In this document: one piece after another, positions 1-64,000 of the stretch | Numbering within the stretch: position 1 is the stretch's first letter | Layout: each line of letters starts with the position of its first letter | Source: an uncultured Actinomycetota bacterium | GTDB lineage: Bacteria > Actinomycetota > Actinomycetes > JAFAQI01 | Length of the DNA stretch: 64,000 nucleotides | Direction of reading: 5' to 3' | Assembly: GCA_963770565.1 (NCBI GenBank) | Contig: CAVYQE010000010.1 | Span: 64,001-128,000, forward strand | The notes under the pieces: generated by a model | What the model was told of the DNA's origin: nothing | Database searches by the model: none | The model's input: only the letters and a program-made list of their open reading frames with translations | Made by a program: the position numbers and the translations under genes

Positions 1-1
1 C

Positions 2-115
2 GGTACGACGCCGACTCCGGCCGGCACGCCGACCACGGCCGGGACACCGACCCCGGGGACGTCAACCGCAGCCACGCCATCGACCGATGGGGCCTCCTCG
101 GCCCCGGCGAGCTAG
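2..115 (+). CDS. 3' end of an upstream gene (partial); Thr/Pro/Ala-rich tail
   Basis: The frame from base 2 reads GTTPTPAGTPTTAGTPTPGTSTAATPSTDGASSAPAS to TAG at 113-115. This stop overlaps the AGGAG SD of the next gene. Confidence 0.5.
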   Translation, partial: GTTPTPAGTPTTAGTPTPGTSTAATPSTDGASSAPAS

Positions 116-127
116 GAGCAGTCCGCA

Positions 128-850
128 ATGACTGAGACATCGTTGATTCCCGATGGCGCGACTGCGACCGACGACGGTGTCGGCGGCATGCTGCCGGCCC
201 AGCACGACCCGGACAGTGGCGAGGGCGGCAACCGCCGCCGCCTGCTGATCCTCGGCGCGGTAGCCGGCGTCATCGTCCTCGCCGCGGCGGCCTATTTGCT
301 GCTACACAAGGGCTCGTCGAGCGCCCCGTCGGCCGTTGTGCCGCACGGTGTCGTCTCCTCGGCGCCGGCCAACCATCCGTCGCCGGCCAAGACCACCAAG
401 AAGCACGGTGGCACGAAGACCCTTCCGAAGGCGAACAAGCACCAGCTCGCTCGTGACCCGTTCATCCCGCTGATCGTGGCTCCGGCTGAGACCAACGGAT
501 CGTCGTCGACCGGCACCGGCACGGGCACCACGCCGACCACCTCGCCGTCCACCGGTGCGACCCCGACCCCGACGCCGACCCCGACGAACTCCGGCGGCAC
601 CGGCTCATCGGCTGGGCCGCACTGGATCCAGCTCCTGAGCGCCAATGGCCAGACCGCCGTGTTCAAGGTCGGTTACGGGAACCACAAGTTCCGCAAGTAC
701 ACGGTGGTGGCGCCGAAGGCGAGCAGCCACCAGGGCACCATCTTCGCGAAGGTGTTCGCGCTGATCTCGGTGCAGAAGAACGAGGCAACGGTGCAGTTCG
801 GCGACGACGCACCGTTCATCCTGACAAAGGGTCAGATCCAGGCACCTTGA
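128..850 (+). CDS. Single-pass membrane protein with Pro/Thr/Ser-rich linker; possible type IV pilus accessory (PilP-like)
   Basis: AGGAG SD; RRR followed by a TM helix (LLILGAVAGVIVLAAAAYLLL); RDPF motif; TP repeats; beta-rich C-terminus. Confidence 0.55.
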   Translation: MTETSLIPDGATATDDGVGGMLPAQHDPDSGEGGNRRRLLILGAVAGVIVLAAAAYLLLHKGSSSAPSAVVPHGVVSSAPANHPSPAKTTKKHGGTKTLPKANKHQLARDPFIPLIVAPAETNGSSSTGTGTGTTPTTSPSTGATPTPTPTPTNSGGTGSSAGPHWIQLLSANGQTAVFKVGYGNHKFRKYTVVAPKASSHQGTIFAKVFALISVQKNEATVQFGDDAPFILTKGQIQAP

Positions 851-861
851 CCCGCTGGCTC

Positions 862-894
862 CGACCCCGCCACGGTGACCCCGTGGTGGGGTCG
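862..894 (+). terminator. GC-rich hairpin after the first ORF
   Basis: 14-bp stem cgaccccgccacgg / ccgtggtggggtcg (one G-U pair) with a 5-nt loop and a weak U tail. Confidence 0.5.
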
Positions 895-944
895 TTGCAT
901 GTCGCGGCAGGTCCTGCGGGCGCTCGGACCGGCAGAATGGACCG

Positions 945-2120
945 GTGCTGCGTTGGCTGACCGCCGGTGAGTCCCATGGTCCCGCTCTTGTCGCGGTCCT
1001 CGAGGGCTTGCCCGCGGGCACCCGGATCACGACGGCGGAGCTCCGTGCGGAGCTCACCCGACGGCGGGCCGGTTACGGGCGCGGTGCGCGGATGTCGTTC
1101 GAGGAAGACGCGGTCGAGGTGCTCGGCGGAGTGCGCCACGGGGTCACGCTCGGCTCGCCGATCGCCGTACTGATCCACAACTCTGAGTGGCCCAAGTGGC
1201 AAACCGTCATGTCTGCCGACCCGGTGGACCCGGCCGAGCTCGAGGGTCTGGCCCGGGCCGCACCGCTGACCCGGCCCCGGCCGGGCCACGCGGACCTGGT
1301 CGGCATGCAGAAGTACGGCTTCGACGATGCCCGTCCGGTGCTCGAGCGCGCGAGTGCGCGCGAGACGGCGGCCCGGGTCGCCCTCGGCTCGGTGGCGCGG
1401 GCGTTCCTGGCCCAGGCGCTCGACGTCGATCTGCTGAGCCACGTCGTGGCGATCGGGTCGGTGTCGGCCGCAGGTGAGGTGCCGGGCCGTGGGGACCGCG
1501 AGCGGATCGACGCCGACCCGGTCCGGTGCTTCGACCCGTCCACCAGCGCGGCGATGGTGGCCGAGATCGATGCGGCCAGAACGGACGGCGACACCCTCGG
1601 CGGCGTGGTCGAGGTAGTGGTTCACGGTCTGCCGCCCGGCCTCGGCAGCCACACCCATTGGGATCGGCGGCTCGACTCCCGGCTCGCCGGCGCGCTGATG
1701 GGGATCCAGGCGATCAAGGCGGTCGAGGTCGGTGACGGCTTCACGACCGCAGGGCGGCGGGGTAGTGAGGCGCACGACGAGATCGAAGCGGGCGCCGACG
1801 GGGTCCAGCGCCGGACCGGACGAGCCGGGGGAACCGAGGGTGGGATGAGTACGGGCGCGGTGCTGCGGGTGCGTGCGGCAATGAAGCCGATCTCGACGGT
1901 TCCCCGTGCGCTCGACACGGTCGATGTGCGCACCGGCGAGGCGGCGAAGGCGATCAACCAGCGCTCCGACGTGTGCGCCGTGCCGGCGGCCGGTGTCGTG
2001 GCCGAAGCCATGGTTGCCTTGGTGCTGGCCGATGCGGCGCTGGAGAAGTTCGGCGGTGACTCGGTCGCGGAGACCAGGCGCAACCACGACCTATACCGTG
2101 CCGCCCTGGTCGTTCGGTGA
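945..2120 (+). CDS. aroC: Chorismate synthase
   Basis: [25 protein letters not shown] and MKPISTV motifs. Confidence 0.97.
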
Positions 2121-2614
2121 CCCCTCTGGTTGTCCTGGTCGGCCCACCCGGTGCCGGCAAGACCACGGTCGGCCGGCTGCTGGCCGAACGCCGGCAGGTC
2201 GGCTTTCGCGACACCGACGCTGATGTCGAGGCGGCGGCAGGGACCGCGATCGCCGAGATCTTCGTCGACCGCGGTGAAGCGGTGTTCCGCGAGCTCGAAC
2301 GCGAAGCGGTCCAGCGCGCGCTGACCGAGCATGACGGCGTACTCGCGATCGGGGGCGGGGCGGTGACCGACGCGGGCACCCGCTCCGCGCTCACCGCGCA
2401 ACGGGTCGTCTTCCTCGACGTGGGGCTGAGCGACGCGGTCGGGCGGGTCGGACTGAACCGCGATCGGCCCCTGTTGCTCGGCAACCCACGGGCCCAGCTC
2501 AGGGTGATGCTCGAACAGCGCCGCGCGTTGTACCAGCAGGTCGCTTCTGTCACGGTGTCGACCGACGGTCTCACCCCGGATCAGGTCGTCCTCGCGGTCG
2601 AGGCGGAGCTGTGA
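2117..2614 (+). CDS. aroK: Shikimate kinase
   Basis: [10 protein letters not shown]-loop, DTD, GGG and RPLL motifs; GTGA overlap with aroC. Confidence 0.95.
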
Positions 2615-3681
2615 GCACCGTGGTCGCCATCGGCGGTCCCGCGCCGTACGACGTCGTCATCGGCCACGGGCTGGCCGAGCAGCTCCCGGCCTTGGTGGCC
2701 GGGGCCGCCACGGTTGTGACAGTGGCCGATACCAAGGTCGAGGACCGCCTCCCGGCACTGCACGAGGCGCTGCGGGCCGCCGGTCACGAAGTGTCCGGGC
2801 TCACCGTCACCGAGGGCGAGGCGGCCAAGTCGCTCGAGACGGTGGCCGGCCTGTGGGAACGGCTCGGCGAGCTGCGGATCACCCGATCGGACGCGATCGT
2901 CGCGATCGGCGGCGGCGCGACGACCGACTCAGTCGGCTTCGTCGCCGCGACCTGGCTTCGGGGCATTCGCGTGGTTCATCTGCCGACGACGCTGCTCGGC
3001 ATGGTGGACGCGTCGATCGGCGGGAAGACCGGGATCAACACCGCGGCCGGCAAGAACCTGGTCGGTGCGTTTCACCAGCCGGCCGGTGTGCTGGTCGACC
3101 TCGACGTGCTGTCGACCCTGCCCGACCAGCAATGGGTCGACGGGATGGCCGAGGTCGTCAAGGCCGGGTTCATCGCCGACCCGACGATCCTCGACCTGGT
3201 CGAGCTCGATGTCGTGGCCGCCGCGACGCCGCGCGGGGCCCACACCCGTGAGCTGATCGAGCGATCGGTCGCAGTCAAAGCCGAGGTCGTGTCGCGCGAT
3301 CCGCGCGAGTCCGGACCGCGCGAGTTCCTGAACTACGGCCACACCCTCGCCCATGCGATCGAGCAGGTCGAGCACTACCGGATGCCGCACGGCCACGCGG
3401 TCTCGATCGGGCTGGTGTTCGCGGCCGCACTGGGCCGGCGCTCGGGTCGGCTCGACCCGGCGATCGCCGACCGGCACGGCGACCTCCTGAGCCGGCTCGG
3501 GTTACCGACCACTTATCGCCGAGACGCCTTTTCGGCCCTGTCGGACGTGATGCGCATCGACAAGAAGGCGCGCGGCGCGGTGCAACGCTTCGTGATCCTC
3601 GACGGGCTCGGAAAGCCTGCAATCCTTGAAGATCCGGACCCCTCATTACTCGAGGCGGCCTACTCGGAGGTGGCGGCATGA
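2611..3681 (+). CDS. aroB: 3-dehydroquinate synthase
   Basis: [45 protein letters not shown] and HGHAV motifs. Confidence 0.97.
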
Positions 3682-4106
3682 GCTCGCGCGTCCTGATCCT
3701 GAACGGACCCAACATCGGCCGGCTCGGGCTCCGCGAGCCGGCGATCTACGGCACCGCGTCGTACGCCGATCTGGTCGCCGCCTGCGTCGAGGAGGGTGCC
3801 GTGCTCGGGCTGGAGGTGGAGGTGCGGCAGACCGACGACGAGGCCACGTTCCTTGGGTGGTTGCACGACGCCGATGCAGCCGGCCTGATCCTCAACCCGG
3901 GCGCGTGGACGCACACCAGCATTGCGGTCAGGGACGCCGCGTCGCAGTTGGCGGCGCCGTTCGTCGAGGTCCACCTGTCGAACCCACTGGCCCGGGAAGA
4001 CTTCCGGCACACCTCATATACCGCCGGTCTGGCGGCCGGCATGATTGCCGGGTTCGGCGTGGACTCCTACCGGCTCGCGTTGCGCGCGCTGGCCACGAGA
4101 ATCTGA
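3678..4106 (+). CDS. aroQ: Type II 3-dehydroquinate dehydratase
   Basis: LNGPN..LG.REP..YG, NPGAWTHTS and EVHLSN...RE.FRH motifs. Confidence 0.95.
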   Translation: MSSRVLILNGPNIGRLGLREPAIYGTASYADLVAACVEEGAVLGLEVEVRQTDDEATFLGWLHDADAAGLILNPGAWTHTSIAVRDAASQLAAPFVEVHLSNPLAREDFRHTSYTAGLAAGMIAGFGVDSYRLALRALATRI

Positions 4107-4107
4107 C

Positions 4108-5181
4108 ATGACCGCGCATGCACCGCGCCGGGCTGCGGTGGTGGGCGCTCTGCCGGACGGCATCGATGCGTTCCTGGTGAGCCGGGTGGTCAACGTTCAC
4201 TACCTCACCGGATTCACCGGGTCGAACGCCGCGCTGTTGTTGGGCCGGGACGGCTCCGCGGTCTTCGCCACCGACGGGCGGTATCTCACGCAAGCGGCCG
4301 CGGAGGTGCCCGATCTCGAGTGCGTCGACGCCAGGGCAAGTGCGAACACGCTGGTGACCCGGGCGGTCGCGGTCGGGGTCGGCCGGCTCGGGATCGAGGC
4401 ATCCGAAGTGACCGTGAGCCAGTTGGAGGCCTTGCGAGCAGCCGCGGAGGACAAGGTCGAGCTCGTCGCAGTGGGGGAGATCGTCGAGTTGCTCCGCGCG
4501 GTGAAGGACGGCGGCGAGCTCGAGCGCCTCGGCCGGGCGTGCGCCATCACCGATGCCGCGTTTGCCGACGTGCTCCCCGAGTTGCGGCCCGGGGTGACCG
4601 AACGCGAGGTCGCCTGGTGGTTGCACACCTCGATGCGCGACCACGGTGCCGACGGGCTGGCGTTCGACTCGATCGTCGCGTTCGGCCCGCACAGCGCGAT
4701 CCCGCATCACCAACCGACCGAGCGGGTGCTCGAGCCCGGCGACCTCGTGAAGATGGACTTCGGCGCGAGGTACGACGGCTACCACGCCGACATGACCCGC
4801 ACCGTGGTCATGTCGCCGGCGGCGCAGTGGCAGCGCGACCTGCACACCCTTGTGTTCGAGATTCAGCAACGATGCGCCGGGGCCGCCGTGGTCGGAGCGC
4901 TTCCCCGTGATCTCGATGCCGCCGCTCGAGCCGCCATCGAGTCGAGCGGGTACCAGCCCTCGCACGGCCTCGGTCACGGCGTCGGTCTCGAAGTCCACGA
5001 GCGCCCGTTCTTGTCGGTGACGTCCTCCGATCCGGCCCTGGTCGAGAACGCGGCGGTCACGATCGAACCCGGGATCTACCTGCCGGAGCGGGGCGGGGTC
5101 CGGATCGAGGACTCGGTGGTCGTCTCATCGGGTGGCTCGAGATCCCTCACGAACTCGGAGCGTGCGCTCATCGAGTGCTGA
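4108..5181 (+). CDS. pepQ: Xaa-Pro aminopeptidase (M24 family)
   Basis: YLTGFTGS, DGRY, HGLGHGVGLEVHE and TIEPGIY..GGVRIED motifs; ATG at 4108. Confidence 0.9.
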   Translation: MTAHAPRRAAVVGALPDGIDAFLVSRVVNVHYLTGFTGSNAALLLGRDGSAVFATDGRYLTQAAAEVPDLECVDARASANTLVTRAVAVGVGRLGIEASEVTVSQLEALRAAAEDKVELVAVGEIVELLRAVKDGGELERLGRACAITDAAFADVLPELRPGVTEREVAWWLHTSMRDHGADGLAFDSIVAFGPHSAIPHHQPTERVLEPGDLVKMDFGARYDGYHADMTRTVVMSPAAQWQRDLHTLVFEIQQRCAGAAVVGALPRDLDAAARAAIESSGYQPSHGLGHGVGLEVHERPFLSVTSSDPALVENAAVTIEPGIYLPERGGVRIEDSVVVSSGGSRSLTNSERALIEC

Positions 5182-5232
5182 GCGGCACCGGATCGGCTCA
5201 AGCGAAGCCGGGTTTCGTTCGACATCATTCAG

Positions 5233-6423
5233 ATGGACGCGATCCGCCGCCTTGGGCACCTCGGGCTCCGGGTCCGTTACCTGGTGCTCCTGGCGTGGGC
5301 GTACGCCTGGTTTGCGATCGCGTACGAGACCCGGCCTAAGGGCGTCCTGACCGACTGGCTGTGGTTCGAGTTCGGGGCACGGACCTTGATCCATCTCAAC
5401 TCGCACTACGCGACTGGAGCCCTGGGCCTTTACGCGCACTCCCCGGAGATCCAGATCGGGCCGCCGCCGCTCGCGATCGTCGCCTGCTTCCAGTGGCTGT
5501 CACCCCTGACGGTCCGACTCCTGATGACCATCCTCATGGTGGCTGCGGGCGTCTGGTGCGTCCGGTGCGTCGAGCTCACTGCCATCCGTCGCAAGACTCT
5601 GGCGCGGGGCCGGTCCCTGCAGACCGTGATCCTGCTCGCGGGACTCGTCATCGTACCGATCTGGGCCTGGGAGTCCGCGCGTTGGGCGCATCTCGACGAC
5701 GTGATGGCGATCACCGGCGCGATGACCGCGATGGCCATCATCGCCAGCGGGAAGCGCTGGTGGCTGGTCGCCCTCATCCTGGGTATCGCGATCGCGTCCA
5801 AGCCGTGGGCGCTGATCATCACGCCCTGCCTGCTCGGCCTGCCGCGCGAGGAACGGGCCAAGGCAACCCTGCTGACGATCCTCACAGCCGGCGCCTGCTG
5901 GGGTCCGTTCATCGTGGGTGATCCGCAGACGATTCACGCGCTCGGCAGCTTCCAGTTCCCGGTGGATGCCGGCTCGACGATGCATTTCCTCGGCATGCCG
6001 ATCGGCAACGCGCCGAACTGGGTCCGGCCGGTGCAGTTCCTCGGCGGCCTGCTGGTGTCGATCCTGGCGGCCCGGCGGGGCCGCTGGATGGCTGTTCCGC
6101 TGATCGGCTTCGGCTTCCGGGTCTTCATGGACCCGCAGATGTGGCTCTACTACGGGCTCGGTCCGATCGTCGGCGCCGCCCTGTGGGACTGCTCCTCGCG
6201 CCGAAAGCTGCCGGTGTGGACCGCGGTCACCGCCATCGTGGAGTACGCGGTGCCGACGATCTCACCGCCGTGGTCGGGACCGGTGCGGCTGGTCTGGTTC
6301 GCCGTCCTTGCGGTCGTGATCCTGCGACCCAACCGCGACGTCGTCGCGGCCACCTCGGATCCAACGAGTACGCCGACGGCCACCACGCCGGCATTGACGG
6401 TGGCGACCTCTTCAAGCGTCTGA
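5233..6423 (+). CDS. Polytopic membrane protein, glycosyltransferase GT-C/family 87-like
   Basis: About 9-10 hydrophobic segments; acidic first loop (TDW..FE), GPPP, HLDD and KPW patterns typical of GT-C mannosyltransferases. Family assignment is inferred. Confidence 0.6.
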   Translation: MDAIRRLGHLGLRVRYLVLLAWAYAWFAIAYETRPKGVLTDWLWFEFGARTLIHLNSHYATGALGLYAHSPEIQIGPPPLAIVACFQWLSPLTVRLLMTILMVAAGVWCVRCVELTAIRRKTLARGRSLQTVILLAGLVIVPIWAWESARWAHLDDVMAITGAMTAMAIIASGKRWWLVALILGIAIASKPWALIITPCLLGLPREERAKATLLTILTAGACWGPFIVGDPQTIHALGSFQFPVDAGSTMHFLGMPIGNAPNWVRPVQFLGGLLVSILAARRGRWMAVPLIGFGFRVFMDPQMWLYYGLGPIVGAALWDCSSRRKLPVWTAVTAIVEYAVPTISPPWSGPVRLVWFAVLAVVILRPNRDVVAATSDPTSTPTATTPALTVATSSSV

Positions 6424-6489
6424 GCAATCGGTCCCACGCCACCGCCCGCATAAGATGGAAGACCATCTGATCCAGGGAGCTCTTCCGCT

Positions 6490-7053
6490 GTGGCTACGAC
6501 CAACGACCTGAAGAACGGCATGACGCTTGACCTCGACGGCGTGCTCTGGAACGTCGTCGACTTCCAGCATGTCAAGCCGGGCAAGGGCGGCGCGTTCGTG
6601 CGCAGCAAGCTCAAGAACGTCATGACCGGACAGGTGGTCGACCGGACCTTCAACGCCGGGGTCAAGGTCGAGGTCGCAAACGTGGACAAGCGCGAAATGA
6701 CCTACCTCTACCAGGACGGCGCCGACTACGTCTTCATGGACGTCGACAGCTACGAGCAGGTGCACGTGCCGCCGGCTGCGGTCGGCGATGCGAAGGACTA
6801 CCTCCTCGAGAACACCAACGCGACGGTCGCGATGCACGACGGCGTGGTTCTCTACATCGAGCTTCCGGCGTCGGTGGAGCTGCTGATCACCTACACCGAG
6901 CCCGGGATGCAAGGCGACCGTTCAACCGGCGGGACCAAGCCGGCCACCCTGGAGACCGGCGTCACCGTGCAGGTACCGCTGTTCGTCGTCCAGGGCGAAA
7001 AGGTCAAGGTCGACACCCGGGACGGCCGTTACATCAGCCGCGTCAGCAGCTAG
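6490..7053 (+). CDS. efp: Elongation factor P
   Basis: [28 protein letters not shown] and VKVDTRDG motifs. Confidence 0.98.
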
Positions 7054-7058
7054 CCACC

Positions 7059-7463
7059 GTGGCCGCACGGAGCAAAGCCCGCAAGCGAGCGATCGACGTC
7101 CTGTTCGAGGCCGATGTCCGCGAGGTCGACCCGCGCGACACCCTGTCGGCCTGGATCGAGCGCTCCGATCCGCCGGTGCCCGAGTACTCCCGCGAGCTCG
7201 TGGACGGTGTCGTCGCGCACCGGGCCAGGATCGACGAGGTTCTGGCCGCGTACGCCGAGGACTGGACCCTGGAGCGGATGCCGCCGGTGGATCGCGCCGT
7301 GTTGCGGCTGGCGTTGTTCGAGCTGTTGTGGTGCGACTCGGTTCCGGATGCGGTGGTCATCGACGAGGCGGTCGAGCTGGCCAAGTCGCTGTCCACCGAG
7401 GCCTCGCCCGGCTTCGTGAACGGACTGCTCTCGCGGGTCCTGCGTGATGGCGTGCCGGTGTGA
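7059..7463 (+). CDS. nusB: Transcription antitermination factor NusB
   Basis: ARSKARKRA, W.LERM..VDRAVLR, EAVELAK and FVNGLL motifs. Confidence 0.96.
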   Translation: MAARSKARKRAIDVLFEADVREVDPRDTLSAWIERSDPPVPEYSRELVDGVVAHRARIDEVLAAYAEDWTLERMPPVDRAVLRLALFELLWCDSVPDAVVIDEAVELAKSLSTEASPGFVNGLLSRVLRDGVPV

Positions 7464-7500
7464 CCGATCGCGGCTGATACTGTGCCGTCAGCAACTTGCC

Positions 7501-7537
7501 GTCCTTTAACCCCGTCCTGTGAGGCGGAGAAGGAGGT
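7501..7537 (+). promoter_or_regulatory. PyrR-binding RNA element overlapping the pyrR SD
   Basis: tcctttaa-cccc-gtcctgtgaggcg-gagaaggagg. It has the CUUUAA and GUCCNGNGAGGC PyrR loop motifs, and its outer stem tcctt/aagga covers the SD. Confidence 0.8.
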
Positions 7538-7543
7538 GCCGCG

Positions 7544-8206
7544 ATGGCGGCTGCCCCGCGCCACGTCGCCAGTGCCACTGCCGGACTCCCGGCGGACCCC
7601 CCGGACCAGTTGACGAGCGATTCTCCGATCGCTCGTTCGGTCCTCGACGCCACCGATCTCAACCGCGCGCTCACCCGGATCTCGCACGAGATCGTCGAGC
7701 GCAACCACGGGGCCGGCGACCTCGTGGTGCTCGGCATCCCGACCAGAGGCGTCCCGCTGGCCCGGCGGATCGCCGCCCAGATCGCCTTGATCGAGTCCGG
7801 CCCGGTCCCGGTCGGTGCGCTCGACACGACGATGTACCGCGATGACCTTCGGCTGCGGGGCGTGCGGGCCCTCGAGCTCACCGAGATCCCGGTCGAGGGC
7901 GTCGACGGCCGGACGGTGGTGCTGGTCGACGACGTGCTGTTCTCGGGCCGGACGATCCGAGCGGCGCTCGACGCGCTGTCCGACCTCGGCCGGCCGCGCG
8001 CCGTACAGCTGGCGGTGCTCATCGACAGAGGCCACCGAGAGCTGCCGATCCGCGCCGACTATGTCGGCAAGAACCTGCCCACCGCGCTGACCGAGACGGT
8101 CCATGTGCAACTGGTCGAGCACGACGACCGGGATGCGGTCCTGCTCAGACCGACGGACGAGCCGCGCGCCGCGGGATCACCAGCCGTCGAGGAGGCCGGA
8201 CGATGA
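7544..8206 (+). CDS. pyrR: Pyrimidine operon regulator / uracil phosphoribosyltransferase
   Basis: [31 protein letters not shown] and [17 protein letters not shown] motifs. Confidence 0.96.
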
Positions 8207-9156
8207 ACCGCCACCTGCTCTCGGCCGGCGACCTCTCCCGCGAGGACGCACTGCTGGTGCTCGACACCGCGGCCGAGATGGACGCCGCCCTTGCCGGCCG
8301 CAGCATCAAGAAGCTGCCCACCCTGCGCGGCCGCACCGTGGTCAACCTGTTCTTCGAGGACTCCACCCGGACCCGCACGTCGTTCGAGGTCGCCGCGAAG
8401 CGGCTGTCGGCGGATGTCATCAACTTCGCGGCGAAGGGCTCGAGTGTCAGCAAGGGGGAGTCGCTGAAGGACACCGCGCTGACCCTCGAGGCAATGGGTT
8501 CGGACGCGGTGGTGGTCCGCCACGGCGCGAGCGGCGCACCCCACCGGCTCGCCCATTGGATCCGGGGCAGCGTGGTCAATGCCGGCGACGGCACGCACGA
8601 GCATCCGACCCAGGCGCTGCTCGACGCGTACACGATGCGACGCCGCACCGGTCGGCTGGAGGGGCTCAATGTCGCCATCGTCGGCGACGTCCTGCACTCA
8701 CGAGTCGCGCGGAGCAACGTCCTGTTGCTCTCGACGCTCGGCGCCGACGTCACCGTGATCGCGCCGCCCACGTTGTTGCCGGTCGGTGTGCCGGTCTGGC
8801 CCTGCGCGGTCTCCTACGACCTCGACGCGGTGCTGCCCAAGGCCGATGTCGTGATGATGCTTCGGGTCCAGCACGAGCGGATGCACGGCGGGTTCTTCCC
8901 GACCACTCGTGAATACTCGCGCCGCTACGGACTCGACGCGCAGCGGATGGCGTTGCTGCCGGACGACGCGATCGTGATGCATCCGGGCCCGATGAACCGC
9001 GGTGTGGAGATCGCCGCAGAGGTCGCCGACAGCGTCCGCTCGACCATCGTTGAGCAGGTGGCCAACGGAGTGTCGGTCCGGATGGCGGTGCTCTATCTCC
9101 TGCTAGGCGGGCAGACCGGCATCGATCCGGGCGCCGGCGACGGGGGTGCGGCATGA
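8203..9156 (+). CDS. pyrB: Aspartate carbamoyltransferase catalytic subunit
   Basis: [36 protein letters not shown] and MHPGPMNRG motifs. Confidence 0.98.
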
Positions 9157-10436
9157 GCGACGTCGGGGCGTGGGTGATCGAGGGTGTCCGCCCACTCGGT
9201 GGCGACCCGGTCTCGCTGTACGTCGAAAGCGGGCACCTGGTCGACGAGCGACCCGTCGGGGCGCAGGTCGTCGATGCCGACGGGCTGATCGCACTGCCCG
9301 GCTTGGTGGACCTGCACACGCACTTGCGCGAACCGGGCCGTGAGGATGCCGAGACGATCGAGACCGGCACGATGGCGGCCGCACTCGGTGGGTTCACCGC
9401 AGTGCATGCGATGGCGAACACCGATCCGGTCGCGGATGTCGCCGGTGTGGTCGAGCAGGTGTGGCGCCTCGGAGAGACGGCCGGTCACTGCGACGTCCGC
9501 CCGGTCGGCGCGGTCACTCTCGGCCTGGCCGGCCAGCGGCTCGCCGAGCTCGGCGCAATGGCGGACTCGGCGGCGCAGGTCCGGGTCTTTTCCGACGACG
9601 GCAACTGTGTGCACGACCCGTTGCTGATGCGGCGGGCGCTTGAGTACGTGAAGGCATTCGACGGCGTGATCGCCCAACATGCCCAGGAGCCGCGGCTCAC
9701 CGAGGCGGCCCAGATGAACGAGGGCGACCAATCCGGCGTACTCGGGTTGGCCGGCTGGCCCGCGGTCGCCGAGGAGGCGATCATCGCGCGGGACTGCCTG
9801 CTCGCGGCGCACGTCGGCTCGCGGGTGCACTTCTGTCATGTGTCGACTGCCGGCTCGGTGGAGCTGGTCCGCTGGGCCAAGGGCAAGGGCTGGGACGTCA
9901 CGGCCGAGGTCACGCCGCACCACTTGCTGCTCACCGACGACCTGGTCAGCTCCTACGACCCGGTCTTCAAGGTCAATCCGCCGCTACGGACCGAGGCCGA
10001 CGTGATGGCATTGCGCGCCGCCCTGGCCGACGGCACGATCGATGCGGTCGCGACCGACCACGCGCCACATGCGCTGGAGGACAAGGAAACCGAGTGGGCC
10101 GCGGCTGCCTTCGGTATGACCGGCCTGGAGACTGCGCTCTCGGTCGTTGCCGCCTCGATGGTCGAAACCGGGCTGCTCGACTGGGCTGGGGTGGCCGACC
10201 GGATGAGCACCCGGCCGGCCCGGATCGGGCGGCTGTCGCGGCACGGCCAGCCGCTGGTGGCCGGCTCAGCGGCCAACCTCTTGCTCATCGATCCCGCCGC
10301 CCGCTGGACGGTCGACCCGAGCCTGTCCGTGAGTCGCAGCCGCAACACCCCGTTCGCCGGCCGCGAGCTCCCGGTCCGGGTGGTCGCGACCTTCCTGCGT
10401 GGCCGGCCCACCGTGTTCGATGGAAAGCCGGCATGA
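9153..10436 (+). CDS. pyrC: Dihydroorotase
   Basis: [17 protein letters not shown] and ATDHAPH motifs. Confidence 0.96.
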
Positions 10437-10455
10437 CCACACCTGCGGGCTGCCC

Positions 10456-10608
10456 GTGACCCTCGCGACCAAGACCGTCCTCGTCGACCCGCACCCGTTC
10501 TGGGGCGGGTGGGTGGTCGGGCTGATCGCCGCCCTGCTGTTCCTCGGCTTCGCCGCCTGGATCGTCTTCCAGCGGGTGCGCCACGGTCGAGGCGGTGACG
10601 ATGACTGA
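10456..10608 (+). CDS. Small (~50 aa) single-TM membrane protein
   Basis: GTG at 10456; [26 protein letters not shown] segment followed by basic residues; its stop overlaps the carA start region. Confidence 0.55.
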
Positions 10609-11704
10609 GCCCGCGATCCTCGTGCTCGAGGACGGCCGGACCTTCCGGGGCGCGGCGTACGGCGCCCGCGGTGAGACCTTCGGTGAGGCGGTGTTCACCA
10701 CCGCCATGACCGGCTACCAGGAGACCCTCACCGATCCGTCGTTCCACCGGCAGGTCGTGATCCAGACCGCACCCCAGATCGGCAACACCGGCGTCAACGA
10801 CGACGACCCCGAGTCCGACCGGATCTGGGTCTCGGGGTACGTCGTCCGCAACCCGGCTCGGATCCCGAGCAACTGGCGCTCCGTGCGCAGCCTCGAGGTC
10901 GAGCTGCAGACCCAAGGCGTGGTCGGGATCAGTAGCGTCGACACCCGGGCACTGACCCGGCATCTGCGTGAGCTCGGGGCGATGCGGGTCGGGGTGAGCA
11001 GCGTCGAGACCGACCCGGCCGCGTTGCGCCAGCGGGTGCTGGCCAGCCCCGGAATGGCCGGTGCGGACCTCGCCGGTGAGGTCACCACCGCCGAGCCCTA
11101 CGTGGTCAAGGCGGTGGGCGAGCGCCGCTTCACCGTGGCCGCGATGGACCTCGGGATCAAGGCGTCGACGCCGCGCTCGCTGGCCGAGCGCGGGTGCGAG
11201 GTACACGTCCTCCCGTGCACGTCAACGGCGGCCGACCTGCTCGCGGTCGAGCCGGACGGGGTGTTCTTCTCCAACGGGCCGGGCGACCCGGCGACCGCTG
11301 ACGGCCCGGTCGCGGCGATGCGGGGCGTGCTCGGCGTCAAGCCGGTGTTCGGGATCTGCTTCGGCAACCAGGTGCTCGGCCGCGCGCTCGGTTTCGGCAC
11401 CTACAAGCTTCCGTTCGGGCATCGGGGGGTCAACCAGCCGGTGCAGGACCGGAGCACTGGACGGATCTCGATCACCAGCCACAACCATGGCTTTGCCGTC
11501 GATGCGCCGATCGAGGGGCCGACCGCGACCGACTTCGGCCGGGTCGAGGTCAGCCACGTCGACCTCAATGACGGTGTCGTCGAGGGCCTGCGCTGTCTCG
11601 ACGTACCGGCCTTCTCGGTGCAGTACCACCCGGAGGCCGCACCCGGCCCGCATGACGCGGTCGACCTGTTCGACGCGTTCGTCGCACTGATGGCGGCGAC
11701 CTGA
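10601..11704 (+). CDS. carA: Carbamoyl-phosphate synthase small subunit
   Basis: [24 protein letters not shown] and [12 protein letters not shown] motifs. Confidence 0.98.
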
Positions 11705-14700
11705 TGCCGCGTCGCACCGACATCAAGAGCGTCCTGGTCATCGGGTCCGGGCCGATCGTGATCGGCCAGGCCTGTGAGTTCGACTACTCCGGCACCCAGG
11801 CCTGCCGGGTGCTGCGCGAGGAGGGCCTGCGGGTCAGCCTGATCAACTCGAATCCGGCGACGATCATGACCGACCCGGAGTTCGCCGACGCCACCTACAT
11901 CGAGCCGATCACTCCGGAGTACGTCGAAAAGGTCATCGCGCAGGAACGCCCCGACGGCCTGCTGGCGACGCTGGGTGGGCAGACCGCACTCAACGTGACG
12001 GTCGCGCTGCACCAGCGAGGCGTCCTGCAGCGCTACGGCGTGGAGCTGCTCGGCGCGTCGATCGACGCGATTCACGCCGGGGAGGACCGGCAGCGGTTCA
12101 AGGCGGTGTGCGACGCGATCGGTGCCGACTACCCGCACAGCCGGATCGTGCGGACCCTCGCCGAGGCACTCGAGGTCGCGGCCGAGCTGGAGTATCCGCT
12201 CGTGCTCCGGCCGTCTTTCACCCTCGGCGGCTCCGGTTCGGGCTTCGCCTCGGACGAAGCCGAGCTGAGGGCGATGATCGCGGCCGGGCTCGACGCCAGC
12301 CCGGTGCACGAGGTTCTGGTCGAGCAGAGCGTGCTCGGTTGGAAGGAGTTCGAGCTCGAGGTCATGCGCGACCGCAAGGACAACTGCGTCGTGGTCTGCT
12401 CGATCGAGAACCTGGACCCGATGGGCGTGCACACCGGCGACAGCATCACCGTCGCTCCGGCGATGACCCTCACCGACCGCGAATACCAGCAGATGCGTGA
12501 CATGGCGTTCGCGGTCATCCGTGAGGTCGGGGTGGAGACCGGCGGCTCGAACATCCAGTTCGCGGTCGACCCGTCGTCGGGCCGGCAGGTCGTGATCGAG
12601 ATGAACCCGCGGGTGTCACGATCGAGCGCGCTCGCGAGCAAGGCGACGGGTTTCCCGATCGCGAAGATCGCGGCCAAGCTGGCACTGGGCTACACCCTGG
12701 ACGAGATCCCGAACGACATCACGGAGAAGACCCCGGCCAGCTTCGAGCCGAGCCTCGACTACGTCGTGGTCAAGATTCCCCGGTTCGCCTTCGAGAAGTT
12801 CCCGGGTGCGGACACGACCCTGACCACGCACATGAAGAGCGTCGGCGAGGTCATGGCGCTGGGACGGAGCTTTCCCGAGGCCTTGCAGAAGGCGGCCCGG
12901 TCGCTCGAGGCCAAGGGCGCCGAGCTCGACTTCGCCGCACCGGCGGGGGACCGGGCCGAATGGATCGGTCGGGCTGCGCGACCGCACGATCGCCGCTTGC
13001 AAGCGGTCGTGCAGGCGATCCGGGCCGGCGCCACCGTCGACGAGCTGGCGGCCGCGACCGGGATCGACCCCTGGTTCCTCGACCAGCTCGGGTTGCTCGA
13101 CGAGGTCGCCGGCGATCTGCGCGCTGCGCCGCAGCTCGACGAAGCGACCCTTCGGTCGGCGAAGCAGCACGGATTCTCCGACGTACAGATCGCCGCGATC
13201 CGTGGCGGGATCAGTGAGGACGACGTCCGCCGGCTCCGCCACGCGCTCGGGGTGCGGCCGGTGTTCAAGACCGTCGACACCTGCGCGGCCGAGTTCGCCG
13301 CCCGCACTCCGTACCACTACTCGTCGTACGACGAGGAGGACGAGGTCGAGCCGAGCACCCGCCCGAAGGTCCTGATCCTGGGCAGCGGGCCGAACCGGAT
13401 CGGGCAGGGGGTGGAGTTCGACTACTCCTGTGTGCATGCCTGCTACGCCCTGCACGACGCCGGCTTCGACACGGTGATGGTCAACTGCAACCCCGAGACC
13501 GTCTCGACCGACTACGACACCTCCGACCGGCTGTATTTCGAGCCGTTGACGTTGGAGGACGTGCTCGAGGTCGTCGCCGCTGAGCAGCGGACCGGCGAGG
13601 TGGTCGGCGTCGTGGTCCAGCTCGGCGGCCAGACGCCGCTCGGGCTGGCCCAGCCGCTCAAGGACGCCGGCGTCCCGATCGTCGGGACCTCGCCCGAGGC
13701 GATCCACCTCGCCGAGGAGCGCGGCGCGTTCGGCCGGGTGCTGGCCGCGGCCGGCCTGACCGCACCCAAGCACGGGACCGCGCGCTCCTTCGCCGAGGCG
13801 GTCGCGATCGTCCACGGGATCGGCTACCCGGTCCTGGTCCGGCCGTCGTACGTCCTTGGTGGCCGCGGGATGGAGATCGTGTACGACGACGACACGTTGC
13901 GCGACTACATCGACCGCGCGACCGAGGTCAGCCCCGAGCATCCGGTGCTGGTCGACCGGTTCCTCGACGACGCGATCGAGGTCGACGTCGACGCGATCTA
14001 TGACGGAGTCGAGCTGTTCCTCGGCGGGGTGATGGAGCACATCGAGGAAGCCGGCATCCACTCCGGCGACTCCGCCTGCGCACTGCCGCCGATCACCCTT
14101 GGCCGAGCCGACGTCGCCCGGATCCGCACGGCCACCGAGGCGATCGCGATCGGCGTCGGCGTACACGGGCTGCTCAACGTGCAGTTCGCGCTGGCCGGCG
14201 ACGTCCTCTACGTCCTCGAGGCCAACCCGCGGGCCAGCCGCACGGTGCCGTTCGTCGCGAAGGCGACCGCGGTCCCGCTCGCCAAGGCAGCCGCCCGGGT
14301 GATGCTGGGCGCGACGATCGCCGAGCTGCGGGTCGAGGGCATGCTGCCCGACGGCGACGGCGCCGACCTCCCGCTCGACGCGCCGATCTGCGTGAAGGAA
14401 GCGGTCCTGCCGTGGAACCGCTTCAGCGGGGTCGACACGGTGCTCGGCCCGGAGATGAAGTCGACCGGCGAGGTCATGGGCATCGACGCGGGTTTCGGCA
14501 CCGCGTTCGCCAAGTCCCAGGAAGCGGCGTACGGCGGACTGCCGACCAAGGGGCGGATCTTCGTCTCGGTGGCCGACCGTGACAAGCGCCACCTGATCTT
14601 CCCGGCGAAGCGGCTGGCCGACCTCGGGTTCGAGGTGCTCGCGACCGGCGGGACCGCCGAGGTGCTGCGCCGCAACGGGGTGCCGTCGACCGTGGTCCGC

Positions 14701-15027
14701 AAGATCTCCGATGGCCCCGGCCCGGACGGCGAGCCGACGATCGTCGACCGGATCCTCGCCGGCGAGGTGGACCTGATCGTCAACACGCCGTTCGGCAACT
14801 CCGGCCCGCGCCTGGACGGGTATGAGATCCGGACCGCCGCCGTGGTGAGGGGAATACCGTGTTTGACCACGGTGCAAGCGCTCGGTGCCGCAGTGCAGGG
14901 CATCGAGGCGCTGCGCGGTGGTGAGGTTGGCGTGGCACCGCTGCAGCGGCATCATGCGGTGATCAACGCCGACCGGGCCAGCCGGGCCACGAAGCGAGAC
15001 ACGCAGAACCCGAGGAGTGAAGCCTGA
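11704..15027 (+). CDS. carB: Carbamoyl-phosphate synthase large subunit
   Basis: [36 protein letters not shown], second ATP-grasp domain and C-terminal MGS domain. Confidence 0.99.
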
Positions 15028-15881
15028 TGCCGGTGCAGGTCAAGGGCGAGGTGCTGAGCGTCAAGCCGATCGGCGACTACTACTCGATGACGATCGTCGC
15101 GTCCGGCATCGCGGAGAACGCGCGGCCAGGCCAGTTCGTTGCGGTGTCGGTCGGCGGACCGGAAGGCAGCACGCTGCTGCGCCGGGCGTTCTCGATCTAC
15201 CAGGTCCGCGAGACCGGGGTCTACGGCGGCACGGTGGAGTTCATCTTCTCGGTCACCGGCAAGGGCACCGCCTGGTTGTCGCGCCAGCGGTCGTACGACC
15301 CGATCGACGTCGTCGGTCCGCTCGGCCGGCCCTTCGCGCTGCCGCGAGAGCCGGCGAACTGCGTCCTGGTCGGCGGTGGATACGGGTCTGCGCCGCTGTT
15401 CATGCTGGCCGACGCGCTGCGAACCCGCGGCTGCCGGATCGACGCGGTGCTGGGTGCCTCGACCGGCGACCGGATGTTCGGCGCGCTGGACGCCAAACGG
15501 ATGGCGGCCAGCGTCGCCTTCACTACCGACGATGGCTCGTACGGCGAAAAGGGAAAGGTGTCGGACGTGTTACCCGACGTCATCGACCGCGTGCACGCTG
15601 ATGTGGTCTATGCGTGCGGGCCGATGCCGATGCTCGAGGCGGTGCAGCGCATCGCCGGTGCCGCTTATGGCGGCGCCGGGATCCCCACCCAGCTCTCAGT
15701 CGAGGAGTCGATGGCCTGCGGGATCGGGGTGTGCATGACCTGCGTCCTGCCGGTCATCGGCAGCGACGACAACACCCGGATGATGCGGACCTGCGTCGAC
15801 GGGCCGGTCTTCGCCGGTGATCGGATTCGCTGGGATGCGCTCGGGACCGTGCCCGAGGATGCGGTCGGAGCCGGGCGGTGA
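15027..15881 (+). CDS. pyrK: Dihydroorotate dehydrogenase electron-transfer subunit
   Basis: LRRAFS, GPLGRPF, GGGYG, ACGPMPM and the MACGIGVCMTC...C [2Fe-2S] motif. Confidence 0.92.
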   Translation: MPVQVKGEVLSVKPIGDYYSMTIVASGIAENARPGQFVAVSVGGPEGSTLLRRAFSIYQVRETGVYGGTVEFIFSVTGKGTAWLSRQRSYDPIDVVGPLGRPFALPREPANCVLVGGGYGSAPLFMLADALRTRGCRIDAVLGASTGDRMFGALDAKRMAASVAFTTDDGSYGEKGKVSDVLPDVIDRVHADVVYACGPMPMLEAVQRIAGAAYGGAGIPTQLSVEESMACGIGVCMTCVLPVIGSDDNTRMMRTCVDGPVFAGDRIRWDALGTVPEDAVGAGR

Positions 15882-17026
15882 CCGAGATGCCGCAGACGCC
15901 TGAGGGCCGCAAGATGAGCATCACCTTGCGCCGCGGTGGCGAGGCGCCCCGCCACTCGGCCGTCGACATGACCACGACACTCGGCTCGCTGACCGTTCCC
16001 GACCCGGTCTTCACCGCCTCGGGCTGCGCGGCCTCCGGCCAGGAGCTCGCCCCCTTCAACGACCTGACCGCGCTCGGCGGCGTCGTCACCAAGTCGATCC
16101 AGCTCACCGCCCGGGCGGGCCGGGCCACGCCGCGGATGGCGGAGACGCCGAGCGGGATGCTCAACTCGATCGGCCTGCAGGGTCCGGGGGTCGACGTGTT
16201 CATCAAGCGCGACCTGACCTGGCTCGAGGAGCGCGGGGTCCGAGCGGTGGTCTCGATCGCCGGATCGACGATCGACGACTACGGCAAGCTGGCCGGCAAG
16301 CTGCGCGGCAAGCCGCTGGCGATGGTGGAGGTGAACATCTCCTGCCCGAACGTCGAAGACCGCGGAGAGGTCTTCGCGTGTGATCCGAGTGCGGCCGCCG
16401 CGGTCGTGGCGGCGGTCCGACGTGGCACGGCATCCGGGGTGCCGGTGTTCGCGAAGCTCTCGCCCGACGTGACCGACCTCGTGTCGATCGCGAAAGCCTG
16501 CGTTGACGCCGGCGCATCCGGATTGACCCTGATCAACACCACGCTCGGCATGGTGATCGACACCAAGACGATGCGACCGGTCCTCGCCGGAGTCACCGGC
16601 GGCCTGTCCGGGCCGGCGATCCGGCCGCTGGCATTGCGCTGTGTCTGGCAGGTGCACGAGGCGCTGCCCGACGTCCCGATCATGGGGGTCGGCGGGATTC
16701 GTACCGGCCTGGACGCGCTGCAGTTCATCCTGGCCGGCGCGAGTGCGGTCCAGGTCGGCACCGTGATCTTCCACGACCCTGGGGCGCCGGGGCGGGTGTC
16801 CCGCGAGCTGCGGGAAGCCCTCGCCGCCCGCGGGATGGATCGGCTCGAGCAGGCGATCGGGCTCGGCCACCGTCCGCCCGACATGATGATTCCCGAGGCG
16901 CCGGAGCCCCTCGGCGCCGAGCTTGCCCCGGCCGAGCCCTACGACCCCGGATATGAGCCCGGGTACGAGTCGAGCTACGACACCAACTACGAGGACGAGG
17001 CCATGCGGCTGACCGAGGACGCCTAG
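15878..17026 (+). CDS. pyrD: Dihydroorotate dehydrogenase (family 1B); true start may be the downstream ATG of MTTTLGSL
   Basis: TASGC, NSIGLQGPG, EVNISCPN, KLSPDV, INT and GGLSGPAIRP motifs. Confidence 0.94.
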   Translation: MTEMPQTPEGRKMSITLRRGGEAPRHSAVDMTTTLGSLTVPDPVFTASGCAASGQELAPFNDLTALGGVVTKSIQLTARAGRATPRMAETPSGMLNSIGLQGPGVDVFIKRDLTWLEERGVRAVVSIAGSTIDDYGKLAGKLRGKPLAMVEVNISCPNVEDRGEVFACDPSAAAAVVAAVRRGTASGVPVFAKLSPDVTDLVSIAKACVDAGASGLTLINTTLGMVIDTKTMRPVLAGVTGGLSGPAIRPLALRCVWQVHEALPDVPIMGVGGIRTGLDALQFILAGASAVQVGTVIFHDPGAPGRVSRELREALAARGMDRLEQAIGLGHRPPDMMIPEAPEPLGAELAPAEPYDPGYEPGYESSYDTNYEDEAMRLTEDA

Positions 17027-17769
17027 TGCCGGCCGGCAGTGATGGCCACGCTCCGATCGCGGTCGCGCTCGACACCGCTGACCTCGACACCGCGCTGGCC
17101 TGGGCGGGCGCGGTTGCTCCCCATGTCTCGTGCCTGAAGGTCGGCCTCGAGCTGTTCTGCGCACACGGGCTGGCCGCAGTCCAGCAGGTCCGCGACTGCT
17201 CCGGGCTGGACCTGTTCCTCGACCTCAAGCTCCACGACATCCCGGCCACAGTCGCCGGTGCCGCCCAAGCGCTGGCCGGGCTGGCGCCGACGTACCTCAC
17301 CGTTCACGCCGCCGGCGGCCCAGTGATGATCGCCGCTGCAGCGGACGCCGTGCCGCAGACCCGGATCGCCGGAGTCACCGTGCTGACCTCGCTCTCGGCG
17401 AGCCAGCTCGACCGGATCGGGCTGTCCGGCCCGCCGTCCGACGCGGTCGCCCGGCTGGCCCTCCTTGCGGTCGAGGCCGGGGCCAGGGCGCTGGTGTGCT
17501 CGCCGCAGGAAGTCGCCCAGGTCCGAGCGGCCGTCGGCGCCGGGATCACGCTGATCACCCCGGGTGTCCGTCCCGCCGGAACGGACGACGGCGACCAGGC
17601 GCGCACTGCCACCCCTCATCGCGCCCGTGCCGCCGGCGCCGATCTGCTGGTCATCGGACGGCCGATCACCGGGGCTGCTGATCCTGGTGAGGCGGCTGCG
17701 GCGATTGCTGCCTCGCTCGACTCGCCAATCGGTGCGGATCAGTTGCCTAACGCGCGGTCGGCTCGCTAG
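17026..17769 (+). CDS. pyrF: Orotidine-5'-phosphate decarboxylase
   Basis: VALD, KVGLELF, DLKLHDIPATV, VTVLTS, TPGVR and IGRPIT motifs. Confidence 0.96.
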   Translation: MPAGSDGHAPIAVALDTADLDTALAWAGAVAPHVSCLKVGLELFCAHGLAAVQQVRDCSGLDLFLDLKLHDIPATVAGAAQALAGLAPTYLTVHAAGGPVMIAAAADAVPQTRIAGVTVLTSLSASQLDRIGLSGPPSDAVARLALLAVEAGARALVCSPQEVAQVRAAVGAGITLITPGVRPAGTDDGDQARTATPHRARAAGADLLVIGRPITGAADPGEAAAAIAASLDSPIGADQLPNARSAR

Positions 17770-17838
17770 GTTCGCCGCCACTGCGGCAATGAACCTGAGA
17801 CCACGTCAGGCCGATCCTGGACCAGAGGTGAACGCATC

Positions 17839-18180
17839 GTGCCGCTCCCGCCGTTGACCCGCGAGCAACGCAGTGCAGCACTGGCAAAGGCGACCGCGGC
17901 CCGCAAGGTCCGCGCCGCGCTGAGGGAGCGCCTCAAGCACTCGGGCGCAACCTTGAGCGAGGTCTTCGACGCCGGCGAGACCGACGAGGCGGTCGGCAAG
18001 ATGCGGGTGAGTGCCGTGCTCGAGTCGATGCCCGGCGTCGGAAAGGTTCGCGCCCAGCGAATCATGGAGAAGATCGGGATCTCCGCTACTCGACGGGTCC
18101 GAGGCCTCGGCGCCCATCAGCGCGCCGCACTGCAGCGCGAATTCGCCGCGGGTCCGACTGCGCCGCATGCCGGGGGTTAG
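17839..18180 (+). CDS. mihF: Actinobacterial integration host factor (mIHF/sIHF)
   Basis: LPPLT.EQR.AALAKA..AR and [27 protein letters not shown] motifs; lies between pyrF and gmk. Confidence 0.92.
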
Positions 18181-18736
18181 CCCGCGCCCCAATCGGCTCG
18201 CCGTACTCTCCGGGCCCGCCGGGGTCGGCAAGAGCACAGTGGTCGACCATCTGCGGCACAGCGAGCCCCGGATCTGGCACTCGGTCAGCGTGACCACCCG
18301 GCCGATGCGACCCGCAGAGGTCGACGGGGCGAGCTACTGGTTCGTCGACTCGGCCGAGTTCGCGGGCATGGTCGAGCGCGGTGAGCTGCTCGAGCACGCG
18401 GTGTACGCCGGCAACCTCTACGGCACGCCAAGGGCGGCCGTAGCTGAGCACCTCGCCGCAGGCGACCTGGTCCTGCTGGAGATCGAGATCCAGGGCGCCC
18501 GGCAGATCCGCGCGCTCGTGCCGGATGCGCTGCTGTTGTTCCTCAAGCCGCCGTCCTGGGATGAGCTCGAGCGTCGGCTGCGCGGTCGCGGGACCGAGGA
18601 CCCCGAGATCATCGAGCGCCGGCTGGCGCAGGCCAGGGTGGAGCTGGCGGCCGAGGACGAGTTCGACGCGGTGATCGAGGCCGGCTCGGTCGAGGCCGCC
18701 GCGGCCGAGATCGTGGCCCTCATGACCGGCTCGTGA
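18167..18736 (+). CDS. gmk: Guanylate kinase
   Basis: [24 protein letters not shown] and NLYGTP motifs; ATG at 18167. Confidence 0.95.
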
Positions 18737-18809
18737 GCCGGGCTCCGAGGCGGCGCGACTGGTAGCCTGGAGGCTCATCCGAAACAGCCCCGACGATGTG
18801 AGGCACGAC

Positions 18810-19073
18810 GTGTCCGGCACTGCCGCGCGACCTGAAGGCATCACCAACCCGCCGATCGACGAGTTGCTCGACAAGGTCGAGAGCAAGTACGCCCTGGTGA
18901 TCTACTCCGCCAAGCGGGCCCGCCAGATCAACGCCTACTACTCGCAGCTCGGCGAAGGGCTGCTCGAGTACGTCGGACCGCTCGTTCCCGCCCACGTGCA
19001 GGAGAAGCCCCTGTCGGTGGCGTTGCGCGAAGCGAACCAGGACCTGTTGACCTTCGAGCAGGTCGAGGTCTAA
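18810..19073 (+). CDS. rpoZ: RNA polymerase omega subunit
   Basis: [28 protein letters not shown] and [10 protein letters not shown] motifs. Confidence 0.96.
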
Positions 19074-19099
19074 CCGCCTCCAGCCAGAGCAGGGCGCTG

Positions 19100-20317
19100 A
19101 TGACACCAGAGCAAGGCGTTCGGCCCCGGGTCGTTCTCGGTGTGTGCGGCGGCATCGCGGCGTACAAGGCGTGCGAACTGCTACGCCAGTTCACCGAGTC
19201 CGGGCACGACGTCCGGGTGATCCCCACCGAGTCGGCCACCAGGTTCGTCGGCGAGGCGACGTGGGCCGCGCTGTCCGGCAACCCGGTGACGACCGACGTC
19301 TGGACCGACGCGCACGAGGTGCCGCACGTGACGATCGGCCGCCAGGCCGACCTGGTGGTCGTGGCGCCGGCCACCGCCGACCTGCTCGCGCGGATGGCGA
19401 TCGGGCGCGCCGACGACCTGCTGACCGCCACCCTGCTCACCGCCACCTGTCCGGTCGTGGTCGCGCCCGCTATGCACACCGAGATGTGGGAGCACGCCGC
19501 GACCCGCGCCAATGTCGCGACGCTGCGCGAGCGCGGGATCGTCGTGCTCGATCCGGCCGTGGGGCGGCTGACCGGCGCGGACAGCGGCATCGGCCGGCTG
19601 CCCGAACCGGCCGAGATCTTCGCGGTCGCGCGGTTGGTGCTCGCCCGGGGCAATGTGCCACTGGATCTCGCCGGGCGGCACGTGGTGATCTCGGCCGGTG
19701 GCACCCGGGAGCCGATCGACCCGGTGCGCTTCCTCGGCAACCGGTCGAGCGGGCGACAGGGTTACGCGCTGGCCCGCGCTGCGTTGGCTCGTGGCGCGGA
19801 GGTCACCGTCGTCGCCGCTAATACGGCGCTGCCGGACCCGGCGGGGGCCAAGCTGGTGCGGGTCCGTACGGCCGAAGAGCTTCGGCATGCCGTCCTCGAG
19901 GCCGCGGCCAGTGCGGACGCGGTCGTGATGGCGGCCGCCGTCGCCGACTTCCGGCCGGTCACCAAGGCGGCCTCGAAGCTGAAGAAGACCACGTCCGACC
20001 CCGAGCCGTTGGCGCTGACCCGCAACCCCGACATCCTCGCCGAGCTGTCGGCGGATCGCCGCCGTGCGGGCCAGGTCGTCGTCGGCTTCGCCGCCGAGAC
20101 CGACGATGTGCTCGCCAACGGCGCGCTCAAGCTGGCCGCCAAGGGATGCGACCTGATGGTGGTCAACGAGGTGGGCGAGCACCGCACATTCGACGCCGAG
20201 GAGAACTCTGCGGTCATCCTGGCCGCGGACGGCAGTTCGACCGTCGTACCGGTCGGGAGCAAAGAGGCGCTTGGACACGCCGTGTGGGACCTGGTCGTTG
20301 CCCGGCTTCCCCAGTAG
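19100..20317 (+). CDS. coaBC: Phosphopantothenoylcysteine decarboxylase/ligase
   Basis: GGIAAYK, APAMHTEMW, GGTREPIDPVRFLGNRSSG and GFAAET motifs. Confidence 0.97.
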   Translation: MTPEQGVRPRVVLGVCGGIAAYKACELLRQFTESGHDVRVIPTESATRFVGEATWAALSGNPVTTDVWTDAHEVPHVTIGRQADLVVVAPATADLLARMAIGRADDLLTATLLTATCPVVVAPAMHTEMWEHAATRANVATLRERGIVVLDPAVGRLTGADSGIGRLPEPAEIFAVARLVLARGNVPLDLAGRHVVISAGGTREPIDPVRFLGNRSSGRQGYALARAALARGAEVTVVAANTALPDPAGAKLVRVRTAEELRHAVLEAAASADAVVMAAAVADFRPVTKAASKLKKTTSDPEPLALTRNPDILAELSADRRRAGQVVVGFAAETDDVLANGALKLAAKGCDLMVVNEVGEHRTFDAEENSAVILAADGSSTVVPVGSKEALGHAVWDLVVARLPQ

Positions 20318-20333
20318 GTCGAATCCGGTCGAC

Positions 20334-20900
20334 GTGCCGACCGTGTTCCCGCTCGATCTCGGCGATGGCGTGCAGTTGTCGGCCACGACCGCGGCGGACG
20401 CGAGCGAGGCCTTCGCGGTCGTCGACGCCGAGCGGCACCGCCTGCGGGAGTGGCTGCCCTGGGTCGACGACACCGTGGACGTCGAGACCGAACGCTCCTT
20501 CCTGACCTCGATCGAGCAGGTCAATGCGACCGGCACCGGCGTGCACGCGACGATTCGGTGCGACGGCGAGCTGGCCGGCTTGGTCGGGCTTCGGCTCGAC
20601 GGGCTCCATGCGTGCGCCGAGGTCGGGTACTGGCTCGGCGAGCGTTGGGTCGGACGGGGGGTCATGACCCGCGCGGTCGCCGCGATGATCGACCTGGCCT
20701 TCCGCGACCTGGGAATCCACCGGGTCGAGCTGCTCGCGGCCACCGAGAACGTCCGCAGCCGGGCGATCGCGGAGCGGCTGGGAATGACCCTCGAAGGGGT
20801 CCGACGCGAGGCCGAGGAGCTCCCGCACGGGTTCGTCGACCTTGCGATGTATTCGATCCTGGCCCAGGACTGGCCAGACCGAGGCGCGCCAACCATCTAG
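20334..20900 (+). CDS. GNAT acetyltransferase, RimJ/RimL family
   Basis: LREWLPW, EVGYWL...GRGVMT and N.RSRAIAERLG..LEG..R motifs. Confidence 0.85.
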   Translation: MPTVFPLDLGDGVQLSATTAADASEAFAVVDAERHRLREWLPWVDDTVDVETERSFLTSIEQVNATGTGVHATIRCDGELAGLVGLRLDGLHACAEVGYWLGERWVGRGVMTRAVAAMIDLAFRDLGIHRVELLAATENVRSRAIAERLGMTLEGVRREAEELPHGFVDLAMYSILAQDWPDRGAPTI

Positions 20901-20957
20901 ACTTTCCGCCAGGCCAGCCGGCGTGATGAGACCGGTTGCATTCATGAGGAGTTGTGC

Positions 20958-22154
20958 GTGTCGCATCGTCTTTTCACCTCGGAGTCGGTCACCGAGGGTC
21001 ATCCGGACAAGATCGCTGACCAGATCAGCGACACGATCCTCGACGCGATGATCAAGGACGACCCCTCCAGCCGGGTGGCGGTCGAGACCTTGATCACGAC
21101 CGGCCAGGTCCACATTGCCGGCGAGGTGAAGACCGACACCTATGTCGACATCCCGATGCTGGTGCGCGAGACCATCCTCGGCATCGGCTACGACTCCTCC
21201 CGCAAGGGTTTCGACGGCGAGTCGTGCGGCGTGAGCGTGTCGATCGGTAGCCAGTCCAAGGACATCGCGCAAGGCGTCGACGACGCCTACGAGCACCGGG
21301 TCGGCAAGGACACCCCTGACCCGCTCGACCGCCAGGGCGCCGGCGACCAGGGCTTGATGTTCGGCTACGCCTGTGACGACACCCCGGAGCTGATGCCGCT
21401 GCCGATCGCCCTGGCGCACCGGCTGGCCCGGCGGCTCTCCGCCGTACGCAAGAGCGGCCTGGTGCCCTACCTGCGCCCGGACGGCAAGACCCAGGTGACG
21501 ATCGAGTACGCCGAGAACAAGCCGGTCCGGCTCGACACCGTGGTCGTGTCCAGCCAGCACGCCGCCGACATCGACATCGACACACTGCTCGCTCCCGACA
21601 TCCAGGAGCACGTCGTCACCCCCGAGCTCGCCGACCTCGGCATCGACGTCTCGGCGTACCGCCTGCTCGTCAACCCGACCGGCCGGTTCGAGATCGGCGG
21701 CCCGATGGGTGACGCCGGGCTCACCGGGCGCAAGATCATCGTCGACAGCTACGGCGGCATGGCCCGCCATGGCGGCGGCGCGTTCAGCGGCAAGGACCCG
21801 TCGAAGGTCGACCGCTCGGGTGCATACGCGATGCGCTGGGTGGCGAAGAACGTCGTCGCCGCCGGGCTGGCGTCGCGCTGCGAGGTGCAGGTCGCGTACG
21901 CGATCGGCAAGGCCCGGCCGGTCGGAACCTTCGTCGACACGTTCGGGACCGGGGTCGTGTCGGACGAGAAGATCCAGGACGCGATCCATGCGGTGTTCGA
22001 CCTGCGGCCGGCCGCGATCATTCGCGACCTCGACCTGCTGCGGCCGATCTACACCCAGACCGCGGCGTACGGGCACTTCGGTCGGCCCGAGCTGGACTTC
22101 ACCTGGGAGTCGACTGCGCGCGTCGATTCTCTTCGGGCCGCTGCGTTGGGCTGA
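20958..22154 (+). CDS. metK: S-adenosylmethionine synthetase
   Basis: [19 protein letters not shown] and [16 protein letters not shown] motifs. Confidence 0.99.
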
Positions 22155-22158
22155 GCCC

Positions 22159-22475
22159 ACCGCTGCGCAAACACGGCTCGACGGGCTCGCCTAGGTTTGC
22201 TCCGCGGCGAGCCCAGCCCGCCTGTGCTCGCCCAAACGTGAATCTCTTGCGCTTGTCGACTGACATTGCGGTGGTGCATGTGGTCTCGTGCGCTGGGCGG
22301 GGTCGGTGCTACCGGCTCACCTCGGGTTGCTCCGCGACGGGCGCAGCCCGGCTGCACTGGCCTAAGCGAACCGCTCCACAAACACGGCTCGACCGGCTCG
22401 CCTAGGTTTGTTCCGCGGCCCGCTCAGGCCAGTACGGTGCGCTCCAACGGCCGTCTCTTGCGCTTGTCGACGGGC
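22159..22475. repeat. Diverged intergenic direct repeats (two ~100-bp copies 211 bp apart plus a central ~40-bp partial copy)
   Basis: caaacacggctcgac(g/c)ggctcgcctaggtttg(c/t)tccgcggc at 22168 and 22379; tctcttgcgcttgtcgac at 22243 and 22454; partial copy accggctcacctcgggttgctccgcgac at 22311. Confidence 0.85.
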
Positions 22476-22495
22476 ATCGCTGGTAGACCGGTGGC

Positions 22496-24505
22496 GTGAG
22501 TGCGGGCGGGGCGGGACCGCGGGGCAAACGACCGCGCAAGGTTGCGGCGCCTCGGGTGCCTGCGGACGAGCGGCCGATCGCCCGGCTGGCAGTGGATGTG
22601 TCGCTTTCACATCTGGACCGCCCGTTCGACTATCTAGTCACCGAGCCGCAGTCGGCGGCCGCCCAACCTGGGGTGCGGGTGCGGGTGCGGTTCGCCGGCC
22701 AGCTGGTCGACGGGATCGTGCTCGAGCGCCTCGCCGAGACCGAGCACGGCGGGCGGCTGTCGTACGTCGAGCGGGTACTCGGCGAAGAGCCGGTGTTGTC
22801 GGGCGAGATCGCGGCGCTCGGCCGCGAGGTGGCCGATCGATGGGCCGGCACCTTTGCCGACGTCGTCCGGCTGGCCGTGCCGCCGCGCAACGCCGGCGCC
22901 GAACGCGGAACGAGACAGCCGCTGTTGCCGGCCCCGCCACCTCCGTCGTCGGAGGCCCTCGATCGGTACGTCGGCGGCGCCGACCTGCTGGCCGAGCTGG
23001 CAGCCGGCCGGCCGCGGCGGGTGTGGGCGGTCCTGCCCGGCGACTGGCCCGGCGAGGTTGCGGCAGCGGTAGCGGCCACCGCCGCGGCGGGGCGCGGGGT
23101 CGTCGTGGTGGTGCCGGACGTTCGCGACGTCGCGCGGGTCGACGCCGCCCTGGTGGCGGCGATCGGGAAGGGTCACCACCTGGCCCTGACCGCCGACCTC
23201 GGTCCGGCCGAGCGCTACCGGCGGTTCCTGGCGATCAGCCGCGGCGATGTCCGGGTTGTGGTCGGAACCCGGGCCGCAGTGTGGGCGCCGGTGCACGAGC
23301 TCGGCTTGGTCGTCGTCTGGGACGACGGCGACGATCTTCATGCCGAGCCGAGGGCGCCGTACTGCCATGCCCGCGAGGTCGGGGTGCTGCGCGCGCACCG
23401 AGCCGAGGCCGGGCTGCTGCTCGCCGGGCACGCGGTCACGGCCGAAGGAGCGCTGCTGGTCGAGTCCGGCTGGGCCGGCGGGCTCGACCCGACCGAGCCG
23501 GCTCGGCGCCGGGACCTGCCGGTGGTCCGCGCGGCCGGCGGCGACGAGGAGCTGGCGGATGACCCGGCGGCGCGGGCGGCGCGGCTCCCGACCTTGGCCT
23601 GGCGGACCGCGCACAGCGGTCTCGCGGCCGGGCCGGTGCTCGTACAGGTGCCACGGCGCGGTTATCAGCCGGGCTTGGCCTGTGCGGCCTGCCGCACACC
23701 GGCCCGATGCACCAACTGCGCCGGACCGCTGGCGAGACCGGGCCCCGACCGCGCCCCGGTATGTCGCTGGTGCGGGGTGGCCGCGACCGCGTGGCGGTGC
23801 GGGGTGTGCGGCAAGGGAGAGCTAAGGGCGGTGGTGGTCGGCGTACGACGGACCGCCGAGGAGCTCGGCCGGGCCTTTCCCGGTGTCCCGGTCAAGACCT
23901 CGGGCGGTGGCACCGTGCTCGACCGGGTCGACGCCCGGCCGGCGTTGGTGATCGCGACGCCGGGGGCGGAGCCGATCGCGACCGGCGGGTACGCCGCCGC
24001 CGTGCTGCTCGACGGCTGGATGCTGCTGTCGCGACCCGACCTGCGCGCGGGCGAGGAGGCGCTGCGCCGCTGGCTGGTGGCTGCCGCCCTCGTCCGCGGC
24101 GGCGACGGACGGGTCGTCGTGGTCGCGCCGGGGGAGCTGCGGCCGGTACAGGCGCTGGTGCGGTGGCAGCCGCGCTGGCATGCCGAGCGCGAGCTCGACG
24201 ATCGCCGTGCGCTGCACCTGCCCCCGGCCGGCCGGATGGCCGCACTCACCGGGTCGCCGAGCGCCGTGGCGGACTTCCTGGCCGGGCTCGAGCTGCCGCC
24301 GGCCGCCGAGGTCCTCGGGCCGGTCCCAGTCGTCAGCCGGTCGCCCCGGGCCGACGATGGGCTCGAGGAGCGAATGCTGGTGCGGGTGCCGCGACCCCAA
24401 GGGGCGGCACTCGCGGCCGCACTGAAGGCGACCCAGGCCGGACGCAGCGCGCGCAAGGCCGATGGCGTGGTGCGGGTCGAGGTCGATCCGGTCGTGCTCG
24501 GCTGA
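22496..24505 (+). CDS. priA: Primosomal protein N' (actinobacterial type)
   Basis: HLDRPFDY, VVGTRAAV.AP, EPRAPY.HARE and four CxxC pairs (CAAC, CTNC, CRWC, CGVC). Confidence 0.93.
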   Translation: MSAGGAGPRGKRPRKVAAPRVPADERPIARLAVDVSLSHLDRPFDYLVTEPQSAAAQPGVRVRVRFAGQLVDGIVLERLAETEHGGRLSYVERVLGEEPVLSGEIAALGREVADRWAGTFADVVRLAVPPRNAGAERGTRQPLLPAPPPPSSEALDRYVGGADLLAELAAGRPRRVWAVLPGDWPGEVAAAVAATAAAGRGVVVVVPDVRDVARVDAALVAAIGKGHHLALTADLGPAERYRRFLAISRGDVRVVVGTRAAVWAPVHELGLVVVWDDGDDLHAEPRAPYCHAREVGVLRAHRAEAGLLLAGHAVTAEGALLVESGWAGGLDPTEPARRRDLPVVRAAGGDEELADDPAARAARLPTLAWRTAHSGLAAGPVLVQVPRRGYQPGLACAACRTPARCTNCAGPLARPGPDRAPVCRWCGVAATAWRCGVCGKGELRAVVVGVRRTAEELGRAFPGVPVKTSGGGTVLDRVDARPALVIATPGAEPIATGGYAAAVLLDGWMLLSRPDLRAGEEALRRWLVAAALVRGGDGRVVVVAPGELRPVQALVRWQPRWHAERELDDRRALHLPPAGRMAALTGSPSAVADFLAGLELPPAAEVLGPVPVVSRSPRADDGLEERMLVRVPRPQGAALAAALKATQAGRSARKADGVVRVEVDPVVLG

Positions 24506-24526
24506 GGCCCTCGCGACCGGTGCGGC

Positions 24527-27025
24527 TCAGTCCGCGGCGAGGATCCGCAACCGCTTCGGGTCGTAGAGCGGCGGGATCTGCAGCCGGGCCGGGACCAGGC
24601 CACCAGGAGTGTGCAGCGCGAACCCGCCGTCGGCGAGCCAGTCACCGGTGACGCCGTCTTCATGGTGGACCTGGACCAGGCCGACCGGGCCGCCGAGGGT
24701 GTGCCCGAACGCCGCCGCTCGGACGTAGCCGACCCAGTCGCCGTGGTGCAGCAGCGGCTCGTTGCCGAACAGGTCCACGTCCGGGTCGTCGACGATCAGA
24801 CTCACCACCCGGTCGCTGGGCGGTCCTTGTTCCTTGGCGGCGAGCAGCGCCTCGCGGCCGACGAAGCCGTCCGGCTTGTCCCACGAGATGGTGAAGCCGA
24901 GGCCGGCCCCGAGCGGGGTGTCGGTGTTGTCGATGTCGACACCCATGTCGCGATAGCCCTTCTCCAGTCGCAGGCTGTTCATCGCGGCCAGGCCGACCGG
25001 GCGGAATCCGAGGTCGACACCCATCGAGCACAGATCGTCGTACACCCCGGTGGCGTACTCGGTCGGGACGTGCAACTCCCAGCCGAGCTCACCGACGTAG
25101 GTGACCCGGGCCGCGAGCGCCGGGGCGTAGCCGACGTGAATCTGCCGCACGGTGAGGTACGGGAAGGCGTCGTTCGACAGGTCGGCGTCGGAGAGCCGGC
25201 CGATCAGCTCGCGCGAGAGCGGGCCCTGGACCGACAGCAACGTCACCGCGGAGGTGATGTCGGTCACCACGACGACCTCGTCCGGGCGGGTCTGCCGCCG
25301 GATCAGCGGCTCGACCCGGCGGTGGATGACGTCGCTCGCCACCACCAGGAACCGGTCCTCGCCGAGCCGGGTAACCGTGAGGTCGGCCATGATCCCACCG
25401 TGCGGGTCGAGCCATTGGGTATAGACCAGCCGCCCGATCTCGCGGTCGATGTCACTTGTGCTGAGCCGGTTGAGCACCGCCAGCGCGCCGGGACCCTGGA
25501 CCATGAGCTTCGCCATCAGGCTCATGTCGAGCATGCCGACCGCCTCGCGAACGGTTCGGTGCTCCTCGGCGACAATGCCGAACGAGTCCTGCCGGGTGAA
25601 GGTCAGCCGCGACTCGGGGTGCTCGGCATCGACGTCGTACCACTCGGCGAACTCCCAGCCCATCGAGACGTTGAAGTGCCCGCCCTGCGCGACCAGCCGG
25701 TCGTGCAGTACCGAGCGGCGCACGTCGCGGGCAGTGGCCGGCTTCCAGTTGGGCCACACCGCGTCGCCGAACAGCACGCCGAGTTGCTCGACCGTCCGCT
25801 CCGCGCGGAACCGGCGTGAGGTCTCGTGCAACGCGGCGCGATCCACGGCATAGCCGGTGATGTCGACCGGGGGTACGCCGTCGACGATCCACTGGGCCAT
25901 CACGTTGCCGACCCCACCGCCGAGCAGGATGCCGAGCGAGTTGAGGCCCGCGGCGACGAAGTAGCCGTCGAGCTCCGGAGCCGGCCCGAGCATCGGATGC
26001 ACGTCGGGAGTGAACGACTCCGGCCCGCAGAAGAAGGTCCGCACCCCGATATCGGCCAGCGACGGGATCCGGTCGAGGGCCGGGCCGAGGAACTGGCTCA
26101 TCCGGTCCCAGTCGGGCGGGAGGGTGGTGAACGATGCGTCGCCGGGGACGCCGTCGAGCGACCACGGTGCGGCGATCGGCTCGAACAGCCCGACCAGCAT
26201 GCCGTCGCCCTCGGGCCGGTAGTAGCCGTAGCGATCGGGGTCCTCGATCACCGCGAGGTCGCGGTCCATGCCGGGGACGGCGTCGGTGAGCAGGTAATAG
26301 TGCTCGGCGGCCTGAAGCGGGATCGTGACGCCGTTGCGGGCGCCGAGCTGGCGCGCCCACATCCCGGCCGCGTTCACGACGATCTCGGTCTCGATCCGGC
26401 CATGGTCGGTGCGGACGCCGGTCACCCGGGTGCCGTGGGTTTCCACCCGCTCGACGCTGACTCCCTGGACGATCTTCACGCCCAGCGCCGACGCGCCCTT
26501 CGACAGCGAGGTCGCGACGCCGACCGGGTCGGCCCGGCCTTCGTCGGCCACCAGGAAGCCGGCCAGCACGTCGGAGACATCGAGCAATGGCCACATCGCG
26601 GCCAGCTCGGCGGCCGAGATCTCCTCGTCCGGCACCCCGAACCCGCGGACGAACTCCGACTCCCGTCGCAGCGCGTCGAGGCGCTGCGGGTTGGTGGCGA
26701 TGCTGACGTGCCCGACCGGCCGGAAGCCGGTCGAGTGACCAGTCTCCGCCTCGAGTCGCGAATACAGATCCCGCGAGTAGCGGCTCATGAACAGCGCGGT
26801 CTCGTCGGTCATGCCGGCGCAGGTGATCAGTCCCGCGGCGTGCCAGGTGGTGCCTGCGGTGAGGGCATCGCGCTCGACCAGGACGACGTCCCGCCAGCCC
26901 AGGTGGGCGAGGTGGTAGGCGATGCTGCAGCCGATCACGCCGCCGCCGATGATCACGACTCGGGCGCGGTCCGGCAGCGCGGTCGTGCGGGGCGCGGGGT
27001 TCGTCTCACCGCTGCTGTCGGTCAC
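24527..27025 (-). CDS. GcvT-family FAD-dependent oxidoreductase (dimethylglycine/sarcosine dehydrogenase-like)
   Basis: VIIGGGVIG Rossmann motif, GTTWHAAG flavinylation His, GPESFTPD and a C-terminal aminomethyltransferase domain (SLRLEKGY). GTG start at 27025 is inferred. Confidence 0.88.
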   Translation of the reverse strand: MTDSSGETNPAPRTTALPDRARVVIIGGGVIGCSIAYHLAHLGWRDVVLVERDALTAGTTWHAAGLITCAGMTDETALFMSRYSRDLYSRLEAETGHSTGFRPVGHVSIATNPQRLDALRRESEFVRGFGVPDEEISAAELAAMWPLLDVSDVLAGFLVADEGRADPVGVATSLSKGASALGVKIVQGVSVERVETHGTRVTGVRTDHGRIETEIVVNAAGMWARQLGARNGVTIPLQAAEHYYLLTDAVPGMDRDLAVIEDPDRYGYYRPEGDGMLVGLFEPIAAPWSLDGVPGDASFTTLPPDWDRMSQFLGPALDRIPSLADIGVRTFFCGPESFTPDVHPMLGPAPELDGYFVAAGLNSLGILLGGGVGNVMAQWIVDGVPPVDITGYAVDRAALHETSRRFRAERTVEQLGVLFGDAVWPNWKPATARDVRRSVLHDRLVAQGGHFNVSMGWEFAEWYDVDAEHPESRLTFTRQDSFGIVAEEHRTVREAVGMLDMSLMAKLMVQGPGALAVLNRLSTSDIDREIGRLVYTQWLDPHGGIMADLTVTRLGEDRFLVVASDVIHRRVEPLIRRQTRPDEVVVVTDITSAVTLLSVQGPLSRELIGRLSDADLSNDAFPYLTVRQIHVGYAPALAARVTYVGELGWELHVPTEYATGVYDDLCSMGVDLGFRPVGLAAMNSLRLEKGYRDMGVDIDNTDTPLGAGLGFTISWDKPDGFVGREALLAAKEQGPPSDRVVSLIVDDPDVDLFGNEPLLHHGDWVGYVRAAAFGHTLGGPVGLVQVHHEDGVTGDWLADGGFALHTPGGLVPARLQIPPLYDPKRLRILAAD

Positions 27026-27166
27026 AGATCCTCGCAATCGCGTCCCGTGCCGACTCCGCTGTCGACGCTCGGCGATAGGAGTCTCACTGCTGCGCAGCGT
27101 GCTTGTCGAGGCGGCCCCCACGATCCCGGCTTGATCCCGGCCCCGGCCGGCACCGATGCTGTGCAG

Positions 27167-27622
27167 GTGCGACCCACTCTGTACGAGTACGCCGGGGGTG
27201 ACTCGGCATTCCTCAGGTTGGCCGCGGCGCACCACGCGCGTTGTCTCGCCGATCCGGAGCTCAATCACCCGTTCTCCCATCCCGGTCAGAACCCGCAGCA
27301 CGTCGAGCGGCTGGCGGCGTACTGGGCCGAGGTGCTCGGCGGTCCCGCGACCTATTCGGCGGAGTGCGGCAACCAGACCGACCTGCTTGTCATGCACTGT
27401 GGCAACGGCGACATGAGCGACCTCGCCCGCCGGTTCGTCGACTGTTTCGTCGGGTCGGCCGACGATGCCGGGCTGCCGGATGACCCCGAGTTCCGGGCCG
27501 CCCTGCGCGCCTACATGGAGTGGGCGGTCGGCGAGTTCACCAGCCACCCGGACGGCTCGGGCGACGTACCGAGCGGAGCCCCGATCCCGCACTGGGGCTG
27601 GGACGGTCGGCAGGACCACTGA
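27167..27622 (+). CDS. Group II truncated hemoglobin-like protein
   Basis: PTLYEYAGG, H..RLA.YWAEVLGGP..YS and GLPDDPEFRAALRAYMEW motifs; start is GTG at 27167 or 27161. Confidence 0.8.
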   Translation: MRPTLYEYAGGDSAFLRLAAAHHARCLADPELNHPFSHPGQNPQHVERLAAYWAEVLGGPATYSAECGNQTDLLVMHCGNGDMSDLARRFVDCFVGSADDAGLPDDPEFRAALRAYMEWAVGEFTSHPDGSGDVPSGAPIPHWGWDGRQDH

Positions 27623-27697
27623 CTGTCACGGACGCTCGGGTCCGGTCCAGCTCGACTTACGATGGCGGGTCGGCCGGAGTCCTTGAGGAGCAGTGAA

Positions 27698-28246
27698 GTG
27701 ACCGTTCAACCGATCCGCCTGTTCGGCGATCCGGTGCTCACCACCCCGGCCGAGCCGGTCACCACCTTCGACAAGGAGCTCCGGGTCCTGGTCAAGGACC
27801 TGACCGAGACGATGATCGACGCGCCGGGGCTCGGGCTCGCCGCGCCGCAGATCGGCGTCGGCCTGCGAGTGTTCACCTTCGATGTGGAGGACGTGGTCGG
27901 TCACCTGGTCAACCCGGTCCTGCGGATGATCGGCGACGAGGACCAGGAGGGCGACGAGGGCTGCCTGTCGTTCCCGGGCCTGTCCTTCCCGTGTATCCGG
28001 CGGCAGCACGTGGTCGCGACCGGGCACAACATGTACGGCGACCCGGTGACGATCGACGGCAGCGATCTGCTCGCCCGGTGCATCCAGCACGAGGTCGACC
28101 ACCTGGACGGCATCTTGTTCATCGACCGGCTCGACCCGGAGCAGCGCAAGGCGGCGATGCGCGCGATCCGCGAGGCGGAGTGGTCGGGGCTGGCCGGCCC
28201 CACGGTGAAGACGTCGCCGCACGCCACGAGCGGGCTCGCGTTCTAA
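27698..28246 (+). CDS. def: Peptide deformylase
   Basis: GLGLAAPQIG, EGCLS and QHEVDHLDG motifs. Confidence 0.97.
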   Translation: MTVQPIRLFGDPVLTTPAEPVTTFDKELRVLVKDLTETMIDAPGLGLAAPQIGVGLRVFTFDVEDVVGHLVNPVLRMIGDEDQEGDEGCLSFPGLSFPCIRRQHVVATGHNMYGDPVTIDGSDLLARCIQHEVDHLDGILFIDRLDPEQRKAAMRAIREAEWSGLAGPTVKTSPHATSGLAF

Positions 28247-28288
28247 TGACTGCCCGCTGACCGTCGTGACCGCAGGCCCGCGATCTCG

Positions 28289-29218
28289 ATGAGGCTCGTC
28301 TTCGCGGGCACCCCGCGGGTGGCGCTCCCAGCCCTCGACGCGTTGATCACCGGCGATCGGCACACGGTCGAGGCGGTCATCACTCGGCCCGATGCCAGGT
28401 CGGGGCGGGGCCACACACTCACCCCGAGCCCGGTCAAGGAACGCGCGGTCGATGCCGGGATCGAGGTGCTCACCCCGGACCGGCCCTCCGATCCGGCCTT
28501 TCTCGACCGGCTTCGTGAGATCAATCCGGACTGCTGCCCGGTGGTCGCGTACGGCGCGCTGGTCCCGCCGGCCGCGATCGAGATCCCGCCGGCCGGCTGG
28601 GTGAACCTGCACTTCTCGATCCTTCCGGCCTGGCGCGGCGCCGCGCCGGTCCAGCGGGCTTTGATGGCCGGTGACGACATTGCCGGTGCCTCGACGTTTC
28701 AGTTGGAGGCCGGCCTCGACACCGGCCCTGTCTTCGGGGTGATGACCACCGAGATCGGCCCCCGAGAGACCGCGGGGGAGCTGCTCGAGCGACTGTCGGT
28801 CGACGGCGCCCACCTGCTGAGCACGACCCTGGACGGGATCGAGGACGGCACCGTCGTACCGGTCCCGCAGCCGACCGAGGGCATCACGCTCGCGCCGCGG
28901 CTGACCACCGAAGACGCCCGGATCGACTGGGGCAAGGCGGCAATCGTCGTCGACCGCCAGGTGCGGGCCTGCACACCCGCGCCCGGTGCATGGAGCACGC
29001 TTCGCGGCAAACGGGTCAGGATCGGGCCGCTCACTCCACTCGAGCAGGACGGCGGGTTGGCCCCGGGAGAGGTCTCGGCCGGTCGTGCCTCGGTGCTGGT
29101 CGGCACGATGACCGGGCCGGTACAACTGACCGAGGTTCGACCCGACGGGCGGGCGCCGATGCAGGCGGCCGACTGGGTTCGTGGCCTGCGGCTCGACGCC
29201 GGCGAGCGATTCGAGTGA
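28289..29218 (+). CDS. fmt: Methionyl-tRNA formyltransferase
   Basis: MRLVFAGTP, NLHFSILPAWRGAAPVQ and LDTGP motifs. Confidence 0.97.
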   Translation: MRLVFAGTPRVALPALDALITGDRHTVEAVITRPDARSGRGHTLTPSPVKERAVDAGIEVLTPDRPSDPAFLDRLREINPDCCPVVAYGALVPPAAIEIPPAGWVNLHFSILPAWRGAAPVQRALMAGDDIAGASTFQLEAGLDTGPVFGVMTTEIGPRETAGELLERLSVDGAHLLSTTLDGIEDGTVVPVPQPTEGITLAPRLTTEDARIDWGKAAIVVDRQVRACTPAPGAWSTLRGKRVRIGPLTPLEQDGGLAPGEVSAGRASVLVGTMTGPVQLTEVRPDGRAPMQAADWVRGLRLDAGERFE

Positions 29219-29234
29219 TGCCAGTACCGGGTCG

Positions 29235-30578
29235 ATGACGAAGGATCCCGCCCGCCGCGCGGCGGTCGACGTGGTCCTTGCCGTCGACCGCGACGACGCC
29301 TACGCCAACCTGCTGCTGCCCCGCCTGCTGCGCGAGCGGGCCATCACCGGCACCGACGCGGCATTCGCCACCGAACTGGCTTACGGCACGCTGCGCCGAT
29401 CCGGGGTCCTCGACCCGGTTATCGGCGCCGGTGCTCGCCGGGACCCGGCCGGCCTCGATCCCGAGGTCCGGTCGGTGCTGCGGTTGGGTGCCTACCAGTT
29501 GCTGCACACCAGGGTTCCGCCGCACGCGGCGGTCTCGACCTCGGTCGACCTGGCCCGAGAGCTTGGCGGCCCGAAGATCACCGGGCTGGTCAACGCCGTG
29601 CTCCGGCGGGTCGCGCAGCGGGACTGGCCGCACTGGGTCGACGAGCTCGCACCGGCCGGCGACCCGGTCGGCCGGCTCGCCCTCGACCGGGGCTACCCGC
29701 GCTGGATCGCGGCAGCCTGGCTCGACGCGCTCGGGGACGACTTTGCCGAGCTCGACCGGGCGCTGACCGATGACCGGCCCTCGACCCACCTGGTCGCCCG
29801 CCCGAAGCGGATTAGCCGAGCCGAGCTCTTGGCCGCTGCCGGCCCGACCGCATCGCCCGGCCCGTGGTCGCCGTACGCGGTTCACCTGGCCGGTGGCGAT
29901 CCCGGCGCGCTCGCCGCCGTGCGCGACGGCCGGGCCGGCGTCCAGGACGAGGGCTCGCAGCTGGTCGCGCTGGCCGCTGCGGGGATCGCCCGCGAGGGGC
30001 CCGACCTCCGATGGTTGGACGCCTGTGCCGGTCCGGGCGGCAAGGCCGCCCTTCTCGCCGGGTTGCTGCCGGCCGGCGGCCGACTGCTCGCCGCCGACCG
30101 TGCACCGCACCGTGCCGCGCTCGTGACCCAGGCGCTCGGCGGCGACGAGCAGGCGGTTGTGGTGGTTGCCGACTCGACCCGTCCGGCCTGGGCCGACCGG
30201 TCCTTCGACCGGGTTCTGGCCGATGTGCCGTGCAGTGGTCTCGGCGCCTTGCGGCGGCGGCCGGAGCTGCGCTGGCGGCGGCAGCCTGAAGATGTCGAGC
30301 GGCTCGGGATCCTGCAGGCGGAGCTGCTGACCGCTGCGATCGACGCGGTTCGTCCGGGCGGCGTCGCGACATATGCGACCTGCTCGCCGCACCTCGCCGA
30401 AACGATCGGGGTGATCGACTCCGTTCTCGCGCAACGACTCGATGCCGAGCTGGTTGACGCCCGACCGGCCCTGCCCGGCGTACCCGACCTCGGCCCGGGT
30501 CCAACGGTTCAGCTCTGGCCTCATCGGCATCGGACGGATGCCATGTTTGTCGCGATGGTCCGGCGTAAACTCAATTGA
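29235..30578 (+). CDS. rsmB: 16S rRNA m5C967 methyltransferase (RsmB/Sun)
   Basis: NusB-like N-terminal domain; VQDEGSQ, DACAGPGGK, DVPCSGLG and YATCS motifs. Confidence 0.93.
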   Translation: MTKDPARRAAVDVVLAVDRDDAYANLLLPRLLRERAITGTDAAFATELAYGTLRRSGVLDPVIGAGARRDPAGLDPEVRSVLRLGAYQLLHTRVPPHAAVSTSVDLARELGGPKITGLVNAVLRRVAQRDWPHWVDELAPAGDPVGRLALDRGYPRWIAAAWLDALGDDFAELDRALTDDRPSTHLVARPKRISRAELLAAAGPTASPGPWSPYAVHLAGGDPGALAAVRDGRAGVQDEGSQLVALAAAGIAREGPDLRWLDACAGPGGKAALLAGLLPAGGRLLAADRAPHRAALVTQALGGDEQAVVVVADSTRPAWADRSFDRVLADVPCSGLGALRRRPELRWRRQPEDVERLGILQAELLTAAIDAVRPGGVATYATCSPHLAETIGVIDSVLAQRLDAELVDARPALPGVPDLGPGPTVQLWPHRHRTDAMFVAMVRRKLN

Positions 30579-30619
30579 TCCGGCAGTGATCACGGTGCTG
30601 GCGCGGCGATGAGGACGGG

Positions 30620-31306
30620 GTGTCGATGCAGATCGCACCGAGCATCCTGTCGGCTGACTTCGCTCGCCTCGCCGACGAGATCGCCGCGGTGAGCGACGAC
30701 GCCGACTGGATCCACGTCGACGTCATGGACAACCACTTCGTGCCCAACCTCACCCTCGGGCTGCCCGTCGTCGAGTCGCTGCTCAAGCACACCGCGGTCC
30801 CGCTCGACTGCCATCTGATGATCGACGACCCCGACCGTTGGGCACCCGGGTACGCCGAGGCCGGGGCACGCAGTGTGACGTTCCATGCCGAGGCCGCGCA
30901 CGCGCCGGTCCGGCTGGCCCGAGCACTTCGGGCCGCGGGCGCGCGGGCCGGTCTGGCGCTCAAGCCGGCCACATCGATCGAGGCCTACGCCGACCTGCTG
31001 CCCGAGATCGACACCGTGCTGATCATGTCGGTGGAGCCGGGCTTCGGCGGGCAGTCGTTCCTCGACGTCGTGCTGCCGAAGATCAGGCGCGCCCGCGAGC
31101 TCGTGCGCGACGGCGCGCACGCGGTCTGGATCCAGATGGACGGCGGCATCGACGAGGAGACCATCGAGCGCTGTGCCGACGCCGGCGCCGACGTCTTCGT
31201 CGCCGGCTCGTCGGTCTACGGCAGCGACGATCCGGCCGACGCGGTCCGCCGGCTGCGGGCCCAGGCCGAGCGGGCCGGTCGCACCTCCTGGTGGTGCCCC
31301 TCGTGA
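30620..31306 (+). CDS. rpe: Ribulose-phosphate 3-epimerase
   Basis: [32 protein letters not shown] and DGG motifs. Confidence 0.97.
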
Positions 31307-32253
31307 GCACGGTCCTGGTCGTTGACGACGACGCCGAGGTCGCGGAGTTCATCGAGAGCAATCTGCGCACCGAGGGCTTCGACGTACTGGTCGCGCGGGA
31401 CGGGCTCGAGGCGCTGCGGATCATCAACTCCTCGTTGCCCGACCTGGCTCTGGTTGATGTGCTGATGCCCAACGTCGGGGGGATCGAGGTGGTTCGCCAG
31501 CTCCGGTCGGCGACGGCCACGGCCAGCCTTCCGGTCATCATGCTGACCGGCACGAGCGTGTCCGCGGACCGGGTGGTCGGTCTCAGCGCGGGTGCGGACG
31601 ACTACCTGGTCAAGCCCTTCGACACCCTTGAACTGATCGCGCGGGTGCGCTCGACGCTGCGGCGCAACGCCGACATGCGGGCGGTGTCGCCGCTCACCGG
31701 CCTGCCCGGCAATCACCGGATCAACGAGGAGATCGAGCGGCGCACCGCCAGCGGCGAGGGCTTTGCGGTCTGTCACGTCGACCTCGACAACTTCAAGGCG
31801 TTCAACGACCGTTACGGCTGGATGCGCGGCGACGATGTCATCGAGTTGCTGTCGACGACCCTCAAGCAAGCCGCCGCCGCAGCCGGGCCGCCGCCGGCCT
31901 TCATCGGTCATGTCGGCGGTGACGACTTCGTCGTCGTCTGCACGCCCGAGCAGGTCGAGCCGCTCTGCCTCGACGCGCTCGACCGCTTCGACAGCGGAGT
32001 GCTCGCCCTGCACGAGGCCGACGACGTCGAGCGGGGCTACCTCGCGGTCGTCGACCGGCAAGGTCACGAGCGGCACTTCCCACTCACCTCGGTGTCGATC
32101 GGGGTGGCCACGACCGAGCGTCGGCACTACCGCGACCATCGAGATGTCGTCGCGGTGGCCAACGAGATGAAGGCAGTGGCGAAGGCGCGGGCCGGATCGA
32201 TCGTCGCGATCGACCGCCGGTCCAACGGCGAGGACGAGCTGCAGCCGACCTAG
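31303..32253 (+). CDS. Response regulator receiver + GGDEF-like domain protein
   Basis: VLVVDDD, LVDVLMP and [10 protein letters not shown] receiver motifs; [24 protein letters not shown] and HVGGDDF. GTGA overlap with rpe. Confidence 0.88.
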
Positions 32254-32297
32254 GGCGCCGCGGATCGCCTCGTGGTGCACAATGGAAGCGAACGCCC

Positions 32298-32453
32298 CGC
32301 GCGCTCCGGGATCGGTGAAAACCCGAACCGGCGGTGAACGACCAGCCCGGCAACGAGCTGATCCGAAGTCCGCGACCCGGCCGACGCCATCGGCCGGTGG
32401 ACCTGGTGAGACTCCAGGACCGACGGTGACAGTCCGGATGAGAGGAAGCGCGC
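32298..32453 (+). ncRNA. FMN riboswitch (RFN element)
   Basis: cgggatcggtgaaaacccgaaccggcggt...agtccgcga...gacctggtgagactccaggaccgacggtgacagtccggatgagagga, upstream of the rib operon. Confidence 0.93.
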
Positions 32454-32585
32454 GAGCGGTGGTCGTGCGACGCGGTTGGTTTACGCGGTGCGCGAGCCCG
32501 GCCGGTCCGGACCGCGTGCGGCTGATCCCGCTGAGCACTCGGCGCACCGGTCGAGTGCCCGCACGCTGACCCCCGTTCGCGAGTC

Positions 32586-32639
32586 CTCGTCTCCCGCAGT
32601 TCGCACCACCGGCGTTCGCCGAGCGGGTCGGAGGACGAG
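32586..32639 (+). promoter_or_regulatory. Anti-SD/SD hairpin, the likely expression platform of the FMN riboswitch
   Basis: ctcgtctcc (32586-32594) is complementary, with one bulge, to ggaggacgag (32630-32639) immediately before the ribD ATG. Confidence 0.55.
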
Positions 32640-33755
32640 ATGGCGGTGGCAGCCGAGCAAGCCGCGATGCGGCGCGCTCTCGCCCTTGCCGAATCCGTCC
32701 TCGGTACGACGAACCCCAACCCCGCGGTCGGTGCCGTTGTCCTCGACGAGCTCGGCCAGCCGGTCGGCGAGGGTGCGACCGCACCGGCCGGCGGCGACCA
32801 CGCCGAGATCGTCGCGCTTGCGGCCGCCGGTGACAGGGCCCGCGGCGGCACTCTTGTCGTGACCCTCGAGCCCTGCCGGCACACCGGCCGGACCGGTCCG
32901 TGCACAACCGTGATCCTGGCCGCCGGGGTGGCTCGCGTCGTCTACGCCGTCACCGATCCCAACGAGCGCGCGCAAGGCGGTGCGGACGAGCTCCGCCGCG
33001 GTGGGGTCGAAGTCGAGGCCGGCTTGCTCGCACCCGACGTGGGGCGGCTGCTCGAACCGTGGCTTGCCAGCGTGGCGCGGCACCGCCCGTACGTCACGTG
33101 GAAGTACGCCGCCAGCCTCGACGGCCGCACCGCCGCGGCGGACGGGACCAGTCGCTGGATCACCGGGCCGGTCGCTCGTGCCGACGTCCACCGGGAGCGG
33201 GCCCTTGCAGACACGGTGATGGTCGGGATCGGCACCGTGCTCGCCGACGATCCGGAACTGACCGTCCGCGACTGGCCGACGCCGCGCCAACCGATCCGGG
33301 TGGTGGTCGATTCCGCGGCCCGGACCCCACTATCCGCTCAGGTGCTCAGTCCAGCTGCGTTAACGATCATCGCGGTCGCGACCGACGCAGACCCGGGACG
33401 GGTCGAGGCACTCCGATCGGCCGGCGCCGACGTCTTCGTCCTGCGCGGCGACCGCAACGGGGTCGACCTCGGGGAACTGCTCGCGGCGTTGTTCGACCGC
33501 GAGGTCCACAACGTCTGGCTGGAGGGCGGCGCCACCCTTGCCGGCTCCTTTGTCACAGCGGGCCTGGTCGACCGGGTGGTCGGCTATCACGCCCCGCTGT
33601 TGCTCGGCGCGGGCACGCCGCTGGTCGGTGACCTCGGATCCGCGACCCTCGCAACGGCGCAACGCCTTGCCCTCGACGACGTCGTACGGGTCGGCGAGGA
33701 CGTGAAGCTGGTGGCGCGGATGAGTCACCGTGATGCAGAAGGGCGACCAGACTGA
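32640..33755 (+). CDS. ribD: Riboflavin biosynthesis deaminase/reductase
   Basis: PNPAVGAV, HAE, TLEPC.H.GRT.PC, SLDG and SRWIT motifs. Confidence 0.96.
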   Translation: MAVAAEQAAMRRALALAESVLGTTNPNPAVGAVVLDELGQPVGEGATAPAGGDHAEIVALAAAGDRARGGTLVVTLEPCRHTGRTGPCTTVILAAGVARVVYAVTDPNERAQGGADELRRGGVEVEAGLLAPDVGRLLEPWLASVARHRPYVTWKYAASLDGRTAAADGTSRWITGPVARADVHRERALADTVMVGIGTVLADDPELTVRDWPTPRQPIRVVVDSAARTPLSAQVLSPAALTIIAVATDADPGRVEALRSAGADVFVLRGDRNGVDLGELLAALFDREVHNVWLEGGATLAGSFVTAGLVDRVVGYHAPLLLGAGTPLVGDLGSATLATAQRLALDDVVRVGEDVKLVARMSHRDAEGRPD

Positions 33756-34363
33756 TGTTCACCGGCATCGTCGAAACGCTCGGCACCGTGATCGCGGTCG
33801 ACGAGCTGGCCGAGGCTGCCCGGCTGACGATCGACAGCACCGGCTTCGACGACGTCCGCGCCGGCGACTCGGTGGCGGTCAACGGGGTGTGTCTCACCGC
33901 CGTGACGAACGACCCGGCACGCTTCACCGCGGACGTGATGAACGAAACCCTCACCCGGTCCACTCTTGGCAGCCTTCGTCCCGGCGAGCCGGTGAACCTC
34001 GAACGCGCGGTGACACCCAGCAGCCGACTGGGCGGACACATCGTGCAAGGGCACGTCGACGGAGTCGGCATCGTGCGCGCCCGCCGGTCGAGTGAACGGT
34101 GGGACGTGGTCGACGTCGAACTGCCCCCCGAGCTGGCGAAGTACGTCGTGGAGAAGGGCTCGATCGCCCTCGACGGGGTCAGCCTCACGGTCGCGGCAGT
34201 GGAGGGCGCAACGATCCGGGTGAGTCTGATCCCCGAGACGCTGACCCGGACGACCCTCGGCACCCGTGCGGTCGGCGACGGCGTGAACCTCGAAGTCGAC
34301 GTGCTGGCGAAGTACGTCGAGCGGTTGCTCGCCGACGGGGCCGCGGATCGGGGGCAGGGATGA
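33755..34363 (+). CDS. ribE: Riboflavin synthase alpha chain
   Basis: [23 protein letters not shown] and [11 protein letters not shown] motifs. Confidence 0.96.
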
Positions 34364-35775
34364 GCGACTTCACCGAGATCGAGCGCGCCATCGCCGATAT
34401 CGCGGCCGGCAAGCCGGTCATCGTCGTCGACGACGCCGACCGGGAGAACGAAGGCGACCTGATCTTTGCCGCCGAGATGGCGACACCGGAGCTGGTCGCG
34501 TTCATGGTGCGCTACACCTCGGGCTACATCTGCGTGCCATTGACCGAGTCCGACTGCGACCGGCTCGAGCTCCCGCCGATGTACCACACCAACCAGGACC
34601 GGCGCGGTACGGCGTACACGGTGTCCGTCGATGCCCGCGACGGCACGTCGACCGGCATCTCGGCGCACGACCGTTCACTGACGATGCGGATGCTGGCCGA
34701 TCCGGCGTCGAGTGCCGCCGACTTCACCCGACCTGGTCATGTCGTGCCGCTACGGGCGAAGGACGGCGGCGTCCTGCGCCGGCCCGGGCACACCGAGGCC
34801 GCGGTCGACCTGTGTCTACTCGCGGGCCTCCGGCCGGCCGGTGTGCTGTGCGAGATCGTCAGCGAGAAGGACGTCGAGGACATGGCTCGCCTCGACGAGC
34901 TCGAGCTGTTCGCCGCGGTGCACGAGCTTGCGCTGATCTCGATTGCGGACCTGATCGCCTACCGCCGGCGCACCGAGCGCCAGGTGCAGAGGGTCGCCGA
35001 GGCGCGGATCCCCACGGCGCACGGCGAGTTCCGCGCGGTCGGCTATCGAAGCCTGGTCGACGGGATCGAACACATTGCGCTGGTGCGTGGTGACATCGGC
35101 GCCGGCGACGACGTACTGGTCCGGGTCCACTCCGAGTGCCTGACCGGCGACGTCTTCGGCAGCCGGCGCTGCGACTGCGGCCCACAACTCGATGCGGCGA
35201 TCGCCGCGGTTGCCGCCGAAGGCCGGGGAGTGGTCCTCTATGTGCGCGGGCACGAAGGCCGGGGGATCGGCCTGATGCACAAGTTGCAGGCCTATCAACT
35301 GCAGGACGAGGGTCAGGACACCATCGATGCCAACACCTCGCTCGGGCTGCCGGCCGATGCGCGCGACTACGGCACCGGCGCGCAGATCCTCTCTGATCTC
35401 GGGGTCCGTTCGATGCGGCTGCTGACCAACAACCCGTCGAAGCGGGCCGGGCTCGAGGGTTACGACCTGTCGATCGTCGGCCGGGTGCCGCTGCCGGTGC
35501 GGGTCACCGCCGACAACCTGCGCTACCTCACGACGAAGCGGGACCGGATGGGGCACGACCTCCCCGATCTCCCGGCCAGCGTCGACGACGAGGCGACCGA
35601 GGCAACCGCCGACGCGTTGCCGGCAGCAGTCAGCGAGCGGGCCGCGCGACTCGAGCCGGCCGCGGTCCGCAGCGCCCTTCGGCTGGCCCACGCGCATGCA
35701 CTGTCGCCCTTCGCACTCCCGGTCGTCGAGCCGGGGTCGGACGATGACGAAGCCACGACCGGGGTGGATCAATGA
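34360..35775 (+). CDS. ribBA: DHBP synthase / GTP cyclohydrolase II
   Basis: [31 protein letters not shown] and LLTNNP motifs. Confidence 0.96.
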
Positions 35776-36278
35776 GCGGCAGCGGTGCACCCGAGGACCA
35801 GGAGGTTGACGGCCGCGGCCTGCGGGTCGCGATCGTGGCGGCCCGCTGGCACCACGAGGTCACCGACGCGCTGCTCGCGGGTGCGCAGCACGCGCTGGCC
35901 GACTGCGGGGTCGGCGACGTCACAGTTGTCCGGGTGCCGGGCGCCTTCGAGCTAGCGGTCATGGCGAATGAGCTGGCGAAACAAGGCCACGACGCAGTGG
36001 TTGCGCTCGGAGTCGTGATCCGCGGCGGGACGCCGCACTTCGAGTTCGTCTGCCGTGCGGCCACCGACGGTCTCGGCCGGGTCGCCCTCGACACCGGCGT
36101 GCCGGTAGGGTTCGGGCTGCTGACCTGCGAGACCTCCGAACAGGCGTTGGATCGATGTGGTCTGCCCGGGTCGAGCGAGGACAAGGGACGGGAGGCCGCG
36201 ATGGCGGCGGTCGAAACCGCCCTGCTGCTGTGCACCGTGCGCGGCGGCGAGGCGCATGGAAAGGCGGACGGGCACTGA
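35772..36278 (+). CDS. ribH: 6,7-dimethyl-8-ribityllumazine synthase
   Basis: [27 protein letters not shown] and KG.EAA motifs. Confidence 0.96.
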
Positions 36279-36329
36279 GCCCGTTCGCCGCAAACGCCAC
36301 CCGCCCTCGCCGTACAGGAAGGTCTCGCC

Positions 36330-37205
36330 GTGCTCTCGCTCGTCTTGCCCAAGGGCTCACTGGAGAAGCAGGTTCTCGAGCTGTTCGATGCAGCTGACCT
36401 GACCGTCATCCGCGGCAGCGACCGCGACTATCACGCCCGGATCGACGACCCGCGGATCGACCGGGTCCGATTCCTGCGACCGCAGGAGATCCCGACGTAC
36501 GTCGAGCAGGGCATCTTCGACCTCGGGATCTCGGGTGGCGACTGGGTGGCCGAGACCGGCGCCGACGTCGTCAGCCTCGGCGAGGTCGGCGGCGGGCGGG
36601 CCGGCGAAGCCGCCGTGAAGGTTGTCCTCGCGGTTCCCCGGGAGTCGCCCTGGCAGTCGGTCGGCGACCTGCCCGACGGGGTACGGATCTCGACCGAGCT
36701 GCCCGAGACCACCCGCCGGTACTGCGCCGAGCACGGCGTGAACGCGCGGGTCTTCACCTCGCACGGCGCAACCGAGGCCAAGATCCCGGACATTGTCGAT
36801 GCGATCGTCGACGTCACCGAGACCGGGTCGTCGCTGCGCAGTGCCGGCCTGAAGGTGATTGAGACACTGCTGAGCAGCAAGACCCAGTTGCTTGCGAACC
36901 GGGCGTCGTACGACGATCCCGACAAGCGCGCCGCGATGGAAGACATCCTGCTGCTGGTGCGCGGCGCCCTGGTCGCCCGCGGCCGGGTGCTGCTGAAGCT
37001 CAACGTGGCCGCCGCCGACCTCGCCGCTGTCATCGACGTCCTGCCCTCGATGGCGTCTCCGACGATCATGCCGCTGGCGGCCGGTGAGCTGCGGGCGGTG
37101 GAGGCGGTCGTGGCCAAGCTTGGTGTCAACACATTGATCCCGGCGCTGAAGGCGGCCGGCGCCCGCGACATCCTCGAGCTGCCGATTGCCAAGATCGTCG
37201 AATAG
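36330..37205 (+). CDS. hisG: ATP phosphoribosyltransferase (long form)
   Basis: LPKGSL, RPQEIP.YV..G..DLGI.G.DW, GATEAK, DAIVDVTETGSSL and a C-terminal regulatory domain. Confidence 0.92.
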   Translation: MLSLVLPKGSLEKQVLELFDAADLTVIRGSDRDYHARIDDPRIDRVRFLRPQEIPTYVEQGIFDLGISGGDWVAETGADVVSLGEVGGGRAGEAAVKVVLAVPRESPWQSVGDLPDGVRISTELPETTRRYCAEHGVNARVFTSHGATEAKIPDIVDAIVDVTETGSSLRSAGLKVIETLLSSKTQLLANRASYDDPDKRAAMEDILLLVRGALVARGRVLLKLNVAAADLAAVIDVLPSMASPTIMPLAAGELRAVEAVVAKLGVNTLIPALKAAGARDILELPIAKIVE

Positions 37206-37233
37206 CCGGGGTGCACCACGTGAACGTCCGCTG

Positions 37234-38160
37234 ATGCCCGCGCCGAAGACCGCACTCGCCCTGGCCGCTGCGGCCGGAGCGGGCGTGACCGCGGGCTTCC
37301 AGGTCCGGATCAACGGCGACCTCGCCACCCGGACCCACTCCGCCCTCGAAGCGGCGGCTGCTGCGTTCGTGGTCAGCCTCGTACTCGTCGGCGCGATGCT
37401 GCCGTTCCATCGGGCCGGTTGGGCTCGGCTGCGCCGAGCCAAGGTCGCGCCCTGGTGGTGGATCGGCGGACTCGGCGGCGCCCTGGTGGTGGCCGCAAGT
37501 GCACACGGTGCGCCCGAGATCGGCGTGGCGCTCGTCACGGTATGCGTCGTGGCCGGTAACTCCGTCGGCGCAGCGCTCAGCGATCATCTCGGGCTCGGCC
37601 CAAGTGGCCGGTACCCGGTGTCGCGATGGCGAGTCGTGGGGATCGCGGTTGTCATCGCCGCCGTCGCGATCGGTGCGGTCGGCGATCGCGGTGCGCAACT
37701 GCGTCCGTTGCTTTTCGTGGTGATCTTTCTCGGTGGGGCCGGCTCGGCCATCCAGCAAGCCGCGAACGGCCAGCTGCGTGGTGCCGCGGGCGATGTCGTG
37801 GTCGCGTCGTTCATCTCCGTGGCCGCCGGCGCGGTCGCAATGATCATCGTGGTCTTCGCGGCGGGGGAGTTCTCCCTGCACTCGCTGCCGACCGCGCCGT
37901 GGTTGTACCTCGGCGGCCCGCTCGGTGCGTACTACGTCTTCGCCGGGGCAAGCACGGTCCGGGTGCTAGGAGTTCTCCGGTTCGTGCTGGCTGCGCTGGC
38001 CGGCCAGCTGGTGTGTGCCGTCGTCCTCGACGCGGCCTGGCCGGCACCGGGCACCACGCTGCGCGCAACGACCGTCATCGGTGCCGTCATCACCGTCGCC
38101 GGAGTCTGGTTGAGCGGGCGGGACGCACCCCGTGACCTGAGCCCGGTGGCGCACCGATGA
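37234..38160 (+). CDS. DMT-family (YdcZ-like) membrane transporter with two internal repeats
   Basis: Repeated Q.R/AING.L and PWW/WLY.GG.LGA motifs; about 10 TM segments. Confidence 0.8.
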   Translation: MPAPKTALALAAAAGAGVTAGFQVRINGDLATRTHSALEAAAAAFVVSLVLVGAMLPFHRAGWARLRRAKVAPWWWIGGLGGALVVAASAHGAPEIGVALVTVCVVAGNSVGAALSDHLGLGPSGRYPVSRWRVVGIAVVIAAVAIGAVGDRGAQLRPLLFVVIFLGGAGSAIQQAANGQLRGAAGDVVVASFISVAAGAVAMIIVVFAAGEFSLHSLPTAPWLYLGGPLGAYYVFAGASTVRVLGVLRFVLAALAGQLVCAVVLDAAWPAPGTTLRATTVIGAVITVAGVWLSGRDAPRDLSPVAHR

Positions 38161-38534
38161 GCGAGCCCGACCCTGGCGAGGACCACGGCGCGCCCGACGT
38201 CGAGCTGGCGGCTGCGCTGGCCGGCGGCGACCAGACGGTGATCCGGCTCGCCCTGCTCGACGCCCGGGTGCTCGTGCCGATCGTGGCGCACGGCGAGGAG
38301 TCGGCCGCGGTCGAAATGGCCATCCCCACCCTGGTCGGGCTCGACGGCCGCCGGGCCCTGCCGGTGTTCTCCAGCTATGCGTCGTTGCGCGCCTGGCAGG
38401 CTGACGCACGGCCGGTCCCGATGCCCGGGCGCCAGGCCGTGGCGGCCGCCGCCGCCGAAGGATGCGCGGCGATCGTGGTCGACGTCGCCGGGCCGATCAC
38501 CCATATCGTCGAAATCCGCCCAACTCCGCCCTGA
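38157..38534 (+). CDS. SseB-family N-terminal domain protein
   Basis: [19 protein letters not shown]...L.AW..ARPVP and VVDVAGP motifs; conserved position before infC. Confidence 0.75.
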
Positions 38535-38565
38535 TCGCCGCAAGCGCCGGGCCGCGGTTCGCTGC

Positions 38566-38844
38566 TACCCTGTGCTCGCGACCGATGGGCGTGCCACCCG
38601 CGCCCGTCGAGCAAGCGGAGCCCGACTCCCACCCGCACGAGCACCACCGATGATCAACATCGGCAGCACTCGACGGGTCTTCGATCGCCTCGCAGGTCGT
38701 CGACAGACGGCCGTGAGCGTGGTCGTCGTCGTCGAGGCCTCGCATGCGCGTCGTGCGGGGCCTTTTGAGTGCGTGATCGTTGCGTCGACGAAGGATCGCA
38801 AGCGTTCGGGTGGCGCACAACGACGACGAGACAGTGGAGGTCCC
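38566..38844 (+). promoter_or_regulatory. infC-rpmI-rplT promoter and structured 5' leader
   Basis: TACCCT -10 at 38566; aagcggag...ctcccacc element near 38614-38634; hairpin aggcctcgcatg/cgtgcggggcct followed by TTT at 38735-38766. Confidence 0.55.
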
Positions 38845-39447
38845 ATCAGCGTCGAACCCCGTATCAACGACCGGATCCGCGTCCCAGAAGTGCGGCTGGT
38901 CGGCCCGAACGGAGAGCAGGTCGGAATCGTCGCCATCGGCGACGCGCTCCGACTGGCACAGGAAGCAGATCTCGACCTGGTCGAGGTAGCCGCCGAAGCC
39001 CGCCCGCCGGTCTGCAAGCTCATGGATTACGGCAAGTGGAAGTACGAGAACGCCCAGAAGGCGCGCGAAGCGCGACGAAACCAGTCGCACACGGTCATCA
39101 AGGAGATGAAGCTTCGGCCGAAGATCGACCCGCACGACTACGAGACCAAGAAGGGTCACGTCGTTCGGTTCCTCAAGGCCGGTGACAAAGTCAAGATCAC
39201 GATCATGTTCCGTGGTCGCGAGCAGTCCAGACCCGAGCTCGGGTTCAGGTTGCTGCAGCGGCTGGCCGCAGATGTGGAGGAGTTGGGCTATGTCGAGTCC
39301 GCGCCGAAGCAGGACGGCCGGAACATGATCATGGTGATGGCACCGCACCGCGGCCAGCAGCCTCAACCGGCGCGAGCCAGGCGACTGGCCCAGGCCGAGC
39401 CATCGACCGAACCGTCGGCCGAGCCGCCGGCCCAGGCCACCGCCTAG
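38845..39447 (+). CDS. infC: Translation initiation factor IF-3 (non-canonical ATC start)
   Basis: GGAGG SD at 38836-38840 followed by ATC; [26 protein letters not shown] and FRGRE motifs. Confidence 0.95.
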
Positions 39448-39511
39448 CGACCTTGCCAGCGCCACCAGCGACGTCAGAAGCAAACGACCCACCCGAGGAG
39501 ACGAGGCAGCG

Positions 39512-39706
39512 ATGCCGAAGATGAAGACCCACAGCGGCGCGAAGAAGCGCTTCCGCGTGACCGGCAGCGGCAAGCTCATGCACCGTCGGGCCGGCCGCAA
39601 CCACTACCTGGAGCACAAGGAGTCGACCCTCACCCGCCGGCTGGCCAACGAGGGAGTCATGGCGCCCGCTGACGTGAAGAAGGCCAACCGACTGCTCGGG
39701 CGCTAG
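39512..39706 (+). CDS. rpmI: 50S ribosomal protein L35
   Basis: [20 protein letters not shown] motif. Confidence 0.98.
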
Positions 39707-39776
39707 CCCGCACTGCACCGTACTCGTCACCTTTCCGGGCCTGGCCCGGGATCAAAGAGCAAAAGGAGAACCTTCC

Positions 39777-40163
39777 GTGGCACGCGTGAAGCGGGCGGTC
39801 AACGCCCACAAGAAGCGCCGCGTCATCCTCGAACGGGCCAGCGGCTACCGCGGCCAGCGCTCGCGGCTCTACCGCAAGGCCAAGGAGCAGATGCTCCACT
39901 CGATGAACTACTCCTACCGCGACCGGCGGGCCCGCAAGGGTGACTTTCGGTCGTTGTGGATCCAGCGGATCAACGCTGCGGCGCGCGCCAACGGCATGAC
40001 CTACAACCGCTTCATCCAGGGCATGAAGGCCGCGAACATCGAGGTCGATCGCAAGCACCTCGCGGAGCTCGCGGTCTCGGACGAGGCGGCCTTTGCCGCT
40101 CTGGTCGAGCTCGCCCGGGCTGCCCTGCCGGTGTCCGGATCCGAAGCCGAGTCGGCCGCCTGA
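39777..40163 (+). CDS. rplT: 50S ribosomal protein L20
   Basis: [20 protein letters not shown] and [13 protein letters not shown] motifs. Confidence 0.98.
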
Positions 40164-41014
40164 GCCGGACTGACCCGACGATCGGATCGGTCGCATCCGA
40201 GCCGATCGAGTCGCTGACGAACGCGAAGGTCGTCTCCGCGCGGGCCCTGCTCACCGCGAAGGGCCGATCGGCGGCTGGTGCCTTTCTCGTCGAGGGCCCG
40301 CACGCGGTCGGGGCCGCGCTGGCTGCGCCCGGCCGGCAGGTCCGCGAGCTGTTCGTTACGACCGATGCGGTTACGCGTGAATCGGCACTGGTCGACTCAG
40401 CGGCGCGCGCCGGCGTCGCGATCCGGCTGGTGAGCGAGCGGGTGCTGGGCGCGCTGCGCGACACGGTGACGCCGCAAGGCCTCGTCGCTGTCGTCGCGAC
40501 ACCGGTCGTTGATCTGGTCGATGCGTGTGCGGCTGCACCGCAGCTGATTGCCGTCCTCGACCAGGTCTCGGATCCCGGCAACGCCGGCACGGTGATCCGC
40601 ACCGCGGACGCGGCCGGGGCGAGCGCGGTCGTGGTGTCGCGCGGTTCGGTCGACGTCTGGTCGGGCAAGTGTGTGCGGTCGAGCGCCGGCGGAGTGTTCC
40701 ACCTTCCGGTCGTCACTGGCGTACCGACCGAAGCGGCCCTCACGCAGGCCAAGACGGCAGGCTGCACGGTGCTCGCCACCGCGGCCGACGGGACCACCGA
40801 CCTGGACGACCTGATCGACTCCGGCCGGCTGGCCGGCCCGACCGCGTGGGTGTTCGGCAACGAGGCCCATGGCCTGCCGTCGGCGGTCCGAGACCTGGCC
40901 GACCACGTGGTCCGGTTGCCGATCTACGGGCGGGCCGAGAGCCTCAACCTGGCGGCGACCGCGGCGATCTGTCTCTACGCGTCGGCGCGAGCAAGCCGCC
41001 GCGGTCTCCCGTAG
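40160..41014 (+). CDS. TrmH/SpoU-family RNA 2'-O-methyltransferase (start uncertain, likely non-canonical)
   Basis: [38 protein letters not shown] and ESLNLA motifs. Confidence 0.88.
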
Positions 41015-41041
41015 GCTTCGTCCGCGAGGCGAGGAGGGATC

Positions 41042-42103
41042 GTGCCGGATCGGCTCGAGGGCGGATCGCGGTACGACGACCTGCCGGATGCCGTCATCGT
41101 GGCCGACTCCACCGGCGTCGTCGTCGAGGTCAACTCCGCGGCCGTTCGCATCCTGGGCGCGCCTCGGGCCGACCTGCTCGGCCGGCCGCTCGCGGCCGCC
41201 GTACCGCTGGTCGACCAGCAGGGTCGCGACTGGTGGACCTGTACGCGACCGTTCGACGGGCTGGCCACCCGGGTCCGCCAGCCCGAGCGGCTGCTGGCGC
41301 TGACCCGGCCGGGCGCGCCCGACCTCGATGTGCTGGTGACCGCGTCGTTCGTCCGCGACGGCAACCGGCGGGTGAGCCGGCTCGTCGTGTGCTTGCGCGA
41401 CACCGCGGCGCGCAGCCGCCGTGAGCGCAGCAGCAGCGAGCTCGTCACGGTCGTTGCCCACGAGCTCCGCTCGCCACTGACGAGCGTGAAGGGTTTCGCC
41501 GCGACCCTCCTGTCGAAGTGGGAGCGCTTCACCGAAGAGCAGCGGCTGCACATGCTTGAGACCATCAACCAGGACGCCGATCGGCTGAGCCGGCTGATCA
41601 GCGAGCTGCTGGACGTGTCGCGGATCGAGACCGGATACCTCGAGCTCCACAAGCAGGTCATCGACCTGCCGGAGATCGTGCGACACGACGTCGCCGGGCG
41701 GGTCGCAGCCGGTGAGCCGGATGACCGCTTCGTCGTCGTGGCCCACGACGAGCTGCACGAGCTGTGGGCCGATCCGGACAAGGCCGCGCAGGTGGTCGGC
41801 AACATCGTCGAGAATGCACTGCGACACGGCAGTGGCACGGTCACGATCACCATCGGTCCGGTGCCCGACGGCGTGACGGTCGAGGTGGTTGATGAGGGCG
41901 AGGGCATCGCGATCGAGGCGCTGCCAAGGATCTTCACCAAGTTCTGGCACGACGCCCGCCGCGGCGGGACCGGACTGGGTCTGTACATCGCGAAGGGGAT
42001 CGTGGAGGCGCACGGCGGGACGATCTCGGCCGGGCGGGCCGAGACCGGTGGCGCGGCAGTGCGATTTACGCTGCCGCTGGGCACACCGGACTTCGCGGTC
42101 TGA
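41042..42103 (+). CDS. Cytoplasmic PAS-domain histidine kinase
   Basis: LPDAVIV.D..G....VN PAS start; AHELRSPLTS H-box, NIVENALRH, DEGEGI and GTGLGL motifs. Confidence 0.9.
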   Translation: MPDRLEGGSRYDDLPDAVIVADSTGVVVEVNSAAVRILGAPRADLLGRPLAAAVPLVDQQGRDWWTCTRPFDGLATRVRQPERLLALTRPGAPDLDVLVTASFVRDGNRRVSRLVVCLRDTAARSRRERSSSELVTVVAHELRSPLTSVKGFAATLLSKWERFTEEQRLHMLETINQDADRLSRLISELLDVSRIETGYLELHKQVIDLPEIVRHDVAGRVAAGEPDDRFVVVAHDELHELWADPDKAAQVVGNIVENALRHGSGTVTITIGPVPDGVTVEVVDEGEGIAIEALPRIFTKFWHDARRGGTGLGLYIAKGIVEAHGGTISAGRAETGGAAVRFTLPLGTPDFAV

Positions 42104-42174
42104 ACTGCTCGGCGGCGCACAGCCTGCCCCGGTGTCGACGACCGGCACCCTTAGACTTCGCGATCGAGGAAACC

Positions 42175-43284
42175 ATGGCTGGGCCCAGCGATTCATACGA
42201 TCCCAAGGAAGTGGCTGCGCTGTCCGACGACGAGCTGACCGCCACTGTGGCGTCCGGCCGGGACGCGTTCGCCCAGGCCGCCGACCTTGCTGCCCTGACC
42301 GTGGCGCATACCGGCCACCTCGGTGCCCGCTCACCGATCGCGCTCGCCCGCCGAGAGCTCGGAGCGCTGCCACCGCAGGCGCGGGCCGACGCCGGCCGCC
42401 GGGTCAACGAAGCACTCGCGGCACTGACCGCGGCGTACGACGAACGGCGGGCGGCGCTCGAACGGGCCCGCGACGAACGGGTCCTCGTCGAGGAAGCCGT
42501 CGACGTCACGCTGCCCTGGGATCCGACCCCGCCGGGCGGCCGGCACCCACTGACCCTCGTGCAAGAGCGGGTCGCAGACATCTTCGTCGGCATGGGATGG
42601 GAGGTGGCGGAGGGCCCGGAGGTCGAGGCCGAGTGGCTGAACTTCGACGCGCTCAACATCCCGCCGGCCCATCCCGCCCGCGAGACCCAGGACACGCTCT
42701 GGCTCGAGCCGCGCTCGAGTGGGGTGCTGCTGCGCACCCACACCTCTCCGGTCCAGATCCGTGCCCTGCTCGATCGCGGTGCGCCCTGTTATGTCGTCGT
42801 ACCGGGCCGGGTCTACCGGCAGGAGGCGCTCGACGCGACGCACAGCCCGGTCTTCCATCAGGTCGAAGGGCTCGCGGTCGACGTAGGCCTCACGATGGCG
42901 CACCTGCGGGGCACCCTTGATCTGTTCGCCGAGTCGATGTTCGGGACCGGTGTGCGCACCCGGATCAGGCCGGACCACTACCCGTTCACCGAGCCGTCGG
43001 CCGATGTTGACCTGTTGTGCTGGGTCTGTCACGGCAGCTCGACCGAGCTCGGCGCCGAGCCGTGTCGCACCTGCCGGTCCGAGGGCTGGATCGAATGGGG
43101 CGGCAGCGGCATGGTCCACCCGGTCGTGCTGGCATCGGCCGGCATCGACCCGGAGCACTACAGCGGGTTCGCGTTCGGCATCGGGCTCGAACGCACCTTG
43201 ATGTCCCGCCACGACCTCGGCGACATCCGCGACCTGGTCGAGGGCGATGTGCGGGTCACCACCGCGCTGGGCCTGGAGGCATAG
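42175..43284 (+). CDS. pheS: Phenylalanine-tRNA ligase alpha subunit
   Basis: NFDALN.P..HPAR..QDT, LRTHTSPVQ, FHQVEGL, PFTEPS and GFAFGIGLER motifs. Confidence 0.97.
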   Translation: MAGPSDSYDPKEVAALSDDELTATVASGRDAFAQAADLAALTVAHTGHLGARSPIALARRELGALPPQARADAGRRVNEALAALTAAYDERRAALERARDERVLVEEAVDVTLPWDPTPPGGRHPLTLVQERVADIFVGMGWEVAEGPEVEAEWLNFDALNIPPAHPARETQDTLWLEPRSSGVLLRTHTSPVQIRALLDRGAPCYVVVPGRVYRQEALDATHSPVFHQVEGLAVDVGLTMAHLRGTLDLFAESMFGTGVRTRIRPDHYPFTEPSADVDLLCWVCHGSSTELGAEPCRTCRSEGWIEWGGSGMVHPVVLASAGIDPEHYSGFAFGIGLERTLMSRHDLGDIRDLVEGDVRVTTALGLEA

Positions 43285-45752
43285 TGCGGGTCCCGATCTC
43301 ATGGTTGCGCGACCATGTCGACCTTCCGGACGTCGCCGCTCGCGACGTTGCCGACCGGCTTACTGCGGCCGGCCTGCAGGTCGAGCGGGTCGAGACGTTC
43401 GGTGCCGACATCAAGGGTGTCGTGGTCGCTCGGGTGCTGGAGTTCGAGGAGGTCACGGATGCGAGGAAGCCGATTCGTTGGGTCGGCCTGAACGACGGCA
43501 CCAGCGATCGGCACGTGATCTGTGGTGCGACCAACTTCGCGGTGGGTGACCTGGTCGCCTATGCGCGCCCGCCGGCCACCCTCCCGGGCGGCTTCGAGAT
43601 CAGCGCCCGCGAGGCCTATGACCACCTGTCCGACGGCATGATCTGCTCCGGCCGGGAGCTCGGCATCTCGGACGACCATGACGGCATCCTCGTGCTGGAT
43701 CCGGACCTGCCGCTCGGCAGCGACGTCGTCGAGGCGCTCGGCCTGCGCGACGACGTCCTCGACATCGCGATCAACCCGGACCGCGGATACGCCCTGTCGG
43801 TTCGGGGCGTGGCCCGTGAGGTCGCCACGTCCTACGGCGTGCCGCTGCGCGACCCGGCCGCGGTCGAGGTGCCGGCCGCGGACGGTGCGGCCTACCCGGT
43901 CGTGATCGAGGCGCCGGAGGGCTGCCGGCGGTACGTCGCTAGGACGCTGACCGGGCTACAGGCCGACGCGAGCAGCCCGGCCTGGCTGGCGCGACGGCTG
44001 GTGCTCGCCGGGATGCGACCGATCTCACTGATGGTCGACATCACCAACTACGTGATGCTCGACCTCGGCCAGCCGTTGCACGCCTTCGACCGGAACCGGC
44101 TGTCCGGACCGATCGTCGTTCGTTGGGCTGCGGCGGGCGAAACGCTCCGCACGCTTGACGACGTCGAGCGCACCTTGGACCCGCGCGATCTGGTGATCAC
44201 CGACGACAGCGGCCCGATCGCGCTCGCCGGAGTCATGGGCGGGGCAGCGACGGAGATCCGGGCCGACACGACGGACGTCGTGCTCGAGGCGGCCAGCTTC
44301 GACCCGGTCACCGTCGCCTACACCGCGCGCCGGCAGCGACTCGGATCCGAGGCTTCGCGTCGGTTCGAGCGCGGAGTCGACGACGACCTGGCCCCGTCGG
44401 CCGCGCAGGTGGCGCTGACCATGATGGCGGACCTCGGCGCGGCCACGCCGTCTGGCTCGGTCACCGACGTCGACCAGCGGCTGCCCCAGGCCTCGATCGA
44501 GATCGAGGTCAACCTCCCTGGCCGGGTGGCCGGTATCAGCTACTCCGAGGACACCGTGGCGCGACGGTTGCGCGACGTGGGGTGCACCGTGACCGCGACC
44601 GAAGGGCGGCTCGACGTGATCCCGCCGTCGTGGCGGCCGGACCTGCGGATCCCGGCCGACCTGGTCGAGGAGGTGGTGCGCCTCGAGGGGTACGACGCGC
44701 TGCCGTCGATCGTTCCGACGCCGCCAGCGGGACACGGGCTGACCCGGCCGCAGCGCCTGCGCCGTCACATCGGCCGGGCGCTCGCGGATGCGGGCTATGT
44801 CGAGGTGCTGAGCCCACCGTTCGTCGATCAGGGTGTGGGTGATCGGTTGCAGCTCGAGCCCGGCGACCCGCGCTGGCCGTCCGTGCGGGTGGCGAACCCG
44901 GTGTCGGACGAGGAGCCGTTCCTGCGGACCACGTTGCTGCCCGGGCTGTTCGCGGCCGCCGCGCGCAACGTCGGGCGCGGCCTGACCGACATCGCGTTGT
45001 TCGAGGCCGGCCCGGTGTTCCGGCGCCGGCCCGACGGCGAGCGGCTCGGCCCGGCGCTTCCGTCGCTTCCGGTCGGCGCCCGGCCAAGTGCGGACGAGCT
45101 CGCAGCGCTCGACGCCGCCCTGCCCGATCAGCCGAACCGGGTCGCGGCCGTGCTGACCGGGGAGCGCGAGCGGGCCGGATGGTGGGGGCCGGGGCGCGCC
45201 GCGAGCTGGCCCGATGCGATCGCGGCTGCTGTCTCACTGGCCGCCTCGATCGGGATCGAGGTCGAGGTCAGTGCCGACCGGCACGCGCCGTTCCATCCGG
45301 GCCGGTGCGCGGTGCTGCGGGTCGGCGAGACCCTGCTCGGTCATGCCGGCGAGCTGCATCCGCGGGTGGTCGAGGCGTGCGAGCTGCCGCCACGGACCTG
45401 CGCGATGGAGATCTCCCTCGACGTACTGATCGAGAGCGCGCCGGGGGTCCCCGCGGCGCCGATCGTCTCGGCGTACCCGCCGGCGACCCTCGACGTCGCG
45501 GTCGTCGTCGCGGCCGATCTGCCGAGCGCAGAGGTCGCCGCCGCCCTTCGCGCCGGCGCGGGGGAGCTGCTGGAGTCGATCCGGCTCTTCGACGTCTACA
45601 CCGGCGACCAGGTCGGTGTCGGGCGCAAGTCGCTCGCCTTCACGCTCCGGCTGCGAGCTGCGGATCGGACCCTCACCGCCGCGGAGGCCGCCAGGGTGCG
45701 CGATGCCGCAGTTGCTGAGGCGGCCCGCCGGCACGGTGCGGTCCTGCGGTAG
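43284..45752 (+). CDS. pheT: Phenylalanine-tRNA ligase beta subunit
   Basis: RVPISWL, CGATNF, SDGMICS..ELG, GQPLHAFD, RFERGVD and LFDVYTG..KSLAF motifs; TAGTG overlap with pheS. Confidence 0.97.
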   Translation: MRVPISWLRDHVDLPDVAARDVADRLTAAGLQVERVETFGADIKGVVVARVLEFEEVTDARKPIRWVGLNDGTSDRHVICGATNFAVGDLVAYARPPATLPGGFEISAREAYDHLSDGMICSGRELGISDDHDGILVLDPDLPLGSDVVEALGLRDDVLDIAINPDRGYALSVRGVAREVATSYGVPLRDPAAVEVPAADGAAYPVVIEAPEGCRRYVARTLTGLQADASSPAWLARRLVLAGMRPISLMVDITNYVMLDLGQPLHAFDRNRLSGPIVVRWAAAGETLRTLDDVERTLDPRDLVITDDSGPIALAGVMGGAATEIRADTTDVVLEAASFDPVTVAYTARRQRLGSEASRRFERGVDDDLAPSAAQVALTMMADLGAATPSGSVTDVDQRLPQASIEIEVNLPGRVAGISYSEDTVARRLRDVGCTVTATEGRLDVIPPSWRPDLRIPADLVEEVVRLEGYDALPSIVPTPPAGHGLTRPQRLRRHIGRALADAGYVEVLSPPFVDQGVGDRLQLEPGDPRWPSVRVANPVSDEEPFLRTTLLPGLFAAAARNVGRGLTDIALFEAGPVFRRRPDGERLGPALPSLPVGARPSADELAALDAALPDQPNRVAAVLTGERERAGWWGPGRAASWPDAIAAAVSLAASIGIEVEVSADRHAPFHPGRCAVLRVGETLLGHAGELHPRVVEACELPPRTCAMEISLDVLIESAPGVPAAPIVSAYPPATLDVAVVVAADLPSAEVAAALRAGAGELLESIRLFDVYTGDQVGVGRKSLAFTLRLRAADRTLTAAEAARVRDAAVAEAARRHGAVLR

Positions 45753-45770
45753 CCCATTTCCCCGGCGCCG

Positions 45771-45812
45771 CGACATAACTACTCGTACGACCGCATGATC
45801 ATGCAGTATTAT
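45771..45812 (+). promoter_or_regulatory. ARG box(es) and -10 element of the arg operon
   Basis: cgcatgatcatgca near-palindrome (45792-45805), a weaker upstream box gacataactactcg, and TATTAT at 45807-45812. argR is in the operon. Confidence 0.7.
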
Positions 45813-45819
45813 TCGATGC

Positions 45820-46848
45820 ATGGGGATCCGGGCCGCGGTCGTCGGCGCGAGCGGCTATGCCGGCGGCGAGCTGCTGCGCCTGCTTGACGCGCACCCGACC
45901 CTCGAGCTCGGCGCCCTGGTGGCTGCGACGAACGCGGGCAAGCGCCTCGGCGACGTCCATCCGCAGTTGGTCTCGATGGCCGACTTGCCGCTGCTCGACC
46001 TCGACGCTGCCGATCTGGATGCGGCCGACGTCGTGTTTCTGGCGATGCCGCACGGCGCCTCGGCGCAGATCGCCTCCGCGTTGGGTGCGGACTCGATCGT
46101 GGTGGACCTCGGCGCCGACTTCCGGCTCGCCGACCCGGCCGCCTGGCAGCGGTGGTATCCCGGTGAGCACGCGGGGACCTGGCCGTACGGCCTGCCCGAG
46201 CTGCCCGGCGCCCGCGAGCGTTTGGCCGGCGCGACCCGGGTGGCCAATCCCGGCTGTTACGCCACCGCGGTCGCGCTCGGGCTGGCGCCGTTGCTCGCGG
46301 CTGATCTGGTCGAAGCCGACGACCTCGTCGTGGTGGCGGCGAGCGGCACGACCGGCGCCGGCCGGGTGCCTGCGGTCAACTTGCTAGCGAGCGAGGTGAT
46401 GGCCGACGTCACGCCGTACAGGGTGGCCGGCAGCCATCAGCACCTGGGCGAGATGCGGCAGGCCCTGAGCGCGGTGGCCGGCGCCGAGGTCTCGATGTCG
46501 TTCACCCCGTTGCTGGTGCCGATGTCGCGCGGCATCCTGGCCACCTGCACGGCGACAGTGCGTGCCGGAGTCGATGCCGGTCAGCTTCGCGAGGCGTACG
46601 CGGCGTACGACGACGAGCGGTTCGTGACCCTGCTGCCACCGGATCGCTGGCCGCGGACCGCCGCGGCAACCGGATCCAACAGCGCGCATCTGCAGGTGGC
46701 GCTCGATGCCGATGCCGGCCGCGCCGTCGTTGCCGTTGCGATCGACAACCTCGGCAAGGGAGCAGCCGGTCAGGCCGTGCAGAACGCGAACCTGCTGCTC
46801 GGGCTTGATGAGACTGCCGGGTTGAGCAGCAACGGGGTAGGGCAGTGA
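45820..46848 (+). CDS. argC: N-acetyl-gamma-glutamyl-phosphate reductase
   Basis: GASGYAGGEL, YGLPEL, ANPGCY and DNLGKGAAGQAVQN motifs. Confidence 0.97.
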   Translation: MGIRAAVVGASGYAGGELLRLLDAHPTLELGALVAATNAGKRLGDVHPQLVSMADLPLLDLDAADLDAADVVFLAMPHGASAQIASALGADSIVVDLGADFRLADPAAWQRWYPGEHAGTWPYGLPELPGARERLAGATRVANPGCYATAVALGLAPLLAADLVEADDLVVVAASGTTGAGRVPAVNLLASEVMADVTPYRVAGSHQHLGEMRQALSAVAGAEVSMSFTPLLVPMSRGILATCTATVRAGVDAGQLREAYAAYDDERFVTLLPPDRWPRTAAATGSNSAHLQVALDADAGRAVVAVAIDNLGKGAAGQAVQNANLLLGLDETAGLSSNGVGQ

Positions 46849-47993
46849 GCATCACCGCACCGGGTGGCTTCCGCGCTGCCGGTGTCGCGGCCGGCCTGAA
46901 GGACGGGGAGCTCGACCTCGCGCTCGTGGTCAACGACGGGCCGCTCGACGCAGCGGCGGGCGTGTTCACGGCGAACCGGGTCAAGGCCGCGCCGGTGCTC
47001 TGGTCCGAGCAGGTCCTGCAGGGCGGGCGGGTGCGCGCGGTCGTGCTGAACGCCAAATATGCCAATGCCTGCACCGGACCGGTCGGCTTTGCGGTCACCC
47101 ATTCCACTGCCGAGGCGGTCGGCGCGGCACTTGGAGTCGGCGCCGGCGAGGTCGCGGTCTGCTCCACCGGCAAGATCGGTGAGCCGCCACCTCTCGCCGC
47201 GCTGACCAAGGGGGTGGTCGAGGCGGCGGCACAGCTTTCCGCTGACGGCGGTGCCGACGCGGCTGCGGCGATCCTGACCACCGATACAGTCACCAAGCAG
47301 GTCCTCATCAGCAGCGACGGCTGGAGTGTCGGCGGCATGGCGAAGGGCGCCGCGATGCTCGCGCCAGCTCTCGCCACCATGCTGTGCGTCCTCACGACGG
47401 ACGCCGTCGTCGACTCCGCCGGACTCGACCGAGCATTGCGCGAGGCGACCCGTGTGACCTTCGACCGGATCGACTCAGACGGCTGCATGTCGACCAACGA
47501 CACCGTCCTGTTGCTCGCGAGCGGTGCCTCGGGCCTGACTCCGAACCCGGATGTCTTCGCCTCGGCGGTGGAGGCCGCGTGTGCAGGCCTGGCTCGCCAG
47601 CTGCTCGCCGATGCGGAGGGCGCCAGCAAGGACGTCGCGATCGAGGTGATCGGTGCCTCCTCCGAGACCGACGCGCTCGAGGTCGCCCGCGCGGTGTCGC
47701 GCAGCAACCTGCTCAAGTGCGCCCTGCACGGCGAGGACCCCAACTGGGGCCGGATCCTCGCCGCGGTCGGCACGACCACAGCCGCCTTCGACCCGTTGGC
47801 GCTCGACGCCGCGATCAATGGAGTGTGGGTGTGTCGTGACAGCGCACCGGGCGAGGACGTCAGCACCGTCGACCTCTCCGGTCGCGAGGTCCGGCTCACC
47901 GTCGATCTGCGGGTCGGCTCGGCCTCGGCGACGGTGTGGAGCAACGACCTGACCGCGGCGTACGTCCACGAGAACTCGGCGTACTCCACATGA
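46845..47993 (+). CDS. argJ: Ornithine acetyltransferase
   Basis: [28 protein letters not shown] and ENSAYST motifs. Confidence 0.96.
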
Positions 47994-48868
47994 CCCGGCT
48001 GACCGAGCGCCAGGCAACGGCGACCGCCCTAGTCGAGGCCCTGCCGTGGCTCGAGCGCTTCCACGGCCGGACGATCGTGGTGAAGTACGGCGGCAACGCG
48101 ATGACCGACGACGCGCTCCGCGAGTCGTTTGCCGAGGACGTGGTCTTCCTTCGTTACGCCGGCATCCGGGTGGTCGTGGTCCACGGCGGCGGACCGCAGA
48201 TCGACGCGCACCTCGACCGGCTCGGAATTGAGACGACCTTCGCCGGCGGCTTGCGCGTGACGACGCCGGAAACCATGACGGTGGTCCGGATGGTTCTGGT
48301 CGGACAGGTGCAACGCGAGATCGTCGGCTTGCTCAACGCGCACGGGCCGTTCGCGGTCGGCCTGTCCGGCGAGGACGGCAGGCTGATGACCGCGACCCGG
48401 CGGCCGGGCGTCGTGGACGGTGAGGAGATCGACATCGGCCTGGTCGGCGACGTCGTACACGTCGATGCCGGGGTCATCAACGGCCTGCTTGCCGATGGAA
48501 GAATCCCCGTTGTTGCCAGTGTCTGTCGCGGTGCAGACGGCGAGGTCTACAACGTCAACGCCGATACCGCAGCCGCTGCGATTGCGGTCGCGGTCAGCGC
48601 CGAGAAGCTGGTCGTCCTCACCGACGTCGAGGGCTTGTACGTCGACTGGCCGGCCAGCAACGAGGTGATCAGCCGGCTCACCGCCGCCGAGCTCGAGGCG
48701 AAGCTGCCGACGCTGTCCGACGGCATGGTCCCGAAGATGGAGGCCTGCCTGCGCGCGGTGCACGGCGGCGTTCCGGACGCCCATGTCGTCGACGGCCGGG
48801 TCCCGCACGCATTGCTCCTGGAGATCCTGACCGACTCGGGGGTCGGAACGATGGTGAGTGCCGGATGA
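47990..48868 (+). CDS. argB: Acetylglutamate kinase
   Basis: [21 protein letters not shown] and GMVPK motifs. Confidence 0.97.
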
Positions 48869-50073
48869 GCGCGACGTCGGAGCTTCAGGCGCGGTGGGAC
48901 GCGGTGATGATGGCCAACTACGGCACCCCGCCGGTCGCGATCGCGCATGGTCATGGCTGTCGGGTGACCGACGTCGACGGCCGCGACTACCTCGATCTGA
49001 TCGCCGGGATCGCGGTGTCATCGCTCGGTCACGCGCACCCTGCCGTCGTGGCGGCCGTGACCGACCAGGTTGCGACCCTCGCGCACAGCTCGAACCTGTT
49101 CATCAACACCCCCGCGGTCCGCCTCGCCGAGCGGCTGGTCGACCTGCTCGGCGTGACCGGCAACGCGAAGGTGTTCCTCTGCAACGACGGCGCGACCGCG
49201 AACGAGGCGGCGCTCAAGACCGTGCTTCGCGCGCGACCGGGACGTCGCAGGTTCGTCGCGACCGAAGGCTGCTTCCACGGCCGGACGCTCGGGATCCTCG
49301 CGCTGACCAGCAAGGCGTCGTACCGTGAGCCGTTCGAGCCGTTCGGCCTCGACTCGGCGTTCGTCCCATACGGCGACCTCGACGCACTCGCCCGTGCCGT
49401 CGACGACAGCACGGCGGCAGTCTTCCTCGAGCCGATCCTCGGTGAGGCAGGGGTGATCCCGCCGCCGGCCGGCTATCTCGAAGCGGCCCGCGCGATCTGC
49501 GACTCGGCGGACGCGCTGCTGGTTGTCGACGAGGTGCAAAGCGGGATCGGCCGGACCGGTCGCTGGTTCGCGCACCAGGACGAGGCGGTGACCCCCGATC
49601 TTGTGACGGTTGCGAAAGGTCTCGGCGGAGGCCTGCCGATCGGTGCTTGTGTCGCGATCGGCGAGGTGGCCGGCGCGCTCCGCAAGGGCGATCACGGCTC
49701 GACGTTCGGTGGCAACCCGGTGTCGTGCGCGGCAGCACTTGCGGTCATCGAGACGATCTCCTCCGACGGTCTGCTCGACCACGTCAGGACGCTCGGCGCG
49801 CAGTGGCAGGCCGAGCTTGCCGCCGTACCATCGCCGCTGTTCACCGGGGTCCGCGGCCGGGGTCTATGGCTCGGCTTGGCGGTCGCGGCCGGATCGGCGC
49901 CCGCAATCGAGGCAACCGCTCGGGAGCACGGCTTCCTGGTCAATGCGACCGGTCCCGACGCGATCCGGCTCGCCCCACCGCTCGTGCTCACTCGAGCGGA
50001 GGCACGGTCGTTCACCGAGGCGCTGCCGGCGATCCTCGAGGCGGCCGCGGACGCGGCTAGGTTGAGCGCGTGA
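48865..50073 (+). CDS. argD: Acetylornithine aminotransferase
   Basis: [27 protein letters not shown] and HGSTFGGNP motifs. Confidence 0.95.
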
Positions 50074-50609
50074 TGAGCACCGATCACGGCAGCCCGGTCG
50101 CGCCCAAGCGCACGTCGCCGACCGCGCCGCACAGTAAGGCCGCCCGCCAGGCGCGGATCGCCGCCCTCATCGCCGCGCACGATGTGCACTCCCAGACCCA
50201 GCTGGTCGAGTTGCTCGCGGCGGACCGGGTCGACGTCACCCAGGCCACGCTGTCCCGCGACCTAGAAGAGATGGGAGCAGTGAAGGTGCGCCGAACCGGC
50301 GTTGGCACCGTCTATGCGGTCAGCGAGGAGGCGCCCGGGCCGTCGTTGCGAGCGCTCGCTGACGTGACCGAGGGCCGGGTCTCGCGGCTCGCGGCCGAGC
50401 TGGTCATCTCGGTCGACGCCAGCGCCAACCTGGTCGTGGTCCGCACGCCGCCCGGCGGCGCGCACCTGCTCGCATCCGCCATCGACCGGAGCGCATTGGT
50501 CGACGTCATCGGCACGATCGCGGGCGACGACACAGTGCTGCTCGTGACCCGAGATCCGAAGGGCGGCCGGCGAGTCGCCGACCGGCTGGTCGACATGGCC
50601 GGTAGCTGA
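50073..50609 (+). CDS. argR: Arginine repressor
   Basis: [16 protein letters not shown] and GTIAGDDT motifs. Confidence 0.96.
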
Positions 50610-50643
50610 ACCACCTACAACCTCTGACAGGAGCATCACCCCG

Positions 50644-51846
50644 ATGACCGAACGCGTAGTCCTTGCCTACTCCGGTGGGCTCGATACCTCGGTGGCGATC
50701 GGCTGGATCGCCGCCGAGACGGGCGCCGAGGTCGTCGCCGTGGCCGCCGACGTCGGGCAGGGCGGTGAAGACCTCGAGGTGATCCGGGAGCGCGCGCTCG
50801 CCTGCGGTGCCGTCGAGGCGGTCGTGGTGGACGCGAGGTCGGAGTTCGCCGACGACTTTTGCCTGCCCGCACTTCGTGCGAACGCGCTGTACATGAACCG
50901 CTACCCGCTGGTGTCTGCATTGTCGCGGCCGGTCATCGTCAAGCACCTGGTCGCCGCGGCCCGGCGGTACGGCGCATCCGTCGTCGCCCACGGCTGCACC
51001 GGCAAGGGCAACGACCAGGTGCGGTTCGAGGTCGGCGTCGGCGCGCTCGCTCCGGAACTCTCGGTCATCGCGCCGGTTCGCGACTCGGGCATGACCCGCG
51101 ACAAGGCGATCGCCTTCGCCGAGGAGCGCGGTCTCCCGATCGACGTCACGAAGAAGTCGCCGTACTCGATCGACCAGAACGTGTGGGGCCGTGCGGTCGA
51201 GACCGGCTTCCTGGAAGACGTGTGGAACGCACCGATCGAGGACGTCTACTCCTACACCGAGGATCCGGCCGTCGGGCGGGCGCCCGACGAAGTGCTGGTG
51301 ACCTTCACCGACGGCGCACCGACCGCGCTCGACGGCCGGCCGGTGACCATGCTCGAGGCGATCCAGGAGATGAACCGCCGGGCCGGCGCGCACGGCATCG
51401 GCCGGCTCGACATGGTCGAGGACCGCCTGGTCGGCATCAAGAGTCGCGAGGTCTACGAAGCGCCTGGGGCGATCGCGCTGATCGAGGCGCACCGCCACCT
51501 CGAGGACCTGACTCTGGAGAAGGACGCCGCCCGGTTCAAGCGGCCAATCGAGCAGCGCTGGGCAGAGCTGGCGTACGACGGCTTGTGGTTCTCACCGCTC
51601 AAGCGGGCGCTGGATGCCTTCATCGACGAGACGTCGCGCAACGTCTCGGGCGACATCCGGATGACCCTGCAGGGCGGCCGCGCGGTCGTGACCGGCCGGC
51701 GCAGCGAGGCATCGCTCTACGACTACAACCTGGCGACGTATGACGCCGAGGACACCTTCGACCAGCGGCTGGCCAAAGGTTTCGTCGAGCTGTGGGGGAT
51801 GCCGAGCCGGATCGCCGCGCAGCGAGACTCGCGAATGGGGAGCTGA
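50644..51846 (+). CDS. argG: Argininosuccinate synthase
   Basis: [23 protein letters not shown] and GIKSREVYE motifs. Confidence 0.98.
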
Positions 51847-53264
51847 TGCCCGACCCGACACCGCCGACCCGGCTGTGGGGCGGGCGGTTCTCCGGCGGTC
51901 CGGCCGAGGCGGTCGCGCGACTGTCGATGAGCGTCCAGTTCGACTGGCGGCTCGCCCCGTACGACCTGCTCGCCTCGCGGGCGCACGCCCGGGTGTTGCA
52001 CGCGGCAGGCCTGCTCGACGACGCGGAGCTGAGCCGGTTGCTGGCCGCGCTCGACGACCTGGACGCGGATGCCCGAGCCGGCCGGTTCCGGCCGGATGCC
52101 GACGACGAGGACGTCCACACCGCATTGGAGCGCGGCTTACTGGAGCGGGTGGGCGCGCTCGGCGGCAAGCTTCGCGCCGGCCGCAGCCGCAACGACCAAG
52201 TCGCCACCGACCTCCGGCTGTACCTGCGCGATCACGTGCGCCAGATCGTGGCCCGGCTGGCCGAGCTCGAGGTCGCACTGGTGGAGCAGGCCGAGCGAAT
52301 CATCGACGTACCGTCGCCCGGTCTCACGCATATGCAGCACGCTCAGCCGGTGCTGTTCGCGCACCAGTTGCTCGCGCATGTGCATCCGCTGACCCGCGAC
52401 GTCTCCCGGCTGGTCGACTGGGACCACCGCGCCGCGGTCAGCCCGCTCGGTGCCGGCGCGCTCGCGGGGTCGTCGCTTCCGCTCGACCCGGCCGCGGTCG
52501 CTGCGGAGCTCGGCTTCGACGCCGCGTTCGCCAACTCGATCGACGCGGTCAGCGATCGCGACTTCGCTGCGGAGTTTCTGTTCTGCGCGGCGCTGATCGG
52601 CGTGCATCTGTCCCGCCTCGGCGAGGAGGTGGTGCTCTGGGCGACGACCGAGTTCCACTGGGTCGAGCTGGACGATGCGTTCAGCACCGGCTCGTCGATC
52701 ATGCCGCAGAAGAAGAACCCCGACGTCGCCGAGCTCGCCCGTGGCAAGGCGGGTCGGCTGATCGGCGACCTGACCGCGTTGCTGGTCGTGCTGAAGGGGC
52801 TGCCACTCGCCTACGACCGCGACCTGCAGGAGGACAAGGAGCCGGTCTTCGACGCGGTCGACAGCCTGCTGCTGGTGCTGCCTGCAGTCACCGGGATGAT
52901 CGCCACCATGGCGATCGACACCGAGCGGCTCGCCTCGACCGCGGCCGGCGGGTTCGCCCTGGCTACCGACCTGGCCGAGCAGTTGGTCCGCCGCGGCGTT
53001 CCATTCCGGGAGGCGCACGAGGCGGTGGGTGCGCTCGTCGCGTGGTGCGTGGAGCAGGGCTGCGACTTCAACGACGTCTCCGACTCGGACCTGGCCACGA
53101 TCAGCCCACACCTGACCCCGGACCTGCGCGAGGTGCTGTCGGTATCCGGTGCGCTGGCGGCTCGGTCCGCACCGGGCGGCACGGCCCCCGAGCGGGTCCG
53201 GGAGCAGCTCGACCAGCTCGCCGACGTCCTCACGGCGCACCACAGCTGGGCCAGCCACGGTTGA
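51846..53264 (+). CDS. argH: Argininosuccinate lyase
   Basis: LWGGRF, RSRNDQ and [12 protein letters not shown] motifs. Confidence 0.98.
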
Positions 53265-53271
53265 GCCGCAG

Positions 53272-53937
53272 GTGACCCGCGGACCGACCGGTGCGAAGCC
53301 CGGTGTCCCGCTACCGGCCGGCTTTTACGACCGCCCGGTGCTTGACGTCGCTCGTGACCTGCTCGGCACCGTCATCGACCATGACGGAGTGCAGGTGCGG
53401 CTTACCGAAGTCGAGGCCTACGACGGCGCGAACGACCCGGCTTCGCACGCCTACCGCGGCGAGACCCCGCGCAACGCGGTGATGTTCGGCCCACCTGGCC
53501 ACGCGTACGTCTACTTCACCTACGGCATGCACTTCTGCGTCAACCTGGTATGCGGCCCGCCCGGGATCGCGGCGGCGGTCCTGCTCCGGGCCGGCGAGGT
53601 GGTTGCCGGCGCCGATCGGGCCGCGTCGCGGCGCGGGGGCTCCACCGCGCGTGACCTGGCGCGGGGTCCGGCCCGGCTCTGCCAGGCGCTCGAGGTCGAC
53701 CGTGGGCTCGATGGCGCGGACGTCACCGACCCGGAGTCGCCGTTGCGGCTCCTGGCCGGCTCGCCCGCGCGTGAGGCACTCGTCCGCCGGGGCCCGCGGG
53801 TCGGGATCTCGAAGGCGGCGGAATGGCCGTGGCGGCTCTGGATCGACGGCGAGCCGACTGTTTCGGCGTACCGGCCATATGTTGCGCGCCGCAGAAATCA
53901 GCCGGGTGCCCGGGTCGGGGTAGGGGAGGATGCCTGA
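53272..53937 (+). CDS. mpg: DNA-3-methyladenine glycosylase (MPG/AAG family)
   Basis: [34 protein letters not shown] and GPRVGIS motifs. Confidence 0.92.
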
Positions 53938-55212
53938 GTGACCGCCGACATCATCGACGAGCTCGAATGGCGCGGCCTGCTGGCTCAGACGACCGACCTC
54001 GACGCCCTGCGCAAGGATCTTGATGCCGGACCGGTCACCCTGTACGCCGGCTTCGACCCGACCGGAGACAGCCTGCACGCCGGCAATCTGATGCCGATGT
54101 TGACCCTGCGTCGGTTTCAGCTCTTCGGCCACCGGCCGATCGTGCTGGCCGGCGGCGCGACCGGGTTGATCGGCGACCCGTCCGGGCGGGAGTCGGAGCG
54201 CGCGCTCGCGGACCGCGACGAGATCGCGGCCAGAGTCGAGCGACTCCGCCCCCAGCTGGAGCGGTTCGTCGACCTCTCGGCCGGTTTGCTGGTCAACAAC
54301 CTCGACTGGACCGCGTCGCTGTCCGCGATCGACTTCCTGCGCGAGGTCGGCAAGCACTTCTCGGTGAACGTGATGCTCGGCAAGGAGTCGATCGCGGCCC
54401 GGCTCGGCGGCGAGGGCCTGTCTTACACCGAGTTCAGCTACGCGTTGCTGCAGTCCTATGACTACCTCCGGCTCTATCGCGACCATGGCTGCCGGCTCCA
54501 GATCGGGGCGACCGACCAGTGGGGCAACATCACCGCCGGTCTCGACTTCATCCGCCGCAGTGGTGAGCGCGAGCCGGCGCACGCGCTGACGGTGCCGCTG
54601 GTCACCGACTCCTCGGGGCGCAAGTTCGGCAAGTCCACCGGGGGCGGCAGCCTCTGGCTCGACCCGGCGATGACCTCGCCGTACTCGTTCTTCCAGTACT
54701 GGATCAATGTCGAGGATGCGGACGTCGGCCGCTACCTGCGGTTCTTCACGTTTCTCGGCCGCGAGGAGATCGAGGCGCTCGAGCGCGAGACCGTGGAGCG
54801 GCCGGCGGCCAGATCGGCCGCGCGGCGGCTCGCGGCCGAGCTCACCACGCTGGTGCATGGCGCGAAGGAGACCGAGGCCGTCATCGTGGCGAGCGCGGCG
54901 CTGTTTGGACGCGGCGAGCTGCACGACCTCGAGCCGGCCACGCTGCGCAGCGCGCTCGAAGAGGCCGGCCTGCACCCGGTCGACGCGCTGACAGCGACCA
55001 TCGTCGACCTTCTCGAGGCCAGTGGCCTGTGCGCGAGTAGGTCCGAAGCGCGCCGAACCGTCAGCGAGGGTGGCGCATACCTGAACAATGAGCGCGTCAC
55101 CGACGCCGAGTTCGTGCCGGGAGAGTCAGACCTGCTGCCCGGTGGTCTGATGGTGCTCCGCCGCGGCAGGCGACAGCTCGTCGGGATCGAGCTCGGCGCC
55201 AGGCAGGCCTAG
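53938..55212 (+). CDS. tyrS: Tyrosine-tRNA ligase
   Basis: YAGFDPT..SLHAGN, QIGATDQWGNI, KFGKS and a C-terminal S4 domain. Confidence 0.97.
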   Translation: MTADIIDELEWRGLLAQTTDLDALRKDLDAGPVTLYAGFDPTGDSLHAGNLMPMLTLRRFQLFGHRPIVLAGGATGLIGDPSGRESERALADRDEIAARVERLRPQLERFVDLSAGLLVNNLDWTASLSAIDFLREVGKHFSVNVMLGKESIAARLGGEGLSYTEFSYALLQSYDYLRLYRDHGCRLQIGATDQWGNITAGLDFIRRSGEREPAHALTVPLVTDSSGRKFGKSTGGGSLWLDPAMTSPYSFFQYWINVEDADVGRYLRFFTFLGREEIEALERETVERPAARSAARRLAAELTTLVHGAKETEAVIVASAALFGRGELHDLEPATLRSALEEAGLHPVDALTATIVDLLEASGLCASRSEARRTVSEGGAYLNNERVTDAEFVPGESDLLPGGLMVLRRGRRQLVGIELGARQA

Positions 55213-55288
55213 CCGATAGCATTGCGGCAGGCGGGCGGATCGTGCGGAAACCGTGCGGCCGCCACGCTCGATCCCCGCTCGGTGGTCT

Positions 55289-55317
55289 TTGACACCGGGT
55301 GGTGCCTGACATAGCGT
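55289..55317 (+). promoter_or_regulatory. rRNA operon sigma-A promoter
   Basis: TTGACA (55289-55294), a 17-bp spacer and TAGCGT (55312-55317). Confidence 0.8.
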
Positions 55318-55369
55318 GGCTCGGTTGCCCCGAGACGGGTCGAGAGACCCTGGCCGGTGCGCATCCGTC

Positions 55370-55392
55370 CCTTGAGAACTCAACAGCGTGCC
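55370..55392 (+). promoter_or_regulatory. rrn leader boxA-like / 16S processing stem, 5' arm
   Basis: ccttgagaactcaacagcgtgcc is complementary to ggcacgctgttgggtcctgaggg in the ITS (~57268-57290). An analogous pair at 57461-57490 / 61361-61390 brackets the 23S. Confidence 0.7.
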
Positions 55393-55589
55393 AAAAGTCA
55401 GTGCCAAACGTCCGGTTTGGGCCGCTTCGGCGACCCCAAAACGGGCAAAAATTGGCGATGACAGACGAACAGCTAGTTTGTAAGTCTGAGCAACGTCAGG
55501 TGAATACGGTTCACCAGAACCGTACTTTTCAATGTGTCGATGAACCGACGCCGTCCTCTTCGGAGCCGGCGACGGATTATCTGTAGACA

Positions 55590-57114
<1,525 letters not shown>

Positions 57115-57504
57115 AGCTCTTGGCGTAGGCGATCACAGTCGGCCACTCGGCCGGCTCGACCTGCGTCCAGCTCACGGGTGGAACACTGACTATTCGATCG
57201 TCGCGTCGCGACGTCCCTAGTACTGCCTGCTTGCAGGTAAGGGACGGGTCGTCAAGCGCGGAAATCGGGCACGCTGTTGGGTCCTGAGGGGACGGACCTG
57301 CGGATCTCGCAGGATCGCCCGCTCAGCCCGCAGGCAAACGCCGGCCGGCGCTGACCGGACGGCGTTTCCGCACGGGAGGACCGATCACACGTCGTACTAC
57401 CCCGCACCGGGCAACCGGGACGGCGGCCGGCGACGAGTTCGTGACCGGGACCGCCCGCACCTTGAGAACTGCACAGTGGACGCGAGCATCTTTTTTGTTT
57501 TGTA

Positions 57505-60328
<2,824 letters not shown>

Positions 60329-61054
60329 GGACATAACGCGCTGTCTATAAATTCGGCTAAATGCTGGAAACACCGAGTATCTCGGACTACTCGTTCTTGT
60401 CGGAGCCCCTGTCTAGGGTTCCGCTATGAGCAGTGACAATGTCTCGAGTGCGGTCAATCAGCAGGAAAGGCTGGATCCGTACATCGCAGGGTTCGTTGAT
60501 GGAGAAGGTTCGTTTCACGTTGCTGTCCAACGACATCCGACTACTCGGTTGGGTTGGCAGCTCGTGCCGGAGTTTCACGTCAGTCAGGACGTGTCACGGG
60601 CTGAGGTCCTGTACCTCATCCGGGATCGTCTCGGCTGCGGACGGATCCGGGAGAACCATCGCGGTACACGGGACACCACACTGGTGTACGTCGTGCGCCG
60701 GCGGCATGACCTGGTGACTCGGGTCATCCCGTTCTTCGAAACGGAGCCATTGATCAGCGGTAAGCAGCAGGAGTTTGTCACCTTCGCACGCATCGTTCGC
60801 GCGATGCAGGCGGGGGAGCATCTCGACGCTGCTGGGTTCGCTCGACTTCGGGCATCGGCGCTCGCCATGAATGGCGGGGGGCGATACCGACGAGTGCACC
60901 GTCCAGAATCCTCAGAGACTCCACGCCGAACACCGATTGCAGCTCTGATCGGTGAAGATATAGTCCGACCTGCATGGCGACATGCAGAGCCAGGCAGAAA
61001 TGACCTGGCCCCAACGCTGAGCAATGATGATTTGGCGTTGTGGTAACACATGTG
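60329..61054 (+). mobile_element. Group I self-splicing intron in 23S rRNA at position L2604 (E. coli numbering), 726 nt
   Basis: Interrupts GAGACAGT^TCGGTCCCTATC. P1: exon AGACAGU pairs with GCUGUCU (60340-60346), with a U-G pair at the splice site. P3 ttcggc/gccgaa; P aaatgctggaaa; Q aatcagcagg; R tcagagactcca; S aagatatagtcc; P8 and P9 hairpins; terminal G at 61054. Confidence 0.95.
60426..61046 (+). CDS. Single-motif LAGLIDADG homing endonuclease (intron-encoded)
   Basis: YIAGFVDGEGSF, GWQLVPEFHVSQ, LGCGRI and VIPFF...PL.S.K...F..F motifs; 206 aa, uninterrupted. Confidence 0.93.
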   Translation: MSSDNVSSAVNQQERLDPYIAGFVDGEGSFHVAVQRHPTTRLGWQLVPEFHVSQDVSRAEVLYLIRDRLGCGRIRENHRGTRDTTLVYVVRRRHDLVTRVIPFFETEPLISGKQQEFVTFARIVRAMQAGEHLDAAGFARLRASALAMNGGGRYRRVHRPESSETPRRTPIAALIGEDIVRPAWRHAEPGRNDLAPTLSNDDLALW

Positions 61055-61349
<295 letters not shown>

Positions 61350-61437
61350 ACAACAATCTTTGCTTCGCGTCCACTGTGCGGTTCCCGAGATGCGGTCGGC
61401 TCCTCGTTTGCGGGAGCAGGACCCACATCTCCATAGA

Positions 61438-61558
61438 GTTTCGGCGGCACAATGGCGAAGGGGAAACGCCCGGTCCCATTCCGAACCCGGAAGCTAAGCC
61501 CTTCAGCGCCGATGGTACTGCCCTGGTGACGGGGTGGGAGAGTAGGACGCCGCCGGAC
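61438..61558 (+). rRNA. rrf: 5S rRNA
   Basis: cccggtcccattccgaacccggaagctaagcc...gccgatggtactg...gggagagtaggacgccgccgg. Confidence 0.97.
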
Positions 61559-61565
61559 ATCTTTC

Positions 61566-61599
61566 ACGAAAGGCCACCCAGCAATGGGTGGCCTTTCGT
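61566..61599 (+). terminator. rrn operon terminator hairpin
   Basis: acgaaaggccaccca-gcaa-tgggtggcctttcgt: perfect 15-bp stem with a GNRA loop. Confidence 0.85.
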
Positions 61600-61670
61600 C
61601 GTTGGAGACCATGTGACCCGACCCCGCCTGGTGACTGAGCGTCACCGGGCCGCGAAGACGAGGACGTGCC

Positions 61671-62513
61671 GTGCCTGAGCCGCGTGAACGCCGCTCCGAC
61701 GACCCGCGTCCTGCCGTACGTCGGTCCGGGCCGCCACCGCGCTCGGGCCGTCCCGGCCGCACCGGCGGTAACGGCCAGCCTCAGGGGGTGTCACCGCGAC
61801 CACGCGCCGCCGGGTCCGGAGCGTCGCCAGATCGGCCACGCCGGGTCCGTCCCGAGGAGCCACCGCTGCCGGCCGGGATCGACCCGCGCGAGCTCGACCG
61901 TGACGCGCGTGCCGGCCTGCGAAGCCTCCCGAAGGACCTCGCTGAGCGGATCGCGTTGCACCTGGTCGCCGCCGGCCATGTCATCGACGACGACCCGGCT
62001 ACGGCGACGGCCCACACCAGGTACGCCCGCGGCCTGGCCCCTCGGCTCGCGGTCGTGCGGGAGGCGGCCGGGGTCGCGGCGTACCGCAACGGCGAGTTCG
62101 CCGAGGCGCTCGCGGAGCTTCGAGCCGTACGCCGGATGACCGGTGACCCCACCTACCTGCCGATCATGGCTGACTGCGAGCGAGGGCTCGGGCGTCCGGA
62201 TCGCGCCCTTGCGCTCGCCGCCGACCCCGACGTCGAGCGGCTGGCGCCGGCTGAGCGGGTCGAAATGGCCATCGTCGCGTCCGGGGCGCGCCGCGACCGC
62301 GGTGAAGCGAAGGCCGCGGTGGTGGCCCTGCAGGGCCCGGAGCTCGAGCGCGGTGATGTGGCGCCCTGGACGGCCCGGCTCTGGTACGCCTACGCGGTCG
62401 CCCTACTGGACGCCGGACGCACGGCCGAGGCCGCGCAGTGGTTTGCCTCGGTCATGGCGATCGACGAGCACGACGAGACCGACGCCGAAGAGCGGCTCGC
62501 CGCGCTGGAGTAG
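61671..62513 (+). CDS. TPR-like conserved actinobacterial protein
   Basis: Arg/Pro-rich N-terminus; EL....R..LRSL.K..A..A.HLVAAG, VREAAG..AY and MADCERGLGRP motifs. This gene is typically found downstream of rrn. Confidence 0.75.
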   Translation: MPEPRERRSDDPRPAVRRSGPPPRSGRPGRTGGNGQPQGVSPRPRAAGSGASPDRPRRVRPEEPPLPAGIDPRELDRDARAGLRSLPKDLAERIALHLVAAGHVIDDDPATATAHTRYARGLAPRLAVVREAAGVAAYRNGEFAEALAELRAVRRMTGDPTYLPIMADCERGLGRPDRALALAADPDVERLAPAERVEMAIVASGARRDRGEAKAAVVALQGPELERGDVAPWTARLWYAYAVALLDAGRTAEAAQWFASVMAIDEHDETDAEERLAALE

Positions 62514-62526
62514 TCCCGGGTCGCGC

Positions 62527-63504
62527 TCAGATCGATGGACCGGCAGCCGGTGGATCGCCTTCAGCCTGTTGGGCCTCGAGCTGGTCCAACCATCGGTTGA
62601 TCCCGTTGATGTTCGCCGCGGTCGAGCTGAGGAACTCGAACTTCTCGTCGAGCTCAGGGGCGCGCTCCAGCCCCCAGTAACGCTGGGCGGTCCGCTCCCG
62701 CAGCATGGTCACCGCGTGATCAAGATCGAGCGCGTCCACCCGGGTTTCGCGCACCATGTCGACCCAGCTGCGCAGTTCCTCGGCCGCCTCCTCGAGCGCG
62801 GACCCGACCTGGTTCACCGGCCCGAAGTGGCTGAACAACAGCCGCTGCGGCGCAATGTCGGCGAAGTGCCGGAGCGAGTGCAGGGCAAGATCGAGGTCGA
62901 AGTCCGGTGGCGGCGTGGAGGGCCGGATCGCGCCGGTCTCGGGGATGAAGATCCCGGCGGCGTCTCCGACGTACAGGTCCCCGCTGACCGAGTCGAGCAG
63001 TCCGACGTGATGCTGGGCGTGACCCGGCGAGTAGTACGTTGTCAGCTTTCGCCCGCCGCCGAGGTCGATCTCCCCGACCTCGTCCACCGCCCGGATCCGG
63101 TCCGCTTCGGTCGCGGTCAGTGCCCCGAACACGGTGTCCATCAGGTCGCCGAAGACCCGCCTCGCGCTGGCCATCAACTTGCTGGGGTCAGCCAGGTGTC
63201 TGGCGCCGCGCTGATGAACGACGATCTGGGCCGACGGGTACGCCGCGGCGAGGTCGCCGACCCCGCCGGCGTGGTCGAGGTGGATGTGGGTCACCGCGAT
63301 CGTCGCAAGATCGTTCGCACCGATCCCGAGTGAGTCCAGCGCGCGTTGCACCTGCGGTGCCGACCGGGCCGTACCGGTCTCGACCAGGCACGGGCGCTCG
63401 CCGGCGATGAGATAACCCGCGGTGATGCCCTGGTAGCCCGACATCAGCGTGTCGATGGCATGTACGTCGTGGCCGAGCTCGGTGGTGACGACCTCGCTGT
63501 CCAC
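62527..63504 (-). CDS. MBL-fold metallo-hydrolase
   Basis: THIHLDHAGG, SPGHAQHH and YVGDAAG motifs; GGAGG SD before GTG at 63504. Confidence 0.88.
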   Translation of the reverse strand: MDSEVVTTELGHDVHAIDTLMSGYQGITAGYLIAGERPCLVETGTARSAPQVQRALDSLGIGANDLATIAVTHIHLDHAGGVGDLAAAYPSAQIVVHQRGARHLADPSKLMASARRVFGDLMDTVFGALTATEADRIRAVDEVGEIDLGGGRKLTTYYSPGHAQHHVGLLDSVSGDLYVGDAAGIFIPETGAIRPSTPPPDFDLDLALHSLRHFADIAPQRLLFSHFGPVNQVGSALEEAAEELRSWVDMVRETRVDALDLDHAVTMLRERTAQRYWGLERAPELDEKFEFLSSTAANINGINRWLDQLEAQQAEGDPPAAGPSI

Positions 63505-63625
63505 AGCCGCTCCCTCCGCCCGCTCCGTCCACAACCTCGCGCGCTCGCGCCTGCGTGGCGCGTCAATCGCCGATCCTAGGCAGGCGCCACAACGACGCAC
63601 GGCGGAGACGGGGGAGGTGGGATGC

Positions 63626-64000
63626 ATGGCGGCACGAACCGGTCAGCGACCGAAGCTGGCGACCCCAACGGCGGAGACGCCGCGATCGGTGAGCGTGGCC
63701 GAGGGGCATCGCAACGAAGTGACGGTGTGCGGTCGGCTCGCGGCCGCAGCGTTGCCGAAGGTGCTGCCGAGCGGCGACGAGATCGTGATCTGGCGGCTGG
63801 TGGTCGATCGCGCGGATCAGGCCGGTGCGCGCCGGGTGGATCTGGTCGACTGCACCACGTTCGGCGCCCGGGTGCGGCGGCAGGCGCTCGGCTGGCAGGA
63901 GGGTGACCTGATCGAAGTGTCGGGCGCGCTACGCCGCCGCTTCTGGCGGGGCGCCGGCGGCCTGCAGAGCCGATGCGAGGTCGAGGTTGCCACCGCGAGC
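63626..64000 (+). CDS. Single-stranded DNA-binding protein paralog (partial, runs off the window)
   Basis: GGAGG SD, ATG at 63626. Manual translation gives HRNEVTVCGRL...LPSGDEIVIWRLVVDR...VDLVDC...GDLIEVSGALRRRFW...SRCEVEV (OB fold). Absent from the ORF track because it has no stop in the window. Confidence 0.8.
   Translation, partial: MAARTGQRPKLATPTAETPRSVSVAEGHRNEVTVCGRLAAAALPKVLPSGDEIVIWRLVVDRADQAGARRVDLVDCTTFGARVRRQALGWQEGDLIEVSGALRRRFWRGAGGLQSRCEVEVATAS

Follow-up and report, generated by a model that had tools for sequence, protein, structure and literature searches.

The 726-nt insert at positions 60329–61054 of the window, as we call the whole 64,000-nt stretch of DNA analyzed here, is best read as a mobile group I intron lying between U2604 and U2605 of a 23S rRNA gene and carrying a gene for a single-domain LAGLIDADG protein, a reading to which we assign a probability of about 0.9. 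Its exact site, its fold as judged from covariation, the endonuclease domain with the purifying selection acting on it, and the existence of ORF-less and decayed copies are all established.

The insert separates GAGACAGT (60321–60328) from TCGGTCCCTATC (61055–61066), and its boundaries cannot slide, because the base at 60328 (T) differs from that at 61054 (G) and the base at 60329 (G) from that at 61055 (T). The initial annotation had noticed a conserved string split by 726 nt, which is borne out by 14 relatives, among 22 matched in the 23S, that have the exact intron-less join (query 729|1456, corresponding to window 60328|61055). When the exons were mapped onto an E. coli rrl copy of 2906 nt, GAGACAGT started at 2599; this copy is taken to run +2 relative to the standard numbering, as judged from the standard positions of landmark motifs, which places the end of the 5′ exon at U2604. 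The insertion thus falls precisely between U2604 and U2605 of E. coli 23S rRNA, in helix 93 of the peptidyl-transferase center, where the initial annotation had put it (site L2604). All 60 homologues have U immediately before the intron and G as its final base. A cmscan search at the Rfam gathering threshold forced the LSU match to end at 60404, gave no separate 3′ exon and did not report the intron itself. The gene-level features are as follows.

57504–60328, plus strand: 23S rRNA 5′ exon, from the start of the Rfam LSU_rRNA_bacteria match to E. coli U2604 (E. coli mapping)
60329–61054, plus strand: group I intron of 726 nt (14 intron-less relatives with the exact exon join; RF00028 match)
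60426–61046, plus strand: ORF of 206 aa, single-domain LAGLIDADG homing endonuclease (Pfam PF00961, PDB relatives, GFVDGEG motif, dN/dS)
61055–61355 (end approximate), plus strand: 23S rRNA 3′ exon, starting at U2605 (aligned to 2607–2906 of the E. coli copy used)
61440–61558: 5S rRNA (Rfam scan)

That the insert belongs to the group I introns is shown by its helices, listed here with the percentage of standard pairs and the number of pairs showing compensatory change in an alignment of 60 homologous introns.

60322–60328, plus strand: P1 5′ strand, exon AGACAGU, with U60328 in a U-G wobble at the 5′ splice site; pairs with 60340–60346 (95.6% standard in 60 homologues)
60339–60346, plus strand: internal guide sequence and P1 3′ strand, CGCUGUCU, with C60339 pairing with intron G60329 (alignment of 60 homologues)
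60352–60357, plus strand: P3 5′ strand; pairs with 60925–60930 (97.5% standard; compensatory change in 3 of 6 pairs)
60362–60367, plus strand: P4 5′ strand, UGCUGG with UCAGCA; pairs with 60458–60463 (99.4% standard)
60372–60375, plus strand: P5 5′ strand; pairs with 60451–60454 (99.1% standard; covariation in 2 of 4 pairs)
60381–60448, plus strand: P5 extension, with a supported P5a of 60381–60387 and 60441–60448 (covariation in 7 of 7 pairs)
60390–60394 with 60426–60430, and 60401–60408 with 60416–60423, plus strand: P5b, a helix that would contain the ATG, and P5c, both tentative
60464–60475, plus strand: 5′ strands of P6 (60464–60465 with 60910–60911; invariant and hence uninformative) and P6a (60471–60475 with 60902–60906; covariation in 4 of 5 pairs)
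60476–60899, plus strand: P6a loop, holding the body of the endonuclease ORF (the loop, query 877–1300, is missing from the ORF-less same-genus genome G004)
60915–60920, plus strand: P7 5′ strand, G60915 and 60917–60920 with A60916 bulged; pairs with 60962–60966 (98% standard)
60925–60930, plus strand: P3 3′ strand (alignment of 60 homologues)
60931–60954, plus strand: P8 hairpin, 60931–60937 with 60948–60954 (covariation in 7 of 7 pairs)
60955–60966, plus strand: J8/7 (AAGAUAU) and P7 3′ strand (AGUCC), agreeing with the RF00028 consensus AAGAUAUAGUC
60970–60987, plus strand: P9 hairpin with a GCGA tetraloop at 60977–60980 (98.6% standard; covariation in 5 of 7 pairs)
60989–61009, plus strand: P9.1 hairpin (83.5% standard; covariation in 6 of 6 pairs)
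61012–61040, plus strand: P9.2 hairpin in a variable region (70.2% standard; covariation in 7 of 7 pairs)
61054, plus strand: terminal guanosine (omega G), G in 60 of 60 homologues

Over the 70 pairs of P1 and P3–P9.2, 92.4% of the cells in the 60 homologues hold a standard pair, against 34–40% in controls whose pairing partners were displaced by 1–3 columns, and compensatory change is seen in 43 of the 70 pairs, against 12–26 in these shifted controls. The wobble at the 5′ splice site (60328 U with 60340 G) is U-G in 58 of the 60 homologues, while the neighboring pair 60329:60339 is G:C in 31, A:U in 20, and U:A in 5 of them; at 60920:60962 in P7, presumably the guanosine-binding helix, 33 homologues have U:A and 25 have C:G. 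P4 is almost invariant and for that reason gives no covariation evidence, and P5b and P5c pair poorly without covariation support, in a region variable in the alignment. P1, P3, P4, P7, P8, P9 with its GCGA loop, P9.1, and the terminal G had all been proposed from the letters of the window alone, and each is found at the place given to it, with most of the helices covarying; the absence of P2 and P7.1/P7.2, likewise proposed, agrees with the spacing, P3 following P1 after 5 nt and the P3 3′ strand following the P7 5′ strand after about 4 nt. P10 is weak in the window copy, which has AACG where the family usually has (G)ACCG before the guide sequence. Minimum-free-energy folding of the ORF-less homologues gave P1, P6a, P8, P9, and P9.1; the long-range P3/P7 pairs were not recovered, as expected for a pseudoknot. 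Scoring with RF00028, which the initial annotation had suggested as a check, gave a mixed outcome for the window copy: 36.8 bits, below the Rfam gathering cut-off of 50, with the 436-nt ORF counted as insertion, and E = 1.1e-7 over the full model, on account of which the match is not due to chance. Two ORF-less homologues at site 2604, G004 from the same genus (74.1 bits) and L095 (56.8 bits), exceed the cut-off.

This fold bears directly on a very improbable alternative, in which the insert is an intervening sequence (IVS) removed by host RNases without re-ligation, leaving the 23S rRNA in fragments. Fragmenting elements of this kind occur in bacterial 23S genes, and IVS cut by RNase III at other sites are noted in the available part of PMC11270868. 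In the present insert, however, conservation and covariation extend over the entire group I core, the splice-site U and the terminal G do not vary in the 60 copies, and the site lies in helix 93 of the catalytic center, a place in which a break would presumably be poorly tolerated. Assignment to the RNase III-processed IVS, which are non-ribozyme elements of variable helices, was accordingly rejected, the insert being situated in an invariant string of the catalytic center and having a covarying group I core.

While the initial annotation correctly saw the group I hallmarks, it overlooked the 206-aa LAGLIDADG ORF, the presence of which makes the intron a mobile element. The ORF lies mostly within the P6a loop, both of its ends overlap ribozyme helices, and its stop codon (TAA, 61044–61046) is 8 nt upstream of the 3′ splice site. 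Pfam PF00961 (LAGLIDADG_1) matches residues 20–123 with 68.8 bits (cut-off 23.1; E = 8.4e-19) as one domain only, and solved LAGLIDADG enzymes in the PDB match residues 10–151 (E = 1e-31). The acidic motif is present as YIAGFVDGEGSF in the window ORF and as GFVDGEG (GYVDGEG in one copy) in 57 of 60 copies; in this family, the acidic residue that closes the LAGLIDADG helix is the metal-binding site. The core of the endonuclease is under purifying selection, with dN/dS of 0.14–0.20 over codons 19–155 in comparison with two relatives, against 0.32–0.76 in the tail overlapping the ribozyme. The window ORF runs some 25–45 codons beyond the point at which most relatives stop, and the tail may therefore be untranslated or neutral. 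The intron-less 2604 site reads CGCGAGACAGTTCGGTCCCTAT; around the insertion point, 5 of the innermost 8 positions to either side are palindromic, a weak signal.

Splicing activity, homing, cleavage specificity, and dimerization are predicted here. In the predicted mechanism, the intron would be transcribed as part of the pre-rRNA, and the ribozyme would fold into P1 and P3–P9.2, without P2 and P7.1/7.2. A free guanosine bound in P7 would then attack after U2604, held in the U-G wobble of P1, whereupon the terminal G (61054) would move into the guanosine site and U2604, through its newly released 3′ OH, would be joined to U2605. This ligation would restore GAGACAGUUCGGUCC, the product shortened by 726 nt reading ...CGCGAGACAGUUCGGUCC. 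The 206-aa protein is probably a homodimer that would cut intron-less 23S genes around the 2604 site, repair of the cut gene copying the intron in (homing), and it may also help splicing.

Within the natively composed part of the assembly, the window 23S is the sole 23S gene; the 16S, 23S, and 5S are intact, and the contig (C10) is native in composition and syntenic with relatives. As the assembly is in 11 contigs, additional rRNA operons, whether intron-bearing or intron-less, could be collapsed or missed. A second 23S, on contig C1, was considered as an intron-less target or back-up in the same cell and was rejected as probably foreign; it is 69–79% identical to the window 23S, is devoid of the ~95-nt domain III insertion, occurs in none of 40 relatives, and lies within the first ~396 kb of C1, a segment that departs from the rest of the genome in GC and tetranucleotide composition. 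Short Logan contigs from one DNA run (X1) and three metatranscriptome runs (X4, X5, and X8) were placed on the window at 97% likeness. The depth is 10^3–10^6 in exon bins, where it is summed over all organisms, and 0–74 in intron bins. Contigs of X1 cover 60341–60715 and 60756–61084 without mismatches, and one contig of X4 lies inside the ORF (60501–60739, depth 4.6). Neither exon–intron junction is bridged by a contig under a 31-letter rule, the best one, 60756–61084, having 30 letters in the 3′ exon. The joint 60328>61055 is not among the 15 joints listed out of 30, and ligated exons would give the same junction in every bacterium; one intron-less junction, in X1, comes from another organism, because it reads CGTGAG where the window has CGCGAG.

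These observations touch on the least credible of the alternatives, namely that a foreign intron was chimerically joined into the rRNA gene by the assembler, for which one could cite the suspect contig C1 in the same assembly and the unbridged junctions. Against it, the same intron with the same junctions recurs in independent assemblies (G001, G004, G010, and the genomes of 56 other species), the nearest endonuclease is that of a same-genus genome (91% over 187 aligned columns) and thus tracks host relatedness, and contig C10 has the native composition and synteny noted above.

The intron in the window is a member of a lineage found at site 2604 in dozens of other public genomes. In a collection of species-representative genomes, the same intron with its endonuclease is present at site 2604 in at least 56 of the best 80 related loci, 26 of these being labelled Actinomycetota. 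A single branch (SH-aLRT 95) separates the 64 endonucleases of site 2604 from those of sites 1917, 1923, 1931, and 1951; the former constitute a site-specific clade spread over many phyla. Three loci (L031, L034, and L071) contain an L2593 insert and the L2604 intron together with an 11-nt exon between them, and the two are therefore distinct elements. The assignment of the 23S to an actinobacterium in the initial annotation held, the host 23S being nearest to Actinomycetota-labelled ones (87.7–88.1% identity, versus 78.7–80.9% for proteobacterial ones). Three relatives of the host also carry the intron at the same junctions, two from the same genus (G001 and G004) and one from the same family (G010). 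Its spread is patchy, with 4 carriers among the 18 relatives in which the site is readable and not beside another insert, and in a sample of the class to which the host belongs the intron is rare (4 of 288 genomes with a match). The initial annotation called the intron unusual and possibly unreported for this lineage, a novelty that was overstated, the site being in print for CPR and the Actinomycetota-labelled loci numbering 26. That L2604 introns are common in actinobacteria, which that annotation had named as counting against its claim, is partly borne out by the at least 56 of the best 80 loci, the 26 with this label, and the three host relatives. A search of the literature for L2604, actinobacterial, or Acidimicrobiia rRNA group I introns gave nothing relevant except PMC11270868, available in part, whose figures S1 and S2 and non-CPR RefSeq comparison may bear on non-CPR cases already tabulated.

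The patchy distribution, the ORF-less copies (G004 and L095), and the shortened frames (5 of 57 reading frames) fit a homing cycle. The ORF-less copies and shortened frames can also be read, though we think it rather unlikely, as signs that the ribozyme is active while the endonuclease no longer drives homing, being a maturase or decaying, and that the intron now passes only vertically within the lineage. Decay is indeed common, as these same copies attest; the Actinomycetota copies cluster (30 rows and one Dormibacteria row, support 99), which allows long vertical descent; and with one native rRNA operon assembled, there is no target within the genome. Conversely, the window ORF is intact with the acidic residue of the motif kept, and its low dN/dS reveals selection at the protein level, although this would suit an endonuclease and a maturase equally.

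Returning to the mobile intron, we put at even odds a joint reading in which the L2604 intron and its endonuclease make up one site-specific mobile lineage, largely unnoticed, in at least 10 non-CPR bacterial phyla and in MAGs labelled DPANN archaea, with no characterized enzyme for its ~22-bp target, the window intron being the first described case in Actinomycetota and the lineage maybe old there. If this is true, the intron has been common to two classes of the phylum and kept in an apparently sole rRNA operon, and the L2593/L2604 pair, 11 nt apart, would enclose the shortest rRNA "micro-exon" between group I introns, making cooperative or ordered splicing testable. To our knowledge, no enzyme has been characterized for a ~22-bp target in the peptidyl-transferase center, and rRNA introns are still held to be rare in ordinary (non-CPR) bacteria. 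The at least 56 homologous cases represent a homing-endonuclease intron in the catalytic center of the ribosome across many phyla of uncultured bacteria, including soil Actinomycetota, and the encoded protein represents an uncharacterized LAGLIDADG specificity for a universally conserved sequence. If the window 23S is the sole copy of the organism, accurate splicing would be needed for every ribosome. On the practical side, annotation pipelines can truncate such 23S genes, as with the LSU match ending at 60404, and PCR or read-mapping surveys spanning site 2604 will miss or mis-size those bearing the intron.

The intron is worth comparing with those already described, first of all with the LAGLIDADG_1-encoding group I introns of CPR bacteria at site 2604 (Tsurumaki et al. 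2024, J Bacteriol, PMC11270868). As far as the available part of that paper goes, these share with the window intron the site and the Pfam family of the single-domain endonuclease, and ORF-containing and ORF-less forms stand side by side in them as in the present site-2604 set. However, site 2604 is described there for CPR only, whereas the present host is not CPR, its 23S being nearest to Actinomycetota-labelled ones, and the enzyme characterized there, I-ShaI, acts at another site, 23IS7, and is not the 2604 element. The endonucleases of two CPR-labelled loci, L051 (Parcubacteria) and L055 (Peregrinibacteria), are 47–48% identical to that of the window and fall in the same site-2604 clade.

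The L2593 introns are situated 11 nt upstream of 2604 in the same helix region, and their ORF is likewise a single-domain LAGLIDADG one, the Chlamydomonas L2593 intron encoding I-CreI. In the accessible portions of the respective papers, 23S introns at this site are given as cyanobacterial (Haugen 2007, PMC1995217) and as archaeal IA3 (Nawrocki 2018, PMC6125680); the former describes them with P7.1/P7.2 and a short P2, both missing in the window intron. The introns of Coxiella burnetii differ from that of the window in site and in host phylum. One of them is at L1917. That at L1951, tabulated in the available part of PMC1995217, encodes a LAGLIDADG protein, so that here too the 23S of a non-CPR bacterium contains a group I intron with such a gene.

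Finally, the L1917/L1931 introns of Synechococcus sp. C9, as presented in the available part of Haugen et al. 2007 (PMC1995217), are also group I introns of the 23S gene that lack P2 and have a complex P5 region, and as here, a single-motif LAGLIDADG ORF extends in them from a peripheral loop through P7, P3, and P8 into P9. The initial annotation had suggested an IB-like subgroup for the window intron; names for its nearest published kin differ between papers, those at L1917/L1931 being called IC1-like without P2 by Haugen et al. and the L1923/L1931 introns IB4 by Nawrocki 2018 (PMC6125680). An L1917 intron on contig C1 of the present assembly is 76–83% identical to two core segments of the window intron, but the L1917/L1931 introns occupy another site, and their endonucleases form a separate clade. 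Unlike the Synechococcus sp. C9 ORFs, as far as these are described in the accessible text, the ORF of the window begins within the P5 extension, ahead of P6, and ends 8 nt from the 3′ splice site.

The 726-nt insert in the window's 23S rRNA gene is a group I intron whose fold is established by covariation, and its identity as a real mobile element is well supported. The window holds one rRNA operon, in the order 16S-23S-5S, with the following features.

55590-57108, 16S rRNA
57504 onward, 23S rRNA
57779-57857, insertion of 79 nt relative to E. coli 23S, after about position 272
58780-58810, insertion of 31 nt, after about 1179
59047-59141, insertion of about 95 nt, after about 1414
60329-61054, intron insert of 726 nt
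60426-61046, plus strand, ORF of 206 codons
61440-61558, 5S rRNA

The insert interrupts the 23S string GAGACAGTTCGGTCCCTATC, which is conserved universally, immediately after GAGACAGT (60321-60328); the string continues from 61055. The boundaries cannot be shifted by one base, because the flanking bases differ on the two sides. On alignment, the last 5' exon base falls at position 2606 of a 2906-nt E. coli rrl copy, whose numbering we take to be offset by +2 from the standard, as judged from landmark motifs of known standard position; the site therefore lies between U2604 and U2605 (L2604), as the initial annotation had placed it. The '2604' label used for CPR bacteria (PMC11270868) agrees with this position. 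A search of 40 relatives and the genome itself gave a 23S match in 22 genomes, 14 of which (G008, G009, G014, G021, G025-G029, G031, G034 and G036-G038) join the exons exactly there, 60328 directly to 61055, without the insert. Besides the window's own genome, three share the insert at this position (G001 and G004 of the same genus, G010 of the same family), two (G005 and G019) have a different one 11 nt upstream, and in two (G003 and G040) site 2604 is not covered.

The insert matches the whole group I model (RF00028; 60319-60987, 36.8 bits, E = 1.1e-7), below the Rfam cut-off of 50 bits because a 436-nt stretch has to count as insertion; introns at this site that naturally lack the ORF exceed this cut-off (74.1 bits in G004, 56.8 bits in the locus L095). 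For the covariation analysis, the 5' and 3' parts of 60 distinct site-2604 introns (the window, G001, G004, G010 and 56 further loci) were aligned, and 70 pairs in P1, P3, P4, P5, P5a, P6, P6a, P7, P8, P9, P9.1 and P9.2 were counted from a structure written on window coordinates. Standard pairs fill 92.4% of cells vs 34-40% with the 3' partner moved by 1-3 columns, a figure biased toward a structure drawn from the window sequence. Independent of this bias are the compensatory changes, both sides being altered in at least two sequences at 43 of the 70 pairs vs 12-26 in the shifted controls, as exemplified by P3 (U:A/C:G), P7 (U:A in 33 vs C:G in 25) and P9, where five different helices close an invariant GCGA loop. 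P4 and P6 are invariant and hence uninformative, and P5b and P5c, which lie where the sequence is variable, gained no support from pairing in this alignment. The U preceding the intron and the terminal intron G are present in all 60, this U forming a U-G wobble in 58. The earlier assignment to group I is thus upheld, as is the absence of P2 and P7.1/P7.2, only 5 nt separating P1 from P3 and about 4 nt P7 from P3'. At the Rfam gathering threshold, cmscan gives an LSU hit (57504-60404) that ends inside the intron, and reports no separate 3' exon (61055-61355); automatic annotation would misplace the end of this 23S gene.

Missing from the initial annotation was the gene within the intron, which codes for a protein with a single LAGLIDADG_1 domain (PF00961, 68.8 bits, residues 20-123). 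Solved LAGLIDADG enzymes align to residues 10-151 (E = 1e-31 for the I-SmaMI and I-OnuI halves), and further structural matches are I-CeuI and single-domain enzymes from rRNA introns. Both ends of the ORF run through ribozyme sequence: the ATG falls within the P5 extension, codons 1-17 traverse P5a', P5', P4', P6 and P6a, the body forms the P6a loop (60476-60899), and the final ~48 codons traverse P6a', P7, P3', P8, P9, P9.1 and P9.2, with TAA 8 nt upstream of the splice site. The ORF-less intron of G004 (329 nt; L010 670-998) lacks precisely the loop stretch and keeps the ATG and first 17 codons because those belong to ribozyme helices; other ORF-less copies measure 276 nt (L095 4373-4648) and, estimated from match coordinates, about 345 nt (G065:C23:500-1024). 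Most relatives' ORFs stop in or near J8/7, only about 8 of 57 reading to the conserved GUAAC. Selection acts on codons 19-155 (dN/dS of 0.14-0.20 vs G001 and G010), whereas in the tail overlapping the ribozyme the ratio is 0.32-0.76 and dS is low, the pattern that constraint on the RNA, not the protein, would give. The acidic motif residue (GFVDGEG) is present in 57/60 copies, two of the others being ORF-less and one without the motif; frames are shortened to 64-137 codons in 5/57.

A scan with the endonuclease of 185,579 species, each represented by a single genome, yielded 279 confirmed relatives. Among the best 80 of these 279, judged by a strict junction test, 56 loci have the insert exactly between ACAGT and TCGGTC with G as its last base, 12 are intron-less at 2604 with a related endonuclease in another 23S intron, five show the 3' junction only, one (L055) has a variant 3' exon, and six show no junction. 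By record label, the 56 comprise 26 Actinomycetota (mostly Acidimicrobiia MAGs), nine Pseudomonadota, seven Omnitrophota, three each of Planctomycetota and Armatimonadota-type, two each of Deltaproteobacteria and 'bacterium', and one each of Dormibacteria, Dadabacteria, Parcubacteria and a Nanoarchaeia-labelled MAG. In a maximum-likelihood tree built quickly from 115 copies, with sites assigned from BLAST ends within 2 nt, a branch (SH-aLRT 95) separates the 64 site-2604 endonucleases from the rest; within this group 30 Actinomycetota rows and one Dormibacteria row form a set (support 99), and other phyla are intermixed. Of 401 genomes drawn evenly from the host class, with two candidates scored per genome, 288 had a match, and among the matches listed (523 further ones lie outside the list) the intron sequence occurs only in G000 (the window's own genome), G001, G047 and G065; G004 and G010 are outside the draw. 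The suggestion that L2604 is unusual for actinobacteria therefore holds for its rarity in the class (4/288), but not among the junction-exact loci (26/56). The relatives' and class tallies take in unpublished genomes (G040; G055, G057, G278, G317, G384), on which no specific claim depends. Related endonucleases also occur in MAGs archaeal by label (L086, L092 and L098; the labels being Nanoarchaeia, Nitrososphaerota and Woesearchaeota), the L086 intron (2802-3631) lying at the 2604 junction.

Several of these 23S genes bear further inserts. Three of the five loci with the 3' junction only (L031 2130-3624, L034 138-1255, L071 2120-3604) have an insert after ...GAACGT (L2593; 734, 360 and 723 nt, respectively), then an 11-nt exon, CG(C/T)GAGACAGT, and then the L2604 intron; this micro-exon provides the entire P1 exon strand of the second intron. 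The inserts of G005 (C12:4336-5066) and G019 (C221:142-869), both of the same family and without the L2604 intron, are unrelated to it, ~720-730 nt long and at an L2593-like position. The G010 23S has another of about 880 nt in region 1943-1951 (L008 613-1500; G010:C3:181612-182500), with approximate boundaries: its 3' junction fits L1951, and the eight exon bases (TGTCGGGT in the window) are not found beside it. The Acidimicrobiaceae-labelled L095 23S gives three Rfam group I hits (2573-2880, 61.2 bits; 3380-3609, 43.7; 4363-4594, 56.8); multi-intron 23S genes therefore occur outside CPR bacteria too.

The window's 23S is 87.7-88.1% identical over 650 nt to Acidimicrobiia-labelled 23S vs 78.7-80.9% to proteobacterial ones, and it carries the ~95-nt insertion that we take to be the actinobacterial domain III signature, from which we infer an Actinomycetota host. 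Its contig (C10) is syntenic with 12/12 relatives tested and native in composition, and the intron junctions recur across independent assemblies. The genome has a second 23S on contig C1.

C1:68893-72818 (L006 4894-8819), minus strand, second 23S-5S
within it at L1917, intron of 299 nt (RF00028, 58.5 bits)
within it at L1951, intron of 697 nt with a 165-aa LAGLIDADG ORF

This gene shares just 69-79% identity with that of the window, lacks an adjoining 16S and the domain III insertion (~95 nt), and was found in 0/40 relatives; neither of its 4.5-5-kb flanks has orthologues in relatives. Upstream (5') of it are a C5 DNA methylase gene and a HEPN gene. Taken overall, C1 is native, holding the genome's only rpoB (92-97% identical to same-genus genomes) and recA. 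Its first ~396 kb, which include this 23S, differ in GC (60-65% vs ~69% elsewhere) and tetranucleotide distance (about 300-450 vs 134 +/- 65 for the rest); the likely cause is that the contig is chimeric or that it holds foreign DNA of very large extent. The C1 23S is thus probably foreign, leaving the intron-bearing window gene as the only native 23S assembled, for which efficient splicing would be near-necessary.

In the predicted cycle, the ribozyme would excise itself from pre-23S through the two transesterifications, initiated by guanosine, that group I introns use, and helix 93 would be restored. The single-domain protein, probably a homodimer, would cleave 23S DNA that lacks the intron, around the site of insertion, and repair of the cut would copy the intron in. 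Such homing fits a clade specific to the site, a patchy presence, copies that lack the ORF or have decayed, and the multi-phylum spread.

Neither the site nor the type of element is new. LAGLIDADG_1-encoding group I introns are described in CPR bacteria at 23S 1917, 1931, 1952, 2593, 2604 and 2657 in the parts available of a 2024 study (PMC11270868), where several sites, named by site codes, are stated to have been previously unreported in bacteria and the characterised enzyme, I-ShaI, belongs to a site other than 2604. Our literature searches for L2604 and its variants, and for cases in actinobacteria or Acidimicrobiia, returned nothing relevant beyond that paper and two comparison papers. 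The proposal that the intron is possibly unreported for the lineage stands, this being the first Actinomycetota case we could find in the searched literature; the site itself is already in print for CPR bacteria. The archaeal rRNA group I introns in the accessible portion of Nawrocki 2018 (PMC6125680) are at 1923, 1931, 2500 and 2593, 2604 not being among these. As excerpted from Haugen 2007 (PMC1995217), the L2593 introns possess P7.1/7.2, in contrast to the window intron, whereas the L1917/L1931 introns resemble it in being P2-less, with ORFs running into the core.
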